From contig ML978127.1 of the NCBI GenBank assembly GCA_010015805.1, positions 682,001 through 746,000 on the forward strand: a stretch of DNA of 64,000 bases, in the 5' to 3' direction. This DNA comes from Rhizodiscina lignyota. Its lineage: Eukaryota. This document shows positions 1 through 64,000 of the stretch, one piece after another (positions within the stretch are counted from its first letter, which is position 1; every line of letters begins with the position of its first letter). The position numbers and the translations under genes were made by a program. The notes under the pieces were generated by a model that saw nothing but the letters and a program-made list of their open reading frames with translations, was not told where the DNA came from and searched no databases.

Positions 1-304
1 CCTATACACATCTTCAATAACCAAGGATATTTAAGAGTGTCTTGACTGGAACAATCTCACGTAGAAGAGTGCGCTCTTGACTTTCTCCAATGATATCCAA
101 AGTAATGTTTAGATCTTTCATCGACTAAGGCATTTGCTAAACAATGGTCAACATGAACTAAACAATGCCGCCTTCCGGCCGTGATGCAGGAACGGCACTC
201 AGACGCAATCCCATTGCATGAGAGGACGGAAGTGCCCCCAAACAAAGACCTTGAACTCCATCGCTATGCTTTAAGCCCGAACCATGTACTCGTACCCCCG
301 TCCC

Positions 305-1310
305 TTACCACATATCATCCATTTCTGCCATGGCATCCATCTCATCAGCAAATTCGTCCTCCTGGACTCTACCTTGTTGTGCATCCGAAGTTGCGGCCCC
401 ATTGCCAAACAGGCTGCTGTGATGGGTTGTGCCAGCGTCCTTGTTTGCGCTTTCTGCGAGTAGGGCATCTAATTCGTCATCATCTGGCTGCTCTACGGGT
501 TCTGGACGTTCTGAGCTGGCGCCATTCGCCCCGATACGTCCTTCGCTGCCACTTTCAGCCCCACTGTCGCCTGCGGTTGAGCGAGAGGGGTTTTCTGGTT
601 GGGCCGTTTGTTTGTTTCCAGTAGGCTCCGATGCCGCTGTCTCAGAAGCAGCTGGGTTCATGTCGTCTCCCTGCTGCTCCTCATCCTCTTGTTCTGTGGC
701 CTGAACTTTCGGCTTGCCCTCGTCAATCCATTCCTTTCGCATCATCTGCATGCGTTTGGTGTGACCAAGCTTCTCAAGCATTGCAAGACCATCGGCGAAC
801 TTGGCGCGGGGGTACAGGTCATCGAGCCACAGCTGATACAGGCTAAGGAGTTTCTGCACATCTGAGAACTGTACACGTAGCATAGTTAGCTCCTGCTGAA
901 TGTGCCGCACAGGAAGAGTTGGATGGCTACCTCGTGGCCCTTGCCGCGGAATTTCAAGTTCTTTTTCGCCGTCTGTCGCAACTTGGATATGCCTTTATCG
1001 GAAAGAAGCCTGATGGGAATTGTGAGCGGCTCTTCTAAAATGTTTTGCACCGTTGCGGATTTGACACTTACCGCGTCTCATCAAGCTTCGCTACAGGTGC
1101 TCTTCGCTTTGTGACTGTGATTTCTTCATCTATACCCAGGCCGCCTGCGCTCTGGTTGAAAGATCCTGTTTGCCCTACAGAGTCTCTCGAAGTGCCGTTA
1201 TTTGTAGTCGTTGTAGTCGTATTGAAAACATCGTCCATGCTGGTGTCGTACGTGAAGAGATCGTCGAGGGCGTCATTCTCGCGACGTGGAGCGCTTTGTA
1301 CTTCGGCCAT
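305..1310 (-). CDS. CSM3: Replication fork protection complex subunit Csm3/Swi3 (3 exons; introns ~1011-1071 and ~869-930)
   Basis: Spliced product KRRAPVAKLDETRLLSDKGISKLR...[43 protein letters not shown] is the Swi3/Csm3 domain; GTAAG/GTAG donors and a CTAAC branch site are present. Confidence 0.92.
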
Positions 1311-1421
1311 TTTTCCGTTGCCGACAAACGTAGAAGAGAAGGCTGGTAGAGCCTAAGGGGAATGAGATTTTCGGACTGGAGCAACTTTGGCATTTATCTT
1401 GTCGCGTGTCGCGACTGGAGG

Positions 1422-1683
1422 ACGCGTTCGTGATGCGCTAGCCGTATGCGGCTAAACCTTAATTGAACGACTATTATAGATCGCCAAGCCTCTCTGCAAG
1501 CACCCCTGCTTGCCTGTCCTTAACTTTTCTCAATAGGACAATGGAGCCGTAGAACAACACAACCTCTCGCATAAGGCTCTTCGCACTTTGTCCGCATACG
1601 ATCGCTGCCTCATCTCACTCCGGAGATCTAAAGCTGGCATTCGCAGGTCGCGATCTTTGGAGCCATATACTTTTCGGACGCGT
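1422..1683. promoter_or_regulatory. Two MluI cell-cycle boxes (ACGCGT at 1422-1427 and 1678-1683) in the divergent CSM3/THOC1 promoter
   Basis: Exact ACGCGT hexamers plus nearby CGCG cores (1401-1415) upstream of a replication gene. Confidence 0.5.
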
Positions 1684-1760
1684 CTTTAATCTACACCTTC
1701 GCTCCGCCCGTGTCACGCGCCAGGATTGACAAGCACATTTCGAAACGAGATCGAGCAGAC

Positions 1761-4075
1761 ATGGGCGCCATGGCGATGGCACCGTTCCTTCCGGAGGACA
1801 GCATGGTCGCTCGAATCGATGCTCTTTTAGAGCGGGCTCGCGTTTGGAAAGCGTCATCCTCAGTAGATCTTCCGCTACCTGTTCTGGAGTTCTCCGGCGC
1901 AAAAGGTCTTCCTCTTGAGGATCCCAAGGTTAGCGCACAAGTGCACAATGGGTGCGTTGAAGTTGCCGCACGACAGGTCTTCCAAAGAATTGCGGTATTT
2001 CACCCTTCTGGCCTGATACATTGGACAAAACCTGACATTTCAAAAGGCTTCCGCTGATATACATGACCCTGCGTTCGCTGATGTTTGGAACCTGTTCGAC
2101 ATTGTGAACATTTGTGGCGATCATGGTACGGTTACCTGCTGTATTGTCATATCACATCTACTGATGATGCTAATTGGAACAGGGCAATGTGATTCTGTTC
2201 TCGTCTGGCAACTGATTGAAGAGCTCTTGGAAGTCGAGAGCATCGATGGTTGCCGGATCGCCTTCGACTATCTCGATTCGCGCAGAGAACGCTTGACCGC
2301 AGTATGCTCACCTTACTCAAAGAATTGGGAGCAGGTACTAACCTCTTTTAAGAAAAACTTCAAGGCCAAGCAGTTGATCATTCTTCGATCTTGCAACGAG
2401 TTGCTCCGCCGGCTTTCGCGTGCAGAAGATACCGTTTTTTGTGGGCGGGTATACATCTTCCTTTTCCAAAGCTTTCCTCTCGGTGACAAAAGCTCCGTCA
2501 ATCTTCGAGGAGAGTTTCACACGGAGAATGTCACGACCTTCGAGGAGGAGCCTCCTGCCGCTTCTAACAATGAAGTCAAGTCGGACGAAAACGAACCGCA
2601 AGATACCTTGATGGCAGACTCCGATAAACCTGCGACTGCAGACACCGTTACTATTACCATTTCTGATGGAGACAAGACATCTACTGAGAGTGCCAAGGAA
2701 GAAATGAAAGAAGTCACTAGTGAACAACTCTACCCAATTTTCTGGACACTGCAAAAGGCATTCTCAAACCCGCCGAGGATCTTCAGTGACGAGAATTTAT
2801 CGGAGTTCAAGTCCGGGCTTGACGCGACGCTTGCGATGTTCAAAAAGGTACCCAGAGTGATCCAAGCGACATCGTCCGACGAGAAGAGAGGCGTGAAGCG
2901 CAAGGCCGGTGAAGCTTTCGATGAGATCGCCGGCGCATACAACCCCAAATATCTCACCAGTCGAGAATTGTTCACTTTGGAGGTACGTTTTTTTCTTCTC
3001 AATGAACTTTATGGCTGCTAATGCAACGGTAGTTGAGCGATCTTGCCTTCCAAAGACATATCCTCGTCCAAGCCCTGATTCTTCTCGACTTCCTCCTTTC
3101 ACTATCCGAGAAAGCCAAGGAGGATACTACCAATCTGACCATCCAGAAAGCCCTGCAATATCCATTCACTCTTAGTGAACAGGACGTACGTGATTAAAGA
3201 TATTCAGTCTTTGGGGTCGCAGCTAACGATACTTATAGGCGGATTGGGCAACAAAGATGCGCACTGCCATTGCGGGCTATTTACAGGATGGTCCGGAAGG
3301 CAAGTTCTACTATCGTATGGTGGATACAGTCCTTTCGCGGGACCAGAACTGGGTTCGTTGGAAGATGGAGAACTGCCCACCAATCTCAAAGCCTCCGGTG
3401 GTGGCACAAGAGTTTGTTACAGCCAAGGTAGAGGCCCGCAAAGCCTTCAGCGTCCCTCGAAAACGCTCAGCACCCATGGGAACTCTTGACCTAGCTTTCC
3501 TTGCGAACAATGCAAAAGTGTCATCACTTCAAGGCCTTGAGAAGTCAGAACGGTAAGACAGACTCCATGAAGCCCCTTCCATTGCTCATGTCCCTGCCTC
3601 GCTTCAGAATAATATATGCGTTATAGTATCTTGGCGTAGTCGGGTATTTGGGCTGCTCTCGGCATGCTACATCAATGATCTTCCTGGAAATTACTAATAC
3701 TTTCGATGCAGGTACAATATACCAACGACGGAATCTGTACTTAGAGACATTGACACCGACGTTCTCGATCTCGACATGGCAACAACGGATGACGAAAAGA
3801 ATTTGTTGGAACATGCTATGCAGAACAAAACTTGGCGGCTACTTCGTTGCATGGCAAAGGAGAAATTACGGTTGTTCAACTCAGCGGACGATGGCAAAAA
3901 CATGAAAGTGTTCTTGGAGAATGAGGGCCAATCAGCTTCGGATACCCTAGTAGAGGGAGGGGAGGTTATGCCCGCGACAGATGGGACAGAGCACATGGCA
4001 ACAGATGATCATCCTGAGTCTGTCCTGGAACCACCGTTGCAAACGGAGGAAGCTGAAACATCGGCGACAAAATAG
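1761..4075 (+). CDS. HPR1: THO complex subunit 1 (Hpr1/THOC1), 7 exons
   Basis: LIILRSCNELLRRLSRAEDTVFCGRVYIFLFQSFPLGDKSSVNLRGEFH, YNPKYLTSRELFTLELSDLAFQRHILVQALI and FYYRMVDTVLSRDQNWVRWKMENCP are THOC1 signature blocks; six GT-AG introns give one continuous frame. Confidence 0.92.
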
Positions 4076-7000
4076 TCTATACCTCGACAAATAACATGCG
4101 AAGGTCCTCTACACCCCACGACCAAATGAACGTGGCGAGAAAGCGATAAACGATAAAGCCTCAACTGACTTAGCTTCAGCTCGAGCCGACCTGTAACTCG
4201 ACAGCCGTTGGAGGAGAAATGTACCTTCCTCAAATTCAGCTAGATCAACGAGACAGCCAATTCGGCCACAATGCGATTCTGGGCAGTTACATGCTGCAGT
4301 GGATGATTTCGCTCATCCGGTTTAATATTGCAACAACTTTCGTCCGTGCAACCGAGAAAATCTCAAGTTTGTATCGTGACGATCAGCTTCTCGAATGTGG
4401 ATCCCCTTGCAAGGAAGAACACCTTGCCCCTACTGGAGAGAAATATAGCGCCACATTTTGCACGCTGTCAGAGGGAGCATTTGCTAAACGGCTATCGCTG
4501 GAGACCATCGTTTCCGGCATCTACATCCTTGTCGACACGATGGCATCCGCCACTTTCAAGTGCAGATCGCATGTGCAACAAAGCTGGCCGACCGTTGCGC
4601 TCCTTCAGCCTTGCCGAGATCGAGGCGAGATGATATTTCCCAACTATTTGGATCTCATCAGAACGGAGTGGTGACCTTCATCGAGTTGTTTTCGGTTGTA
4701 ATTGAGCCTAGCAAACCGAAATTGCGGGTGTGTGATAGTCGCCGGGATTCCTCTTACCGCGCCGCAATTCTGGTCGAACGCAGAGTACGTGCCACTTTCA
4801 GAATAGGGAACGAGTCACCCCATCGTTTAAAAGACGATGTCGCATCATCAAGCTGCGATGTTCCTTTCATCCCGTGCTCGGACAAGCCTCGGAAGTTCAT
4901 TGACTTGGTCACAAGCTGTTCTGCAGATGTTCTTGGGGGATTCGAAAACTCGAAACCACCATCGCATCAAACGCTAGTGATGCACCCGACACCCCTCCTG
5001 CCGCCTGCATGTGAGCGGTTTTTGTCTTGGCGCGGCCGCCGTCGACGATAGCTTGTGCTGCAGGGACTACGATACGGCTACAGGCTGTGGCTGTACGTGT
5101 AGATCCGAACCGTTAGGACCCACTCCCACTGTCACTTCGATGTCGCTTGCAATAATAGTGCCTCTGGTTTACTTATCGAAGATTTTTGTCATGTAACATT
5201 ACTAAGTCAAGGAACCTTTCTTTCTCCCCGAATAGACAGCGCATAAACCAACTCAACCCCTTCTACTCCATACCTCGTAGCATTAATCGAGTTGACCGGC
5301 ATCGACGGCCAGCTGTAGCAGACTTGGTCAGATTCGACATTTTAAGTACTCCTTAGCTTTGCCGCGGGTGGAAGTCAAGCTCCCTAGCATCCTATTGGCT
5401 CTCTCCTTTCACAGCTCCATTGCGTGCATCGTCACCCCTTGTCGGGGATCTCCAGCATTGCTGCCAGGAAGGCACTGCTTTACAAGCTGCGAGGATGACT
5501 ACGACAAGTGCATGCGTGCCCAATTACAATGAATGCTCCCCTCTCGAGCTGCCTGTTGTGCCATGATTCACGTCTCGGTTCGTTGGATACGATGGAGAAG
5601 TCGCTGACAGTTCAACGTTGGCAGACCTAGGTACCAAATGCCGTAGCGCATCTCCACCTCGACGATGCAATCTCGCGTTCGCCTTCGCCCGCCGCAGTGC
5701 GCTCGTCTCATGTCTATCGTCCGACGGCCAGTCACTGACCGTTCCAGCAGCAACATGTCCGTGGCACCCACGTGCATCCAGCTTCTAGAAGCGCACTGCT
5801 CCCCATTCCGGTGCGGGCCGAGGTGGAATGGCGGTAGCTTCTCGATCTCCCATCCTTTGACGCTGCACGTCAAGTCTACTGCATTTCGCCCCATTCGAAG
5901 TGGCTGGCGGGCAATTATAGCCTACAGCTGTAGCCCCGGCTGTACTGTTCCTGCAAGTGTGCATACTTTCCTACACGGTTCTCATGCATGTTGCGTAAGC
6001 TTGCTATTACGCCGTTCTATGGACCTCTTAGTTCGTCTCGTGAATAACTTGAGCGGAGCGGCTCCTTTCACACAGGTTTTGGCTACCAAAGACACCTCAT
6101 GAGCAGATGGTCCATTTTTGGCAGATTTGAATTTGCCTACAGTAGTACTGCTTGAAACGGGCCTTTTAATATACAACGTGGATGAAGCAGGCAGGTCGAG
6201 AAGGCGGGGGCGCCAGGAACGGGGTGTCAGAACGTACAAGGGCAGATCCTTTGCTGTCTGAGCGCAGCTTGGCGGCGAGTAGCGACAGGCATTACTCGTC
6301 CATGAGACTCCATGTCAATCCATCCTTCCCGCTGACAACGCCCCGCCGGCATATCGCCGCACACCTGCAATAACCTGGCCACTCTGAACCACCAACGTCG
6401 TACCTAACCTACGGCTCGCCAATCGCGCTCACTCCCGTTGGCCTCATGTCGCTAGCAATGGGTCAGGCGTCATCGTCGGCAAGCCTGCCATCGTCGCCCA
6501 TGGCCGCCGTGGTCGGTGCTTGTGAACCAGGCTCCTTCGACGAGCCCATCTCAATGTATCCTTGACCTTCATCGGTCAACCGATCTTCTGAGGACTTACT
6601 CACAACATGGATATCCATTTGTCAATCCGTGCCCCAGTTTCGGTGTCGCCAACCTGTTCCACATCTTAGGCCAGAAGTCGCAAGACCGACCATCCCTGAA
6701 GAGTTCCTGTGGCCGTTCGTCCGCCACCTACAATGGGCGTAGTCAGGTCAGTATAGTGCAACAACCCGTCCTTGATCCTCGAAGACATCAGAAAGTTTTA
6801 TCCAAGCCCTACGCAAATCTCGGAATCTCCTGTGTCGAGGCGGGTCGGCTCTGGAAAAATTTGTGCTCATTTCGTCAAGATTGAGATTTATACTAGCCCC
6901 GGCCCACATCGAACATCTCATCCTTTCCCGCGCCAATTATGACAGCCACAGAACTTCTTTTACCTCCCACCATTTGCACTTTTTAGGTTCTTTTGAAATG

Positions 7001-7670
7001 TCAATTTGACACTTTTGGGGGGTTGCTGTTGACATTTTCGTTCTCGATTACCTTTAGCGGTCTTCTCTTGCGATATTCGTCTCGACGTTGAGGCATCCGC
7101 AATTACATTGGTCGGCTGTTCCTCCAATACTTAGATACCCTGTTTTACCCTGCTGATCCAAGCAATCTTCCCCAAATTGGCATCGGGAAGTACGGAATTG
7201 CACATTTATCAAGAGTCCTGTTTTCTCCAGTTCAAACGGACGCAACTCTTCTGCTCCCTTTTCTGGGCAGCTCCGGAGCTGTTCTGTGCCTCACCTGACC
7301 CCTCGCGCTCGCTCACATGCAATCTCCCCGCACGTCCACTCCCTGGACACACTCTTAGACAAACTCGGCATCTGTTTGACATTTCCATCTCGCGGTGGAG
7401 AAAAACACTTGCGTTAGCGCAGCTGCAACTACCACGCCCACTTTTGGCCTCAATTCTGTCACTACTTCCCGCCTTCCGTCGACTTGTCACATCCGTTCTT
7501 TTAGTGGTGTCCGTGACAGGCTATCATCTCACTATTCCTTCTAGTACCCATCGTAAGCCAAATCCCAGCCTATTGCTCACTGAACCTGCTGATCCTGGAG
7601 AACACAGGGATCTCGGAATATTTCTATCGCTTATATCGCTGCTAAATGCAGCGCCTACTTTGAGACTCAA

Positions 7671-9571
7671 ATGGTCGACCAAACTCAATTCATCCCACTT
7701 TCACCGCCATCCTCTCCGCGGATGTCTGGTACGGATCATCCAGATTGGCGAGACCATCAATCTAAACTGGACGAGATCATTGCGGATACCTCTAAAAACA
7801 ATATGGCACTGGTTGACAGCAGCATGCCTGGTCTTGCCCTCGATATGCAACGGCATCCGATGCTCCGCTCTCACAAGACTTTCCCCAATTCTCTAAGGAG
7901 CTCAGGTGTACCCTTTCAAAAACCGCATACACCAGACAATAGTACTGGGCCTTCGCCAAACCTACAGGCAGAGAATGGAGGAGTTGCCAATATTGGGAAT
8001 GTGCTAGCGACAGAGTTACCAACGGTCTCGTTTGGTGGATCTGCTCCTGCGAGTCCAATCTCCAATTTGACGCCACCTTCTGACAAGCAAGAGCATCCAG
8101 ATGAAAGTCAGGATCTTAACGGCCTTGACGTATCTGCCGATAGCGCTGAAGAAGATGAGTTCGGGGAGAATGGGAGGCCCTTGACAGCTGCAGAGCTGCG
8201 CGCACAGAAGCGGAAGATGAAGAGGTTCAGGCACGTCCTCCAGGCCATCTCTCTTTACATCCGACTAACAACGGCGGTAATAGACTCACACACAATCAAA
8301 CACGGTTCCTCATGAGCGAATTCGCTCGCCAAGCGCATCCTGACGCTGCGCATCGCGAGAGGCTCTCCCGCGAAATTCCAGGACTCAGCCCTCGGCAGGT
8401 CCAGGTCTGGTTTCAAAATCGGTAAGAAAGAAATTGCTGCCTACATTTGTTTCACAAAACATTTACTAAGCCTGGCAACTAGTCGCGCAAAGCTGAAGCG
8501 ACTAACGAGCGACGATCGAGAGCGAATGATGAGGTCGAGGGCTCTGCCAGAGGATTTCGACATGACACAAGCCCTCCACTCTCCATTCGGTTCGGCCGCA
8601 CACACGATGGGCACTCCCTTGACGTCACCGAATAATTACACACATGCGTTTCCAGAAGGCAATATGATACGCCCATTAAACTTGGAAGGGCTGCGACGAA
8701 ACTCGGAAACTGCTCACATGTCTCCCACCGGCATCACCCCAGCTTTTGGCAGTTTCAACTTTACACCACCACAGTCTGTCGCAGAAACCCTCTCGCCGTC
8801 CTCCACCCATGGAGAAAGTTCCGCATACAATTACACACCTGTCGAGCATGGCAGTCCGCGCCGCAACCATCCGTTCGGCTCCTTCGGCTCGTCCTCGCCC
8901 TATGCCTCACACCCCCACTACCCTCGCCTGCAGTTACAGGACCGTCTGGGACGCTCGCGATCCGAATCTCTTTCATCGCCACTGCGGACAAGTGTCTCCT
9001 ATGCTGGGAGGAACCCACACAGCCTGTCTGAAGAGACCCCACTCAACAGCCCCTCAATGAGCGTAGCTCCCTTACATGCTTCGCAAAGAAGTGACAGCAA
9101 TGCGGTTCCGTATGGGCTTGGCTACAACTGTACGTTTCACACCTGCCAACCTTTTAGTGACATCGCTAACACCCTACGCCAGACCCTAGCATTCCTGGTT
9201 TTCAGGCGGCTTCGCGAATGCGATCATACTCTGCCGGGATACCTCGTCGGATTGATCTAAATGGTCATACATACCGTCATTCCAACCGTCCGTCACTCTC
9301 TTCTGCGGTCACTGCAGCTCCCCAAACAGCCACGTTTCCAAATTATGCCTCCTCTCCGCTCGCACCACCGCACAGCTACGCTCCTCTAATGAGCGCACCG
9401 CACCACGTTACCAGCTTCCAGCAGTCTTACCTCAGGCCTCAAACTTCTTGTGCAAGTGCAACCAGCGGAAGCTTCCCTAACGTGGTTATTAGTGGCGTGG
9501 ACCCAGTCGAGAGCAGCATTGCAACTTCTGGACCGCCTACCGGGTTGGGTATCCACACAGATTACGAATGA
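7671..9571 (+). CDS. Homeobox transcription factor (introns 8231-8283 GC-AG, 8422-8482, 9130-9182)
   Basis: Spliced homeodomain KRKMKRFRLTHNQTRFLMSEFARQAHPDAAHRERLSREIPGLSPRQVQVWFQNRRAKLKR with helix-3 WFQNRR; S/P-rich flanks; 3.6-kb upstream intergenic region. Confidence 0.93.
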
Positions 9572-10586
9572 ACGACAAATTTAAAAACAAGTCCGAGTTT
9601 ACGGCTCCATGATTGTACGAGGAATGGTGGAATTCAAAAGTTGGATATGGGTTGGTTTGGGCACAGCGTGGGACAAGCAAGACGCTCTGGAGCGCCTGCT
9701 GATGCAATTTCACTCGCCGCTCTTTATGTTTGCTCAAGTATGCTGTGCATATTATGGGACAGCTGCGTATGTCTGTAATCGTTCTTGCGTCTACGTTCAC
9801 AATTATCTGCGTCTCATTCTCTTTTTTGCTTGAAATCATCATGACAGATTGTCGACTGCTTTTTTGGACGTTCCCGCAAATCGGATTCTCGGCATCGTCT
9901 TTCCGTTTAAATTTCCGCGATCTCAACGGCACCAGGGTGGAACGGGCGGTTTCACGGATCTCCGCTGGCTCGGCAGATCAGAGACGTGCGCAGAACTGCG
10001 AGATGAGGCTTGCGGTCGAGGAAGCCGAGATTTCGGATCTGCAGGCGCAAATGAAGAGAGTGTGGTCGAAATGAAGGACCGAGGAGGTTGGTCGGAAAGT
10101 TTGGCATCGGAAGAGAGAGGAAGGATAACCGCAGGGCTGACCTCATCAGCTTCCGACGATGATATGATACCCCCTTTTTTACTTCGTGTATATTGTAGCG
10201 ACTAGCAATACATAAAGCCTTCTACGGCTGTTTTGGAGACAGCAGGCCCCTGGCTCGTGTTCGCCCACGCTAAATAGTAACACTGCGTGCAAGCACGTAA
10301 CGTTGCCTGTGCCGCGTTCTCTATATCCATCCATGACATCTCCTCTGGTACGGCAGTGAGACGGCCATTCACGGAGGCAGTCGGCATCTCCCAAAAGCTC
10401 TTAACCACTCATCGTGTTGGAACAGGCTAGGCTTGTCAACACATTTCTTTGTACGCCAGATACCTGATACCACTGTTAGCTGCGGTGACAAAAAAACATC
10501 CCGTAGCGAACGAGGAAAGATATGGGGAAGAAGAAAGAATGGCTCACCACCAATGCCTTGACAATTGCTTTATCCCCCCTCTATGC

Positions 10587-10835
10587 TTAGTTCAATGGAG
10601 CTATTCGACCCCTTCTGAGCTGCAGGTAGGCCACAACAATGCCAGCCAGAGTCAGGACGACAGCGAGGACTCCGAAGATAATGTTAAGCTCCGTTGACAT
10701 ATCCATGTCATTGCTATTCGTCGAGTTGCTCGGTGTAGGCGAGAGGGTCGCAGGGCTTGTGTACCTCTGTACAGTTGTCGTCGAGATGTTGTAATGGGCA
10801 AGGCTGTCGCCGGAACGTGTCGTAAAGGGGGCCAT
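10587..10835 (-). CDS. Small (82 aa) single-pass membrane protein with a S/T-rich N-terminus
   Basis: MAPFTT...STELNIIFGVLAVVLTLAGIVVAYLQLRRGR: hydrophobic helix followed by basic residues; N-x-S/T sequons upstream; TATATA-like element ~110 bp upstream. Confidence 0.5.
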   Translation of the reverse strand: MAPFTTRSGDSLAHYNISTTTVQRYTSPATLSPTPSNSTNSNDMDMSTELNIIFGVLAVVLTLAGIVVAYLQLRRGRIAPLN

Positions 10836-11863
10836 AGCAGGTACGAAGCTTGTGGAAACTGACAAGGTGCAATTTAAAGCAATTCGACGAGCTCTAGAGC
10901 ACAAAGATATTGTGAGGCATTGGGGACGCGAACATCTTCGCACTATATATCTCCTCACCGGCCATGGCAGTGCAGTGACTCTGACGGCAACGCTTCAAGT
11001 CTGACGGCGACGCTTCAAAGGTTGACAGCAATGGAGCCAGGGACTCAGCGGCAAAGACGAAAGGCAGCGTAGATGTGAGATGGGTAGCAAGCAAATGTTT
11101 ACTACTTACTTCCGAGGCGACTGATGCGCTGCCATTCTCTACAGCTTCCATCTCTAGTCCGACGCGGAATGATCGTCAGCAAACCGAGACAGGGCATTCG
11201 CACCAGCAGTCGCGAGAGGAACAAGAGGAGTATAAGGCACGCGTAATACCCCCAGCGCTCATAAGGCTACGGCAGCGCATGTCTAAATCTTGGAGGAAGG
11301 GTGCTAACTAGTGATACCAGGAGCGGCTTCAAGAAGCGTACACGAACAAAGGGCAGCGCAGATGGAGCGCCGAAAGGAACGAGGCTGCACATGATCTCCA
11401 CACTGCCGCTCGCGCGTGTAAGTGTGGAAATATCGACATTGGAAAGCGGCGGCGAAGAGCGGAAAGGGGAGGAGAGCTGGCAGCGCACGGAGGCAGTGCA
11501 AGGGCAGCGAGCGTAAAGCCGGTGCCTAGGCTGTCCAATCAATCAGAAGGTGGGCCACTCTGGTTCCAACCCTCGCTGTCACTGATGAGTGAGCTGCGCC
11601 TCTCCCAAAATCGGCTTCTATCTCGCTCTCTCTTCCGCTACGCTGCCTGCTGCACTGCCGCTGCCCTGATATTCGGTGACCATGCACCTCTACAGTGGCT
11701 TCCATCATATAATGGAGCGAGCCGTGAAGTTCTGGTCCTCAAGGTTCGGAACCCCTCCAGGCGAACCACCAGACACGGCAACCATCATGCGCACCTAAAT
11801 TGCTGCGAGGACGTGTGTATATGCGGAAACAAAGTCTCTGGAAAATCATTGGATGCTGCTATC

Positions 11864-13545
11864 ATGGACGCCACTTCTTCAAGAAACGATTCGTCGCCAG
11901 GTAAATTGTTTCGTGAATGATGTTAGCAACAGCTAATATTTTCAAGGCACAATGCCCGCGACAACGCCTTTGAAAGAAGCAGCTCGATTTCGATGCTCCC
12001 TGTGTCCAAAGCGATTTACCCGCGGGCAAGCTCTCCGAAGTCATATGCATTCGCATACAGGTACTCGGAACTTTGAATGCGGCCCGTGTGGTAAAAACTT
12101 TGTGCGCATGAACGACTTGAGACGCCATATGCGTATCCACTCAGATGAAAAATCGTTCAGATGTTCCGATTGCGGAAGAGGATTCTCGAGGAACGATACA
12201 CTCAAATCCCATCGATCTGTTTGTCGAACCAAGAAGGATGCGTCTCCATCGCTTCCAGCATTTTCGAACCCGTCCGCATCACCACAAACGTCATCGGTGT
12301 TGCCTTCAACTCCATCTCCACCACCAATACCGGATCCTTCATCATCAAATGACCTTCGAATACTGTCGCCAGATGAGTGTCAGTGCGAGCAGCAGAGAGA
12401 CGAAATCCACGAGTATATCGAAAGCTGGATGGCTCAAGTGGAATTCGACGAGCCACCACTCGTTGATAACGAGCTCCCAGATACTCCCGAACAGCTGCCT
12501 CATATCGAAATTGTACACAGCGAATCGTTCCCTGCATCTGCGAATCTTGCAATTCAGTATTTCGCCAAAGCATGCAATGATCTTGATACAGTATCAAATG
12601 CTGCCTCGGGCGCCGCATCAGACGATCTTGACGAACGAAAATCAGGACAGGATTTAGCAGCCATATTGGGGCCTGGCCAAGTATTGCGAGACGCTCTCCG
12701 ATGGCTTGCTAATGAGGCGCTGGATGATTTTCTTAACTCACTGGATGAAAGGCAAGCAAAACGCCGGAAAATTGCTGTATCTTCCGATGCCAACAACCAT
12801 GGATTCAACATCCGAGAAGGAACAAGCAGTGGTTCTCCCCAACTCCCTCCGCTGAATAGTTCTGACCTGGGTCCACCATATACACGTGTACGTTATCCTT
12901 TATTCCTTGTATCGCATGGATCTCTAACAGTTGTAGGATTGTGCGGAATGTCGTAAACGGAACCTGTGCTGCGATCGACGGACTCCGTGCAGCCCGTGTA
13001 GTAAGGAGGATATAACCTGTGAATTCACCCCTAAAGTAGGGAGGCCGGATCTCTCAAACCCTCCGCCAGCACGCTACGAACTCCGTGAGGTCTCATCGCC
13101 ATACAGCATGGGACTGGACAGGGAGATTTCTTCTGACGCGCCTTTGGTACATTTCTCTCTAAGCGGAGACTCACAACCTGCAACAACGGAGTCTTATTCA
13201 TCATTGGCGTCTCCTCAACCAGCCCCTTTACTGCCCCAAGTACACCCGCCCGCTCTCATGCGTTGGGATACGCAATATAGGCAGCCTAGATCTTATTCTT
13301 CAGCTCCTATGCGAGCAACGTCTTCCTCCCAAGACAGTGCACAGCAGAACCAAATGGCGCTACCACTACCAGCCGCTTTGCTCAGGAAATATCCAGCATT
13401 GGCGGGCATACAATGGGACAATTCCCCGGCGAGCGAACAAGCCCAGTCGAACATGGACTGGAATGAATGGGATCATATGTTTGAAACACATAGAGGATCC
13501 CATCCTGAGCTGCAATCTATTTTTGGTCCGATTGTTTATTCATGA
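11864..13545 (+). CDS. Transcription factor with three C2H2 zinc fingers and a Zn(II)2Cys6 cluster (introns 11901-11946, 12888-12936)
   Basis: CSLC...HMHSH-TGTRNF-ECGPC...HMRIH-SDEKSF-RCSDC...HRSVC fingers; after the second intron the frame reads CAECRKRNLCCDRRTPCSPCSKEDITC and joins the 13108-13545 ORF. Confidence 0.85.
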
Positions 13546-15009
13546 TCTCGCAATATTGCATACATAGGGGGGCGGGCGATGTCAGCGAGCTGGAACCAAC
13601 TTTAGACGCCATCTTGGGATAGGGTCGGGAGCGCGATTAGGTGTCGGGTGACAAGAAGATAGCTAGTCAGATAGTTGTATGTGATATCTCGCACGGCATG
13701 ATGTTAGATGGTACGGTATACTTGTGGACTATTGTCCAATGGTTGGTCGTAATATTACTTGCATAATCAAGTTTCTCTAAGTTGCGGAAGAGCTGAGGAG
13801 GCTCCGAGGGCCGTTCTACTGTATGTTCACGCCTCTGCAAGTAGCCCTTAAAAGACTACGCTACTATTCCCAACTAACGCAGCTTCAACGCATCCGTGGA
13901 CCGTGGGCCAGGTACAAGCAGGTATCGTATCAGCCTTGCGTGGAGAAAGGGCGGCCAGATTCCTGATGTCACACATGGCATGATCATTCCATCCCATCGA
14001 CATTCAGCCTCAAATATCGAAATGTCGCTCAAAGGGCCTAGAACGCGATACGCGCTCCTATCCATCCGAATGTCTAACCAGCAGTGCCAGTGGGAGAGGT
14101 GCGGCACGGGGGACGAGTGGGATGTCCGACCCACTCCACTCCCGTCTGACTGGCGTTTGCGCGTCTGCTCTGCAGCACCACTCGCGTGTAGAACAGCAGG
14201 TTTTCTGCCCCGAGATTTGCAGGTATCGCCCGGTACCTACCTACTCGCCTAGACATGCGAGGGGCACGAGACCGATCTTCTTGCCCACCAGTCAGGGCAC
14301 CCGAGGGACCGGTCTTCGCTCCTGTGCATCGCCATGGCGTTGCAGAAGCAGCGAAGCGGTCCATCTGGCGCAGTAGTGCGGACGGCAAGCTGCTGAGGGC
14401 ATGTCAGGTCAAAGGGCGGCGTTCATGACGACACACGTGGAATAAATTCCTCGGTGTGCAGGGCAGGGATTAGTGACCGGGGGTCGCGGAGTGGTTCGAT
14501 TGATGCATAGATCTAGACTGACACACCCAGCGCGAAAGCTGGCGACTGACGGTATCGCGCCCACGGGGGCAGCAGCAGAGCAGCTGTCTCTGCCCGCAAG
14601 ACTTACAGTAAAAGCGCTGGCGGGAGGAAATAGCAGCGGCCAAGTGGTGAGGGAGTGTGTGCCGGTGCCTTGCAACTTGTAAAGGGTCCCGATCTTGGCG
14701 GCGTTAGCTTAGCGTTGCGCTTTTCAGGGTCTCCCTTAATCATGTAATCACCACACCTGCACCGTCTTCCTCCTCCACGCCTCCGGACTATTCTACAGCC
14801 AGCGCTGAACCGCTGACCTTCTGCCAGCACTCTTCTCCAGGCAGCAAATTGTCTAGAAGGCTGTGCCTGAACGCCGCCCACTTGAGCGCTCCAGACGTTC
14901 CGTTCTTGTCGACTAAGCCCAGTGACAAACCAAGCCCCTACGTCATCATCGCCGCTCTCGAATCTCTCGCGCTCTCGAATCCCTTTACTCTACCACCTAT
15001 GCGTACAAC

Positions 15010-18000
15010 ATGGCATCAACGTACGCTTTACATTGATCTCGACCACCGGCTTCACTTATCTACAGTTGCCGCACTCCTGCAATAATGGCAGCTACGATGA
15101 GCCCGACGCATACTCCTCACAGCCCTCCCCACTCGCAATCCCGTCCTCAACGTTCAACGCCTACCGCACGCTCCACCGCTCGCACACCCGCTTCAGTCGG
15201 TCAGACGCTGTCTCCTGGTGTCGCCGCTACAAGCGCTCGTACGCCGTCTGACCGAATGATCAAAGAACCGAAGGGCCAAAGTCCATCGTACTTTGGCCTC
15301 ACCATTGAGTCTGCACAAGACACTTATGGCTCCAACGAGGCCGCACAGCAGGTGCGCTCGAACTGGACCCCGCCAACAAGTAATGTGCGCAGTACGGCGG
15401 CGGCAAGTCCACATATCATACCGCTGGATCAGAACCCAGAGTTTGAGGCGTTCAAAAAGGCGAGTGAGATGAACAAGTTCAATTTCGCGAACAATCTTGG
15501 GAGACCGTCGTTCGGTAGTCTCTCTGGATTCTCACACTCTACCCGCTCTTCGGTCGATTCAGGTCGAACCGGCTTGTCAATGGCACCGCCGCCACTGTCG
15601 CGTGAGCACAGTTCTGCAGGCGCAAAACCAGTAACAGACGAGAAGAATACACACCAGAGGTCTCCAAAGAGGCTGCTGTCATCTCCCGTGCCGAATATAA
15701 CAGACAGACCCCGACGAAACTCGCCCGCTAGTTTTGACGACCGCCATGAAGAAATTGCCCGGCAAGTTGCTCGATTTGCTAACGATGAATGGCATGCAAA
15801 TCCGCATGCAAACCAATCTCTACCACCATTATTGAAAGATGCTGGGCGAACTTTATCACACCATAGAGCAGAAACGCTACCCAACAGATTTGACGGAGAA
15901 GACTCACAAGACCCTTCACGTAATGATGGACCTGTCATTGTCACACCCCAACATGTTGTCGGACTCCTTGATGCATCTAACGAGGATATCCTCCTCCTTG
16001 ACCTTCGAGTATCTACTCAATATGCACGTTCAAGGATAACTGGCGCTCTCAATCTCTGCATTCCAACCACGCTCCTCAAACGCCCTTCGTTCAACGTCCA
16101 GAAACTAGCCGAGACCTTCAAAGACCCGGAACAGCGTTCGAGATTCGAGAGATGGCGGAATAGCAGATACATCATCGTCTATGATGCTTCGACTGCACAA
16201 ATGAAGGACGCTATGACATGCGTCAATACACTGAAGAAATTTGCCACTGAGGGCTGGACTGGATACAGCTACATCATTCGTGGTGGCTTTCAAGAATTCG
16301 GCTTCAAGTTCCCGTCACTGATTGCATCTGGTGACGCAACCGGATTGTCGTCCACTTCAACAACCCTTGTTCTAGACGCTGATCGCCCTGCTGTCGCACC
16401 TGTCGTTGGAGGTTGCCCCATGCCAACTACTAAAACTGCAGCGAACCCGTTCTTTGGTAACATTCGCCAAAATATGGACCTGATTGGTGGAGTTGGCCAG
16501 ATGTCAATCAAACATCCTGCGAATCTCACGCAGCGCATAGAAGAGTCTCTACCAGAGTGGGTCCGTAAAGCTGCTGACCCACGTGATAATGGCAAGCTGG
16601 TTGCGGACAAGTTCTTCAACATTGAGAAGCGCGAGCAGAAGCGCATGCAGGAAGCTCTCTCTGGCACTGTTTCTTACGGAACACCTGGTGCAATACGGAC
16701 GCCTATGACTCCGCTTTCACCTTCTGGCATTCGAAGAAGACCCGAAGGCGGCAAGGTGCAAATCGCAGGCATTGAGAAAGGCAATAAGAATCGGTATAAT
16801 AACATCTGGCCGTATGAGCATTCGAGGGTGAAGATACAAGGCGTGCCACATGGAGAATGTGACTACGTGAATGCCAACCATGTCAAGGCGAGCTTGACCG
16901 GGAAGAGATACATTGCGACACAAGGACCAATTCCTGCCACGTTCGCTGTAAGTCCAAGCGTTCGACTGCAGATTTGCACAGATGACAATTTACTGACAAT
17001 TTCATAGGACTTTTGGAACATGGTCTGGCAACAAGATATTCGTGTCATCGTAATGCTGACAGCCGAGAAAGAAGGTGGTCAAGTCAAAGCCCACAAGTAC
17101 TGGGACGGGGGTGACTACGGCAACCTGAAGCTTAACTACCTATCCGAGCATCGTGCCTCTCTCGAGCCCGAACGCATCCACCGGCACTACTCCAACCATC
17201 GAGATCGTGCCAAGGACCAGAAGCAGGGTGCTCGCCGAGCAACCGTTACGGCGAATCCTCCTGCGCTGAAAGAAGCCTCCAGCCCAGTCAATGGGGCAGG
17301 TGAACAACCGTACGTTATTGTAAGGAGATTCAGCCTTTCGAGGAGCGACAGGCCATTCGAGAGAATGAGGGAGATCACGCAGCTGCAGTACAGCCACTGG
17401 CCCGATTTCGGCGCCCCAGCACATCCTGCCCACCTCCTCGGTCTTGTCGAGCAATGCGACGCTGTCGTGCGGCAGAGCCAGGGACTGCAAGCAACTGCGA
17501 CTGCGGGTGAGAAAGAGCGTGCAGATCAGAGACCCATACTGGTGCATTGCAGTGCTGGCTGCGGAAGGACTGGAACGTTCTGCACGGTAGACAGCGTTGT
17601 GGATATGCTGAAGAAACAGAGAGTGATGAAAGAGAAGAGGGAAAGAGAAAAGAAAGACCGGAAACAGAGTCGAGGGACGAGAGAAGCAACGCCGATGGAC
17701 TTAGACAACTCACTTTCTCCTCGGATGAGCTCACGAATGTCAATCGACGCCAGCGATCCAGACAAGTCTCCGTTCTTCGCGAACCCCACTAGTCCAAAGG
17801 ATGAGTCATTCGGTTTTACACATATGACGCCGAAAGCGAAGCCTTCAAGCGTAGAAGACGAGCTAGAGAGAGACGACATCGATTTGGTCGAGCGCACAGT
17901 GGAAGAATTCAGACTGCAGAGGCTCAGCATGGTGCAGAGTCTGAGACAGTTTGTGCTATGCTACGAGACCGTGCTGGAGTGGCTGGCGGAGCAGAACCCA

Positions 18001-18012
18001 AAAACGGCATAA
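15010..18012 (+). CDS. Protein tyrosine phosphatase with rhodanese domain (Pyp1/Ptp2/3 MAPK phosphatase type); intron 16948-17007; start at 15010 (via intron 15021-15065) or at 15085
   Basis: Rhodanese block LLLDLR...ITGALNLCIPTTLLKRPSF; PTP motifs KNRYNNIWPY, DYVNAN, YIATQGP, WPDFG, VHCSAGCGRTG, QRLSMVQSLRQF. Confidence 0.93.
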
Positions 18013-18548
18013 AGCCAATGTAGAAGAGGATGGACATGGACCTGATGGTAAATGGATACCAGTCGCATTGCGCATGGTTCTGGGAGGCAAGCATATCACG
18101 GCGCCTGGGCTGTTCAGTTTTGTGCATTTTTTCTGCTTTCTGCATGGAGAGGAGGATGGAAAGGCATACATACACGAATGCTACGGCTTCCCATGAGAAA
18201 CAGCGGGATACCTGGTCGGGCGAGGGACTTGCGAGACTTGTATGATATAGCATGCCTCTGCATTTGAGAGAGCTATAGAGTTACAGTGCGGCATTTTGAA
18301 GACACTTGTGCATGTTCCCTTTTCTTGCTGTGTATACTCATTGAGAGGGTGTTGGAATGTGTGATGAGCCTAATTTGGGCTGAAGCATGGCTCTGACTAA
18401 TTCACTTTTGACGTCTGGGCAGTTGGCAGTGACAGAAGCTAGAACTTCCATTGCTTAAAGTGAAGAGCCATCCGTCACATCATGAGGTGAGAATCACGTG
18501 AACGTATTGATATTACCATTTCGGAGATTCTTAAGTTCCGTTGCCGGG

Positions 18549-18570
18549 GCGCGTCACGACGCGTCGCGTC
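18549..18570. promoter_or_regulatory. MCB-like cluster (GCGCGT...ACGCGTCGCGT) upstream of NSE1
   Basis: ACGCGT at 18559-18564 flanked by two further CGCG cores, ~80 bp before the ATG of a DNA-repair gene. Confidence 0.5.
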
Positions 18571-18644
18571 TTCCAGCGTCAAATGCTGCATCTGATTAAT
18601 TTGTCTTCGAATCCCCCACGTCTCAAAATCGGAACCTGTTTAAT

Positions 18645-19855
18645 ATGGACACAACAATGGGATCCGAAGATGGCGACATATCAGATTACAACAATTCGCA
18701 TCGAGCCTTTCTGCAGGTGTTCCTCGCGCGGTCGGTCATGACGTTCGAAGAGGCTCAGCCAATTCTGGCGAATATATTGAGCGTGCACGGTAGGCTTCTA
18801 TTAGCATTCTCAGTCACTTTGGGCCTATATACATGGCTTTCACTGCATATGGAGGATGAATTGATAACTCATGCTTGATATCCAGACCGCCCAACGCACA
18901 TTAACGACGTAGACCTTCCCCTCTTCCGCTCCTACATCCACACCATCAACGCCGCCCTCTCACGACTAGACTACGAAATCAGACACACAATTCACCAAAC
19001 AGACAACTCCCGCAGAGCAGTATATGCGCTCGTGAACACCACATCAGACCCACAGACACAGCTCGCGACGAGCCTGAGCGCAGACGAGGTCGCGTTCGTG
19101 AAGCGGGTGCTTGATGCGATGTTCGATACGCACGGCGGCGGGCATGCTGGTGGGAGGGAGGTGTTCGCTGTCAAGGAGATGGAGGCGATACAGCTTGCAA
19201 AGGTGCCTCGGGGTAGCAATGCCGCAAGAGATTCGGGTGTTGGTATGAGCAACGACGGTAGGAATGGGGAGACACAGCAGCTACCAATCGTGGTGGGTGG
19301 CTCCGCCGCTCCGATCACAATGCAGCGTGCGCAGGAAGTGCTGGATCAGATGGTTGAGAGCGGCTTCTTCGAGCGGAGCGACGCGGGGTACTATAGTCTG
19401 GGTACGAGGGGCTTGATGGAGTTGAGAGCATGGCTGCAGGAGACTTACGATGAGCCAGCGCAAGAGGGAGATACGCCAGAGGAGGTGGAGCGAGGAAAGA
19501 GAATTAGGTTTTGTGAGGCATGTCGGGACGTCGCCACCGTGGTGAGTGCTTCCATTGTATTGCTCTGGGAAACGTTTAGTCAGGAAGCGGGGATTGACGT
19601 GTTGTACAGGGCCAGAGATGCGCAAATCAAGAGTGTGGCTTCAGGCTACATGACTTTTGTGTGCAGAAGTTCTTCCACGGGCGGAGAGAGAAGAAGTGTC
19701 CGAAATGCAACACGGAATGGACAGATAAAAGCTTTGTGGGAGAAAGGGCGGCAAGAGGCTATGCTGAGTCTCGACGCAGATCCGGGGCTGGAGGTAGGAG
19801 GTCTAATGCGACAAGTAGGCGAACCACGAACGTCGGCGACGAAGACAGCGAGTAA
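18645..19855 (+). CDS. NSE1: Smc5/6 complex non-SMC element 1 (introns ~18789-18885, 19542-19609)
   Basis: YNNSHRAFLQ..., VYALVNTTSDPQTQLAT, FVKRVLDAMF, YYSLGTRGLMELRAWL, and the NH-RING CEAC...QRCANQECGFRLHDFC...CPKCNTEW. Confidence 0.92.
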
Positions 19856-20412
19856 AGGGCTGCATGGACTTATTTTTCGACGCACCTTCAATTTCATGAT
19901 ACCCCCGTTCTTTGCTACTCAAATCAAAACGGCATCAACGTTGCGCAGCATTGAATTATCGCATTGATGAGTACCATTATTTCATCTGAGTTGCGCCTAG
20001 GTGATCAACATTGCGTTGCAGCAGTCATCAATACGCAGCCCTCTCTGCGCGCAAGTGTGACAGCCTGGAAGAAGCTCCTCCGAAGATCGAACCGTATACC
20101 ATCGAACATCGCACTACTGCATTGCCACACCTTATTAGCCGCCCACTAAAAATTAATCATTTGTCCGCCTTTCGTACAAGACCGTTCCCAGGAAGCATAC
20201 AATAGTTTGAGCTTATTGCTCACTTTGAGAGAACCATTCTCGATTAGTTCGGCATAGTCAAACTAGCTCCAATGTTGGTAAAATCACAATCTTTTTGCAA
20301 TGCTGGTTCTCATCTTACCATACTCCGCGTCATGTCTCTTGGATGCACTATTAACAACCGGCTATGGATCATAGAGAATGCTTGTATAGTGTTCAAGTCG
20401 AACTAGCTAGTG

Positions 20413-21935
20413 TCAAATAGGATGGACTTCCGAGGACTTCATCTCACCAGGCTCATTGAACAGCTCGTCAACGGGATTCTTGTTCATCGCTTCGTACCAT
20501 TGCAGCACACTACTTATCAAGAATGCGCAAGAGCCCCAAAGACTCGACAGTGACGATTGGTACACAGCCCCTGAGTTCCCCGAAGCTGGACCAAGTGACC
20601 CGCACAATCTGCTCTACAATCAGCAATGCTCAAACCTGGCAGGAATAGAGGAACTAGCTTACTCGAAGCCAATGGAACCTATGAGCGCCCAGAAACCGAT
20701 CCACCATCCGAGCACCATGGGATTCGGCTTGAACCACTTCTCTTGAGTTTCTAGCGTGAATAACGCACTTGCAGTAATGAACATCGACGAGGCGACCATT
20801 TGCGGAATCCAATACGCAGCGTTGAGCTGCCACTGCTCGAGAGTGTCGAGGATACCCGGCAATGCGACTACGCCCGTCACTATGAAGGCCGTCGCACCGA
20901 CGAATTGTACGAAGCATGCCAGAAAGCCGATCTCATAGATGTGATGCGACCTGAGACTACGCCAGGTTGGCCACCAACGGAATGTCAGGTACTCGCTTGA
21001 TTCTCCCTCTTTGGCACCAAGATCCAGCGCACCTCGCCGTCGTGGTGCAGGTGCCTTTGTCGGCGGGTATACCGATCCTGGCCGCTCACGCCTCTCTTTC
21101 GTCCTCCATCCAGCTTCCGGATCCACTCTATCTGCGCGTTTCTCTGCTTCTTCTTCGTCGCGGTTCCGACGGTGCGGCACCGTGTGCTGTAAGAAAGAAT
21201 GGATTTTCTCGTCGACCATCTTCTTCTGGTCCTCTTCTCGACCTTCCAGCAATCGTCGCATTGCTGAGCCGTGGAAGGAGCCGTCGTTAACAGCTTCGAG
21301 CAAGGCCATGGTTGCGCCGACTTGGAAGCATATGACGCCCAAAAATGAAGTGATTCCCACACCGTATTCAACTTCGTTCGGAAACTCAGTGTTGGGAAAC
21401 GCGATTGGTATCCATGCGAAGCACCCGTTGATTACCCACAGTACTGAGCCTACGGTGTATCCCATTGCGGTCCACCTAGCACGGGTTGTAATTAGCAAAC
21501 GCAGAGCTCTAAAATGCATGATTATGCTTACCACGACATATCCCAGTAGCTCCATACTGTCAACATTCGCCAGACATTCCTGCCTATGTCCCGGAGGCTC
21601 GAGATAAGCGGTGGTCTATACGTGAATGGAGAGCGCGTGGTTCCAGTGGTCGGGATAACAATCGAGTTCCGGCCCTTTCTGTTGTCGCGAGAGCGCCATA
21701 GCAATGCCAGCTCTGCGGAAGTTTCTTTTGATTCATGTGCTGAAACCACACTGTCGCTGTGACTGGGAGGATCACCATGATCTCTCCATCTTATATGAGC
21801 GCGTATGCTCGTTGGATTGAAGATTCTTCCTGGACCACTAGCTCGGAAGTTTAGAAGGCTAAACCTGTCTGCCATGGATCTTGTCTCGTCTCCATCTGAA
21901 GGCGCTGGCTCATTGTTGCCAAGGAAGGTGGCCAT
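20413..21935 (-). CDS. Multi-pass integral membrane protein of unknown function (3 exons)
   Basis: Spliced ORFs give several TM helices with repeated W/F-rich blocks (YTVGSVLWVINGCF, WWPTW, WWIGFWALIGSIGFE, SSLWGSCAFLISSVLQWYEA); canonical introns ~21478-21531 and ~20609-20661. Confidence 0.8.
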
Positions 21936-23060
21936 ACCGGACTGTAAAGCTCGAACAAGCTGGAGTTGGTTGAATCGAAGAGAGTAGATAAGAGAGTCCT
22001 ATACAACGTATATATTTCAAACGTGAAAGAATACTTAGTAGAAACTCACTATAATACGCAAAGAGGGAATCGCAGAACAGCACGCGACAAGCTGCTCAGT
22101 GAGATATACTCGGCCTTCTGGCAAGGATGTGCCATTTTGCAGCAGTATGACGATGAGATGCAGCAAATACAGATTTGATGCTTACCACCACCATCGACGA
22201 CGTGTTAAGCTTGATAAGAGGAAGTGAGCCAATCACCTCGCGAGGGATTATGCGATCGGCCAGACAAGCAAAAGGAACGACATTAGGGGCCGACAGTTTT
22301 GTTACATCACGATAGAGGAAAGGGAGCCCTGACACTAGAAATGGCATCTTTTGAATGCCATGCAGACCATTTTTGCAGGATTCCGGCAAAGCAAGGCATT
22401 TTGGAGAAGTAAGACAGAGTTGTGGGTCGACGTCGATGTCGAGGGGGTTGAAGAATTTATGACAGCGGAAATTACGCCCACCCATAAATGGAATAGCGTA
22501 TCTTTTGACGAGACTTGTTTCTGTCCCAGTTCGAACCTTTCCACAACTTCATGTACGTACACAGAAGCCACCTCACAACTCTTCGATTTTCAACAGCTAC
22601 AGCAGACGCACGTTCCTGCTGATCACTTCTTCATTTGAATGAACGAGGCTGGATCGCATAGAGTTTAGGCTGCGGTGCTGGACTACTCTAAATCCCCGCT
22701 CTTCTCCGCTTCATTTCTACCTCCGCTCTTCTCGCTGTGCTTTCACCCTGGACTGGAATCTGTTCTCACGACAATAACCGGTTCGGCCCAATTAGTGTGT
22801 TGTCAGGCCATTTGAGTTACAAAACGTCATGTTGTGAGAGTCATGATCCGGGCCATGAACAGCCCGAAATCCCCGACAATTTGGTAGTCTACATGCAGGA
22901 ACAGGATCCGTGATCTACGAACCCTCTTGGATCTTGGATGATTGATTCCGGACGATGCATAAGTATGCGAGGGGCTTTAGACATCAAATTTTCATGAGGC
23001 GAATGTCACTGCCCTCCCTGCAGGAAGGCTCCATTTCATTCTCAGTCAGCGAATTCCATC

Positions 23061-26000
23061 ATGGCGAATTTACTTACTCGTCTCGTCCTCATTTCATCTT
23101 TGTTCGTAGTCTCTCTTGCAATCGGTACTGACGACCAGGTTAATGCCCCAATTGACTTCGGCACATTCCAAAACCCATCTAAAAATGTCCGACCACGATT
23201 TCGGTACTGGGTTCCTGATGCGTCGGTGAATTTGAGCACCATTGCAGAAGACATTGCAAGGGCTGGCAAGGCTGGAGCAGGTGGTGTTGAACTTCTCGGC
23301 TACTACTTCTATGGAGAGGAGCCTGGTGATGCCAGATATTCCCCTGTTCTTACAGATTGGACCAAGTATGGCTGGGGGAGTCCAGCTTGGAGTATGGCAA
23401 GTTCTGGTCTGGCAAGGTTGTTCAACGTTGATAACGTATTTTGCAGAAAGTTTGACCGATGTCGCACTTGGAGCGGTCAAGCAGAACGACTTGGTGATGG
23501 ACTTCTCGCTTGGACCAAATCAAGGCGCTGGAGTGCCTGCTCCAGTTGACGCGGACTCTGTTCAGTACAACCTTCTGCCGTTCAATATGTCGATACCATT
23601 GAATGGATCTTTTGATGGTACCCTACCAGGATGGGGCTCTGGCAAACTCGTTGCAGCTCTCACTGGTCTGGTCACTGAATCAGGACTCGCATCTTCCCGG
23701 GACCCCAGTCTCCCGAACGATATTATCGTGAATCGGACGCAGATAACGCTCTCTAATGCGTCTTTGAAGGATATCACTAGCGACGTGGATAGCTCTGGGA
23801 AAGTCTCATTCACACCATCAGCAAACACTCACGGCCTGGAGTATATCCTCTTTGCATTTTACCAAGTACATACGGAGTACCGAGAACAAGAGACGCCACT
23901 CGAATTGACACAGTTTTCGCCACAATCGCCTGTGACATCCTATCGAGAAAATGGATCTTGGGTCGTCGACCATTTTTCGAAACTTGGAGCAGAGGCGGTT
24001 ATCGGTTTCTGGGACAAGTACTTGCTAGGAGGTGATACGAAAGAGTTGATTGCTCAGGTTGGCAACTATGGTTGGGAGGACAGTCAAGAGTTTGGAAGCG
24101 CAGTATATATCTTCTGGACTGCTCAGCTGCCGACGCACTTCCAACAATATCGAGGTTACAGCCTCTTGAAGTACCTGCCGACTTTGTTTCACAATAACAA
24201 CGGATTTGGCGGCGCCGCATCTCCAACTTGGTATATCACAGACGAAACTGATGGCGGTGAAAGCCATGTGGCAGATTACAGGCAAAGCTTACATGAACTC
24301 AACAAGATGTATCTCGATGCTCTACGAGAGTGGACGAACTCGCTTGGGGTACAGCTGTCTACTCAAGTCGGCTACAATCTGCCTGCAGATATGGAAGCTC
24401 AAATTCCCAACGTCAATGCGCCGGAATGCGAGTCACTCGATTTCAGCAGTAATGTCGACGCGTACAGGCAGTTTGCGGGCCCTGCAAATCTTGCAGGCAA
24501 GCGAGTTATCTCCTCAGAATGCGGAGCAAATGCGGGCCAGGCTTACAGATTGACGATCCCGCATCTTTTGTGGGATGTAAAGCGTTCGTTTGCAGGCTCT
24601 GTGAACGCTTTCGTTTTCCACGGCCTGCCATACTCAGGATACTATCCGAATACGACATGGCCAGGCTTCACAACGTTTGATTACTCGTGAGTTGACTTGA
24701 TATCATCACAGAGCAAGGCGGAGGCTGACTTTTGAGAACAGCTACTCAGATATGCATGGCCGACACCAGCCAGCTTGGGACTTCTATCCTGATTTTATGG
24801 ATTACGTAGGCCGCTCAATGTATATCATTCAATCCGGCGTCCCAAAGATGGATATTGCGTTCTGGCTTAAGGTCACGAATTGGGCCGCTCACCAGATCTT
24901 CAGCGAATATGCACCGAATGATTTGCAAGCAGCTGGTATGTGATGATAATGCCCTGACCTGTCATAGCTAACTGCATTGCAGGATATTCATACGAGTACA
25001 TCAGTCCGGATAACTTTGCACTCCCTGAAGCATATGTTAAGGACAAAGTTTTTGCACCGAACCGACAAGCGTTTAAAGCTTTAATAGTGAGAGCCAATGA
25101 GTCTCTCACTGTCGATGGTGCCTCAAAGCTGTATGAATATGCACAAGAGGGTCTCGCTATCCTCTTCCCCGGTGGAATGCCAACGCGGTAAGTTCCTGGA
25201 AAATACTAATCCTCTGACCTCGCTGATTCGCTTTACGCACTTTAGCTTCCTCGGAGCAAATGAGACTGGCGCTCGATACGTGAATCAGACTATGCAGAAG
25301 ATCAAGTCCTTTGGAAACGCGCGAATCGTTCCAGAGGACAATCTAGCTGAAACTCTTGCCTCACTTGGAATTCACCCTCGTGCGAGTGTCAAAGCAAATG
25401 CCACATGGTACACCTACTGGCGCGAGGACGACAAGGCGAACAAGGATTACATTTACATATACAACGATGCAGTCAACAATACGATTGGCGAAGGTTATTC
25501 AACTGGTGAGGTAACCTTTGCCACAACTGGGCAGCCTTATCATTACGACGCTTGGACAGGAGATATCACAGCTATTCTGGACTATCAAGAGAGCAAAGAA
25601 GGAATCACAATCCCACTAACCCTCGCAGGGAATCAAACGACAATCATTGGCTTCCATCGCGCGGAACCCACCAAAACCAAGCCCACCAAGACCTTTCCTT
25701 CTGGTGCGTGGATATTGCCAGGCAAGGGTAGCAAACCTCCCACCGCAAAATACGCATGCGGTTCATCTTCGGCACCGTTCTCGCTCGAAGACTGGACCCT
25801 GGTCGTAGAGTCCTGGGGCGCTCCCGCAAATTTGTACGACATTGCCACAGACGCCGTCCGCACGAATCACACCTATCATATCCACGGGTTGACCTCATGG
25901 CGCAACACCACCGACGAGCTCCGCAACGTCTCCGGTCGAGGCTACTACAGTACCTCTTTCTCCTGGCCTCCACATTCATCGTCCCGCGCTCCAGATGGCG

Positions 26001-26311
26001 CAATTCTTGACATTGGTGCTATCGTTCATACGGCTCGAGCGCGGATTAACGGCCATACGCTCCCTCCGCTCGACGTGACGAGGGCGCAGGCGGACATCGG
26101 AGACTTTCTCCATCACGGGAAGAATGATGTTGAGATCATAGTCAGCACGCCATTGGGGAATGCTCTCAGACCGTTGTGGGACCAGATTCACACGAGCGGC
26201 AAGGCGCCGCCTGGTGCGAGAGGGAATATGTCGATTGATGCACCGCTGGAGGGAGATTATGGACTCATATTGCCAGTCGTCGTGACACCGTATTACAGCG
26301 AGAACTTGTAA
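23061..26311 (+). CDS. Secreted glycoside hydrolase, GH106 (alpha-L-rhamnosidase-like); introns 23392-23446, 24687-24741, 24936-24982, 25188-25245
   Basis: Signal peptide; FQNPSKNVRPRFRYWVPD, GAGGVE, WEDSQE, PECESL, ISSECGA, VFHG motifs; C-terminal GH2-like sugar-binding domain (SGRGYY...LDIG...GKNDVEI...YGLILPV). Confidence 0.8.
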
Positions 26312-26429
26312 ATATTTCCGGCGATGATGCATCCTATACAGCTTCACGTGACCAATGAATCAAGTCTCATCCAGAAGTTCGCGTAGCACGAATATCAAAC
26401 AACCGAATCCACCTGGTCCAACTTTTGTT

Positions 26430-28643
26430 TTAAACCATTATCCAGTCGGCGTCGTCGAGTCCCACTATCTCAAAGTGAGACACAATTAGGTGCCCCAGAC
26501 AGTCATAGCCATGGATGTCAACGCGGATCCGTTGCGAGCGCATCTTCTCAATAGTGCTATCATCCAGTAATATCTCGGAGGCGTACGTGCGGAGCAGGCG
26601 TTGCTCAATCTGAACAATGAAGTGCTCGAAAGGCCCAGTCATTTTGCTGTGGAATAAGTTTCCAGAGTCCGAGGTAATCTTGGGTTTATTTGGATCTTTC
26701 ATCTCCAGCCAATTCCATTTCAGCCGATAATATGTCTTGCCCTGCACATCTTGCGACTCGATTCTCAAGGCGCTGATCTCAGCTTCCGGAACCTTGTAGT
26801 CGTCTGGGTGTATTTGAATACTCTGGAGGGTGAGCAACCGTGACGGGACATCTATTGGTCTTCGCCGTAACGTAACTTGAACTCCGATATCCAAGAGACG
26901 TTCGCAGGAGTTTTGCCCGTCGTACGGAGACTTGACGATGACATTGAGGATGCTTCTTCCTTCTTTGGAGCCAGAAAGCATCAAAGGCTGCAGGACAGTA
27001 GCTTTCGTGTATCGAAAGTAAATGCTTACGTCGACTCTCCCAAAATCGAACGTCTCGTCCACAGTATAGGCAACAAGACAGCGGAGACTCCCATCGGCTT
27101 TCATGTTGAGAGAAAACAAATGGAAAACATCAATATCTAGTCCGGGAGTTGAGTCTGTGCTATGAGAGACAAACATGTTGAGGTGTTCGTCCGGTGAGGA
27201 ACCGTATTCGCCATAGAGAAACCTCGATTCTGCCCCTGGACTTTGTGACTCCCATTTCCGGCTTAGCACTGGCAGAGGTTCTTGTGCTCCAAGATTGCAG
27301 TGAAAGTACTTGCTCACTTCGTTTGACTGTGGAGTTGGGCAGTCTTCGGTGTCTGTATTACACCTTTGGAAAGCGCGTTTGAATTTGGTGAAAAGGAACG
27401 TCTCTGAGCCCGCTGGGAACTCCGAGGCCCACCTTACAATCGGATGTTGCGGATACACTTGTTTGTGCAGTTCAGACTCGCCACAGTCGCATTTTAAGGG
27501 AGCAGGAAGTTCGAGTCCTTCCCACATCGTGCGTTCGATCCTCCGTTCATAGCCAGGGAAATGCTCGAACGACCAGGCAGGGGCAAAAATGCCAGCAGAG
27601 AATCCTTCCAGGGCCAGGGTTCCCACTGCGGTTCCAGTATTTGTTCCTCCGCCACCTTTTCCTGGAAATGTGATCCGCTTGTGAGGGCCACTTTGCTTGT
27701 TCTGTGCCCAAACGTCGATGCCAAAGTATATGTTTTGCGGAGGTATCTGATTCTTCAATGCAAGATTCTTGGAAGGGCTTAGTGATCTATTGGACCAGGC
27801 ATAGTTGGTCAACATTGAGCCTGCCGCTTGTGTAAATGACAGATTCTTCTTCGTCAGTGCATTTTGATAAGCAACTGTGTTGTCGATTGTGAGCGCGTCG
27901 TACCAGACAACCTGCTTTGCAGGTCCGAGGTCCACGCGGAGTTGCTTGATGAACTCTATGAGTAAGAATGGGTCCCATTTATTAGACGGAAACGGTTTCT
28001 CTAGATTGAGGAGCCAGCCATCAAATTCATATATATGAGCCATGTTCGCCAGTTGCCGAGCGACCACAAAATGAGGAGATTGGGAATTTGAGGCCTCTTG
28101 ACGGACAAGTAGTCGTTCGATTTCTATGTTCCCCGGCTCGATTAAGAGGGTCCCAAGGGACTTGACTCCGTTCCGGTGAAGAGTATTCGTCCACATCGGC
28201 GGCGGGATGCACACGAGCTTGTGTGAAAAATAGACAAAGGCCTCGACAAATTGGAGGTATTCACAGCTATAACTCTCTGCGCCCAGAATGTGCTCTGCTG
28301 AGCTTTCATAGTCGTGGTAGTTACCCGCGAAATCATGGCAGAGGAGCACCCTGGCCTTCTGTTGGGAAGCATCATCCAGCTCGGGTCTCTTTAAGAGAGG
28401 AATACTTGATCGTTGCAAAGGGTCCACATCTTCAGGGGCCCAGTCGTCAACTTCATCAAAATCTTCAAAATATGCAAATCCTTTCAACGCATCAAGTTCA
28501 CGCCGTTTCCGCCGATTCTCGAGGTCCGGAGGAGACTGAGGTTTGCTTGGAAAGCGATCTCGTAACCCATCTCGAATAGGTCGCAGGATACTTTTCCATT
28601 CGGAAGGTAGTAGATCTTGCGCATGTGTACTCATGGCAGCCAT
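26430..28643 (-). CDS. Cytosolic endo-beta-N-acetylglucosaminidase, GH85 (intronless)
   Basis: LLCHDFAGNY, FVYFSH...IPPPMWTNTLHRNGVKSLGTLLIE, FDGWLLNLE (catalytic N-x-E), WYDA, TNYAW, YFGIDVW, IFAPAW; no signal peptide. Confidence 0.9.
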   Translation of the reverse strand: MAAMSTHAQDLLPSEWKSILRPIRDGLRDRFPSKPQSPPDLENRRKRRELDALKGFAYFEDFDEVDDWAPEDVDPLQRSSIPLLKRPELDDASQQKARVLLCHDFAGNYHDYESSAEHILGAESYSCEYLQFVEAFVYFSHKLVCIPPPMWTNTLHRNGVKSLGTLLIEPGNIEIERLLVRQEASNSQSPHFVVARQLANMAHIYEFDGWLLNLEKPFPSNKWDPFLLIEFIKQLRVDLGPAKQVVWYDALTIDNTVAYQNALTKKNLSFTQAAGSMLTNYAWSNRSLSPSKNLALKNQIPPQNIYFGIDVWAQNKQSGPHKRITFPGKGGGGTNTGTAVGTLALEGFSAGIFAPAWSFEHFPGYERRIERTMWEGLELPAPLKCDCGESELHKQVYPQHPIVRWASEFPAGSETFLFTKFKRAFQRCNTDTEDCPTPQSNEVSKYFHCNLGAQEPLPVLSRKWESQSPGAESRFLYGEYGSSPDEHLNMFVSHSTDSTPGLDIDVFHLFSLNMKADGSLRCLVAYTVDETFDFGRVDVSIYFRYTKATVLQPLMLSGSKEGRSILNVIVKSPYDGQNSCERLLDIGVQVTLRRRPIDVPSRLLTLQSIQIHPDDYKVPEAEISALRIESQDVQGKTYYRLKWNWLEMKDPNKPKITSDSGNLFHSKMTGPFEHFIVQIEQRLLRTYASEILLDDSTIEKMRSQRIRVDIHGYDCLGHLIVSHFEIVGLDDADWIMV

Positions 28644-29613
28644 ATTGCTTAGGCTCCTAACTTCTTGATCCGCTGGAACTTGTCAACGTATCTCTGACTA
28701 TCGGAATTTGTCGTTCGTAGCTCCCGAACTGCTTCAACCATCACTTTCGTAGGAGAGTTATGGTGTATTAAAGCGAAAGGTAACCTGGGATGCTGGAGAT
28801 TAGGGTGTCGAACGATTTGATTGAAGAGTTTTCGCTAATTAGATATGTTGATGACGTTCAAGGTGTGCCAACTCCAGCCCCAGCACCAGTTGAGATGACA
28901 CCGAGGATCTCCCGAAACCAGGTCTCGAAGTCTGTCGTCGAAAACAGACTAGTTTTCTTTGCCAAAGGCAACACCTCTGGACTCAAGATATCTATTCAAT
29001 TCCGTCTCATCTGAACTGCGTTCTTTGACTAAAACATATTGATCGTGATATGTGGTATTTGATGGGAAGCGCACTCTTAGCATTGGGAAGAGGCGGATGT
29101 TTAAATCATGAATCACGCTTCTCGTGAGTGGAAAAAGTAATAAGCATACGTAGGTGGAGGATTGTGGGGAAGATCTTTTTGGCATCAATGGTGTGGTCTC
29201 CAACCGACGTTAGAGATTCCGCATGCCACGCCGAAAAGGGGGTGATAAGCCACCATGGGGTTTCCGCCTCGAGAATGGAGACTCTTTCCAGATTTGGCCC
29301 TTCAACAAAACTCCTCAGGTGGCTAGCGCCGAACCCAATCACGCATCACGCACACCACTTTACATACATTCTCCCGCCAGAAATACAACAGCAGCGATGT
29401 TTAATCAGCATCCGTGCTTCCAGCATTCATCATAACGGAAACCTCAACAACGACCTCACCCGACTCTATGTTGTGGGTTCTATTAAGCTTGCCCTCCATT
29501 AGAGCCTGAAAGAAGTCATCGAGTTTCTCACCCTTTTCATACCGTCTCCATCTTTCGGCCTGGCGTGCTCAACATACTTCAGCTCGTTGCAATGAGCATC
29601 TGCTTCGTCACCA

Positions 29614-30210
29614 TTGACAAAGAAGGTTGCCGCCTGCTTGCTTTTGGCTATGGCTTTGGTGTTGTGTATGCCGTATATCGTTATGGCTGTACTGCTGGGC
29701 AAGTTCTCGGATAACCGACCTTCGCACCAAGGGACGGGATGGGCTACCGGGGGCTATGGCATTTTATATACGTCTTGGCGTACGGAGTGTCGTATGCCCC
29801 GGTGGGATGGGCTTTACCATCGGAAGTGTATCCGAACTCGCTGCGCTTTAAATGTGCCGCGCTGACAACCGCAACTGTAGAGCTGTGCAACTTCATTATC
29901 GGTATCGCGGTGCCACCGATGCTGGCTAGCGCTGGGTTTGGTACGTAGATTTTGTTCGCCTGCATCTGTCTGCTCGCCGGCGTTTGGGCCTTCTTCTTTG
30001 TGCCGGAAACGAAACGTCGTACGCTCGAGGAAATGGACGATCTGTTTCCATGATAATAGTGCCAGCGAAGAGAGGGAGGTTATGCAGCAAGTGGCGATGG
30101 CTGCCAGGAGAGTGGGCTTGTCAACCAACAAAGGAGGCGACAGTACTCAACAAGGTGATATCCTTGAGGTGAAGTTGTCGCGCGAAGTTTCGGGGGGTAC
30201 AGCTGCATAG
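29614..30210 (+). pseudogene. C-terminal remnant of an MFS sugar porter
   Basis: YGVSYAPVGWALPSEVYPNSLR...CNFIIG...GFGT*ILFACICLLAGVWAFFFVPETKRRTLEEMDDLF; in-frame TAG at ~29946, frameshifts near 29750 and 30048, no N-terminal half visible. Confidence 0.85.
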
Positions 30211-30252
30211 CGAAGTGTACAGATTTGTCGATACAGTATGGAGTCATCTTCA

Positions 30253-32373
30253 TCATAAAGCGTCAAGATCACGCCACTGTGCCTTTAAGGCGGCAATGGT
30301 GTCCGTAGTCCTCCAGCCCATGGCTTGTTCGGTTCGCACGAGGAATTGGATTACAGCTTGTCGCTGTACAGGATTGGAAAAGCAATAACCACCTATGAGC
30401 AAGATTGTCAGAGGCTTTCCGGAACGATTTGGAAGAACATGCGAAAATACCGACAGACGTACATATCTTAAGAAAATGAGAAGCCAAGAAATTGGCATTC
30501 TCCACGAACAGGTTCGAGTTGGCCAGACCAATTATCATTGCTAGATGAGTGCGGACCATACTCTGATGCGTCGAATAAGTCAAATGTATTTGTGGTGGAG
30601 AAAGGAGACTAGCCTCTGCGTTTCTTGATTGCCTTGCAGCTTCGTATCCACTGCTTCGGGAGGATGAGGCTCTCATCAAGATCAAAAGGATTTTCGACCC
30701 ATGATAGTATTGTAGACCGATGACTTTGAATTGTTCAGCCTCCATTTACGGATAGTGTAGACGCTGCGGAAGGATATTACCTTGGGCAGAATTCAGCATC
30801 TGAATGTCTGGAATAGCCTCACCCTTCTCGAGGTCAGCATCTTGAAAGTATATGGGTCGGAATAGTTCCGGCTTTGAATTGTTCCATTCATCGACCTTAA
30901 TTTCTATTCTTTCGAGGGCTTCCTTAGTCACCGTCGAGGTGTCTGTGGAATAAGTGAGGCTGAGTATCTTCGCCATCAAGAGGATTATAACATTGGCATA
31001 TGCTGCATCGTTCTCAAGCCGAAACACTGAAGAGCGCTCGTAATTCTCTAATCTGTATCGATTTTTAGCGTTTTCAATTGATTTTGGACACGGGAGACCA
31101 ACTTGAGTGCCCATGGTTCTTGCAGTACCAGGGTTGAGTAAATAGCCTGACGAAGTGATAGCCAACTTGCAGCCTCGGCCAATCCTCCAGAGGAAGAGAA
31201 GGTAGCCATAGTATTAAGAAGCTGACTGGTGCCTAAAAGGTGACATCTCGTGTCGTCCCGAATGTCAAATTCTTCGTAAAGTCGGCATATTACGACAGCT
31301 GCTAGAAGCGCATCATCATATGAGTCTTCCGGGCAGGAAAGTGCCGATATGACGAGCTCAAGGCAACGACCATGGTAGAAGGAGGCTTCCACATCATCAG
31401 ACGCTGTTATACTGGCTTGGTGTCGAGATGACAAAGCAAGTATACCGTAGAGAATCATTGGCACTTGCAAGGCGCGACGAGGAACTTCAGTCGCGAAATG
31501 GCGGGCCGGGTCGCATGGATCAGACTGACCAATACATTAGTACGATTGTCCTCCATTGTTCGGGAATAGACTACACGTACCCAGGGCGCCAGTTTATCGA
31601 TATATGAACGGAGTAAAAATGCTTCTCTCTTCGTAAGACCAGGCTCGGACAAGCCCCGACGGATTGGAAGGTCTGCTGCGGTGGGGGTGTGCGAGACATT
31701 GGCGACGGTAGATGGTGTTTCACCAACAGAAGGACTAAACAGGATGGAAGTATTGATATTCCCATTATGGCGACGCGCAATTGGCGAAGAATCGCCACGA
31801 TTAAATGCTTTCGAAGGGGAATAGTTAGGTGTGAATGAATATTGTACAGATGCCTCATCCGGTACTATACCGGAAACATCGGTGGAGTTCGAGAGCCCTT
31901 GGTCTCTAGTTCCGAAAGCCGATTGGAAATGATGATCTTGCCTCCGTGTCTCATTATTTCCCGTTACTGGAGTAGTGGGGGATTCAGGGGGAGACAGACG
32001 ATTCGGAGAAGAGTTTGGAAGATAGCTGAGGTCGCCATCCGAACCCTCTCTGAAGAACTTGACTGTAACTCCTCCCTATCAGTCTGGACTACTAAGATAC
32101 GTATAAGAGAAGGAAATGGAAAGGCCTCTTACGTGGTCCGGAGATAGGGACCCAAATTTGATGGTCGTTATAAGTCAGATCGAATTTTGACCGACCGGAC
32201 CCGCTATGATCATAGACATGGTGGACCTCCTGGAAACGGATGCGAGGCTCGAACGAGCATGGACGGGCTGTCTCTGTCTCGGCGCAGCGAGTACAGACGG
32301 AGGCACCAGGCCTCACAATGCATTTAGTGTGACGTCGCCGACAATTCGCGCATCCCATGCGTCTTCCTTTCAT
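30253..32373 (-). CDS. Zn(II)2Cys6 transcription factor with fungal-specific TF domain (multi-exon)
   Basis: CANCRRRHTKCIVRPGASVCTRCAETETARPC cluster; EAFLLRSYIDKLAPW, ILALSSRH, LLAAVVICRLYEE, GLAEAASWLSLRQ, MGWRT blocks. Confidence 0.88.
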
Positions 32374-33051
32374 GATACATTGTTGAGTTGTCGTAGTCTC
32401 AAGGAAAGTAAGGAATACATACCGATCGCGCGGAGGAAGTTTCATTTTCAAAAACTGAGGTCCCACGTAGTCACGTGATTATAGGACGAACTAAGGTTGC
32501 GCTTTGGGCCGATGATGGCCCGTGCTTTAGCCATCCAAAAGTCATCCATATTCGCTGACTAAGCAGAAGAAGGAATCAAATGTGAGATGTGAGATGGAAA
32601 TATGACGTCTTCAACCACACCGCACTACTCTCTCTTGACACTGCCCGTCTATGCTCTAAGTGGGTAGTGAATTTCAAGTTTTAGAGAGTAGATATGACCA
32701 ATTATTGGCTATCTTTACTTTACAAGCTAGCATCCGTACACCGGTGTCAAGGGGTTGCGGTGTCAAGGGTGGTTATGTCGTTAGCCCTTCTCTGTGCGTC
32801 TGGTTCACTGATCATTATCTGCATTTTCATGAATCGTGGCGAAATTTCTTGTACGATTTATTAACCTGAGGCTCTTGAAAACAGTTGTGCCTACCAGTTG
32901 TTGAGCTTTTGTGCAAAGTTCTATCAGTTCGAGCGAATATCCTGTATTCACCTCCTTGCTTGCCGAACGGTAGAGGAGTGAGACTTTGGTGGGAGGTTCC
33001 AAACGCAACCCACAGTTAAAATGCTACCAGAAACACAACCGCCAAGATCGA

Positions 33052-33969
33052 TTAAGCTGCCTGAGATTTCATAAAGTCTACAATAACCGGGACGTCTTCG
33101 ATCAATGTCAGGCCCGTAGGAGTCCAACCCAATCGCTCCCTCGTCTTCTCGCTCGAGGCCGTGTTGTCGGCAGTGGCACCAAACTGAAACCAGCCGAAAT
33201 GATCTTCTACCTTCTCCGGTGGGATGCTGACAACGGGGACGTCCAGCTGCTTCCCAACCTCGGTCGCGATGTCCTTCAGCGCCACACCCTCATCGGCCAC
33301 CGCATGGAAGATGAACCCGGGTTTCGCCTTCTCCATCGCCAACCGGTACAGTCTAGCCGCATCATCACGGTGGCCAGCGCACCAGCGGTTCTGGCCCTCG
33401 CCGACGTACGCTGAAACACCCTTCTGCAGCGCGATGTTGACAAAAATGCCCGTGAAACCCGAAGTTCCAGCGCCATGCGTCGTGGGCGGCAGACGTACGA
33501 CGCTCGCTCGTACGCCCTGCTTGGCGAAGTCAAGACACACCGGCTCCGAGGCGCCACGCGCTGCAGACATCAGGTTGGTTATGTCAGCCTCATCGTCCTC
33601 GTCGCCCAGCTTGCCAGGCGCTAGCATCATGGTGCCCGATGTGATGACCAGGGCGCGGTCACCGCCGGCGGCCGCCAGGGCATATCCCATCGCAGTGATG
33701 GCGGCCCTGTCCTTGGCGCAGGAGCCCACGAAGTCGGCAAAGTCGTGGACGAAGGCTAGGTGGATGACGGCGTCACATTCAGAGGCAGCCTTCTTCAGGA
33801 CTTCCAGGTCTTCGATGACACCATGCAAAGCATCAGCACCTTGGCTCTTCAACTGCTCAACTCCCTTCTCGCTACGTGTTAGGCCAAGGACTTGGTGTCC
33901 TACAGAGAGCAGTTCTTTGACAACGGCTGAACCGATGAAGCCGGTCGAGCCTGTGATGAAGACGCGCAT
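33052..33969 (-). CDS. NAD(P)-dependent epimerase/dehydratase, atypical SDR (intronless)
   Basis: MRVFITGSTGFIG Rossmann motif; DAVIHLAFVHDF; VVRLPP; HRDDAARLYRLA; LGWTP. Confidence 0.9.
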   Translation of the reverse strand: MRVFITGSTGFIGSAVVKELLSVGHQVLGLTRSEKGVEQLKSQGADALHGVIEDLEVLKKAASECDAVIHLAFVHDFADFVGSCAKDRAAITAMGYALAAAGGDRALVITSGTMMLAPGKLGDEDDEADITNLMSAARGASEPVCLDFAKQGVRASVVRLPPTTHGAGTSGFTGIFVNIALQKGVSAYVGEGQNRWCAGHRDDAARLYRLAMEKAKPGFIFHAVADEGVALKDIATEVGKQLDVPVVSIPPEKVEDHFGWFQFGATADNTASSEKTRERLGWTPTGLTLIEDVPVIVDFMKSQAA

Positions 33970-34990
33970 AGTGGAAGCTGAAAATGGTCAAGGGTCGATG
34001 ATGAAAGAGAGATGAGGTTCGATTGAGTGTGAGGATCTTGGTTGAGTTTGGAACGAGATGTTCTAGTTTTACTCCCTCAGCAGTAGACCTGCTGGGTTTT
34101 TATATATATTTTCTGTCACTTGCACGAGTTCTGCAGCATGTGGTCACAGACTTCACGGGCCATTTGATGTGTCCGACCGACCTTCGAGGATTGGTCGGAC
34201 TTGAAAATGGAACTCACCCTGGATCAACTTGGCTGCCTAGTTGGAATGTAACTCAACAGGCGAGCTCCAAAACATGTACGAAGCCAATAGTGTCCACCAA
34301 TCATGGCAGTTGAATTCCGAGCAGAGGTTAGCGTCCAATCCGGACAAGCCGGAGATATCGACCACGAATGAACGGAGATACGATGCGGCAGGGGTCTAAC
34401 TTTAGCGCTGGTTATCCACTGCGAGCCATGGCCGCTCTTCACGACTTGAATACGCAATGTATCTCAGTCAAGCTTACCAGCATATCAGCTTTTGCTATAT
34501 GTTGATTTATTCCATCAGAAGTTCCTGCAACCCGCCCTTGGAGTACTAGTACGGACCGTTACACGAAATCAGGCATTTCCCTCCGTCTCCTTGCACTGGA
34601 GGGAAGAATACATAGGAGATAAGCCCAGTTGTCTGGAGGCTTAAAAAGTTTGCCGTGAATCTACCCCACCCTGCGATTGGAAGCAGACTTTGTGGTGCAG
34701 GAGTTCAATATCGTTTGCCGAATGGTCTCTGTTCGTTTCCGTCGTTCGCATCAATCATTTGGATCTATGCATACTTTCTTCATACATCTTCATTGTCTGG
34801 GATTTGCTTACGAGCCAGATAGCTCTGACCTCTGTTTGATCTACCTCGATCAGTCGACTAGTAAACTTCTCTTTGATGTCCACCGAAGGCAAAATGTGGT
34901 ATATAACGCATCTCATGAAATGTCCCACCTCCTTGAATTTTTGGAATGCAGCAACCTTGTCACTGTCTATTCTCAGTTTCAGACTAGGTC

Positions 34991-36677
34991 ATGACAGGAA
35001 ACAACTATTCTTCTGAGCTCCGTGCCGAGCGAGAGCATTATTTGCAGCTCGTCAGCACGGATACTGCTCCGCACGGCAGGCAAGAAGAAATCCGAAACGC
35101 CCTCTTATTTTCTTTTGGTGTGCTAGCCCTTCAGAATGGCGGTGCGACTTCCAATTCCAAAAAGGGCAAAGCTAAAGAAATCTCACCCATTTTCCCTCAA
35201 TATGCTTTCCTGGGGCTCTGCGTAGAAAATCCTGAAGACGAAGAGGACGATGGAACTGTCGATACGGAGCCAGAAACCATGTCCCACAAGACCGATCCTG
35301 AAAGCACGGCTGCGCAGTCTAACGTAAGAAGCGACCAAACAGCAGATCCCATCATTCTCAATATCAATGCTCCCTTCTCGGTTTTCATTTGTGGCTCACA
35401 AGGCAGTGGCAAGAGCCACACCATGTCTTGCATGCTGGAGGGCTGTCTCTCTCCAGATGATAGAATCGGCCGGCTTCCTAATCCTCTGTCGGGCATTGTC
35501 TTTTACTTCGCTGCGGCTGATAGCGCTGCATGCGAAGCTGCTTACCTCTGCTCTCTTGGCATCAAGGTGATAGTGCCTTCTACTAATCTCTCCAAGCGCC
35601 AGAGCATTTACTCTCAGTTGAGCGGCGCGAAGGAGAACTTGACCGTCGAGGAACTCTTCTTCTTGGATACGCACCTGAATGCCGCGAGCTTTCAGGAGCT
35701 TATGGCATTCAGTAACACTGCAGAACTACTCCTGTACATGATGGTATTCTCTCACATTTGATAGCAGCTGCTGCCGTATGCTGATCCTCTACTCAGGTCG
35801 TCAAACAGGTGCTACGAAACCACGTGATGGGGTCTGCAAACCAACGTTTTGACTTCTTCGAAATTCGAAACCAGATCAGAGACTCGTTGAAGAAGAAGGT
35901 GAAGAAGAATGCTGCACCGTCCGATGATCCCCTTAAGAATTTGTCCCCTCAGCAAAAGACCCATCTATCGCAGCGTCTTAGTCTCATTGATGCAATGGTT
36001 AAGAGCTCGAAGAATGCGGGTAAAGACCTCTTCAAGGCCGAACGCAATACATTGACCATTACGGACCTGAGCGATCTTTTCATCGACGCCGCTGCTGCTT
36101 ATGCTCTATTTAAGATCTGCATGAGTGTCTTTCTAGAAGATCAGTCAGACATAGGGCGAGTCGTCGCCTTGGACGAAGCACATAACGTGAGTGTTTATAC
36201 CTATCTGGCTAGAGGAGAAAACATGCTGAGTGTTCACAGTACCTTGGCGCGGCCACAGTGTCGAAAGAGTTCGGCGAAGCTCTTCTCAAAGCTATCAGGG
36301 AGCAACGACACATCGCCGCTCGCGTGATCATCGCAACCTAGGAGCCAACGATAGATCCAGCGCTCCTCGCTCTCTGTTCTATGACACTCGTCCACCGGTT
36401 TTCGTCGCCGGATTGGCTTACTGTGTTGCGGGGCCATGTGGCCGGCGCCTTCAAAGCTGCCGGCAGTTCGGCAGAGCAACTGGAGGGATTTCTAGAGAAG
36501 ATTGTGAATCTGAGAATAGGGCAAGCGCTTCTCTTCTCGCCCAAGGCGTTGCTCGACATAAAGGACGGGATGCCACGCGCTTTGGGAACAGGATACAGGA
36601 AATTTCAGACACGAGAACGATTGAGTGCGGACGGTGGGAGGAGCAGGTTGGCCAGGAGACAGCCATCAGACTGGTGA
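34991..36677 (+). pseudogene. HerA/FtsK/VirB4-like P-loop ATPase interrupted by one in-frame TAG (36339-36341); introns 35744-35796 and 36187-36239
   Basis: Walker A FICGSQGSGKSHT, Walker B VVALDEAH, then IREQRHIAARVIIAT*EPT...VHRFSSPDW; frame otherwise open to 36677. Confidence 0.75.
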
Positions 36678-36847
36678 GGGATAAGGCACATAGAACTCGA
36701 AATTGATATCGTAGTGGGTTTCGATTTCATGTCTATCATGTGACAATGGTTCAGAATGGGGACCAGGCGAAAAAGGCCGTTCCCCGCGTAATTGTCATCA
36801 TCAATCCACTGTGCATCCACACTTCCATAGCTTCTGCATGCAAGCAA

Positions 36848-37518
36848 TCAGAGACGACGACCACGGCGACCACCCTTTCTTCTCGTGGAGTCGGAAGGCG
36901 TAGGAGTAACGTCTTCAATGCGGCCAATCTTCATACCAGCACGAGCCAAGGCGCGGAGGGCAGACTGCGCACCAGGGCCAGGAGTCTTGGTGCCGTTGCC
37001 TATTTTCAAATGTATTAGCTTCCCAATTCCACTGTATCGTGAGCCATTATTATTGTCGTACCTCCAGTAGCCCGAATCTTGACGTGAAGAGCCGTGATGC
37101 CCAATTCCTTGCAGCGAGCAGCAACGTCCTGAGCAGCCAACATAGCAGCATAGGGAGACGACTCGTCACGATCGGCCTTGACTTTCATACCACCAGTGAC
37201 ACGGGAGATGGTTTCGCGGCCACTGGAATCACCCAGAACATTAGCCTCACCATCCTTTAAACAATCCAAGTATGATATTGTGTGGGCCCAGGAAGGGGCC
37301 TGTGAAGGTGGTTTAAACGAACCTGAGATCGGTGACGTGGACGAAGGTATCATTGAAGGAAGCGAAGATGCGAGCAACGCCGAAGACGAGTTCACCTGGA
37401 CACTGCGTTAGACTGAGAGGAATGGTTGCGATCCAGGAATGAACGTACCATCGCGGACTTGAGGACCGAGAGAGATGTTTTCTTGCGCGCCGCGCTCTAC
37501 CTTCTTCTTGGGTGCCAT
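36848..37518 (-). CDS. RPS14: 40S ribosomal protein S14 (uS11), 4 exons
   Basis: MAPKKK...[44 protein letters not shown]-terminus [10 protein letters not shown]. Confidence 0.98.
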
Positions 37519-37612
37519 GTTGACTGTTGTGGAATTGATTGAAGTGAGGTCTCGAAAAGTTCGCGATACTAGTTTCGGTGGAGGAATTTCGCTTTGGTGG
37601 CTCGGGAATTTG

Positions 37613-37619
37613 TTAGGGC
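37613..37619. promoter_or_regulatory. TTAGGGC (Tbf1-type) element upstream of the ribosomal protein gene
   Basis: Single short motif ~95 bp upstream of the RPS14 ATG; may be chance. Confidence 0.25.
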
Positions 37620-37813
37620 GGCTCCGAGCAATTTTCAGCGGCGGCGGGCTTTTTCTGAAGAAGTGCCAATACTTTCTTTCCACCCCTGCCAGTCAAAGCC
37701 ACGTCTGAAGATTCGTCCTTCTATGACTTCTAGTAGAGATTACATTAGCTCGTAATGTATAATTTGTCTATTGAACACTATTGAGCCGTTTCACGATCGT
37801 TGCACTAGAAGAC

Positions 37814-38776
37814 ATGTTCTTCTCGTCAAAACCTCGTAACATCTTTGACCCTCCAACGCCATTCGAACGCATCGTCTCATCGCCATTGACTTTCCTCGTC
37901 ACATCCATATATGAATTGTTTCAATCTCTGAGGCCTGCTCCATCTCCGCATAGCCCTCCGATCCGCGTAGTATGTATATCGGACACGCATACTCTGACGT
38001 ATGATATCCCGAACGGAGACCTCCTGATACACGCTGGAGACTTGGCAAATGCTGGGACGACCTCGGAAATACAAAATCAACTTGACTGGCTCAGCTCACT
38101 ACCGCATCCCCAAAAGGTTGCAATTGCCGGGAACCATGATACGTATCTAGATCCGCGATCAAGGATGACTTTAGACGAGAAAGACCGAACGGACATTCTG
38201 GACTGGCATGGAATCATCTACTTGCAGCATAGCAGCATTACTTTGAACTTTCCAGAGCGCCAAAATCGCCAATTGAAGATCTATGGAGCACCACAGATTC
38301 CGAAGTGCGGCGGCAGCCAGTTCGCTTTCCAATACAATCGCGGCCAGGACGCATGGTCTGACACTGTTCCGCCGAATCTCGACATTCTGATCACGCATAC
38401 ACCCCCAAAATATCACTGCGATCTCGCCGCTGCCCTTGGATGCGAATGGTTGCTTAAAGAGGTGTGGCGCGTCAAGCCGAAGCTTCATGTATGCGGTCAT
38501 ATCCATGCTGGAGCTGGACGAGAAGTACTCTGGTGGGATCAGTCTCAAGGAGCATACGAAAGCCTCCGCGCAAGGAGCAAAAAGGGGCTGCTCTTGAGCA
38601 TGATTGATCCTGAATTTTGGCTCGAGGCTGCTGCACTACTCCTTCTGGGTCTTCGTGGCATTGTTTGGACGAGGATCTGGGGCGGAGAACAGCGTTCGAC
38701 GACACTGGTGAATGCAGCCCTGATGTACAACAATACGGGAAAACTTGGGAATCAAGTGCAAGTAGTTCTTATTTGA
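37814..38776 (+). CDS. Calcineurin-like metallophosphoesterase (MPPED/239FB type)
   Basis: VCISDTH, LIHAGDL, IAGNHD, ITHTPP, VCGHIH metal-binding motifs. Confidence 0.92.
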   Translation: MFFSSKPRNIFDPPTPFERIVSSPLTFLVTSIYELFQSLRPAPSPHSPPIRVVCISDTHTLTYDIPNGDLLIHAGDLANAGTTSEIQNQLDWLSSLPHPQKVAIAGNHDTYLDPRSRMTLDEKDRTDILDWHGIIYLQHSSITLNFPERQNRQLKIYGAPQIPKCGGSQFAFQYNRGQDAWSDTVPPNLDILITHTPPKYHCDLAAALGCEWLLKEVWRVKPKLHVCGHIHAGAGREVLWWDQSQGAYESLRARSKKGLLLSMIDPEFWLEAAALLLLGLRGIVWTRIWGGEQRSTTLVNAALMYNNTGKLGNQVQVVLI

Positions 38777-38843
38777 TGCTGCGTAGGCCCATACTGAGCG
38801 CTTCGCCGGTGCCGAGCCCGCTCGCGGCGCATCTGAACTGGTT

Positions 38844-39002
38844 CTATATGGTCGTGGAAGTATTACCAATATGCATCGATATCATAGTCCTCGAGAAAAC
38901 CGATCTTATATTCGAGGAAGCTTGAATCTTTGCTTCTTTATCTTCTCCAACAACTAGGACTACGTCGCCGGCCGAGTCGAGGTCATGTTGGATGACGTCC
39001 AT
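38844..39002 (-). pseudogene. Truncated BTB/POZ-domain gene fragment (52 codons)
   Basis: MDVIQHDLDSAGDVVLVVGEDKEAKIQASSNIRSVFSRTM resembles the N-terminal strands of fungal BTB domains, then stops. Confidence 0.4.
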
Positions 39003-39651
39003 TATGATGTGCAACCCTGAGTGTATTGGATCTCCCGTTCTCCAAGAGACTCCAATTGTAGAGCTGTCGCGGTTGCACTTTCTGCGCGCTCTTGGAGCAA
39101 TTGGTTCGATAAGGGCTGGCGGCTGGCGTTGTCCTGAACTCTTGGGTCTTGTGGGCCGGGCTCGCCCCAGAGACAGTTGCCCGATGGCTTATCTTGGCAC
39201 TGTCGAGTAGCGCGAACACTTTAGGAGTGGGTCATAGTATCGTGCTGAGGGAGCAGCCTATGACAAGACCATCAAAGTGTTGGACCTGCCAAAAGACTGG
39301 GAAGGCCTCACTGGGACTTGGATGGATTTCACAAGACGCGGTCCTTACTTTCGCTTGCGCTGCTAATATGAAGAGAAAGTTGCATTTGAATTCCATCCGC
39401 TGGACTGTGATCAGAACAGTCGACCAGTCTTGACTATTTTACATTAGAGCGCTGCTCCTAGCCGTGCAGAGACTTGCTAACAATGATACCTTGTTAGCCC
39501 CGAGGCGCTACCTCGCAGTATGATGGCGTGCTAAGGAGTACTATGCGTGCGGATGCATTATCATCCGCTCTCTCGCATGCTAGCGAGATATCTGGAACGT
39601 GGACCAGCCACAGTTGATTAATCGGCAATAGTTTTTTTCTCCCCTGTACTC

Positions 39652-40314
39652 CTATTTCCTGGTCACAGGATTTGACACCAGATCCCAAAGGTCTTCTATG
39701 TGCTCCACGGTGGACTTGCACAAAAGGTCGCTGGAAACATTGAAATGTTGATGACGCTGGTCATACGGTGTCAAGAAGTCATCCTCTTCACCATCGTCAT
39801 GCGCACTGCTATCGTCACTGTCGTATTCATCTTCCGAGGACCAAAACCCATCGCTGCTACTCGACTCTGATTGGTCGTCGAGGTCCGAGTCGTCGTCGGA
39901 GACTGAATACACCGTGACGTTCGGCTCTTTCCGAAGAGACGGCGGCGGCCTTTGTTCGTCTATGCGAAGGCTCTCCTCTACGAGCACTGATGTCAAGTTA
40001 AACGAGGCCATGTCGTCCTCATGTACTTCTGAGTTCCACGAGTCTGGGTCGTCGTATTCTTCCGATTCGACTGACTCTGCGTCGTCCTCATGCGCTTCTG
40101 ACTCGACCGAGTCTGTGTCGTTCTTGTGTACCTCAGGTAAGATTGCGTTTGACTGATAGAGGTTGGACATACGCTCACAAACAGTGTCGAGTGTGTTGCA
40201 AAGGAGAACTAGTCGTCTCAGACTAGCTATTTCTCCGTTTCCTTCGAAAGCAATTTTACTCCGAGTCTTGTGAGCAAGGTCAACCTCAAACTGTGTAATG
40301 GGAAGTTCAGCCAT
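39652..40314 (-). CDS. Acidic protein with an Ecm13/YJR115W-like N-terminal motif
   Basis: LAHKTRSKI...SLRRLVLLCNTLD resembles the recalled LA.xARxKL...LRxLVxHANxLD motif; D/E/S-rich tail; TATA-like element upstream. Confidence 0.6.
   Translation of the reverse strand: MAELPITQFEVDLAHKTRSKIAFEGNGEIASLRRLVLLCNTLDTVCERMSNLYQSNAILPEVHKNDTDSVESEAHEDDAESVESEEYDDPDSWNSEVHEDDMASFNLTSVLVEESLRIDEQRPPPSLRKEPNVTVYSVSDDDSDLDDQSESSSSDGFWSSEDEYDSDDSSAHDDGEEDDFLTPYDQRHQHFNVSSDLLCKSTVEHIEDLWDLVSNPVTRK
40010..40134 (-). repeat. Degenerate ~33-36 nt coding tandem repeat, ~4 copies
   Basis: EVHKNDTDSVES / EAHEDDAESVES / EEYDDPDSWNS / EVHEDDMAS. Confidence 0.7.
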
Positions 40315-42628
40315 AGCTTTGAGAAGAAGGCACTGGAAGCGCGTGAGAAAGGGCCGGTAAGAGAAGAACAGTGAATCGGCTCGAACGCGCTACTCTATGT
40401 AGCGTGTCGAGTGGATTTGCCACAACTTTGAATGTACCGAACGCATCATGGCAGATTACAGTAATCAGGAATTGAAGTGGAGAATTAATTCAATCATGCC
40501 ATGGAACGATTGTCGAGCTCGCAGCCAGGGTATGTTTCTATATGCAAAGTCCCAGTGGTGTGAGAAATATGTGGGGCGCTGGGGTTGTCTCCGGAAGCCA
40601 CTCCGGCAAACGGCATCTACATGCTTCTCTCATGGCCTGATTCTCTCGCATGAACAGCAGATGGAAAACTTTCTTGGGCGAAGCGAAAGGCTTTCGCGAT
40701 AGTAGATGTCCACACGCGTCGACCTTCCTTCCACAGGCTTTGTCAGGCACTTTCAACCCCCTGGCAGCCTGGCTGTTCTGGGGTTGAGCGGACGCAGCCA
40801 TTCGGACAGCTGCAGATTCGCACAATGCCGTTGATTTCCATTGATACTTAGTTTCATGGGGAGTGGTTGGTTTCGCCAGTTTGACGTGATTGTGCAGAAC
40901 TATGATAATCTGGTCGCAACCTCACTGAAATCGTCAACAGTCTTCCCAGAGATTCAACGAACAACGCACATAGTCTATATTATTTAGTACTTTTGGAAAG
41001 GTGCAATTAAGTACCCCGAGTAAAGTCGGTCCTGCTCGCTGTAATCGGTATGTCAGCATTTCGAAGGGAGTTTTCAATAAGGGCGTTCAGTTTTTAACAT
41101 CTCGAAAAGCAAAGCCATACGAAGATCAAGATGTCAGGTCCGCAAAGCAATCCTCCCGTCGTCAGCGCGGCACCTCACCAAGATGCAGATTCTTCCTCAC
41201 ACTCCGATTTGGTGGCCATGACAATATTGCTCCCTGTGTGCTTAGGGGGCGTTATTCTGATCTACCTTTTGCTGTAGGTCTATTCCCTCGAAGCAGTTCT
41301 CCGCTGAGAAGGGACGGCCGATATATTCAAGCTTATTATAGCATCTGATATTCGGTAGTGCTTGTGTCGGACCAGGATGCTCACGAAAACGGCGTGTCGC
41401 GGTGATTGAAAACATGAGGGCACGTCGTTTGGAACAACTTGAACATGCGGCGAAGAAGCAAATGTTTCATGACTGGTGGAGTTCAGAGCATACAACACAT
41501 GAAAATTGTGTGGACGATCATTCAATTTGGTTTGTACCCGGTAGTGATACTCCATCGGCGCTTGTCTTTGCCACTCTCCAAGTGTCTAGTATGCTGACGA
41601 GCTGCTCGCTGTAGCACAATCTGTCTGGAGGAAATCGCAGACACAGAGCAAGTCCGAGGTCTCCGATGCCTCCACGTATTCCATCAACAATGCCTGGACG
41701 AGTGGTTTGAGAGGGGTCATGGATTTTGTCCACTGTGTAACCGGCTTATTGTGCCACCAGAAGCGTGTGGGAAAGGGAATAATGGGACGCAGGAGGACGC
41801 GAGCATTTTGGTATGAGGGGAAGCGCGGTGGCCGGTTCTGCTACGATAGCTGTATGGAATAAATTATCATGCTTGAATTTGTGTTGCAACCAAAATGGAC
41901 GGAATACGACTGTTGAATTCGACCAAACCGAGAGGAGAGAACTTCAGGAGCTGTCAGGGGTAAGTGACCGGGGATATACCGGAAATCGGTTAAATGTCGG
42001 GGTCGGCTTTGTTTCCCAATAATCACACCATCTTCCGCGGACGCGACACTTGTCAGGGAGCAACCTTCAGACCTGGTACGATCCGTTCTTCCTGGAGCGA
42101 CATCGCTTTTATTCACGTCCAGCCTGGCTCTCGTGCGAGAATCATGCTCTACGGCCCGAATGAGATGCTGTGTCGAGTCGAACAGCGCCGAGGTCCCTCA
42201 GTGTCCACCACGATCGATTTACTCCAGGAGGCCAGCAATTGACATTCAATTTCCATCTTCATATGTTGAGGACTCGCTCTAAAGGCTTGCCACGCAAGTA
42301 AGCGTGGTTCCCCGCATGTTTCAATTTTCCGACCCTCCATGGAATGTTTCCCCTCCATCTGCACTCGTAGCTTCGTGTAGAGTTGATGTTAATATCTCCT
42401 GATGGCGGGTATGACCGGCACTGCAGGTGGCTGCAGCTCGATTACAGAGCTCATGTGTTGATCTGGTCGCGCTATGAAGCGCTCCACTGCATCTACAACC
42501 TAGCATGGATGCATAAATACAATATCTACACTATGGCACCCATTTCTTCTTCTTCTTAAACCCATTACATACAAAAAGCCATCCCACTAAATCACATACA
42601 TACATACATACGTGATATCTCATCTGAT

Positions 42629-43270
42629 ATGGCATCCGATACTATTTTCCACGTCCTTCGTACGAGGACAGAATTGAAAGATCCCGCTGGTTACAAAGAG
42701 ATTGTGGATGTTTTCGGGACATACACTGAACTTCAAGCGGCGAAGAAAGCGGCTCGCGAAGTTTTACTCAATGAAGGCTACGAGAAGGAATGGTTTTCCG
42801 TGTACGATTTAAAAGGCGACGGGCTAGACGACACATGGAAGCACGGTGATGGGATGATTGTTTATGCAGTGGCACCCGAAGTTGGAGCATCAGAAAAAGA
42901 GGGCCAAGAGCTCTTCAAAGTTTTCATCGAGACGGAGCAAAATCAACTCGGACTCTCGGGAAACGAACAAGGACTTGTCCAAGAGTCGCTCTACTACGTT
43001 CTTCAGACCACAATTCACTACGACTTGGATCGCTCTGGAGCGAAGCGCGAAACAACAGTGGAAGGGACGTATCGACGTTGTACCGAGGCGAAAGAGAAAG
43101 CAACTTCCGTCTTACTCGATTGCGGAATGTCCAAACGAGACTTTGTGGAATATGAGGAGAACGATGGATCATCCAACTGGCCTTATGGACAAGACATAAT
43201 TGTAAGAGCAGTAGCTGAAGGAGGTGAGAACTATCTGGTTATTGTCGTTAAAGGCAAGGTCGGGGGTTGA
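42629..43270 (+). CDS. Hypothetical protein made of two homologous ~100-aa repeats
   Basis: Intronless 213-aa ORF whose halves align (HVLRT/YVLQT, GTY/GTY, VLL.G/VLL.CG, W.HGDG/WPYGQD, YAVA/RAVA); CATAAATA element and (CATA)n in the leader. Confidence 0.8.
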   Translation: MASDTIFHVLRTRTELKDPAGYKEIVDVFGTYTELQAAKKAAREVLLNEGYEKEWFSVYDLKGDGLDDTWKHGDGMIVYAVAPEVGASEKEGQELFKVFIETEQNQLGLSGNEQGLVQESLYYVLQTTIHYDLDRSGAKRETTVEGTYRRCTEAKEKATSVLLDCGMSKRDFVEYEENDGSSNWPYGQDIIVRAVAEGGENYLVIVVKGKVGG

Positions 43271-43842
43271 TGAGCTCGTTATTATCTTGTAACTTTAACA
43301 TTCATGTATAATGCATGCTCCATATGTCTATGGAACAAAATAATATGTATTTTAATCCAAAAGTAAATTAATTCAGACTCTAGTACATAACCGCCACTTC
43401 GTTTCCCAAAGTTCATGGCCGAGACCGAGCAAGAGATACTTGGCGCCAAGAGCGGTGGGTGGTGTGAGATTGTCGATCTCAGATCTCCTGATCCAATTAT
43501 TGCCGCGAGTACACACCGTGCCTTTTTCAACACCTGCTCGAGTCAAGATTGATCAGAAGATTGAATCATCTCTTCCGGTTACGTGTGAGATCTAGTATCT
43601 TCTAGACGAAGAATCTGCTTTGGCGAGCACCGAATTGGTCACGCCTCTGTCACGTCCGTGCCTCAACTTTCAACTTTCCTTCGCTTCCAACGTGCTTGGC
43701 ACTTGGCAATCTCTAGTGATAATTGCGAGTTGAAGTACAAAATGGGCAGACTTGTCGCAGAATTAATGACTGCCTCAAGCAATTCCCCATATTTTAAATC
43801 GCCAGCAAGAAACGCAAACGAACCACCACCGTGGTCTTGACA

Positions 43843-44492
43843 ATGGCATACGTATATCCGCAAGCCTATCTTTGGCAACCTCCCCAGCCGTACAATACCA
43901 CACACCTCAACCAGAGCTTCCCGGAGCATCACTACCCGCTCGAGGATGCGCGTCACAGAATTGGACACGCATTCGACTTTTTCCACGACGACAATATCTC
44001 GTCGCCGCACTGTACGACATCCTGTGCTGCAATTTGCAAACATGAGGAGCTTTACTAATTCGAAATTTAGCCGACATACGGGAGACAATTCACAACTACT
44101 ACATCGATGTCGATCTTCCTGGTATCGGACGAGACGACCTCAAGATGAAGTGGAGCAACGAACGCACCCTCCTTTTGGAAGCAACAAAAGCTCGGAGCGA
44201 TATCTCGGAGGCGGTTGAACCCCCTCTTGAACAGCTTCCCAGCGCCACTCCCAGTGCCACTGCGTCAAAATCTGATACTGGGAAGCCTGCGAAAGGAGCG
44301 CTGCAGCATCCGGTTCATCAACTTACCAAAGAAAGATTCGTCGGAAACCTCGTCAGGGCGTTCAATTTCCCTGTGGATGTCGATCGCGAGACCATGACCG
44401 CAAAGCTCCAGCATGGGTTGCTGGCCATTGTGGTCCCGAAGGTAGAAGAGCATAAGATTGAGCCTACTCCGGTGAAGGTGGAAGCCCTTTGA
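43843..44492 (+). CDS. Small heat-shock protein (Hsp20/Hsp30, alpha-crystallin domain); intron 44012-44070
   Basis: DIRETIHNYYIDVDLPGI...ERFVGNLVRAFNFPVDVD...AKLQHGLLAIVVPK and C-terminal VKV (IXI/V) motif. Confidence 0.92.
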
Positions 44493-44844
44493 GTAGTGTT
44501 TTCTTTTGGTCAGGTCTGAGCCTCTTTTGTTTTTTTGGGATATGATAATTATGTGACGGCGTCAATACCTAGCTGGAGCCAGAAATAGAAGGACAAAGAA
44601 ATTGTAGTGATCTATCCAATGCACTCACATCTTAAATTTCAAGGAAGAAATACTCATACAAGTATGACAGAAGAAGGCAGCCCCAGTTGCAAACGGTTGA
44701 GAGCGTCCATTCATCCAGACTTGTGGACACTTCACTTTCGAGAACTCGCTGAAGCTATCAAAACGCCAACAGCGCCAAAAACGCTACAACATCAATCAAG
44801 CGGCGATGACCTTTCCCGTTACCAAAAATGAGGAGAACCGTCGA

Positions 44845-45369
44845 CTAGAAATGTTCGTTAAATATCTTCTCCAATTTGCGCCGAACCTCACTATAATCCT
44901 CTCCTTCTTTAGCAATGTCCCCTGCTTTTTCTGGCACAAGCACCGGGGTATGGCTCGTTGAGTTTGCTGAACTGTGGAATCCCCAGGCGTCTCTCACACC
45001 GGCAGCTTCGTCCATAAGCATAGAGCGGTCGCAGTACCAAAGATGCTTTTGGTCTTCCGCGTTGTAGGGGTGTGCGGGCTTTGATTGGCTCTGTGGAATG
45101 TCGCCTTCCTGTGGCTTGTCCACAGGATCCACCTTAAATGTCGGTAGTCCGGTGTAGCTTGTGCTTGCCGGTGCATCCGACTTCGCCTGCTGGACATCTC
45201 GCTCTGCATTTCCAGTAGCCAGATGAGCATTCTCTGCTTTTGCAGCTGTTGTGCGTTCAGGCGGCTGGAGAGCAGCTTTCTTGGGATGATAGTCGTATGG
45301 AGATTCGCTTCGAGGACTTTTCACAGTCTCATCGCGGCCGGTGAGTGACTTTAGTGGCAAGCGACTCAT
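44845..45369 (-). CDS. Hydrophilic hypothetical protein (174 aa)
   Basis: ATG in good context, C/A-rich leader, TATAAG ~100 bp upstream; no recognisable domain. Confidence 0.6.
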   Translation of the reverse strand: MSRLPLKSLTGRDETVKSPRSESPYDYHPKKAALQPPERTTAAKAENAHLATGNAERDVQQAKSDAPASTSYTGLPTFKVDPVDKPQEGDIPQSQSKPAHPYNAEDQKHLWYCDRSMLMDEAAGVRDAWGFHSSANSTSHTPVLVPEKAGDIAKEGEDYSEVRRKLEKIFNEHF

Positions 45370-45767
45370 GACTGCTGGTTTCGGATGAAATACTCAAGGT
45401 TGATTTTGACTGAGATTTGATATGTTGATTGTGGTTGGTTGTCTGCAGTTGCCGGAGTCCTTCGATAACTTATAGCTGTACGAGCCCTTGTCCATGGCTA
45501 TTACCAAATCATTTACGACGCTCCTTGATACAGCCGAATGTGGTCCGATCTTACGACTCAGGCAAGGGACTAGCTTGACAGAAGAAGCCTTGTTGATGTG
45601 TAGTGTGAAGGTGATATCTCCTGATCAACTTCCGGCTTATATCCACAGCCCCGCAAAACAGATATCCGGATGTGGTTGTTCGCTTCCAGAGGAGCCTAGA
45701 AAGTGCGGATTTGGTGCGGGTCCACTACTGCAAGCTAACCAGAATAGTTGCATACTCGGATGTCGGT

Positions 45768-45785
45768 TTCTGGAACCTTCAGGGG
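45768..45785. promoter_or_regulatory. Perfect three-unit heat-shock element abutting an STRE
   Basis: TTCtgGAAccTTC (45768-45780) immediately followed by AGGGG (45781-45785). Confidence 0.5.
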
Positions 45786-45994
45786 CCTTTATTAGGTCAT
45801 ACATGACCACTTGATCAGTTGCTGTTTGAGATTATGCAAATCTCGTGTCTGTTCTGCCGATACTATCCGGAACTTGATGTTTTCTATTCTCTCATGCCAA
45901 TGTTTCATGAGCAAAGCTTTAAGCAAGCGTGATATCGTATCATGGGGGCAACTCCAACCGGAAGCACTCCACATGACGGCGCTACGCAGTCCAT

Positions 45995-46769
45995 TCAATT
46001 CAAGAACATTCTGCTGTTGATTGCTTTGTTATCCTTGACTCCAAATGCCTTTTTCTTACCAAAGATCGACTTGCTCTGGAAGATAATCCGGCACCTTCGG
46101 ATATGATTTCCGATGGCTTTCCTCTCCCGAATGGCAGGCCTCACTCTGCACCTCCGGGCACCAGCAGTGACACTCATGTTGCTGCCCTCTGCATTTGGGA
46201 CACATTTTTGCTGCGGCGGGGTGGCTTGAACTCGGAAGACCAACGGAAGCGTCCAGAACACATCCGTTTCCTGCATGGTCCATCGTGGGCGTCCCTGCAT
46301 TGCCTTGCCCATCGTCAGGAGCACTTGAACGTCCTCGGATGATGGTATGCTGCCACATACCCTGAATGGGTTCCTTTTCACTTTCTTCAACCTCTTGGCT
46401 TAGCTCTTCATTCCCTCCAGCACTGCTCCCGCCGTCCTTGCTCCTACGTTCGTTCGCCCCTCTTTCAAAAGCTTCGTCCAGTAGGGGAACGATTTGGAAC
46501 GGTTCGACCTGTGGATCCCTTTCGAGTCCATTTGCATGTTGTTTGAGTTCAGGATAGGCGTCTTTGAGTGACCGGGCACACTGTGCGTCGATATAGGCTA
46601 GTTGATCTTGCTCGGCTTGAAGCACAATCTCTTCTGCCGAAGTGTCACAATACAAAGAATCGTCGCAGGATAAGTCATTGCATTCACTGTGACACTCCGG
46701 CTTTCCCTTAGAGATCGGATCCCGGCTACGAGTATAGTGGGATACTTCTGCGCTTGGAACTTGTGCCAT
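45995..46769 (-). CDS. Hypothetical protein with Cys-rich patches (probable terminal intron ~46014-46060)
   Basis: 237-codon ORF with CHSECNDLSC and CPKCRGQQHECHCWC; the stop lies inside a GTAAG donor, suggesting a short last exon. Confidence 0.5.
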
Positions 46770-47457
46770 TAGAGTCGAAATTTTGCGGTATTCTTCTCGG
46801 AATGGTTAATTTTGCGGCTATGCCAGGAAATGAAATGACTTGAGAATAGAGAATTATGGCATAATTATACATTGACGAGTGTGAATATGAATCGGAAGGT
46901 GGCATGACTTAGAATTGCGAACTTGTCGAAAATAACCCTGTAGCCAGTCTAGGCTCACTCGATGGTGGAGAGAGACATTAACTCAGTAAGCCTCTAATAA
47001 AAATCTCGCCACCTTCCATATAGTAGTAGCTGGACTGGTCTAGCTTAGCTGCTGTTGCTATTCGTTAGAGTTGAGCGGCTGGGGCAGTACGACAAGTCGT
47101 CCACGGTTTCCCTTGCATTTGAGCGAAAAAGATTGGCTTCTCTTAAGAGTGGTACAGACAACATGGCCTGCAACTATCCCTTTCTGATAGTTGCGTCGCT
47201 ATTCACCTTGAAGTTCGAATGTTGAGGGATGCCGCAGAGTATGAAAGAATCCCTGTTCGGCATTTTGAAGGCAACCTCGGCAATTTCTTCAACGATAATT
47301 ACGATAGACGCGACGACAGGACCAACGTCTACGCTCATACCTTGATCGCTCTCGAATTATGTTTTCACAGAGTAGAAGATAACCCCATTCTCTCATTTTG
47401 ATCGAGTGCCACCCCGACTCAGACCGTCTGACGTGGGCGGGATTCTAACATAGCACG

Positions 47458-48609
47458 ATGGAGGAGCCACTCACATTCGAGAAGAGCTTGGAGTTGAAGC
47501 AGATATCTACTGTTCGTTTCGTCCATCCCGTGCAACGGGTTCTACAATCCTATTCTTATTGATCGAATGACTTCTTGTGGCAGGATGTTTTCCAAAACGT
47601 TCATCGACCATGGGTCTGGCCCCATTCAGGTGTTGTCCCAGGAGGATTCTTGATGTCCATGGCTGCGGCTGCGTCGTATCGCACAATTCCAGAGGGTCTC
47701 GTTCTCGGCAGCTTGCAGGCACACTTCTTGCTTGGATCTAAACCGGAAGTTCCTTTCATATACAAGGTCCAGCGATTGAGCAGTGGCAGGAGATTGTCAG
47801 TCCGTTTAGTAAATGTTGAGCACGGCGGCAAAGTAATTGCGACAATGACTTTGATGTTCGTCCGAAAGGCACTGGCGGATGGTCCAGCGATGAAGCATGC
47901 GGTGAGCCGCAGCTCAGTGCAGGACATGGAAGATGTCACGAAGGACGATCTCGTGCCAAAGAGCCGTTGGGGTCCCTGGATGAAGTTCCAAAGATTGACG
48001 CCGGAGCCGGAAGGTTGGTTCCGTTCCGTGTGTGGAGTTGCAATTGCTTCACCACATGCTTTGAGAGCTGTTCTTCTTGAGTATCTCTAATTCTCACAGA
48101 TGCTGTACCGCCTCAGCCTAAAATTGCTCCTGCGGTAGCAAAGATCTGGTCGCCCATCAGCACCCCGCCAGGGACGATACCACAAATCCTCGGCCTTATT
48201 AATCTTACCGACTATCACATTCTCGATGCCCCTCTGACTCTCCACGGCATCTCCTATGGCCTTCCGGACATTGGATCTCCTGCCGAGGAGCGCTCACCGG
48301 GCAATCGGAAGACTACAAAGAACAATGTCAAGATGAACACCTCGCTAAATCACGCCATCCATTTTCATATTCATGACGGATTCCGTGCGGATGACCTCAC
48401 TTACATCGAGGTGGAGAGTCCTTGGGCAAGAGATGGCAGAGCGATGTTACGTTCGAAGATTTTCAGTAAAGATGGCCTGCTCATTGCTACTTGCGAACAG
48501 GAGGTATGTTTCTACTGCCGTCTTAAAAAGTGAACATTTTGGCTGATGTATGCAGGGTTTCTACATGCTCACAGATGATGCCAAGTCGAGCGTCGGAAGT
48601 AAGCTATAG
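47458..48609 (+). CDS. Peroxisomal acyl-CoA thioesterase II (TesB/Tes1 family), 4 exons
   Basis: Double hot-dog motifs PGGFLMS, SLQAHFL, VQRLSSGRRLSVRLV, LTDY, SLNHAIHFH, IFSKDGLLIATCEQEG; last exon ends VGSKL* (PTS1). Confidence 0.88.
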
Positions 48610-48857
48610 ATTCAAGCGGCGTGCTTAGAGCGAGCTCGAATCACAGACTCTTTAACCACAATAATGAAGAGTTCCATTCGATCAAGTAAACCTGTTGGCA
48701 TTTCCCCTCCAATTGCAATACATGGGCTAATCTGGCGCTCCGTCTCTGCCAAACCCCTCATTCTCCAAACACCCCCATCAAACGACACAGCCCCCCTCAC
48801 AATGACCATTAAATTATTCCAACCTCCCACCAAAACTCCCACAATCCTTCGCCAGCC

Positions 48858-50230
48858 ATGCCGTGCCGAGGGCTTTGCAGTATTGTAGCAGAATGCGCTC
48901 GCAAGAACCCACGACTCCCGGTGGAGCTCTGGATATTGATTGCTGAAGCACATGTCAGACAACTGTGCCATCTTCGAGAAACACTGACGGTACGGCTTGT
49001 CTCTCGTAAGCCATATAATTCTATCAGCGGCTCTTACTCTAACAAGCTGTAGACGCGTTTAATCGAGAAGCCTTGAAACATATTTTTGGCTGCGAAATAC
49101 AGTTTCTGGACGACTATAACTGGGATATACAAGTACTGGCTCTCAAACGCATGTTCTTGCGCTACATTCTCGCAAATTCTTACGGCAGCGCTGGAGACGG
49201 CCTCGTCATTCACACCATCCGTTATATGTCAACCTGGCTTAGGACGCACAGAAATGATCCGAAGACAGCCGAGGCGTATTACGTGGGAAAACTGTGCGAC
49301 CTTTTTTTCATCCCGAACAAGTACCTCACACCGGGTCACATGCTGTTGAGTCTGAAGGCAAAAGAGACCGACATTGAAGACCCCCAATACTGTGTCGAGT
49401 ATCACAAGCTGTCATGTGCGGCGTTCTTCGGTGAGATTGGGCTCATGCAGGAGCTTTTGCATGGAGACTTTGCGGCGAGGGTGCGCGGACTGAGTATGTC
49501 GTTTGAATATCTACTGGATATCTTTGGGTCACCGATCGTTGCTGCGATACGAGGTGGGCACATGAATGCGGTTCTGCTTCTTATGTGCTACAGGGTCGTC
49601 GGGACAAGTTACGAATACTGGTCTGCCATCTTCAATGCCATGTATGACCGGGAAGAGGCGGACGTTATCCCTTTTTTGCAGCTTCGAGCCCACATTGTTT
49701 GGAATGGATATCCCAGGTTCGCTTGGTACCGCGACATATTGACCATCGCAGCTAGCCACGGTTATACTTCTATTGTGGAACTCCTCTTCCTGGAAGCTTT
49801 TCAACGTGCATCCCAAGATTGGGAGAGAGAGGCTGTGACACAATGCGTCCTATTCAATTCCGCCAGGAGAGGCCATCTCGATATCGTCAGGATGATGGTT
49901 GAAGCAGGCGTAGACGTCAACTATTCCAGCTGGGATAGCACCAAATCGTTGAGAATCACTCCACTCTACGTGGCAGCCATGGCTGGTCATACGGATGTCG
50001 TTACGTACCTCCTCAAACGTGGCGCAGATATCTCTCGAAGTTATCGTGCGACTGGTGTATTTGCGTTCACGGGCAGCTGGCAGAATCTCGTCGGTTATAC
50101 TCTCTGGATGGGACACTTCGAAACGGCGCGGGTTCTCATAAGACATGCTCAGTGGCTGAAGATCGTGCACAGAACCCGATTGAAGGATCGCAGGACGTTT
50201 CTTGTGGTGCCGCGAGGGAAGACTTGGTGA
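48858..50230 (+). CDS. Ankyrin-repeat protein with an F-box-like N-terminus (intron 49006-49052)
   Basis: Exon 1 RLPVELWILIAE...LTVRLVS; ankyrin repeats SPIVAAIRGGH, AASHGYTSIVELL, SARRGHLDIVRMMVEAGVDVN, TPLYVAAMAGHTDVVTYLLKRGAD. Confidence 0.8.
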
Positions 50231-50990
50231 ACTTAGGGGCCACAGCCACTGCAATGATCTAATTGATCGCGGAGGAAATCGTCTTCGTTTCTTCTGAGAG
50301 TAGGCTGGCGTTTCGGTGGTGGGGTTGGTGTCGTCGATGCTGTCATGTCTTTGTACGGTTAATGAGGTGGAACCGCTATTATTGGACACTCTGTCATTTT
50401 GCCATATTGAAAAGAAAGGCGAAGGCCAATTGCAAGACGAATAATCGTCCAATTTGCAAGTCTATCAGATCCCCTCACGCCGCCCTATATACGCATTTAG
50501 CCCACCGCGCACGCACGTTCCTGCTCAGCATGGGAGATCATCATGCCTGCGTGCTTGAGCCACCTTAATTGGACACGGTCCTCCAATCCTTCCTCTTTCG
50601 GCACTTTAATTTGTTCCTTTCGGCTCATCCGTGTCATGCCTCGGCTCGTGGATATTACATTACAACTTAAGCGCAGGGGTGGGCGATCCGACCTGTGAAC
50701 GCAAAACAATTCGAATCAGCCTCACGTTCGGGAAGATGCGGAAAGACTTTTACAGCTATGAGTCCTTTGACTCTTGAGACTGAAAGATGCTATTTGCTTT
50801 TTTCGCACAGCTGCGGCCGGATTACACGCAGAGCGAAATACCTCGGCACGCCGCTGGTGCGAAGAGCCAATCATACAAAAGCTTCCACTTTCGCCGTACA
50901 GTACATGACATTGCTGTTACAATTTTGCTATTGGTGCAGCCGTGGGAAGCAGGCGGGAATAATGGGAACAGGGAAAGAAATACCGATCAT

Positions 50991-52859
50991 CTACAGCTTC
51001 GCTGCAGGTGTCGCGGCGCCTACATTCGTGATTTCGTTGTAGAGCAGACTGTTCTGTCGTTAGCAATACTATCCTTCTCACATAGAATTATTCTTCTCCC
51101 ACAACTCCTCCGGAGAGAGGAGCATGAGCAGAAGATGTCACTTACCTTGTCAAGAACTCTGCGTAATCTTCTCCGGTAACCTGGCTCTCGAAATACTTCG
51201 CCGCTAGCTTGAACTTGTTGCCCTTCGGCCCCTTCTTCTCTAACTCATCCGCCTGCTCCTTCAGCAATTTGAGCGAATACTCAGGCGTCATCTTCTTGCC
51301 CTCCGAAGTGCTAACGCCGTGCCTGCACCACTGCCACAGCTGACTCCTGCTGACCTCCGCCGTTGCCGCGTCCTCCATGAGATAGTTGATAGGCACGCAG
51401 CCAACGCCGCGCAGCCAGCCCTCCATATAACCGAGGCCGATGTTGAGGTTCTTCCGGATGCCGTCCTCCGTAATCTTGCCGGGAACGTTCATGTTGAGCA
51501 GGTCGTTGCCAGAGATCTTAACATCCTCGCGGCGTACGAACAATTGATTCGGCGTCGGCATGTACGTGTTGAAGATGTCGCTCGCGATCGCTGCAAGCGC
51601 TGGATGTGCGACCCAGGTACCGTCGTGGCCGGCACGGACTTCTCTGAGCTTGTCGGCGCGCACGGAGGCCATAGCAGCGTCGTTGGCGGCCGGATCGTCC
51701 TTGATGGGAATCTGTGCTGCCATGCCACCCATGGCGTGGACCTGGCGGCGATGGCAGGTTTGGATGAGGAGCTTGACGTATGCATCCATGAATGGAACGG
51801 TCATAGTGACGGCACTGCGATCCGGGAGGACGAAATCGGGGTTCTGGCGGAATCGCTTGATTACAGAGAAAATATAATCCCAGCGGCCGCAGTTAAGACC
51901 TGAGGAGTGGTCACGGAGTTCGTAAATGATCTGTTGGTTATGTCAATACCCAAAAAAAATAACAACTTTTGCAATACCAGCCAGAAATGCAATTGGTAGC
52001 AATGAGATCGAATACGAACCTCATCCATCTCAAAGGCCGCCATGATCGTCTCGATCAAGACGGTTCCCCTAATTGTGCCACGCGGCATTCCAATGTAGTC
52101 CTGTGCCAAGTTGAAAACATCGTTCCACAGCCTAGCCTCGAGATGGCTCTCCATCTTCGGCAGATAGAAGTATGGGCCCGTCCCTCGCTTGACGAGCTCC
52201 GCTGCATTGTTGAAGAAATACAGGCCAAAGTCGAACAAACTGCCGGAGATCGGCTCGCCATCAACAGTGAAGTGCTTCTCCTCCAGGTGCCAACCTCGTG
52301 CACGGCAGATAAGGGTAGGCAGAGTGCGGTCGGTGCGGAGCTTGTAGTCCTTCTCGCCCTGCTTGAAGTCGACTTGCTTGCGAATGGCATCGTAGAGGTT
52401 AAGCTGGCCGTTGACCATGTTGTCCCATGTTGGTGCATTTGAGTCTGAATTGATACCGGATCAGCGTCGTCTCATGTGCTGACTATCGAGCCATTTACCT
52501 TCAAAATCGGCCATGTATGTCCAGACGTTGGAGTTCAGCGCATTAACAACCATCTTCCTGTCGGTGGGCCCAGTAATCTCAACCCTCCTGTCCACCAATC
52601 CTGGTGCTGGCGGTGCTCCTCTCCACGCATCGTTCTCACGGATGTGCTTGGTCTCGGGGAGAAAGTCTGGCAGATTGCCTTTGTCCAGCTCAGCCTGGCG
52701 GATCATACGCCTCTGAAGCAAAGCTTTGCGAGTCGCATTGAAGGACCTATGGAGCAGCGCGAGGAACACAGTGGCTTCCTTGCTCAGGATGACGCGGGTC
52801 TGGTCATTGAGGGGACCAAGGATGTTGACATCCTTCAGAATTGCGTCTGCGTTAGCCAT
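50991..52859 (-). CDS. MLS1: Glyoxysomal malate synthase, 4 exons
   Basis: [83 protein letters not shown]; last exon ends PAAKL* (PTS1). Confidence 0.98.
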
Positions 52860-53024
52860 TGCGGTAAGTCGAAGCTTTACTTTCTATGACCAAAATAAAA
52901 CTATTACAGTTCAATGGGGGAAAAAGTATGGCGGATATGTGAGAAGCTTCGCAAAAAGCTAACGAGCGCGCATCAACGGTATATATCGGAGCGTCATGGC
53001 CAACGTCACAGCGTTTAGCGGTTA

Positions 53025-53136
53025 CCGAGGGACGAATGGGAGTAGCCATTGCGCAGCTGGGAGCCGGGGGAGGTCTAGCCAGGGCCCCGCGAATGAACAA
53101 AGTCATAATGGTCGCTGGCTGGTATCGAATCCTCGG
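53025..53136. promoter_or_regulatory. Two FarA/FarB-type CCTCGG cores upstream of malate synthase
   Basis: CCGAGG at 53025-53030 and CCTCGG at 53131-53136; another CCTCGG at 47275-47280 precedes the thioesterase. Confidence 0.5.
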
Positions 53137-53958
53137 GTGAGAGGGGCTGGATGGCGTCGGCTTTGACGCTTGTGATGATGGACGTGGGGAAGAGCTCCAA
53201 GCTCCATCAATCCACCACCACCATCGGCCCGCTCCCTGCAACGTTGCACACTTTTAGCAGACGTCGAACTTCACATTTCGCACTCCTGACGTGATGGATC
53301 TGCAAACTGTATCAGGGTAAACTGAAGACATGCCCTTCCACTGTGCAGCATCTGTGAGTTCGGCATTCACCCCGTCTGCAGTTTTGGAGAAGAGGCGAAC
53401 AGGGCAGGAGATGATTCGGGCTCTGATCAAAGTCCGAGCACACGTGTCGGGTAGCACCGGGACCGCATTCCAAGACGCTTTCGTACGAGCAACTCCATCG
53501 CGGAAAAGGTGATGGCTTATAGTGTTGCTCTAACTCCTAGGCACACGGCTACAAGTGGAGCAGCCTTACTAGTCTGCGCTGGAATAGCGTCGACACTATA
53601 ACATATCGTCGCTCCACATTCCTTCGTACGAAGCTAAAATCAAAGGATCAACCTGCCTAAATTCACATACAGTGTCCGCATGCATGTCCGCACCACGGAT
53701 AATATTTAGTCAACTCACTCTTGTTTTTGCATTTCGTCCACAGCATGCATTCTTGCGGAGCTTCCTGCCAGCTTGATGATAAGACTTCAGAGCCACGACG
53801 CTACGAAGTTGCTGCCCTCAGCTGGGTTCTGAAGCAAGTACTTTCAAACATCAACTTCTACTGTTTTAAATTGTTTTCTGCCTACTGTACAAACTATGCG
53901 ATATATGTCATTGATTACTGCACAACCATAAACCCAATTGAGCAAGCATACATTCGGC

Positions 53959-54218
53959 GTGCTCAACTCGCGAGAGCGAGGCCCCGGCGGCAAAGGCAGT
54001 TTACTTCGAAGTCGTCCAGCCCCTTCTGATCCCTCCGGGTCTGCCTTCCTATTCCTTCGCCTTTCCCTATATCTTCTAATTCCTTCTGATTCCCCAATTA
54101 GAGGACTTAGGGGAAGGCGAATGAATAGGAAGGCAGACCCGGAGGGATCAGAAGGGGCTGGACGACTTCGAAGTAAACTGCCTTTGCCGCCGGGGCCTCG
54201 CTCTCGCGAGTTGAGCAC
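53959..54218. repeat. 260-bp inverted repeat / fold-back element (96-bp perfect arms, ~123-bp total stem, 14-nt loop)
   Basis: 53959-54054 is the exact reverse complement of 54123-54218; pairing continues with few mismatches to 54081/54096. Confidence 0.98.
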
Positions 54219-56020
54219 CAACCAGAAGGCCATGCCACACCATGATCTTGTGACATGACCCTGTGGAAAGACCCAAGGCCGCTCTGTACACTTCTCGGAA
54301 ACCATAACTTAGCCGTTTGGTAACAGTAGCGGTCCGTTTCCAAGTCCAGTCGCCCAAGTCAATGAGAGTATAGTGGAAGCATCCAAGGGAGCAGCTGAGC
54401 AAGCGAGCTTGCTGCTCCCGAGTTGATTATCCTTCCACGTCTTGGGCAGAGCCATCTATCCAAACTTGAACGATTCCCCATCTTTCTTCTTTTCTAAATG
54501 TCAGATACGGTGTTAGCATGGAACTTTCAGCAGCTGCAACCGGCAAATCAACAAAAATGGTGCAATGGCCACACATACAAGCAGTCTTCTTGACATAACC
54601 ATGCTGCTGACTATGGTGCCTCTGCAGATGATCTTTTCGAGTGTAGCCTTTCGTGCAACCAGGTTCTGGGCAAGCGTAGGCAATACGATCGTTATTTCCA
54701 GAATGACAACTGCGTTCATGACGTCCTAGATCCGCTCTCAGGCCAAATGGAGGTTGCGTACAGCCTGGAACTGCACATTTGAATTCGCGGTGATGCTTCC
54801 TTTTCTTGTGGCGCCTGAATATTAGTCAGTCTTCCTCTCGGCCGCAGAAATAAGCAAAAATAGAGGTTGACTGCGTACGTGAGCTCCCACGTTTTCTCAA
54901 ACGTATCACCACACTCCGAGCAACGGTGTTTGGCTTTGCAAGTTGCTAGATCGCTCGGTGAAGTTGAGCAGGAGGTAGACGGCGGACTGAAGTGGTCTTC
55001 CGGATGTTCTGAAATTGCGGACCCAGGGTACGAGCTGAGCGGATCAAGATCGAATGGTGACTGGCTAACAGGCTTTGCGTCAAGAGAGTGCTTGGCAGAA
55101 GATTGATATAGTTCTTTTGGATAGATTACTGGATTTGGTAGATATTCGACCGCGCTTGGGTCGACATACGCTGGGACGAGACAGCTAAAGTTGGCGTCAA
55201 GATTATGGCACCAGGGTGTCTCTGAGATTTAGTATGCGCGGAGTGGGATCTCCGCGCAGATCGAGCAAATTTCAACTGATGAGAAAGATTGTCCTTGGGT
55301 TCGATACTCGAGGATTGACGAAGCTGGTTTGGCCCCAGCTCGCCTACGCCTCGGAGGCGTGGCTGGTGAGCCTGTGATCAGACGATGAAAACTTGAGGAG
55401 ATGTGTTAAAAGATATTGTCGGAGTTGCCTGTCGTGATTTGAGAGGGAGTGCACCAGGTCTTTATACAGCCTCGCGGTTCATGTTGGGGCATACAAGGCT
55501 GATCACATCAGGCAAACTTGCGTCTGCATGGTCGCTAAGATGTGCTCCAGGGAGTCGCTGCAACCCAGTCGAATGTCGAGCCGTCTCCAATAGCGGTGAG
55601 TCGTCTTAGTGATGCATTTGAGAGCCAATGAGGTGTCTCTCACCAATCACTATTTTGATTTGCCATTAAATCCCGCATATCGATCGTATGCCCCAATTTT
55701 GGGAGAGGACCATACGTTACCAGCTGGAAGTTAACTTTCTGGTTTTAGTGGAAATTTGAGTTCCTCTTCGGTCTGAACCTGTATGCCCCCAACATGTTGT
55801 TATGTCAGTGGTAGTGACATAAAGATGGTCGCGAAATCTAAAGATGTATATGTTCGAACATAAAGCTTCCGACCTTTCTGTCGTCCCAAATACTCGCCGT
55901 CCTTCATCAGACAAAATGCCATCGCTCACAATAATCGTCTGTCCTCCTAAATTTCCAAACATATCCCTCACTTCTTCGATGCATCCATACCGGCTTCCAA
56001 ACAACTGCTCCCTCGCAAAT

Positions 56021-56125
56021 ATGACCTCCCCTTCTCCGGCTGGATCAATTGCCTTTGATACTATCGCCGTCGTTCTAGCGCTGTTGACGTTGGTCGTCGC
56101 ATATCTGCAATTCCGCTATCGGTGA
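56021..56125 (+). CDS. Putative 34-aa single-pass membrane micropeptide (or first exon of a decayed gene)
   Basis: MTSPSPAGSIAFDTIAVVLALLTLVVAYLQFRYR*; pyrimidine-rich leader; the stop overlaps a possible GTGAAT donor. Confidence 0.35.
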   Translation: MTSPSPAGSIAFDTIAVVLALLTLVVAYLQFRYR

Positions 56126-57285
56126 ATGGGCTTAAGAGCGTTAGTAGCAATCTGGTAATCTCACGGTCCCTGGGACATTTGTGATTTAACTGGGTTCTAG
56201 TATGTTGAATCTCATCAATGCCAACAATGTCTCCAATGACAACTCATGGAAGTGTTTCCGAAATGAACAGGTCCGGTGAGGTACCGTATGGGATAGGGAA
56301 CTAGAAACAGGACAAATCATGGCAAAGACGGAAAGAAATACTTTATACAGAGATACTCGAATTTCAAACATGATGACCGCATTCAAATCCGAGATCCTCT
56401 ATAAAACCACTTATTGGAAATTGTATCTCCCCTGCCACGACTCGAACAGTACTACAGTGTGACGACACCGCCGCAACCGCGAAGCCCGCGTGCTGATTCG
56501 AGAGCTTAAAGATATTCGAGCTTATACGTGACGGCTGGTATACATCCATCGAACCTCCAGAGTCCTTCCAGGTTGAAATCACAAGACACCCTGCGGATAA
56601 GACGTATGATGATCATGAAATCGTCAGCTAAGGAATCGAAGGGTGGAACTGGTACGACGGAGGCAAAAGTGCTAATCGTGATGCCTTTCCTGTTATACTA
56701 GTCAACTCATATTGCATCTCTTTGACAGTGAAATTGACAAGAGATAATAGAGGAAGGCTGTGGCTGCGAGAAGCATCAGAGAGTAACGCCGCAAGGCTGA
56801 ATCGCGCTTCTGGCACGGAGTCGGCCAATGCTACCAGTCATTGCTGCGAGTTTTGGACGCGGATATCATGTGTGCAATAGGTACCAAATTGCAAAGGACA
56901 ATGGAGGGAATCAAGTCCATTGAAGCTCTTAAGCAAGCAAAGGCATCCCGATAGAATTCCAATTCATGTGAAGAGCAATGATTGAAGGAGAAGATATGTT
57001 ATTTTGGCCAATAATAGACGCACGACTCGCGAAGCCCAAGGGAGCGGAGTTAGTCAGCGTCATTGGGCCTTGGCGAACGCCTCTCGACCGAACTTCACAG
57101 CCTCAAGCACGCGGCGACTACGTATGCTCAACCGGGCAGAATTGCGACTCCAATCGCAGTAATACTCGACTTTCCGAGTCTTTATATTCTTTGTTCCGCC
57201 TGTCCAGTCACCCAACAACTTCCCATGATACCTCCTCCGAGGCTCCGCAGCCCAAATCCCACCAGCTGGACTCTCCTTCTCCGCC

Positions 57286-59348
57286 ATGCCGTCGATATTG
57301 TCTGAAGAGGACAAGCAGACTGTCAAGCGGACAGTACCGAAGGCCTCCAACAAGATTCATGCAGTTGCAGTTGCAAAGTTGTACATTGCCTATCCGAACC
57401 GGCAAAGATGGACGTACACCGGCCTGCAGGGTGCCGTAGTCCTGGCCAACGATCTCGTAGGCAATACATTCTGGATAAAGTTGGTGGATGTGTCGGTAGG
57501 TTGCGAGAAAAAGATTTCACATTGCCTATATCACTAATGCTCAGAAGCCTGCAAACCGAGGAGTCATATGGGATCAAGAAATATACGACACATGGTCTTA
57601 CAACCAAGACCGCACCTTCTTCCACACCTTCGAGCTCGAGGACTGTTTAGCGGGTTTATCATTCGCTGATGAGAAAGAGGCTCGGACATTCTTGAAGAAG
57701 ATGGGGGATCGGGAGAAGAATGCTCACAAGAATACCAAGGGCAGGCCATTTGGGGCGGCCAAGGGTATGACGAATGGATATGGCTCTGGGGATGAGAAGC
57801 AACATCACAGCCTATTCGGAAGTCTCTTTGGCAGCCACAGACATTCATCGGCTCCACAACAGCCCGCTCAGTCAATCATCCCGCCTCGAGAGATTGCTTC
57901 ATCGACCCCACCTGCATCGCGGAACTCTTTCGTCGACTCGCTGGACCCGAAACTTGTGAGGGAGTTGAAACAGCTCGGATTGTCGGAAGACCAACTCGCA
58001 GATAATAAAGACTTCATCCAGTCATATATTACTGAGAGCAAGAAGGCGGAAGAACAGCAGAAGGAGCAGCAAAGGAGGTCAAGAGCACCACCACCGCCGC
58101 CCCCACCGGCTGCTGCTCCTGTGAGTATAAGCCCACAGAATACTGGCAGTACAACTGCATCAAGGCGTGGTCCTCCGCCAGCTCCTCCACCAGCTCGAAG
58201 AACGGTGACCAAGGTCGACTCTGTGCATCGCGAGGACCCGTCCCCCCCGAGAAATGCTACACCACCCGCACCTCCCGCGCCTCGATTCAAAGCTCCACCT
58301 CCACTCGCAGATGCTGGCAAGTTGGCTCATGACGTGCCGAGACTGCCTTCGCGAGCACGTGCATCATCAAACGTCGCGAATGCAGCTCCTCCTCCACCTC
58401 CAAGGCCATCGAAAGTACCGGACGACACCCCAGCCGAACCTGGACACAAGTTCGGAGTACCACCGCCTTTCGATGGCAACCGCATCCCTTCAGGGCCACC
58501 GCCACCACCAGCCCGCGGTCCTGTACCGCCTCCTCCGCCAGCACGCGATACGCATGCGCAGGCACATGCTGTTCCTCCTGCCGCTGCGGCACCACCACCT
58601 CTCCCGCCAAAGGCGCCAGAGCAAACCAGCCCACCACCACCACCTCGTGCGCCTGTGAAAGCTCCGGGCCCAGCAGGTGCACCTCCTCCACTTCCCCCAA
58701 GTTCAGCGCGTCCGCCTCCTGGTCCACCACCTCTGCCAGCGTCGTCCTCTCCAGCACCTCCCCCTCCTCCACCATTACCTACCTCAAATGCACCGCCACC
58801 TCCGCCGTTACCATCATCGAACGCACCACCACCTCCACCCTTACCTCCATCCAACAACATACCACCACCTCCTCCGTTACCTTCCTCTGGCGCGCCTCCT
58901 CCACCTCCATTACCATCCAGTGGTGCTCCACCCCCACCGCCTCCCCCACCACCAGGCGTCGCACCATCCGGACCGCCACCTCCCGCTCTACCCTCAGGAG
59001 CAGCGGGTGGCCGCGACGATCTCCTTGCTAGTATTCGTGGAGGTGCGAGGCTTAAGAAAGTCGATGACACCCAGAAGCGAGATCGCAGTGCGGCAGCGGT
59101 TCCTGGTGGGGAGCCTTCCAGTCCGCCACCTGCGAATGCAGGAGGGGATACAGCCGCTCAACCTGGGTTGGCGGGTGCTTTGGCCCAAGCGCTGGCGACG
59201 AGGAAGAGTAAGGTCGGAGACAGTGGTAAGTTACTTTTCTCCTTCTCACAGATGAAGTTTGAATTTCTACGTTTGATCTAGTAATCACGACATTTGGAAT
59301 GATATTCTAACTTCTGCAGACGATGAATCCGACAAAGACGACTGGTAG
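57286..59348 (+). CDS. LAS17: WASP homolog, Arp2/3 activator (introns 57496-57544, 59225-59319)
   Basis: WH1 domain (AVAVAKLYIAYP...FWIKLVD...IWDQE...FFHTFE), poly-proline region, WH2 GGRDDLLASIRGGARLKKV, C helix, acidic tail DDESDKDDW*. Confidence 0.96.
58680..58995 (+). repeat. Coding tandem repeat (A/I)PPPPPLP(S/T)S(N/G), ~33-36 nt unit
   Basis: About 6-7 degenerate copies within the LAS17 proline-rich region. Confidence 0.8.
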
Positions 59349-59964
59349 ATGCTACCACTTTGCTCCTCCAAAAACGAAACAGAAAATCTGGCTGTTGTGG
59401 CATAGCTGATCTTCCTGTGGCACGAGTCAAACGTGCTCCACTTGTAATTAAGGTGATGACACGCTAGTCGGAAGTGGCGTCACGGCACAGCGGAACTGAT
59501 ACGAGCAGGATCAACAACGGGGAGATTTGGAATTGAGTCAGGAGCTTGGCTTTTCGCGTAATGAGACGACGAAATTCATATCATGCGCAGTCGCGTGACT
59601 TCGAGTGCAGAGTCAATGTATATTGTAGAGTGGACAAAAGAACGCTGTTATTAGATTAGATATCCAAAATTGAACTATTCACAAGGGGATTAAGCGTTCC
59701 GAGCGCTTGCTACAGAGAAGTATATGAAGTATTGTTTGAAAATTATCGCTCGCTACCGCTCGCTATATAGTTATACATGCGTTTTCATGCACATTCAACG
59801 TGTAATGCCTCGTCCACCGCCTGCGAATTCGATGTAAATGCAAAAATGCAATCAGAAGTTGGGTATTAAGAATTATGCCGCACCTCCTCCTTTTGCAGGC
59901 CTCGCTATGTACAGAACATCAATGCCTTCTCTCATGCCCCTTGCCTTGGATTCTCCCTCGTAAC

Positions 59965-61849
59965 TCACATCGACTCTTCCCTCTTGAACAAGTGCTCCTT
60001 CTTCATCTCCAAGATTGCGCCCAACACACCCAGCGCCTCTGCCTCGAGCAGGTCTGACTCGCTCTTTGCCCCTGAGCCTGAGCTGCCCTTGTAGAGCGCG
60101 CCATAGGTGTCGGTCGGCTGTGTCACTGCGCCGTTCAGATCGAACACATTCTGGGTGTCGCCGCCCGCGTTACCAGCGTACGCCATGCCCTGTTTCCTGC
60201 ACGCGGCAATGTGGTCTGGTGGCACGATGAGTCTGTTCCACACGCTACCATCCGGTGCAGTGCCGCCGTACAGCAAATCGGGTGCCTCGATGATAGTCGC
60301 GGTCAAACCGGCTTCGACGTGCCACTCAATGTGGCAATGCAGCAGTTGGACGCCCGGGTTATCAGCGCGGAAACGAAGCGCGACCCATCCATTTCCTCTT
60401 ACACCTGCGACGTCTCTTCGCATCGGTACGGGCTCTGCCTCAGACTGGTTGTAAGGAGAGTCAGGGAGGACATTGCCTTGCGAGCGAGCGACAGTCTGGA
60501 ACTGGTGGCCGTGAAGATGCCACGGGTGGCCGTTGTTGTCGTAGTTGTTGATCACGATTTCGACAATGTCGCCATACTCAACAATGATGGGGTTCACCTG
60601 GCCGTACACGCTGGAGTCCTTTGCGTTGTCCTTACCGACGGTAAGGGCGGTGTACAGCGAAGGTACCTTCTGGCTAAGATAGGTAACGTCGTTGATAATG
60701 GCGCGCTGGATGCCGTCGATTTTCGTGAAGTTGAAGTTCAAGGCGATGGACTTGGTCACGGGGCCAAGAAGCTCTGCGCCATCAAGAGGCGGGACGGTAA
60801 TGTCGTCAATTGGAGGCATGACGGGCGCAGACGGGGTGACCGCCGGGTTGGCAGAGTTGTAGGAAAGCGTGCCGAGAGTCATGTTGCTGAAGTTCGGGTT
60901 TGGCGATGCTTGCTTAAACATGGTGGTGTCAACGACAGACACGACACCATAGTTCTTGCTGGCATCCTGGTTCGCAGTCACGAGTACGGTATAGCGCTGA
61001 GCTGCGCCGATGTAGAGGGTGCTGCAGGGCGTCTCCTCCGTGTAGACGCTGTCCATTTCCACAATCGTCATGTTGTGGCCCTCGAAACCAAAGAAGTATG
61101 AGGGAAAGGCGCCGAGGTTGATAATGCGGAAGAGATATGTCTCACCCTCCGTCACTTCGAACGTATCCGTCGATTTGTCGTTTATGAGCCCAGCCCAAGG
61201 AACAGGCTCTACGCCAGCAGTGTTGGCTGTCGATTGATAAGTGTGAAGGAGATTCGGCATTTGGTCGTGGTACCAATCAGAGATGGTCACCGTGTACTGA
61301 GATCTTGTCAATATACAGATCTCCTAGAATTGCAGGACCCTGTCACGCACCTCCTTCGAAATCTTGCTCTTGTATGGCGCGTTAGGGTCGCGAACAATGA
61401 GCGGACCGCGGAGACCGTCAGGAAATTGACCCATATTGTGCGAATGGTACCAGTACGTCCCTGGTGAATCGGCCTGGTCTCATCAGCTTCGTGCGCTTCC
61501 TTGTGGAGCGCGCCATACAAACCTTGAATGAATATGTGAATGTGCTCCCTGGTGGAATTGGGCATTGTGTTACTCCTGCCGGACCATCCATCTGATTCGT
61601 TCCTCTCTGGCTGAAACCGTGGAAGTGAAGGCCTGTTGTCTCATTCCCAAGTTTGTTCGTCAGGACGACAGTGATTTGCTCGCCAACCTCGACCTCAATG
61701 GGTGGGCACGGCCACTGCCCATTGATACCAATGACAGGCCTGTTGAAACCATCCGGTGCTGCGTCCACCCACGTTACGTCCCATTTGAAAAGCGCCGAGA
61801 ATGCGAGCTGGCCGAAGCCGAGTAGGAAAAGCGATGCCGATATCCTCAT
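59965..61849 (-). CDS. Secreted multicopper oxidase, Fet3/Abr1-like (3 exons)
   Basis: Signal peptide; copper motifs [27 protein letters not shown]....[25 protein letters not shown] and [10 protein letters not shown] resemble the Fet3 clade. Confidence 0.92.
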
Positions 61850-64000
61850 AATGAATGAATGCTGTCGATAATATCCTGGGAAAATGCGCGCAACCCGACA
61901 ATTATCCTGGAAATATCCTTATGGGGGGTTGCTGAACGAGCGACTGGACTGAATATGGTCCTAATTTGTTAGTAGTAACGAGTGACTATACAATATTAAA
62001 GAAATAGAAAAACCCTTGAAGCCGTCCTCACACGCGGGCAGGAGGCATGAAGAGAAGAAGACAGAAGTACTCTTCTTTCAATTGACGGGGAGAGAGCCGG
62101 AGAAAAGGTAGGAGGTGATAGATATCAAGGGGGATTTGCGGCAGAGTTACTCCGTAGAGGATTCTGATGAGACAATGTGTGGAGGATTGGAGCACGGATG
62201 TGAGTGGGGACAGAGTAAAGGGGAGAGTCAGGTAGATAGCAGAATAGAAGCGCTATCCAAGTTTTGTGTGGTGGAGGACATCCACAATGGCGTTTGTTGC
62301 TTTTCAACCATGCCCTTCTTGGCGGTACAACAGCATGCACGGCGACGTCCATGCGGGTTGGCTGAGACACAGAGGCCAAGCATGACGCCGGTCCGTGGCA
62401 CTCGTCTACGGTAGTGAAATTTAGAGTTGACGAGAAAACGCCTCTGCTCGGCAGTCGCCGAATCATGGTGGCAGTTTGATTGCCGCGGGCGTTGCTCGAG
62501 GTGATGGAGGCGCCGAAAGCGCCTCTGAATGCGGTAAGGTTAGATGAGAGATGATCCACGTCCAGGAAATTGAGAGATACGAGATAGCAAGCCGTCAATT
62601 GAAGGACCGGACGATCTTCTCTATGTTGAACATGGTCTCAAGCGCCAGATAATTGGCCATGTCGCTTGTCAAATGACGCGAGAGACGTCTTTTCGTCTGA
62701 AGTCTTCCATATGCAGGAACCCGCTGTGCCTTTCCAACCTCCTCGCAAACTGCAGTCGACCAAGACGCGGCACGTGAAGCAGGCTGCCGGAGAGTCAAGG
62801 ATCCCAGCTCTTTCGATCCGATGTGGTCAGTGTCCTTTTGTTCTTAACCGGCATCTGCTGTGTGTTTTCGGTGAAGTGGCGTGGGCGCGGCGGGCTGGAT
62901 TCGACCTGCTGCCCCTGAAGCCATCCCACACTGAGCAGCTCCAATCATTAGCGCGTTCGATATCTCATCCTTGCAAATTGACATCGTCGAATTTGACGTT
63001 CCTTTCTCAGTCTACCGCTCCATCTCGAGTCGTGCTCCAAGAATACCGCCGCTCCCTTCTCCGCAGCCAAGGGGAGCGCATCTGCAGTGAGAAGCACTTC
63101 AAGCGAGGCAGGGAGAAATTTCTCCATGCTGTGCGACGTGAGAAAGGACTTCAACAATCTGCAGCCAGCCATCGCAGCCTCCTGCAGACTCCCGGGTCCC
63201 AAAATTTCATTGCGGTGACCCCTAGGAAGACGCATTCGGCCAGTTTCGAAAGGCGCTTTGTTCTTCTTGCCCTTCAAGCACCGAGGTTCAGAGCGAAGCG
63301 CGACCTATCTTCATCCAGCCCTTCCTCCTTATCACCCTGCTTCTTTCTAGAGAAATAATAGAAGCTCTCCCGTATCTCCTTCGTATGATCGTATCGTCAA
63401 TTTAGCCACCGTCCAATGTCATCGTTACATGCATTTCCGTTTCGCTTGTCAGAGTCCAGACACGATGTCAGAAAATGCCCAGCCGGAGACATTCCTCTTC
63501 ATGCCGATAGCTGTCTTTCGTCGTCCGGGGAACAAGTTTAAGCTCATCTGCTAAGACTGTAGTCATCTGCAAGTCAGTTTGTAAGTGGGGTTGCACGTGG
63601 TCAAAAACTGCAGCCGTTTTCGTCATTGTGTTTCTTCGAGTTTCAAAACTACATCTTTCGGAGCAGATCTGCCGCATATATGCCCATGTGGACTTTCATT
63701 GCATCAACGTTGGGAGCCAACGTCTCATACATTCCGATTGGACGTCTATTGCGAGCATTCTCAAAGATGCCACCATCTTTTGTTAAATAGTACAAAGTAA
63801 GGGGCAAGTCGCTAAACAGACAATGCTATACAGGAAACATAGACCAATCTTTCCAAACAGAACATCAATAGACACCACTTATGTCTCTCAAGGCATCTGA
63901 TCCTCCACCCTCTGCAGCAAGGGCTCTTGCTCGTGCGCCTCTCGACTGCCATCCAACAGGACACCGTTATACGGCATACTCTTCCACCTTCCATCTTTCA

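Follow-up and report, generated by a model that had tools for sequence, protein, structure and literature searches.

In yeast, the ends of resected breaks snap back at imperfect inverted microhomology and are extended by Pol delta, after which the extended ends are captured by NHEJ with 0-5 bp of microhomology (PMC11724301). The foldback inversions described in the available text of that study span 2 to about 150 bp, and most are shorter than 14 bp. Template switching also perfects and lengthens inverted repeats near yeast promoters, with arms of 10-48 bp in the portion of the study accessible (PMC13100816). LIRBase, as its rules are given in the partial text of PMC8728187, demands arms longer than 400 nt, so that the hairpin described here lies outside its scope.

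Here, we analysed an inverted repeat of 260 nt in a filamentous ascomycete whose assembly comprises 33.4 Mb in 33 contigs. Unless a contig or locus is named, positions refer to the window, the whole 64-kb stretch of DNA that was analysed. The hairpin belongs to a known kind of DNA structure, and a selected function is probably absent. We give an even chance to the reading that it is a locus-specific inverted duplication, produced by DNA fold-back synthesis and carrying no selected function.

The full arms occupy positions 53959-54081 and 54096-54218 (123 positions each) and enclose a 14-nt loop (54082-54095). Two tiers can be distinguished. Counted pair by pair, the outer arms (53959-54054 and 54123-54218, 96 bp) form 96 consecutive Watson-Crick pairs, from 53959:54218 through 54054:54123, the left arm being the exact reverse complement of the right. 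The inner stem is 27 bp long, with a pyrimidine-rich left strand (54055-54081) and its partner at 54096-54122. It holds five differences: C/T at 54055:54122, T/T at 54070:54107, A/C at 54071:54106 and T:G at both 54064:54113 and 54074:54103. The coordinates and mismatch counts of an earlier note, made from the letters of the window, were all reproduced. The two short palindromes that it reported inside the arms are present, the loop positions 54082-54090 are indeed identical to the arm positions 54022-54030, and the arms are GC-rich as described (57% GC for the hairpin).

Complementarity ends abruptly at 53959:54218. Beyond this boundary, the residual similarity between the two flanks is not significant over 25-300 nt (p = 0.35-0.81), and a longer ancient inverted repeat reaching into the flanks was rejected as not significant. 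The internal self-similarity of arm and loop is not significant against block shuffles either (p = 0.09 and 0.19), and a tandem ancestry of arm and loop was set aside on this test. We also observed, post hoc, a 7-bp inverted repeat with one half on either side of the hairpin's left junction (53938-53944 and 53960-53966). At the start of the right flank, nine of 11 nt (54219-54229) match the reverse complement of the loop.

As RNA, the region would fold very stably. The fold of 53930-54250 reaches -265 kcal/mol, whereas shuffled sequences average -104 (z = -31.5), and none of 100 shuffles equals it. The hairpin has an energy of -257.7 kcal/mol on the plus strand and -252.1 kcal/mol on the minus strand. 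It had been argued that the T:G pairs, as G-U wobbles, point to a plus-strand transcript. This argument fails, as the A/C pair at 54071:54106 becomes a G-U wobble on the minus strand, and the count is two on plus against one on minus. For the same reason, the three true mismatches counted earlier hold for pairing on the plus strand, but the A/C pair among them is a wobble on the minus strand. The hairpin sequence favours neither strand as RNA.

One public sequencing run (X1), possibly the source run of the assembly, contains the region, with 97% of 329 sampled words present. Three contigs of this run were aligned to 54055-55600, a stretch that includes one perfect arm. A 17.4-kb contig (depth 146) begins inside the arm and continues into the right flank. 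A second contig, of 4.0 kb (depth 150), begins in the arm end and continues into letters that are the reverse complement of the left flank. The third, of 137 nt (depth 171, one differing letter), covers the loop and arm. The right inner stem is covered by a contig of the run, while 54055-54081 is without one. Both outer arm-flank junctions are therefore found in read-derived contigs at single-copy depth, and no contig spans the entire hairpin. An assembly or library fold-back artefact would be in line with the lack of a single read or contig across the whole structure, with the uncovered left inner stem and with a run that is perhaps the assembly's own. Against it stand the two junctions in separate contigs of similar depth, the five differences between the inner arms and the unique sequence that runs on at both sides. 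An artefact is thus extremely unlikely, with the caveat that the junctions may come from the assembly's own run, and we regard the hairpin as real.

The hairpin is rare in its genome. We scanned 864 kb base by base (80 stretches of 10 kb and the 64-kb window; 2.6% of the genome) for inverted repeats with arms within 1.5 kb of each other. Each was scored as arm length minus three times the number of mismatches, with a threshold of at least 40. The hairpin is the sole repeat to reach the threshold, the next best scoring 32, and no comparable repeat occurs in the 800 kb that were not chosen for the hairpin. Genome searches at the DNA level, a loose first look with the hairpin, one arm and 4.3 kb of context as queries, returned the locus alone. 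In the 864 kb, the best BLASTN match to the hairpin outside the locus has E = 0.17. The terminal 22-mer, allowing up to three mismatches, matches twice in 33.4 Mb, at the hairpin's own two arms; a reversed control gave one match. No target-site duplication of 2-11 nt is present at offsets 0-3, as the earlier note had observed. The genome search that it had called for thus found just this locus and no shared ends. As regards RIP, the arms are still GC-rich, no 1-kb window in the 864 kb has a GC content under 41.8%, and the genome contains three C5-methyltransferase loci of unassigned class. The length threshold for RIP probably exceeds the length of these arms.

These results bear on a transposon origin. 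MITEs are recognised by multiple dispersed copies, shared terminal inverted repeats and a target-site duplication. The hairpin resembles MITEs and foldback transposons in being short, non-coding and bounded by terminal inverted arms. Its size and long arms would fit a remnant of a non-autonomous DNA transposon, in which the terminal inverted repeats make up nearly the whole element. Near the malate synthase genes of other fungi, long inverted repeats with 250-1400 nt between their arms are also found. These repeats (loci L100, L108, L136, L153, L148 and L098) are transposon-like and unrelated in sequence to the hairpin. In contrast to such elements, the hairpin is single-copy, with the caveat that an assembly may collapse or miss repeats. 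It has neither a target-site duplication nor shared ends, its terminal 22-mer recurs nowhere else at up to three mismatches, its GC content is that of a GC-rich sequence, and the 14-nt spacer leaves hardly any internal sequence. We consider a transposon remnant very unlikely, and the MITE/foldback family proposed earlier is not supported, given the single copy and a terminal 22-mer limited to its own arms at up to three mismatches.

The distribution of differences between the arms points to an origin in stages. The inner stem makes up just 27 of 123 positions and holds all five (p = 3.7e-4 if evenly spread), and at the inner-stem rate the finding of none in the outer 96 has p = 3e-9. This clustering rejects a single duplication with even decay. 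The inner stem is itself beyond an ordinary chance hairpin: with loops of 3-40 nt, the 863.6 kb searched contain no other stem of at least 21 of 27 pairs and none of at least 24 of 31. The clustering and the unusual inner stem together imply a history of at least two stages, in which an old imperfect stem would have formed first and the outer arms would later have been copied or homogenised as DNA. The suggestion that the arms are recent or homogenised is thus supported by the clustering. Selection on RNA pairing alone would permit G-U pairs and scattered mismatches; the 96 pairs, free of both, therefore appear to reflect recent DNA copying rather than selection on an RNA structure.

The left flank offers an indication of how the second stage may have occurred. 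With positions 53959-54061 set aside, the flank prolongs the inner stem without a shift of register, giving 25 pairs over 31 positions. Its last 11 nt (53948-53958) are complementary to 54116-54126 at nine positions and would form the outer end of an older stem of 31 bp. Among all switch points and in both polarities, the best is 54062 with the right arm ancestral. Under the null, such a flank match has p = 0.0145 for switch points 54050-54064 and p = 0.0695 for all points up to 54064 in both polarities. The match was found post hoc, and the polarity and break point that it indicates are suggestive only. At 54055, the flank agrees with the right arm and the left arm differs, so that one later change in the new copy is enough. 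From the mismatch pattern and the flank match, we infer that the 103 nt at 53959-54061 are a fold-back (templated inverted) insertion. The left outer arm would then be the newly copied one, and the right outer arm the probable ancestral template.

The mismatch clustering is accounted for equally well if the whole 123-bp repeat is old. In this scenario, recurrent conversion between the arms, or recurrent template switching, would preserve the identity of the outer 96 bp while sparing the loop-proximal part, again without a selected function. Template switching is known to homogenise arms, as described in the available text of PMC13100816. An old repeat of this kind does not account for the in-register match of the left flank, however, and no diverged extension is seen past the outer boundary. 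We consider it improbable.

Under the fold-back reading, an older imperfect stem of about 27-31 bp with a 14-nt loop would have come first. A 3' end that was broken or stalled, probably on the minus strand near 54062, would have snapped back onto this stem and copied about 103 nt of the adjoining right-hand sequence. The extended end would then have been rejoined bluntly to the left flank, without microhomology. The outcome would be perfect outer arms around a diverged core, with one later substitution at 54055. Should a transcript of the C2H2 gene described below, or another, read through the locus, the hairpin would probably be processed by Dicer into siRNAs with no known match but the locus itself, and these would be a by-product.

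The imperfect inner seed, short spacer and perfect outer arms that characterise fold-back products are all found here. The hairpin shares with S. cerevisiae foldback insertions at breaks, as far as the accessible text describes them (PMC11724301), an imperfect inverted seed with a short spacer and a perfect, presumably newly copied outer arm. Little or no microhomology at the junction and a size within the reported range would be further likenesses. A junction with 0-5 nt of microhomology next to an adjacent template is consistent with the locus, but hinges on the inferred break point. The systems differ in that the repeat is here a fixed natural allele of a filamentous ascomycete, its origin being read from sequence alone, and in that the seed measures 20-31 bp here against 10 bp in the yeast account (PMC11724301). 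Yeast template-switch repeats, in the part of PMC13100816 available, are likewise non-coding, lie near the upstream region of a gene and have perfect arms that grew from a shorter repeat, as the arms here probably did. Their arms, for events overlapping regulatory sites, are 10-48 bp long, in contrast to 96-123 bp here.

Several points weigh against the fold-back model. It is a reconstruction from one sequence, and the primer would consist of just two matched bases beyond a mismatch. An extra substitution is required at 54055, and the 9/11 match of the right-flank start to the loop reverse complement is left unexplained. With 103 nt, the insertion would be at the long end of the yeast inversions, which are mostly below 14 bp in the text available (PMC11724301). 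The model also does not account for the existence of the old stem, which is about as large as a pre-miRNA-like hairpin and may have been maintained by selection.

To the left of the hairpin lies the malate synthase gene MLS1 (51142-52859, minus strand, 3' end unmapped), with its ATG at 52859, 1.1 kb away. To the right, at 3.1 kb, is a LAS17/WASP homologue with WH1 and WH2 domains (57286-59281, plus strand), whose short last exon lies beyond this range. The earlier note had placed the hairpin in a divergent MLS1-LAS17 intergenic region. The flanking genes are as it named them, but the arrangement is not simply divergent, with a minus-strand C2H2 zinc-finger gene (54427-55225) between them. The 3' end of this gene faces the hairpin. 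A probable intron spans 54878-54815, and the stop codon lies at 54427-54429 or, should a second intron be spliced out, near 54493. The distance from the stop to the right arm is thus 210-275 nt, so that the hairpin could sit in or just past the C2H2 3' UTR, where minus-strand read-through would be possible.

The assignment of the C2H2 gene comes from a Pfam zf-C2H2 match (E = 0.001) of 19.9 bits, under the curated cut-off of 25.2, and from Atlas neighbours at 0.90-0.94, mainly zf-C2H2 clusters. It has 16 paralogous matches in the genome at E <= 0.01, and its splice signals are plausible. A start codon was looked for and not found, and the gene may therefore be a pseudogene. A search among longer proteins gave no orthologue of its exon at E <= 0.001, which is weak evidence. 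A short hydrophobic ORF (56021-56125, plus strand) lies head-to-head with the C2H2 gene, and a similar ORF in the same arrangement occurs at one of nine paralogous C2H2 loci (L186:872-1246, minus strand). The two have a local score of 53-57, and BLASTP gave no alignment; we take this as a weak hint of a duplicated two-gene module. Elsewhere in the window, three degenerate tandem copies of 33-36 nt (40012-40121) are probably a coding repeat.

The position 1.1 kb upstream of the MLS1 ATG would also suit a cis-acting DNA element with an influence on MLS1 expression, in the form of a cruciform or of duplicated factor sites. In yeast, the expansion of an inverted repeat raised GRE2 expression about four-fold, but the accessible text of the same study gives no expression increase at ERT1 (PMC13100816). 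Nothing similar is found near malate synthase at 80 other fungal loci, all of them distant and many short. A cis-acting element is, in our view, highly improbable.

Comparison with other genomes and databases gave no indication of a source for the arms. The N-terminus of the malate synthase has at most 92% identity among its best 120 matches, with Candelina among the named ones, so that no close relative is represented there. Across 80 metagenome malate-synthase loci (524 kb), the best DNA identity is 83.7%, over a short piece. BLASTN of 52861-57300 gave no matches to these loci, all distant and many short, and TBLASTN of LAS17 and C2H2 pieces gave none either and revealed no synteny. The terminal 22-mer has no exact match in metagenome and viral contigs. 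A coding origin of the arms was rejected on genome searches with three of their reading frames, which match the locus itself and, weakly, two other places (E = 0.7 and 2.9); one further arm frame was covered by the Pfam scan. Pfam gave nothing over the cut-off for open frames across the hairpin, and phmmer against 1.84 billion proteins returned three matches, all to highly repetitive proteins. One arm frame has a proline-rich motif that presumably recalls a P450 N-terminus. A vector origin was discarded for want of a plasmid match, and a phage origin on five phage records with matches of 22-26 nt (E = 0.2-0.8). A literature search with partial coverage found no description of this locus, and titles and abstract openings gave no described hairpin at a fungal malate synthase.

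The main rival to the fold-back reading is a functional hairpin-RNA locus. Such a locus would give a precursor of milRNAs or endogenous siRNAs, expressed independently or within the C2H2 3' UTR, that is diced, loaded into Argonaute and maintained by selection, irrespective of how its DNA arose. The locus has a stable stem-loop outside coding sequence, with a very stable fold on both strands, and the minus-strand C2H2 gene ends a short distance upstream. The organism also appears equipped for this pathway. Its genome contains domain matches to the Dicer dimerisation domain and, at four loci (C9:1363886, C2:757922, C2:877296 and C1:1864764), to the Piwi domain of Argonaute. Stops inside some of the Piwi matches are probably introns. 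Given these domains, any transcript across the hairpin would probably be diced. Palindromic loci account for 74% of siRNA-locus reads in Naumovozyma castellii, according to the available text of PMC7528652, and A. fumigatus dices inverted-repeat transgenes (PMC12871901). The N. castellii loci are likewise long-hairpin inverted repeats in a fungus with Dicer and Argonaute; they are transcribed and diced (PMC7528652), whereas the present hairpin is known from its DNA.

Other observations speak against such a role. The 96 bp contain neither a G-U pair nor a mismatch, and a strand bias is absent. No target or parent gene was found in the loose genome search or in the base-by-base scan, which covered 2.6% of the genome. 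At up to four mismatches, 21-mers of the hairpin occur 16 times in the 864 kb against 18, 13 and 15 in shuffles, and are thus not in excess. All 14 matches to Rfam fall short of the gathering score, among them 13 to miRNA models on the hairpin; they reflect the stem and not kinship. Ten paralogous C2H2 matches, at nine places, have no such hairpin within about 1.5 kb. Fungal milRNA precursors, as treated in the accessible part of a survey (PMC9757828), are also non-coding hairpins without an Rfam match at the gathering score. The well-supported ones are short, however, in contrast to the 260 nt and near-perfect pairing found here. The hairpin would fit only tier 3 of that survey, which in the text available neither excludes nor supports it (PMC9757828). 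Taken as a whole, we consider a selected hairpin-RNA locus unlikely, and its involvement in RNA production or silencing is a candidate role only.

As a candidate for a hairpin RNA, a second inverted repeat may be superior to the 260-nt hairpin. It lies at L072:5420-5860 (C4:325420-325860), with arms of about 100 bp that are roughly 80% alike and a spacer of about 200 nt, and it is older than the 260-nt hairpin. By eye, most of the changes between its arms are synonymous in a single frame, pointing to a coding fragment duplicated in inverted orientation. On the plus strand, a TATA-like box, a CT-rich leader, an ATG and an intron-like donor precede the repeat, whose spacer has a paralogue at C8:949420-949581 (E = 4e-6). 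An imperfect inverted repeat with 57-bp arms at L184:1318-1840 (near C3:19500-20000), close to a contig end, encloses a stretch with weak similarity (E = 0.34) to the L072 frame. The two repeats possibly belong to the same small family.

It is conceivable that the two main readings of the 260-nt hairpin meet. An old stem-loop of pre-miRNA size near the C2H2 3' end would, by one fold-back step, have become a 123-bp Dicer substrate, and siRNAs made from read-through transcripts might silence the C2H2 transcription-factor gene in cis or mark chromatin around the MLS1 promoter. We regard this as speculative and doubtful. If it were true, a hairpin-RNA gene would be seen at its birth, and there would be a direct connection between break-repair foldback synthesis and the way in which natural long hairpin RNAs arise in filamentous fungi.

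Under the fold-back reading, the hairpin would be a clear-cut case, found in nature, of a process already known, the fold-back growth of an inverted repeat, and an unusually long one. It is rare in this genome, with nothing comparable in 800 kb of unselected sequence. The hairpin would matter more if it is expressed: a young hairpin-siRNA locus is a possibility, and an RNA role is a possibility only.
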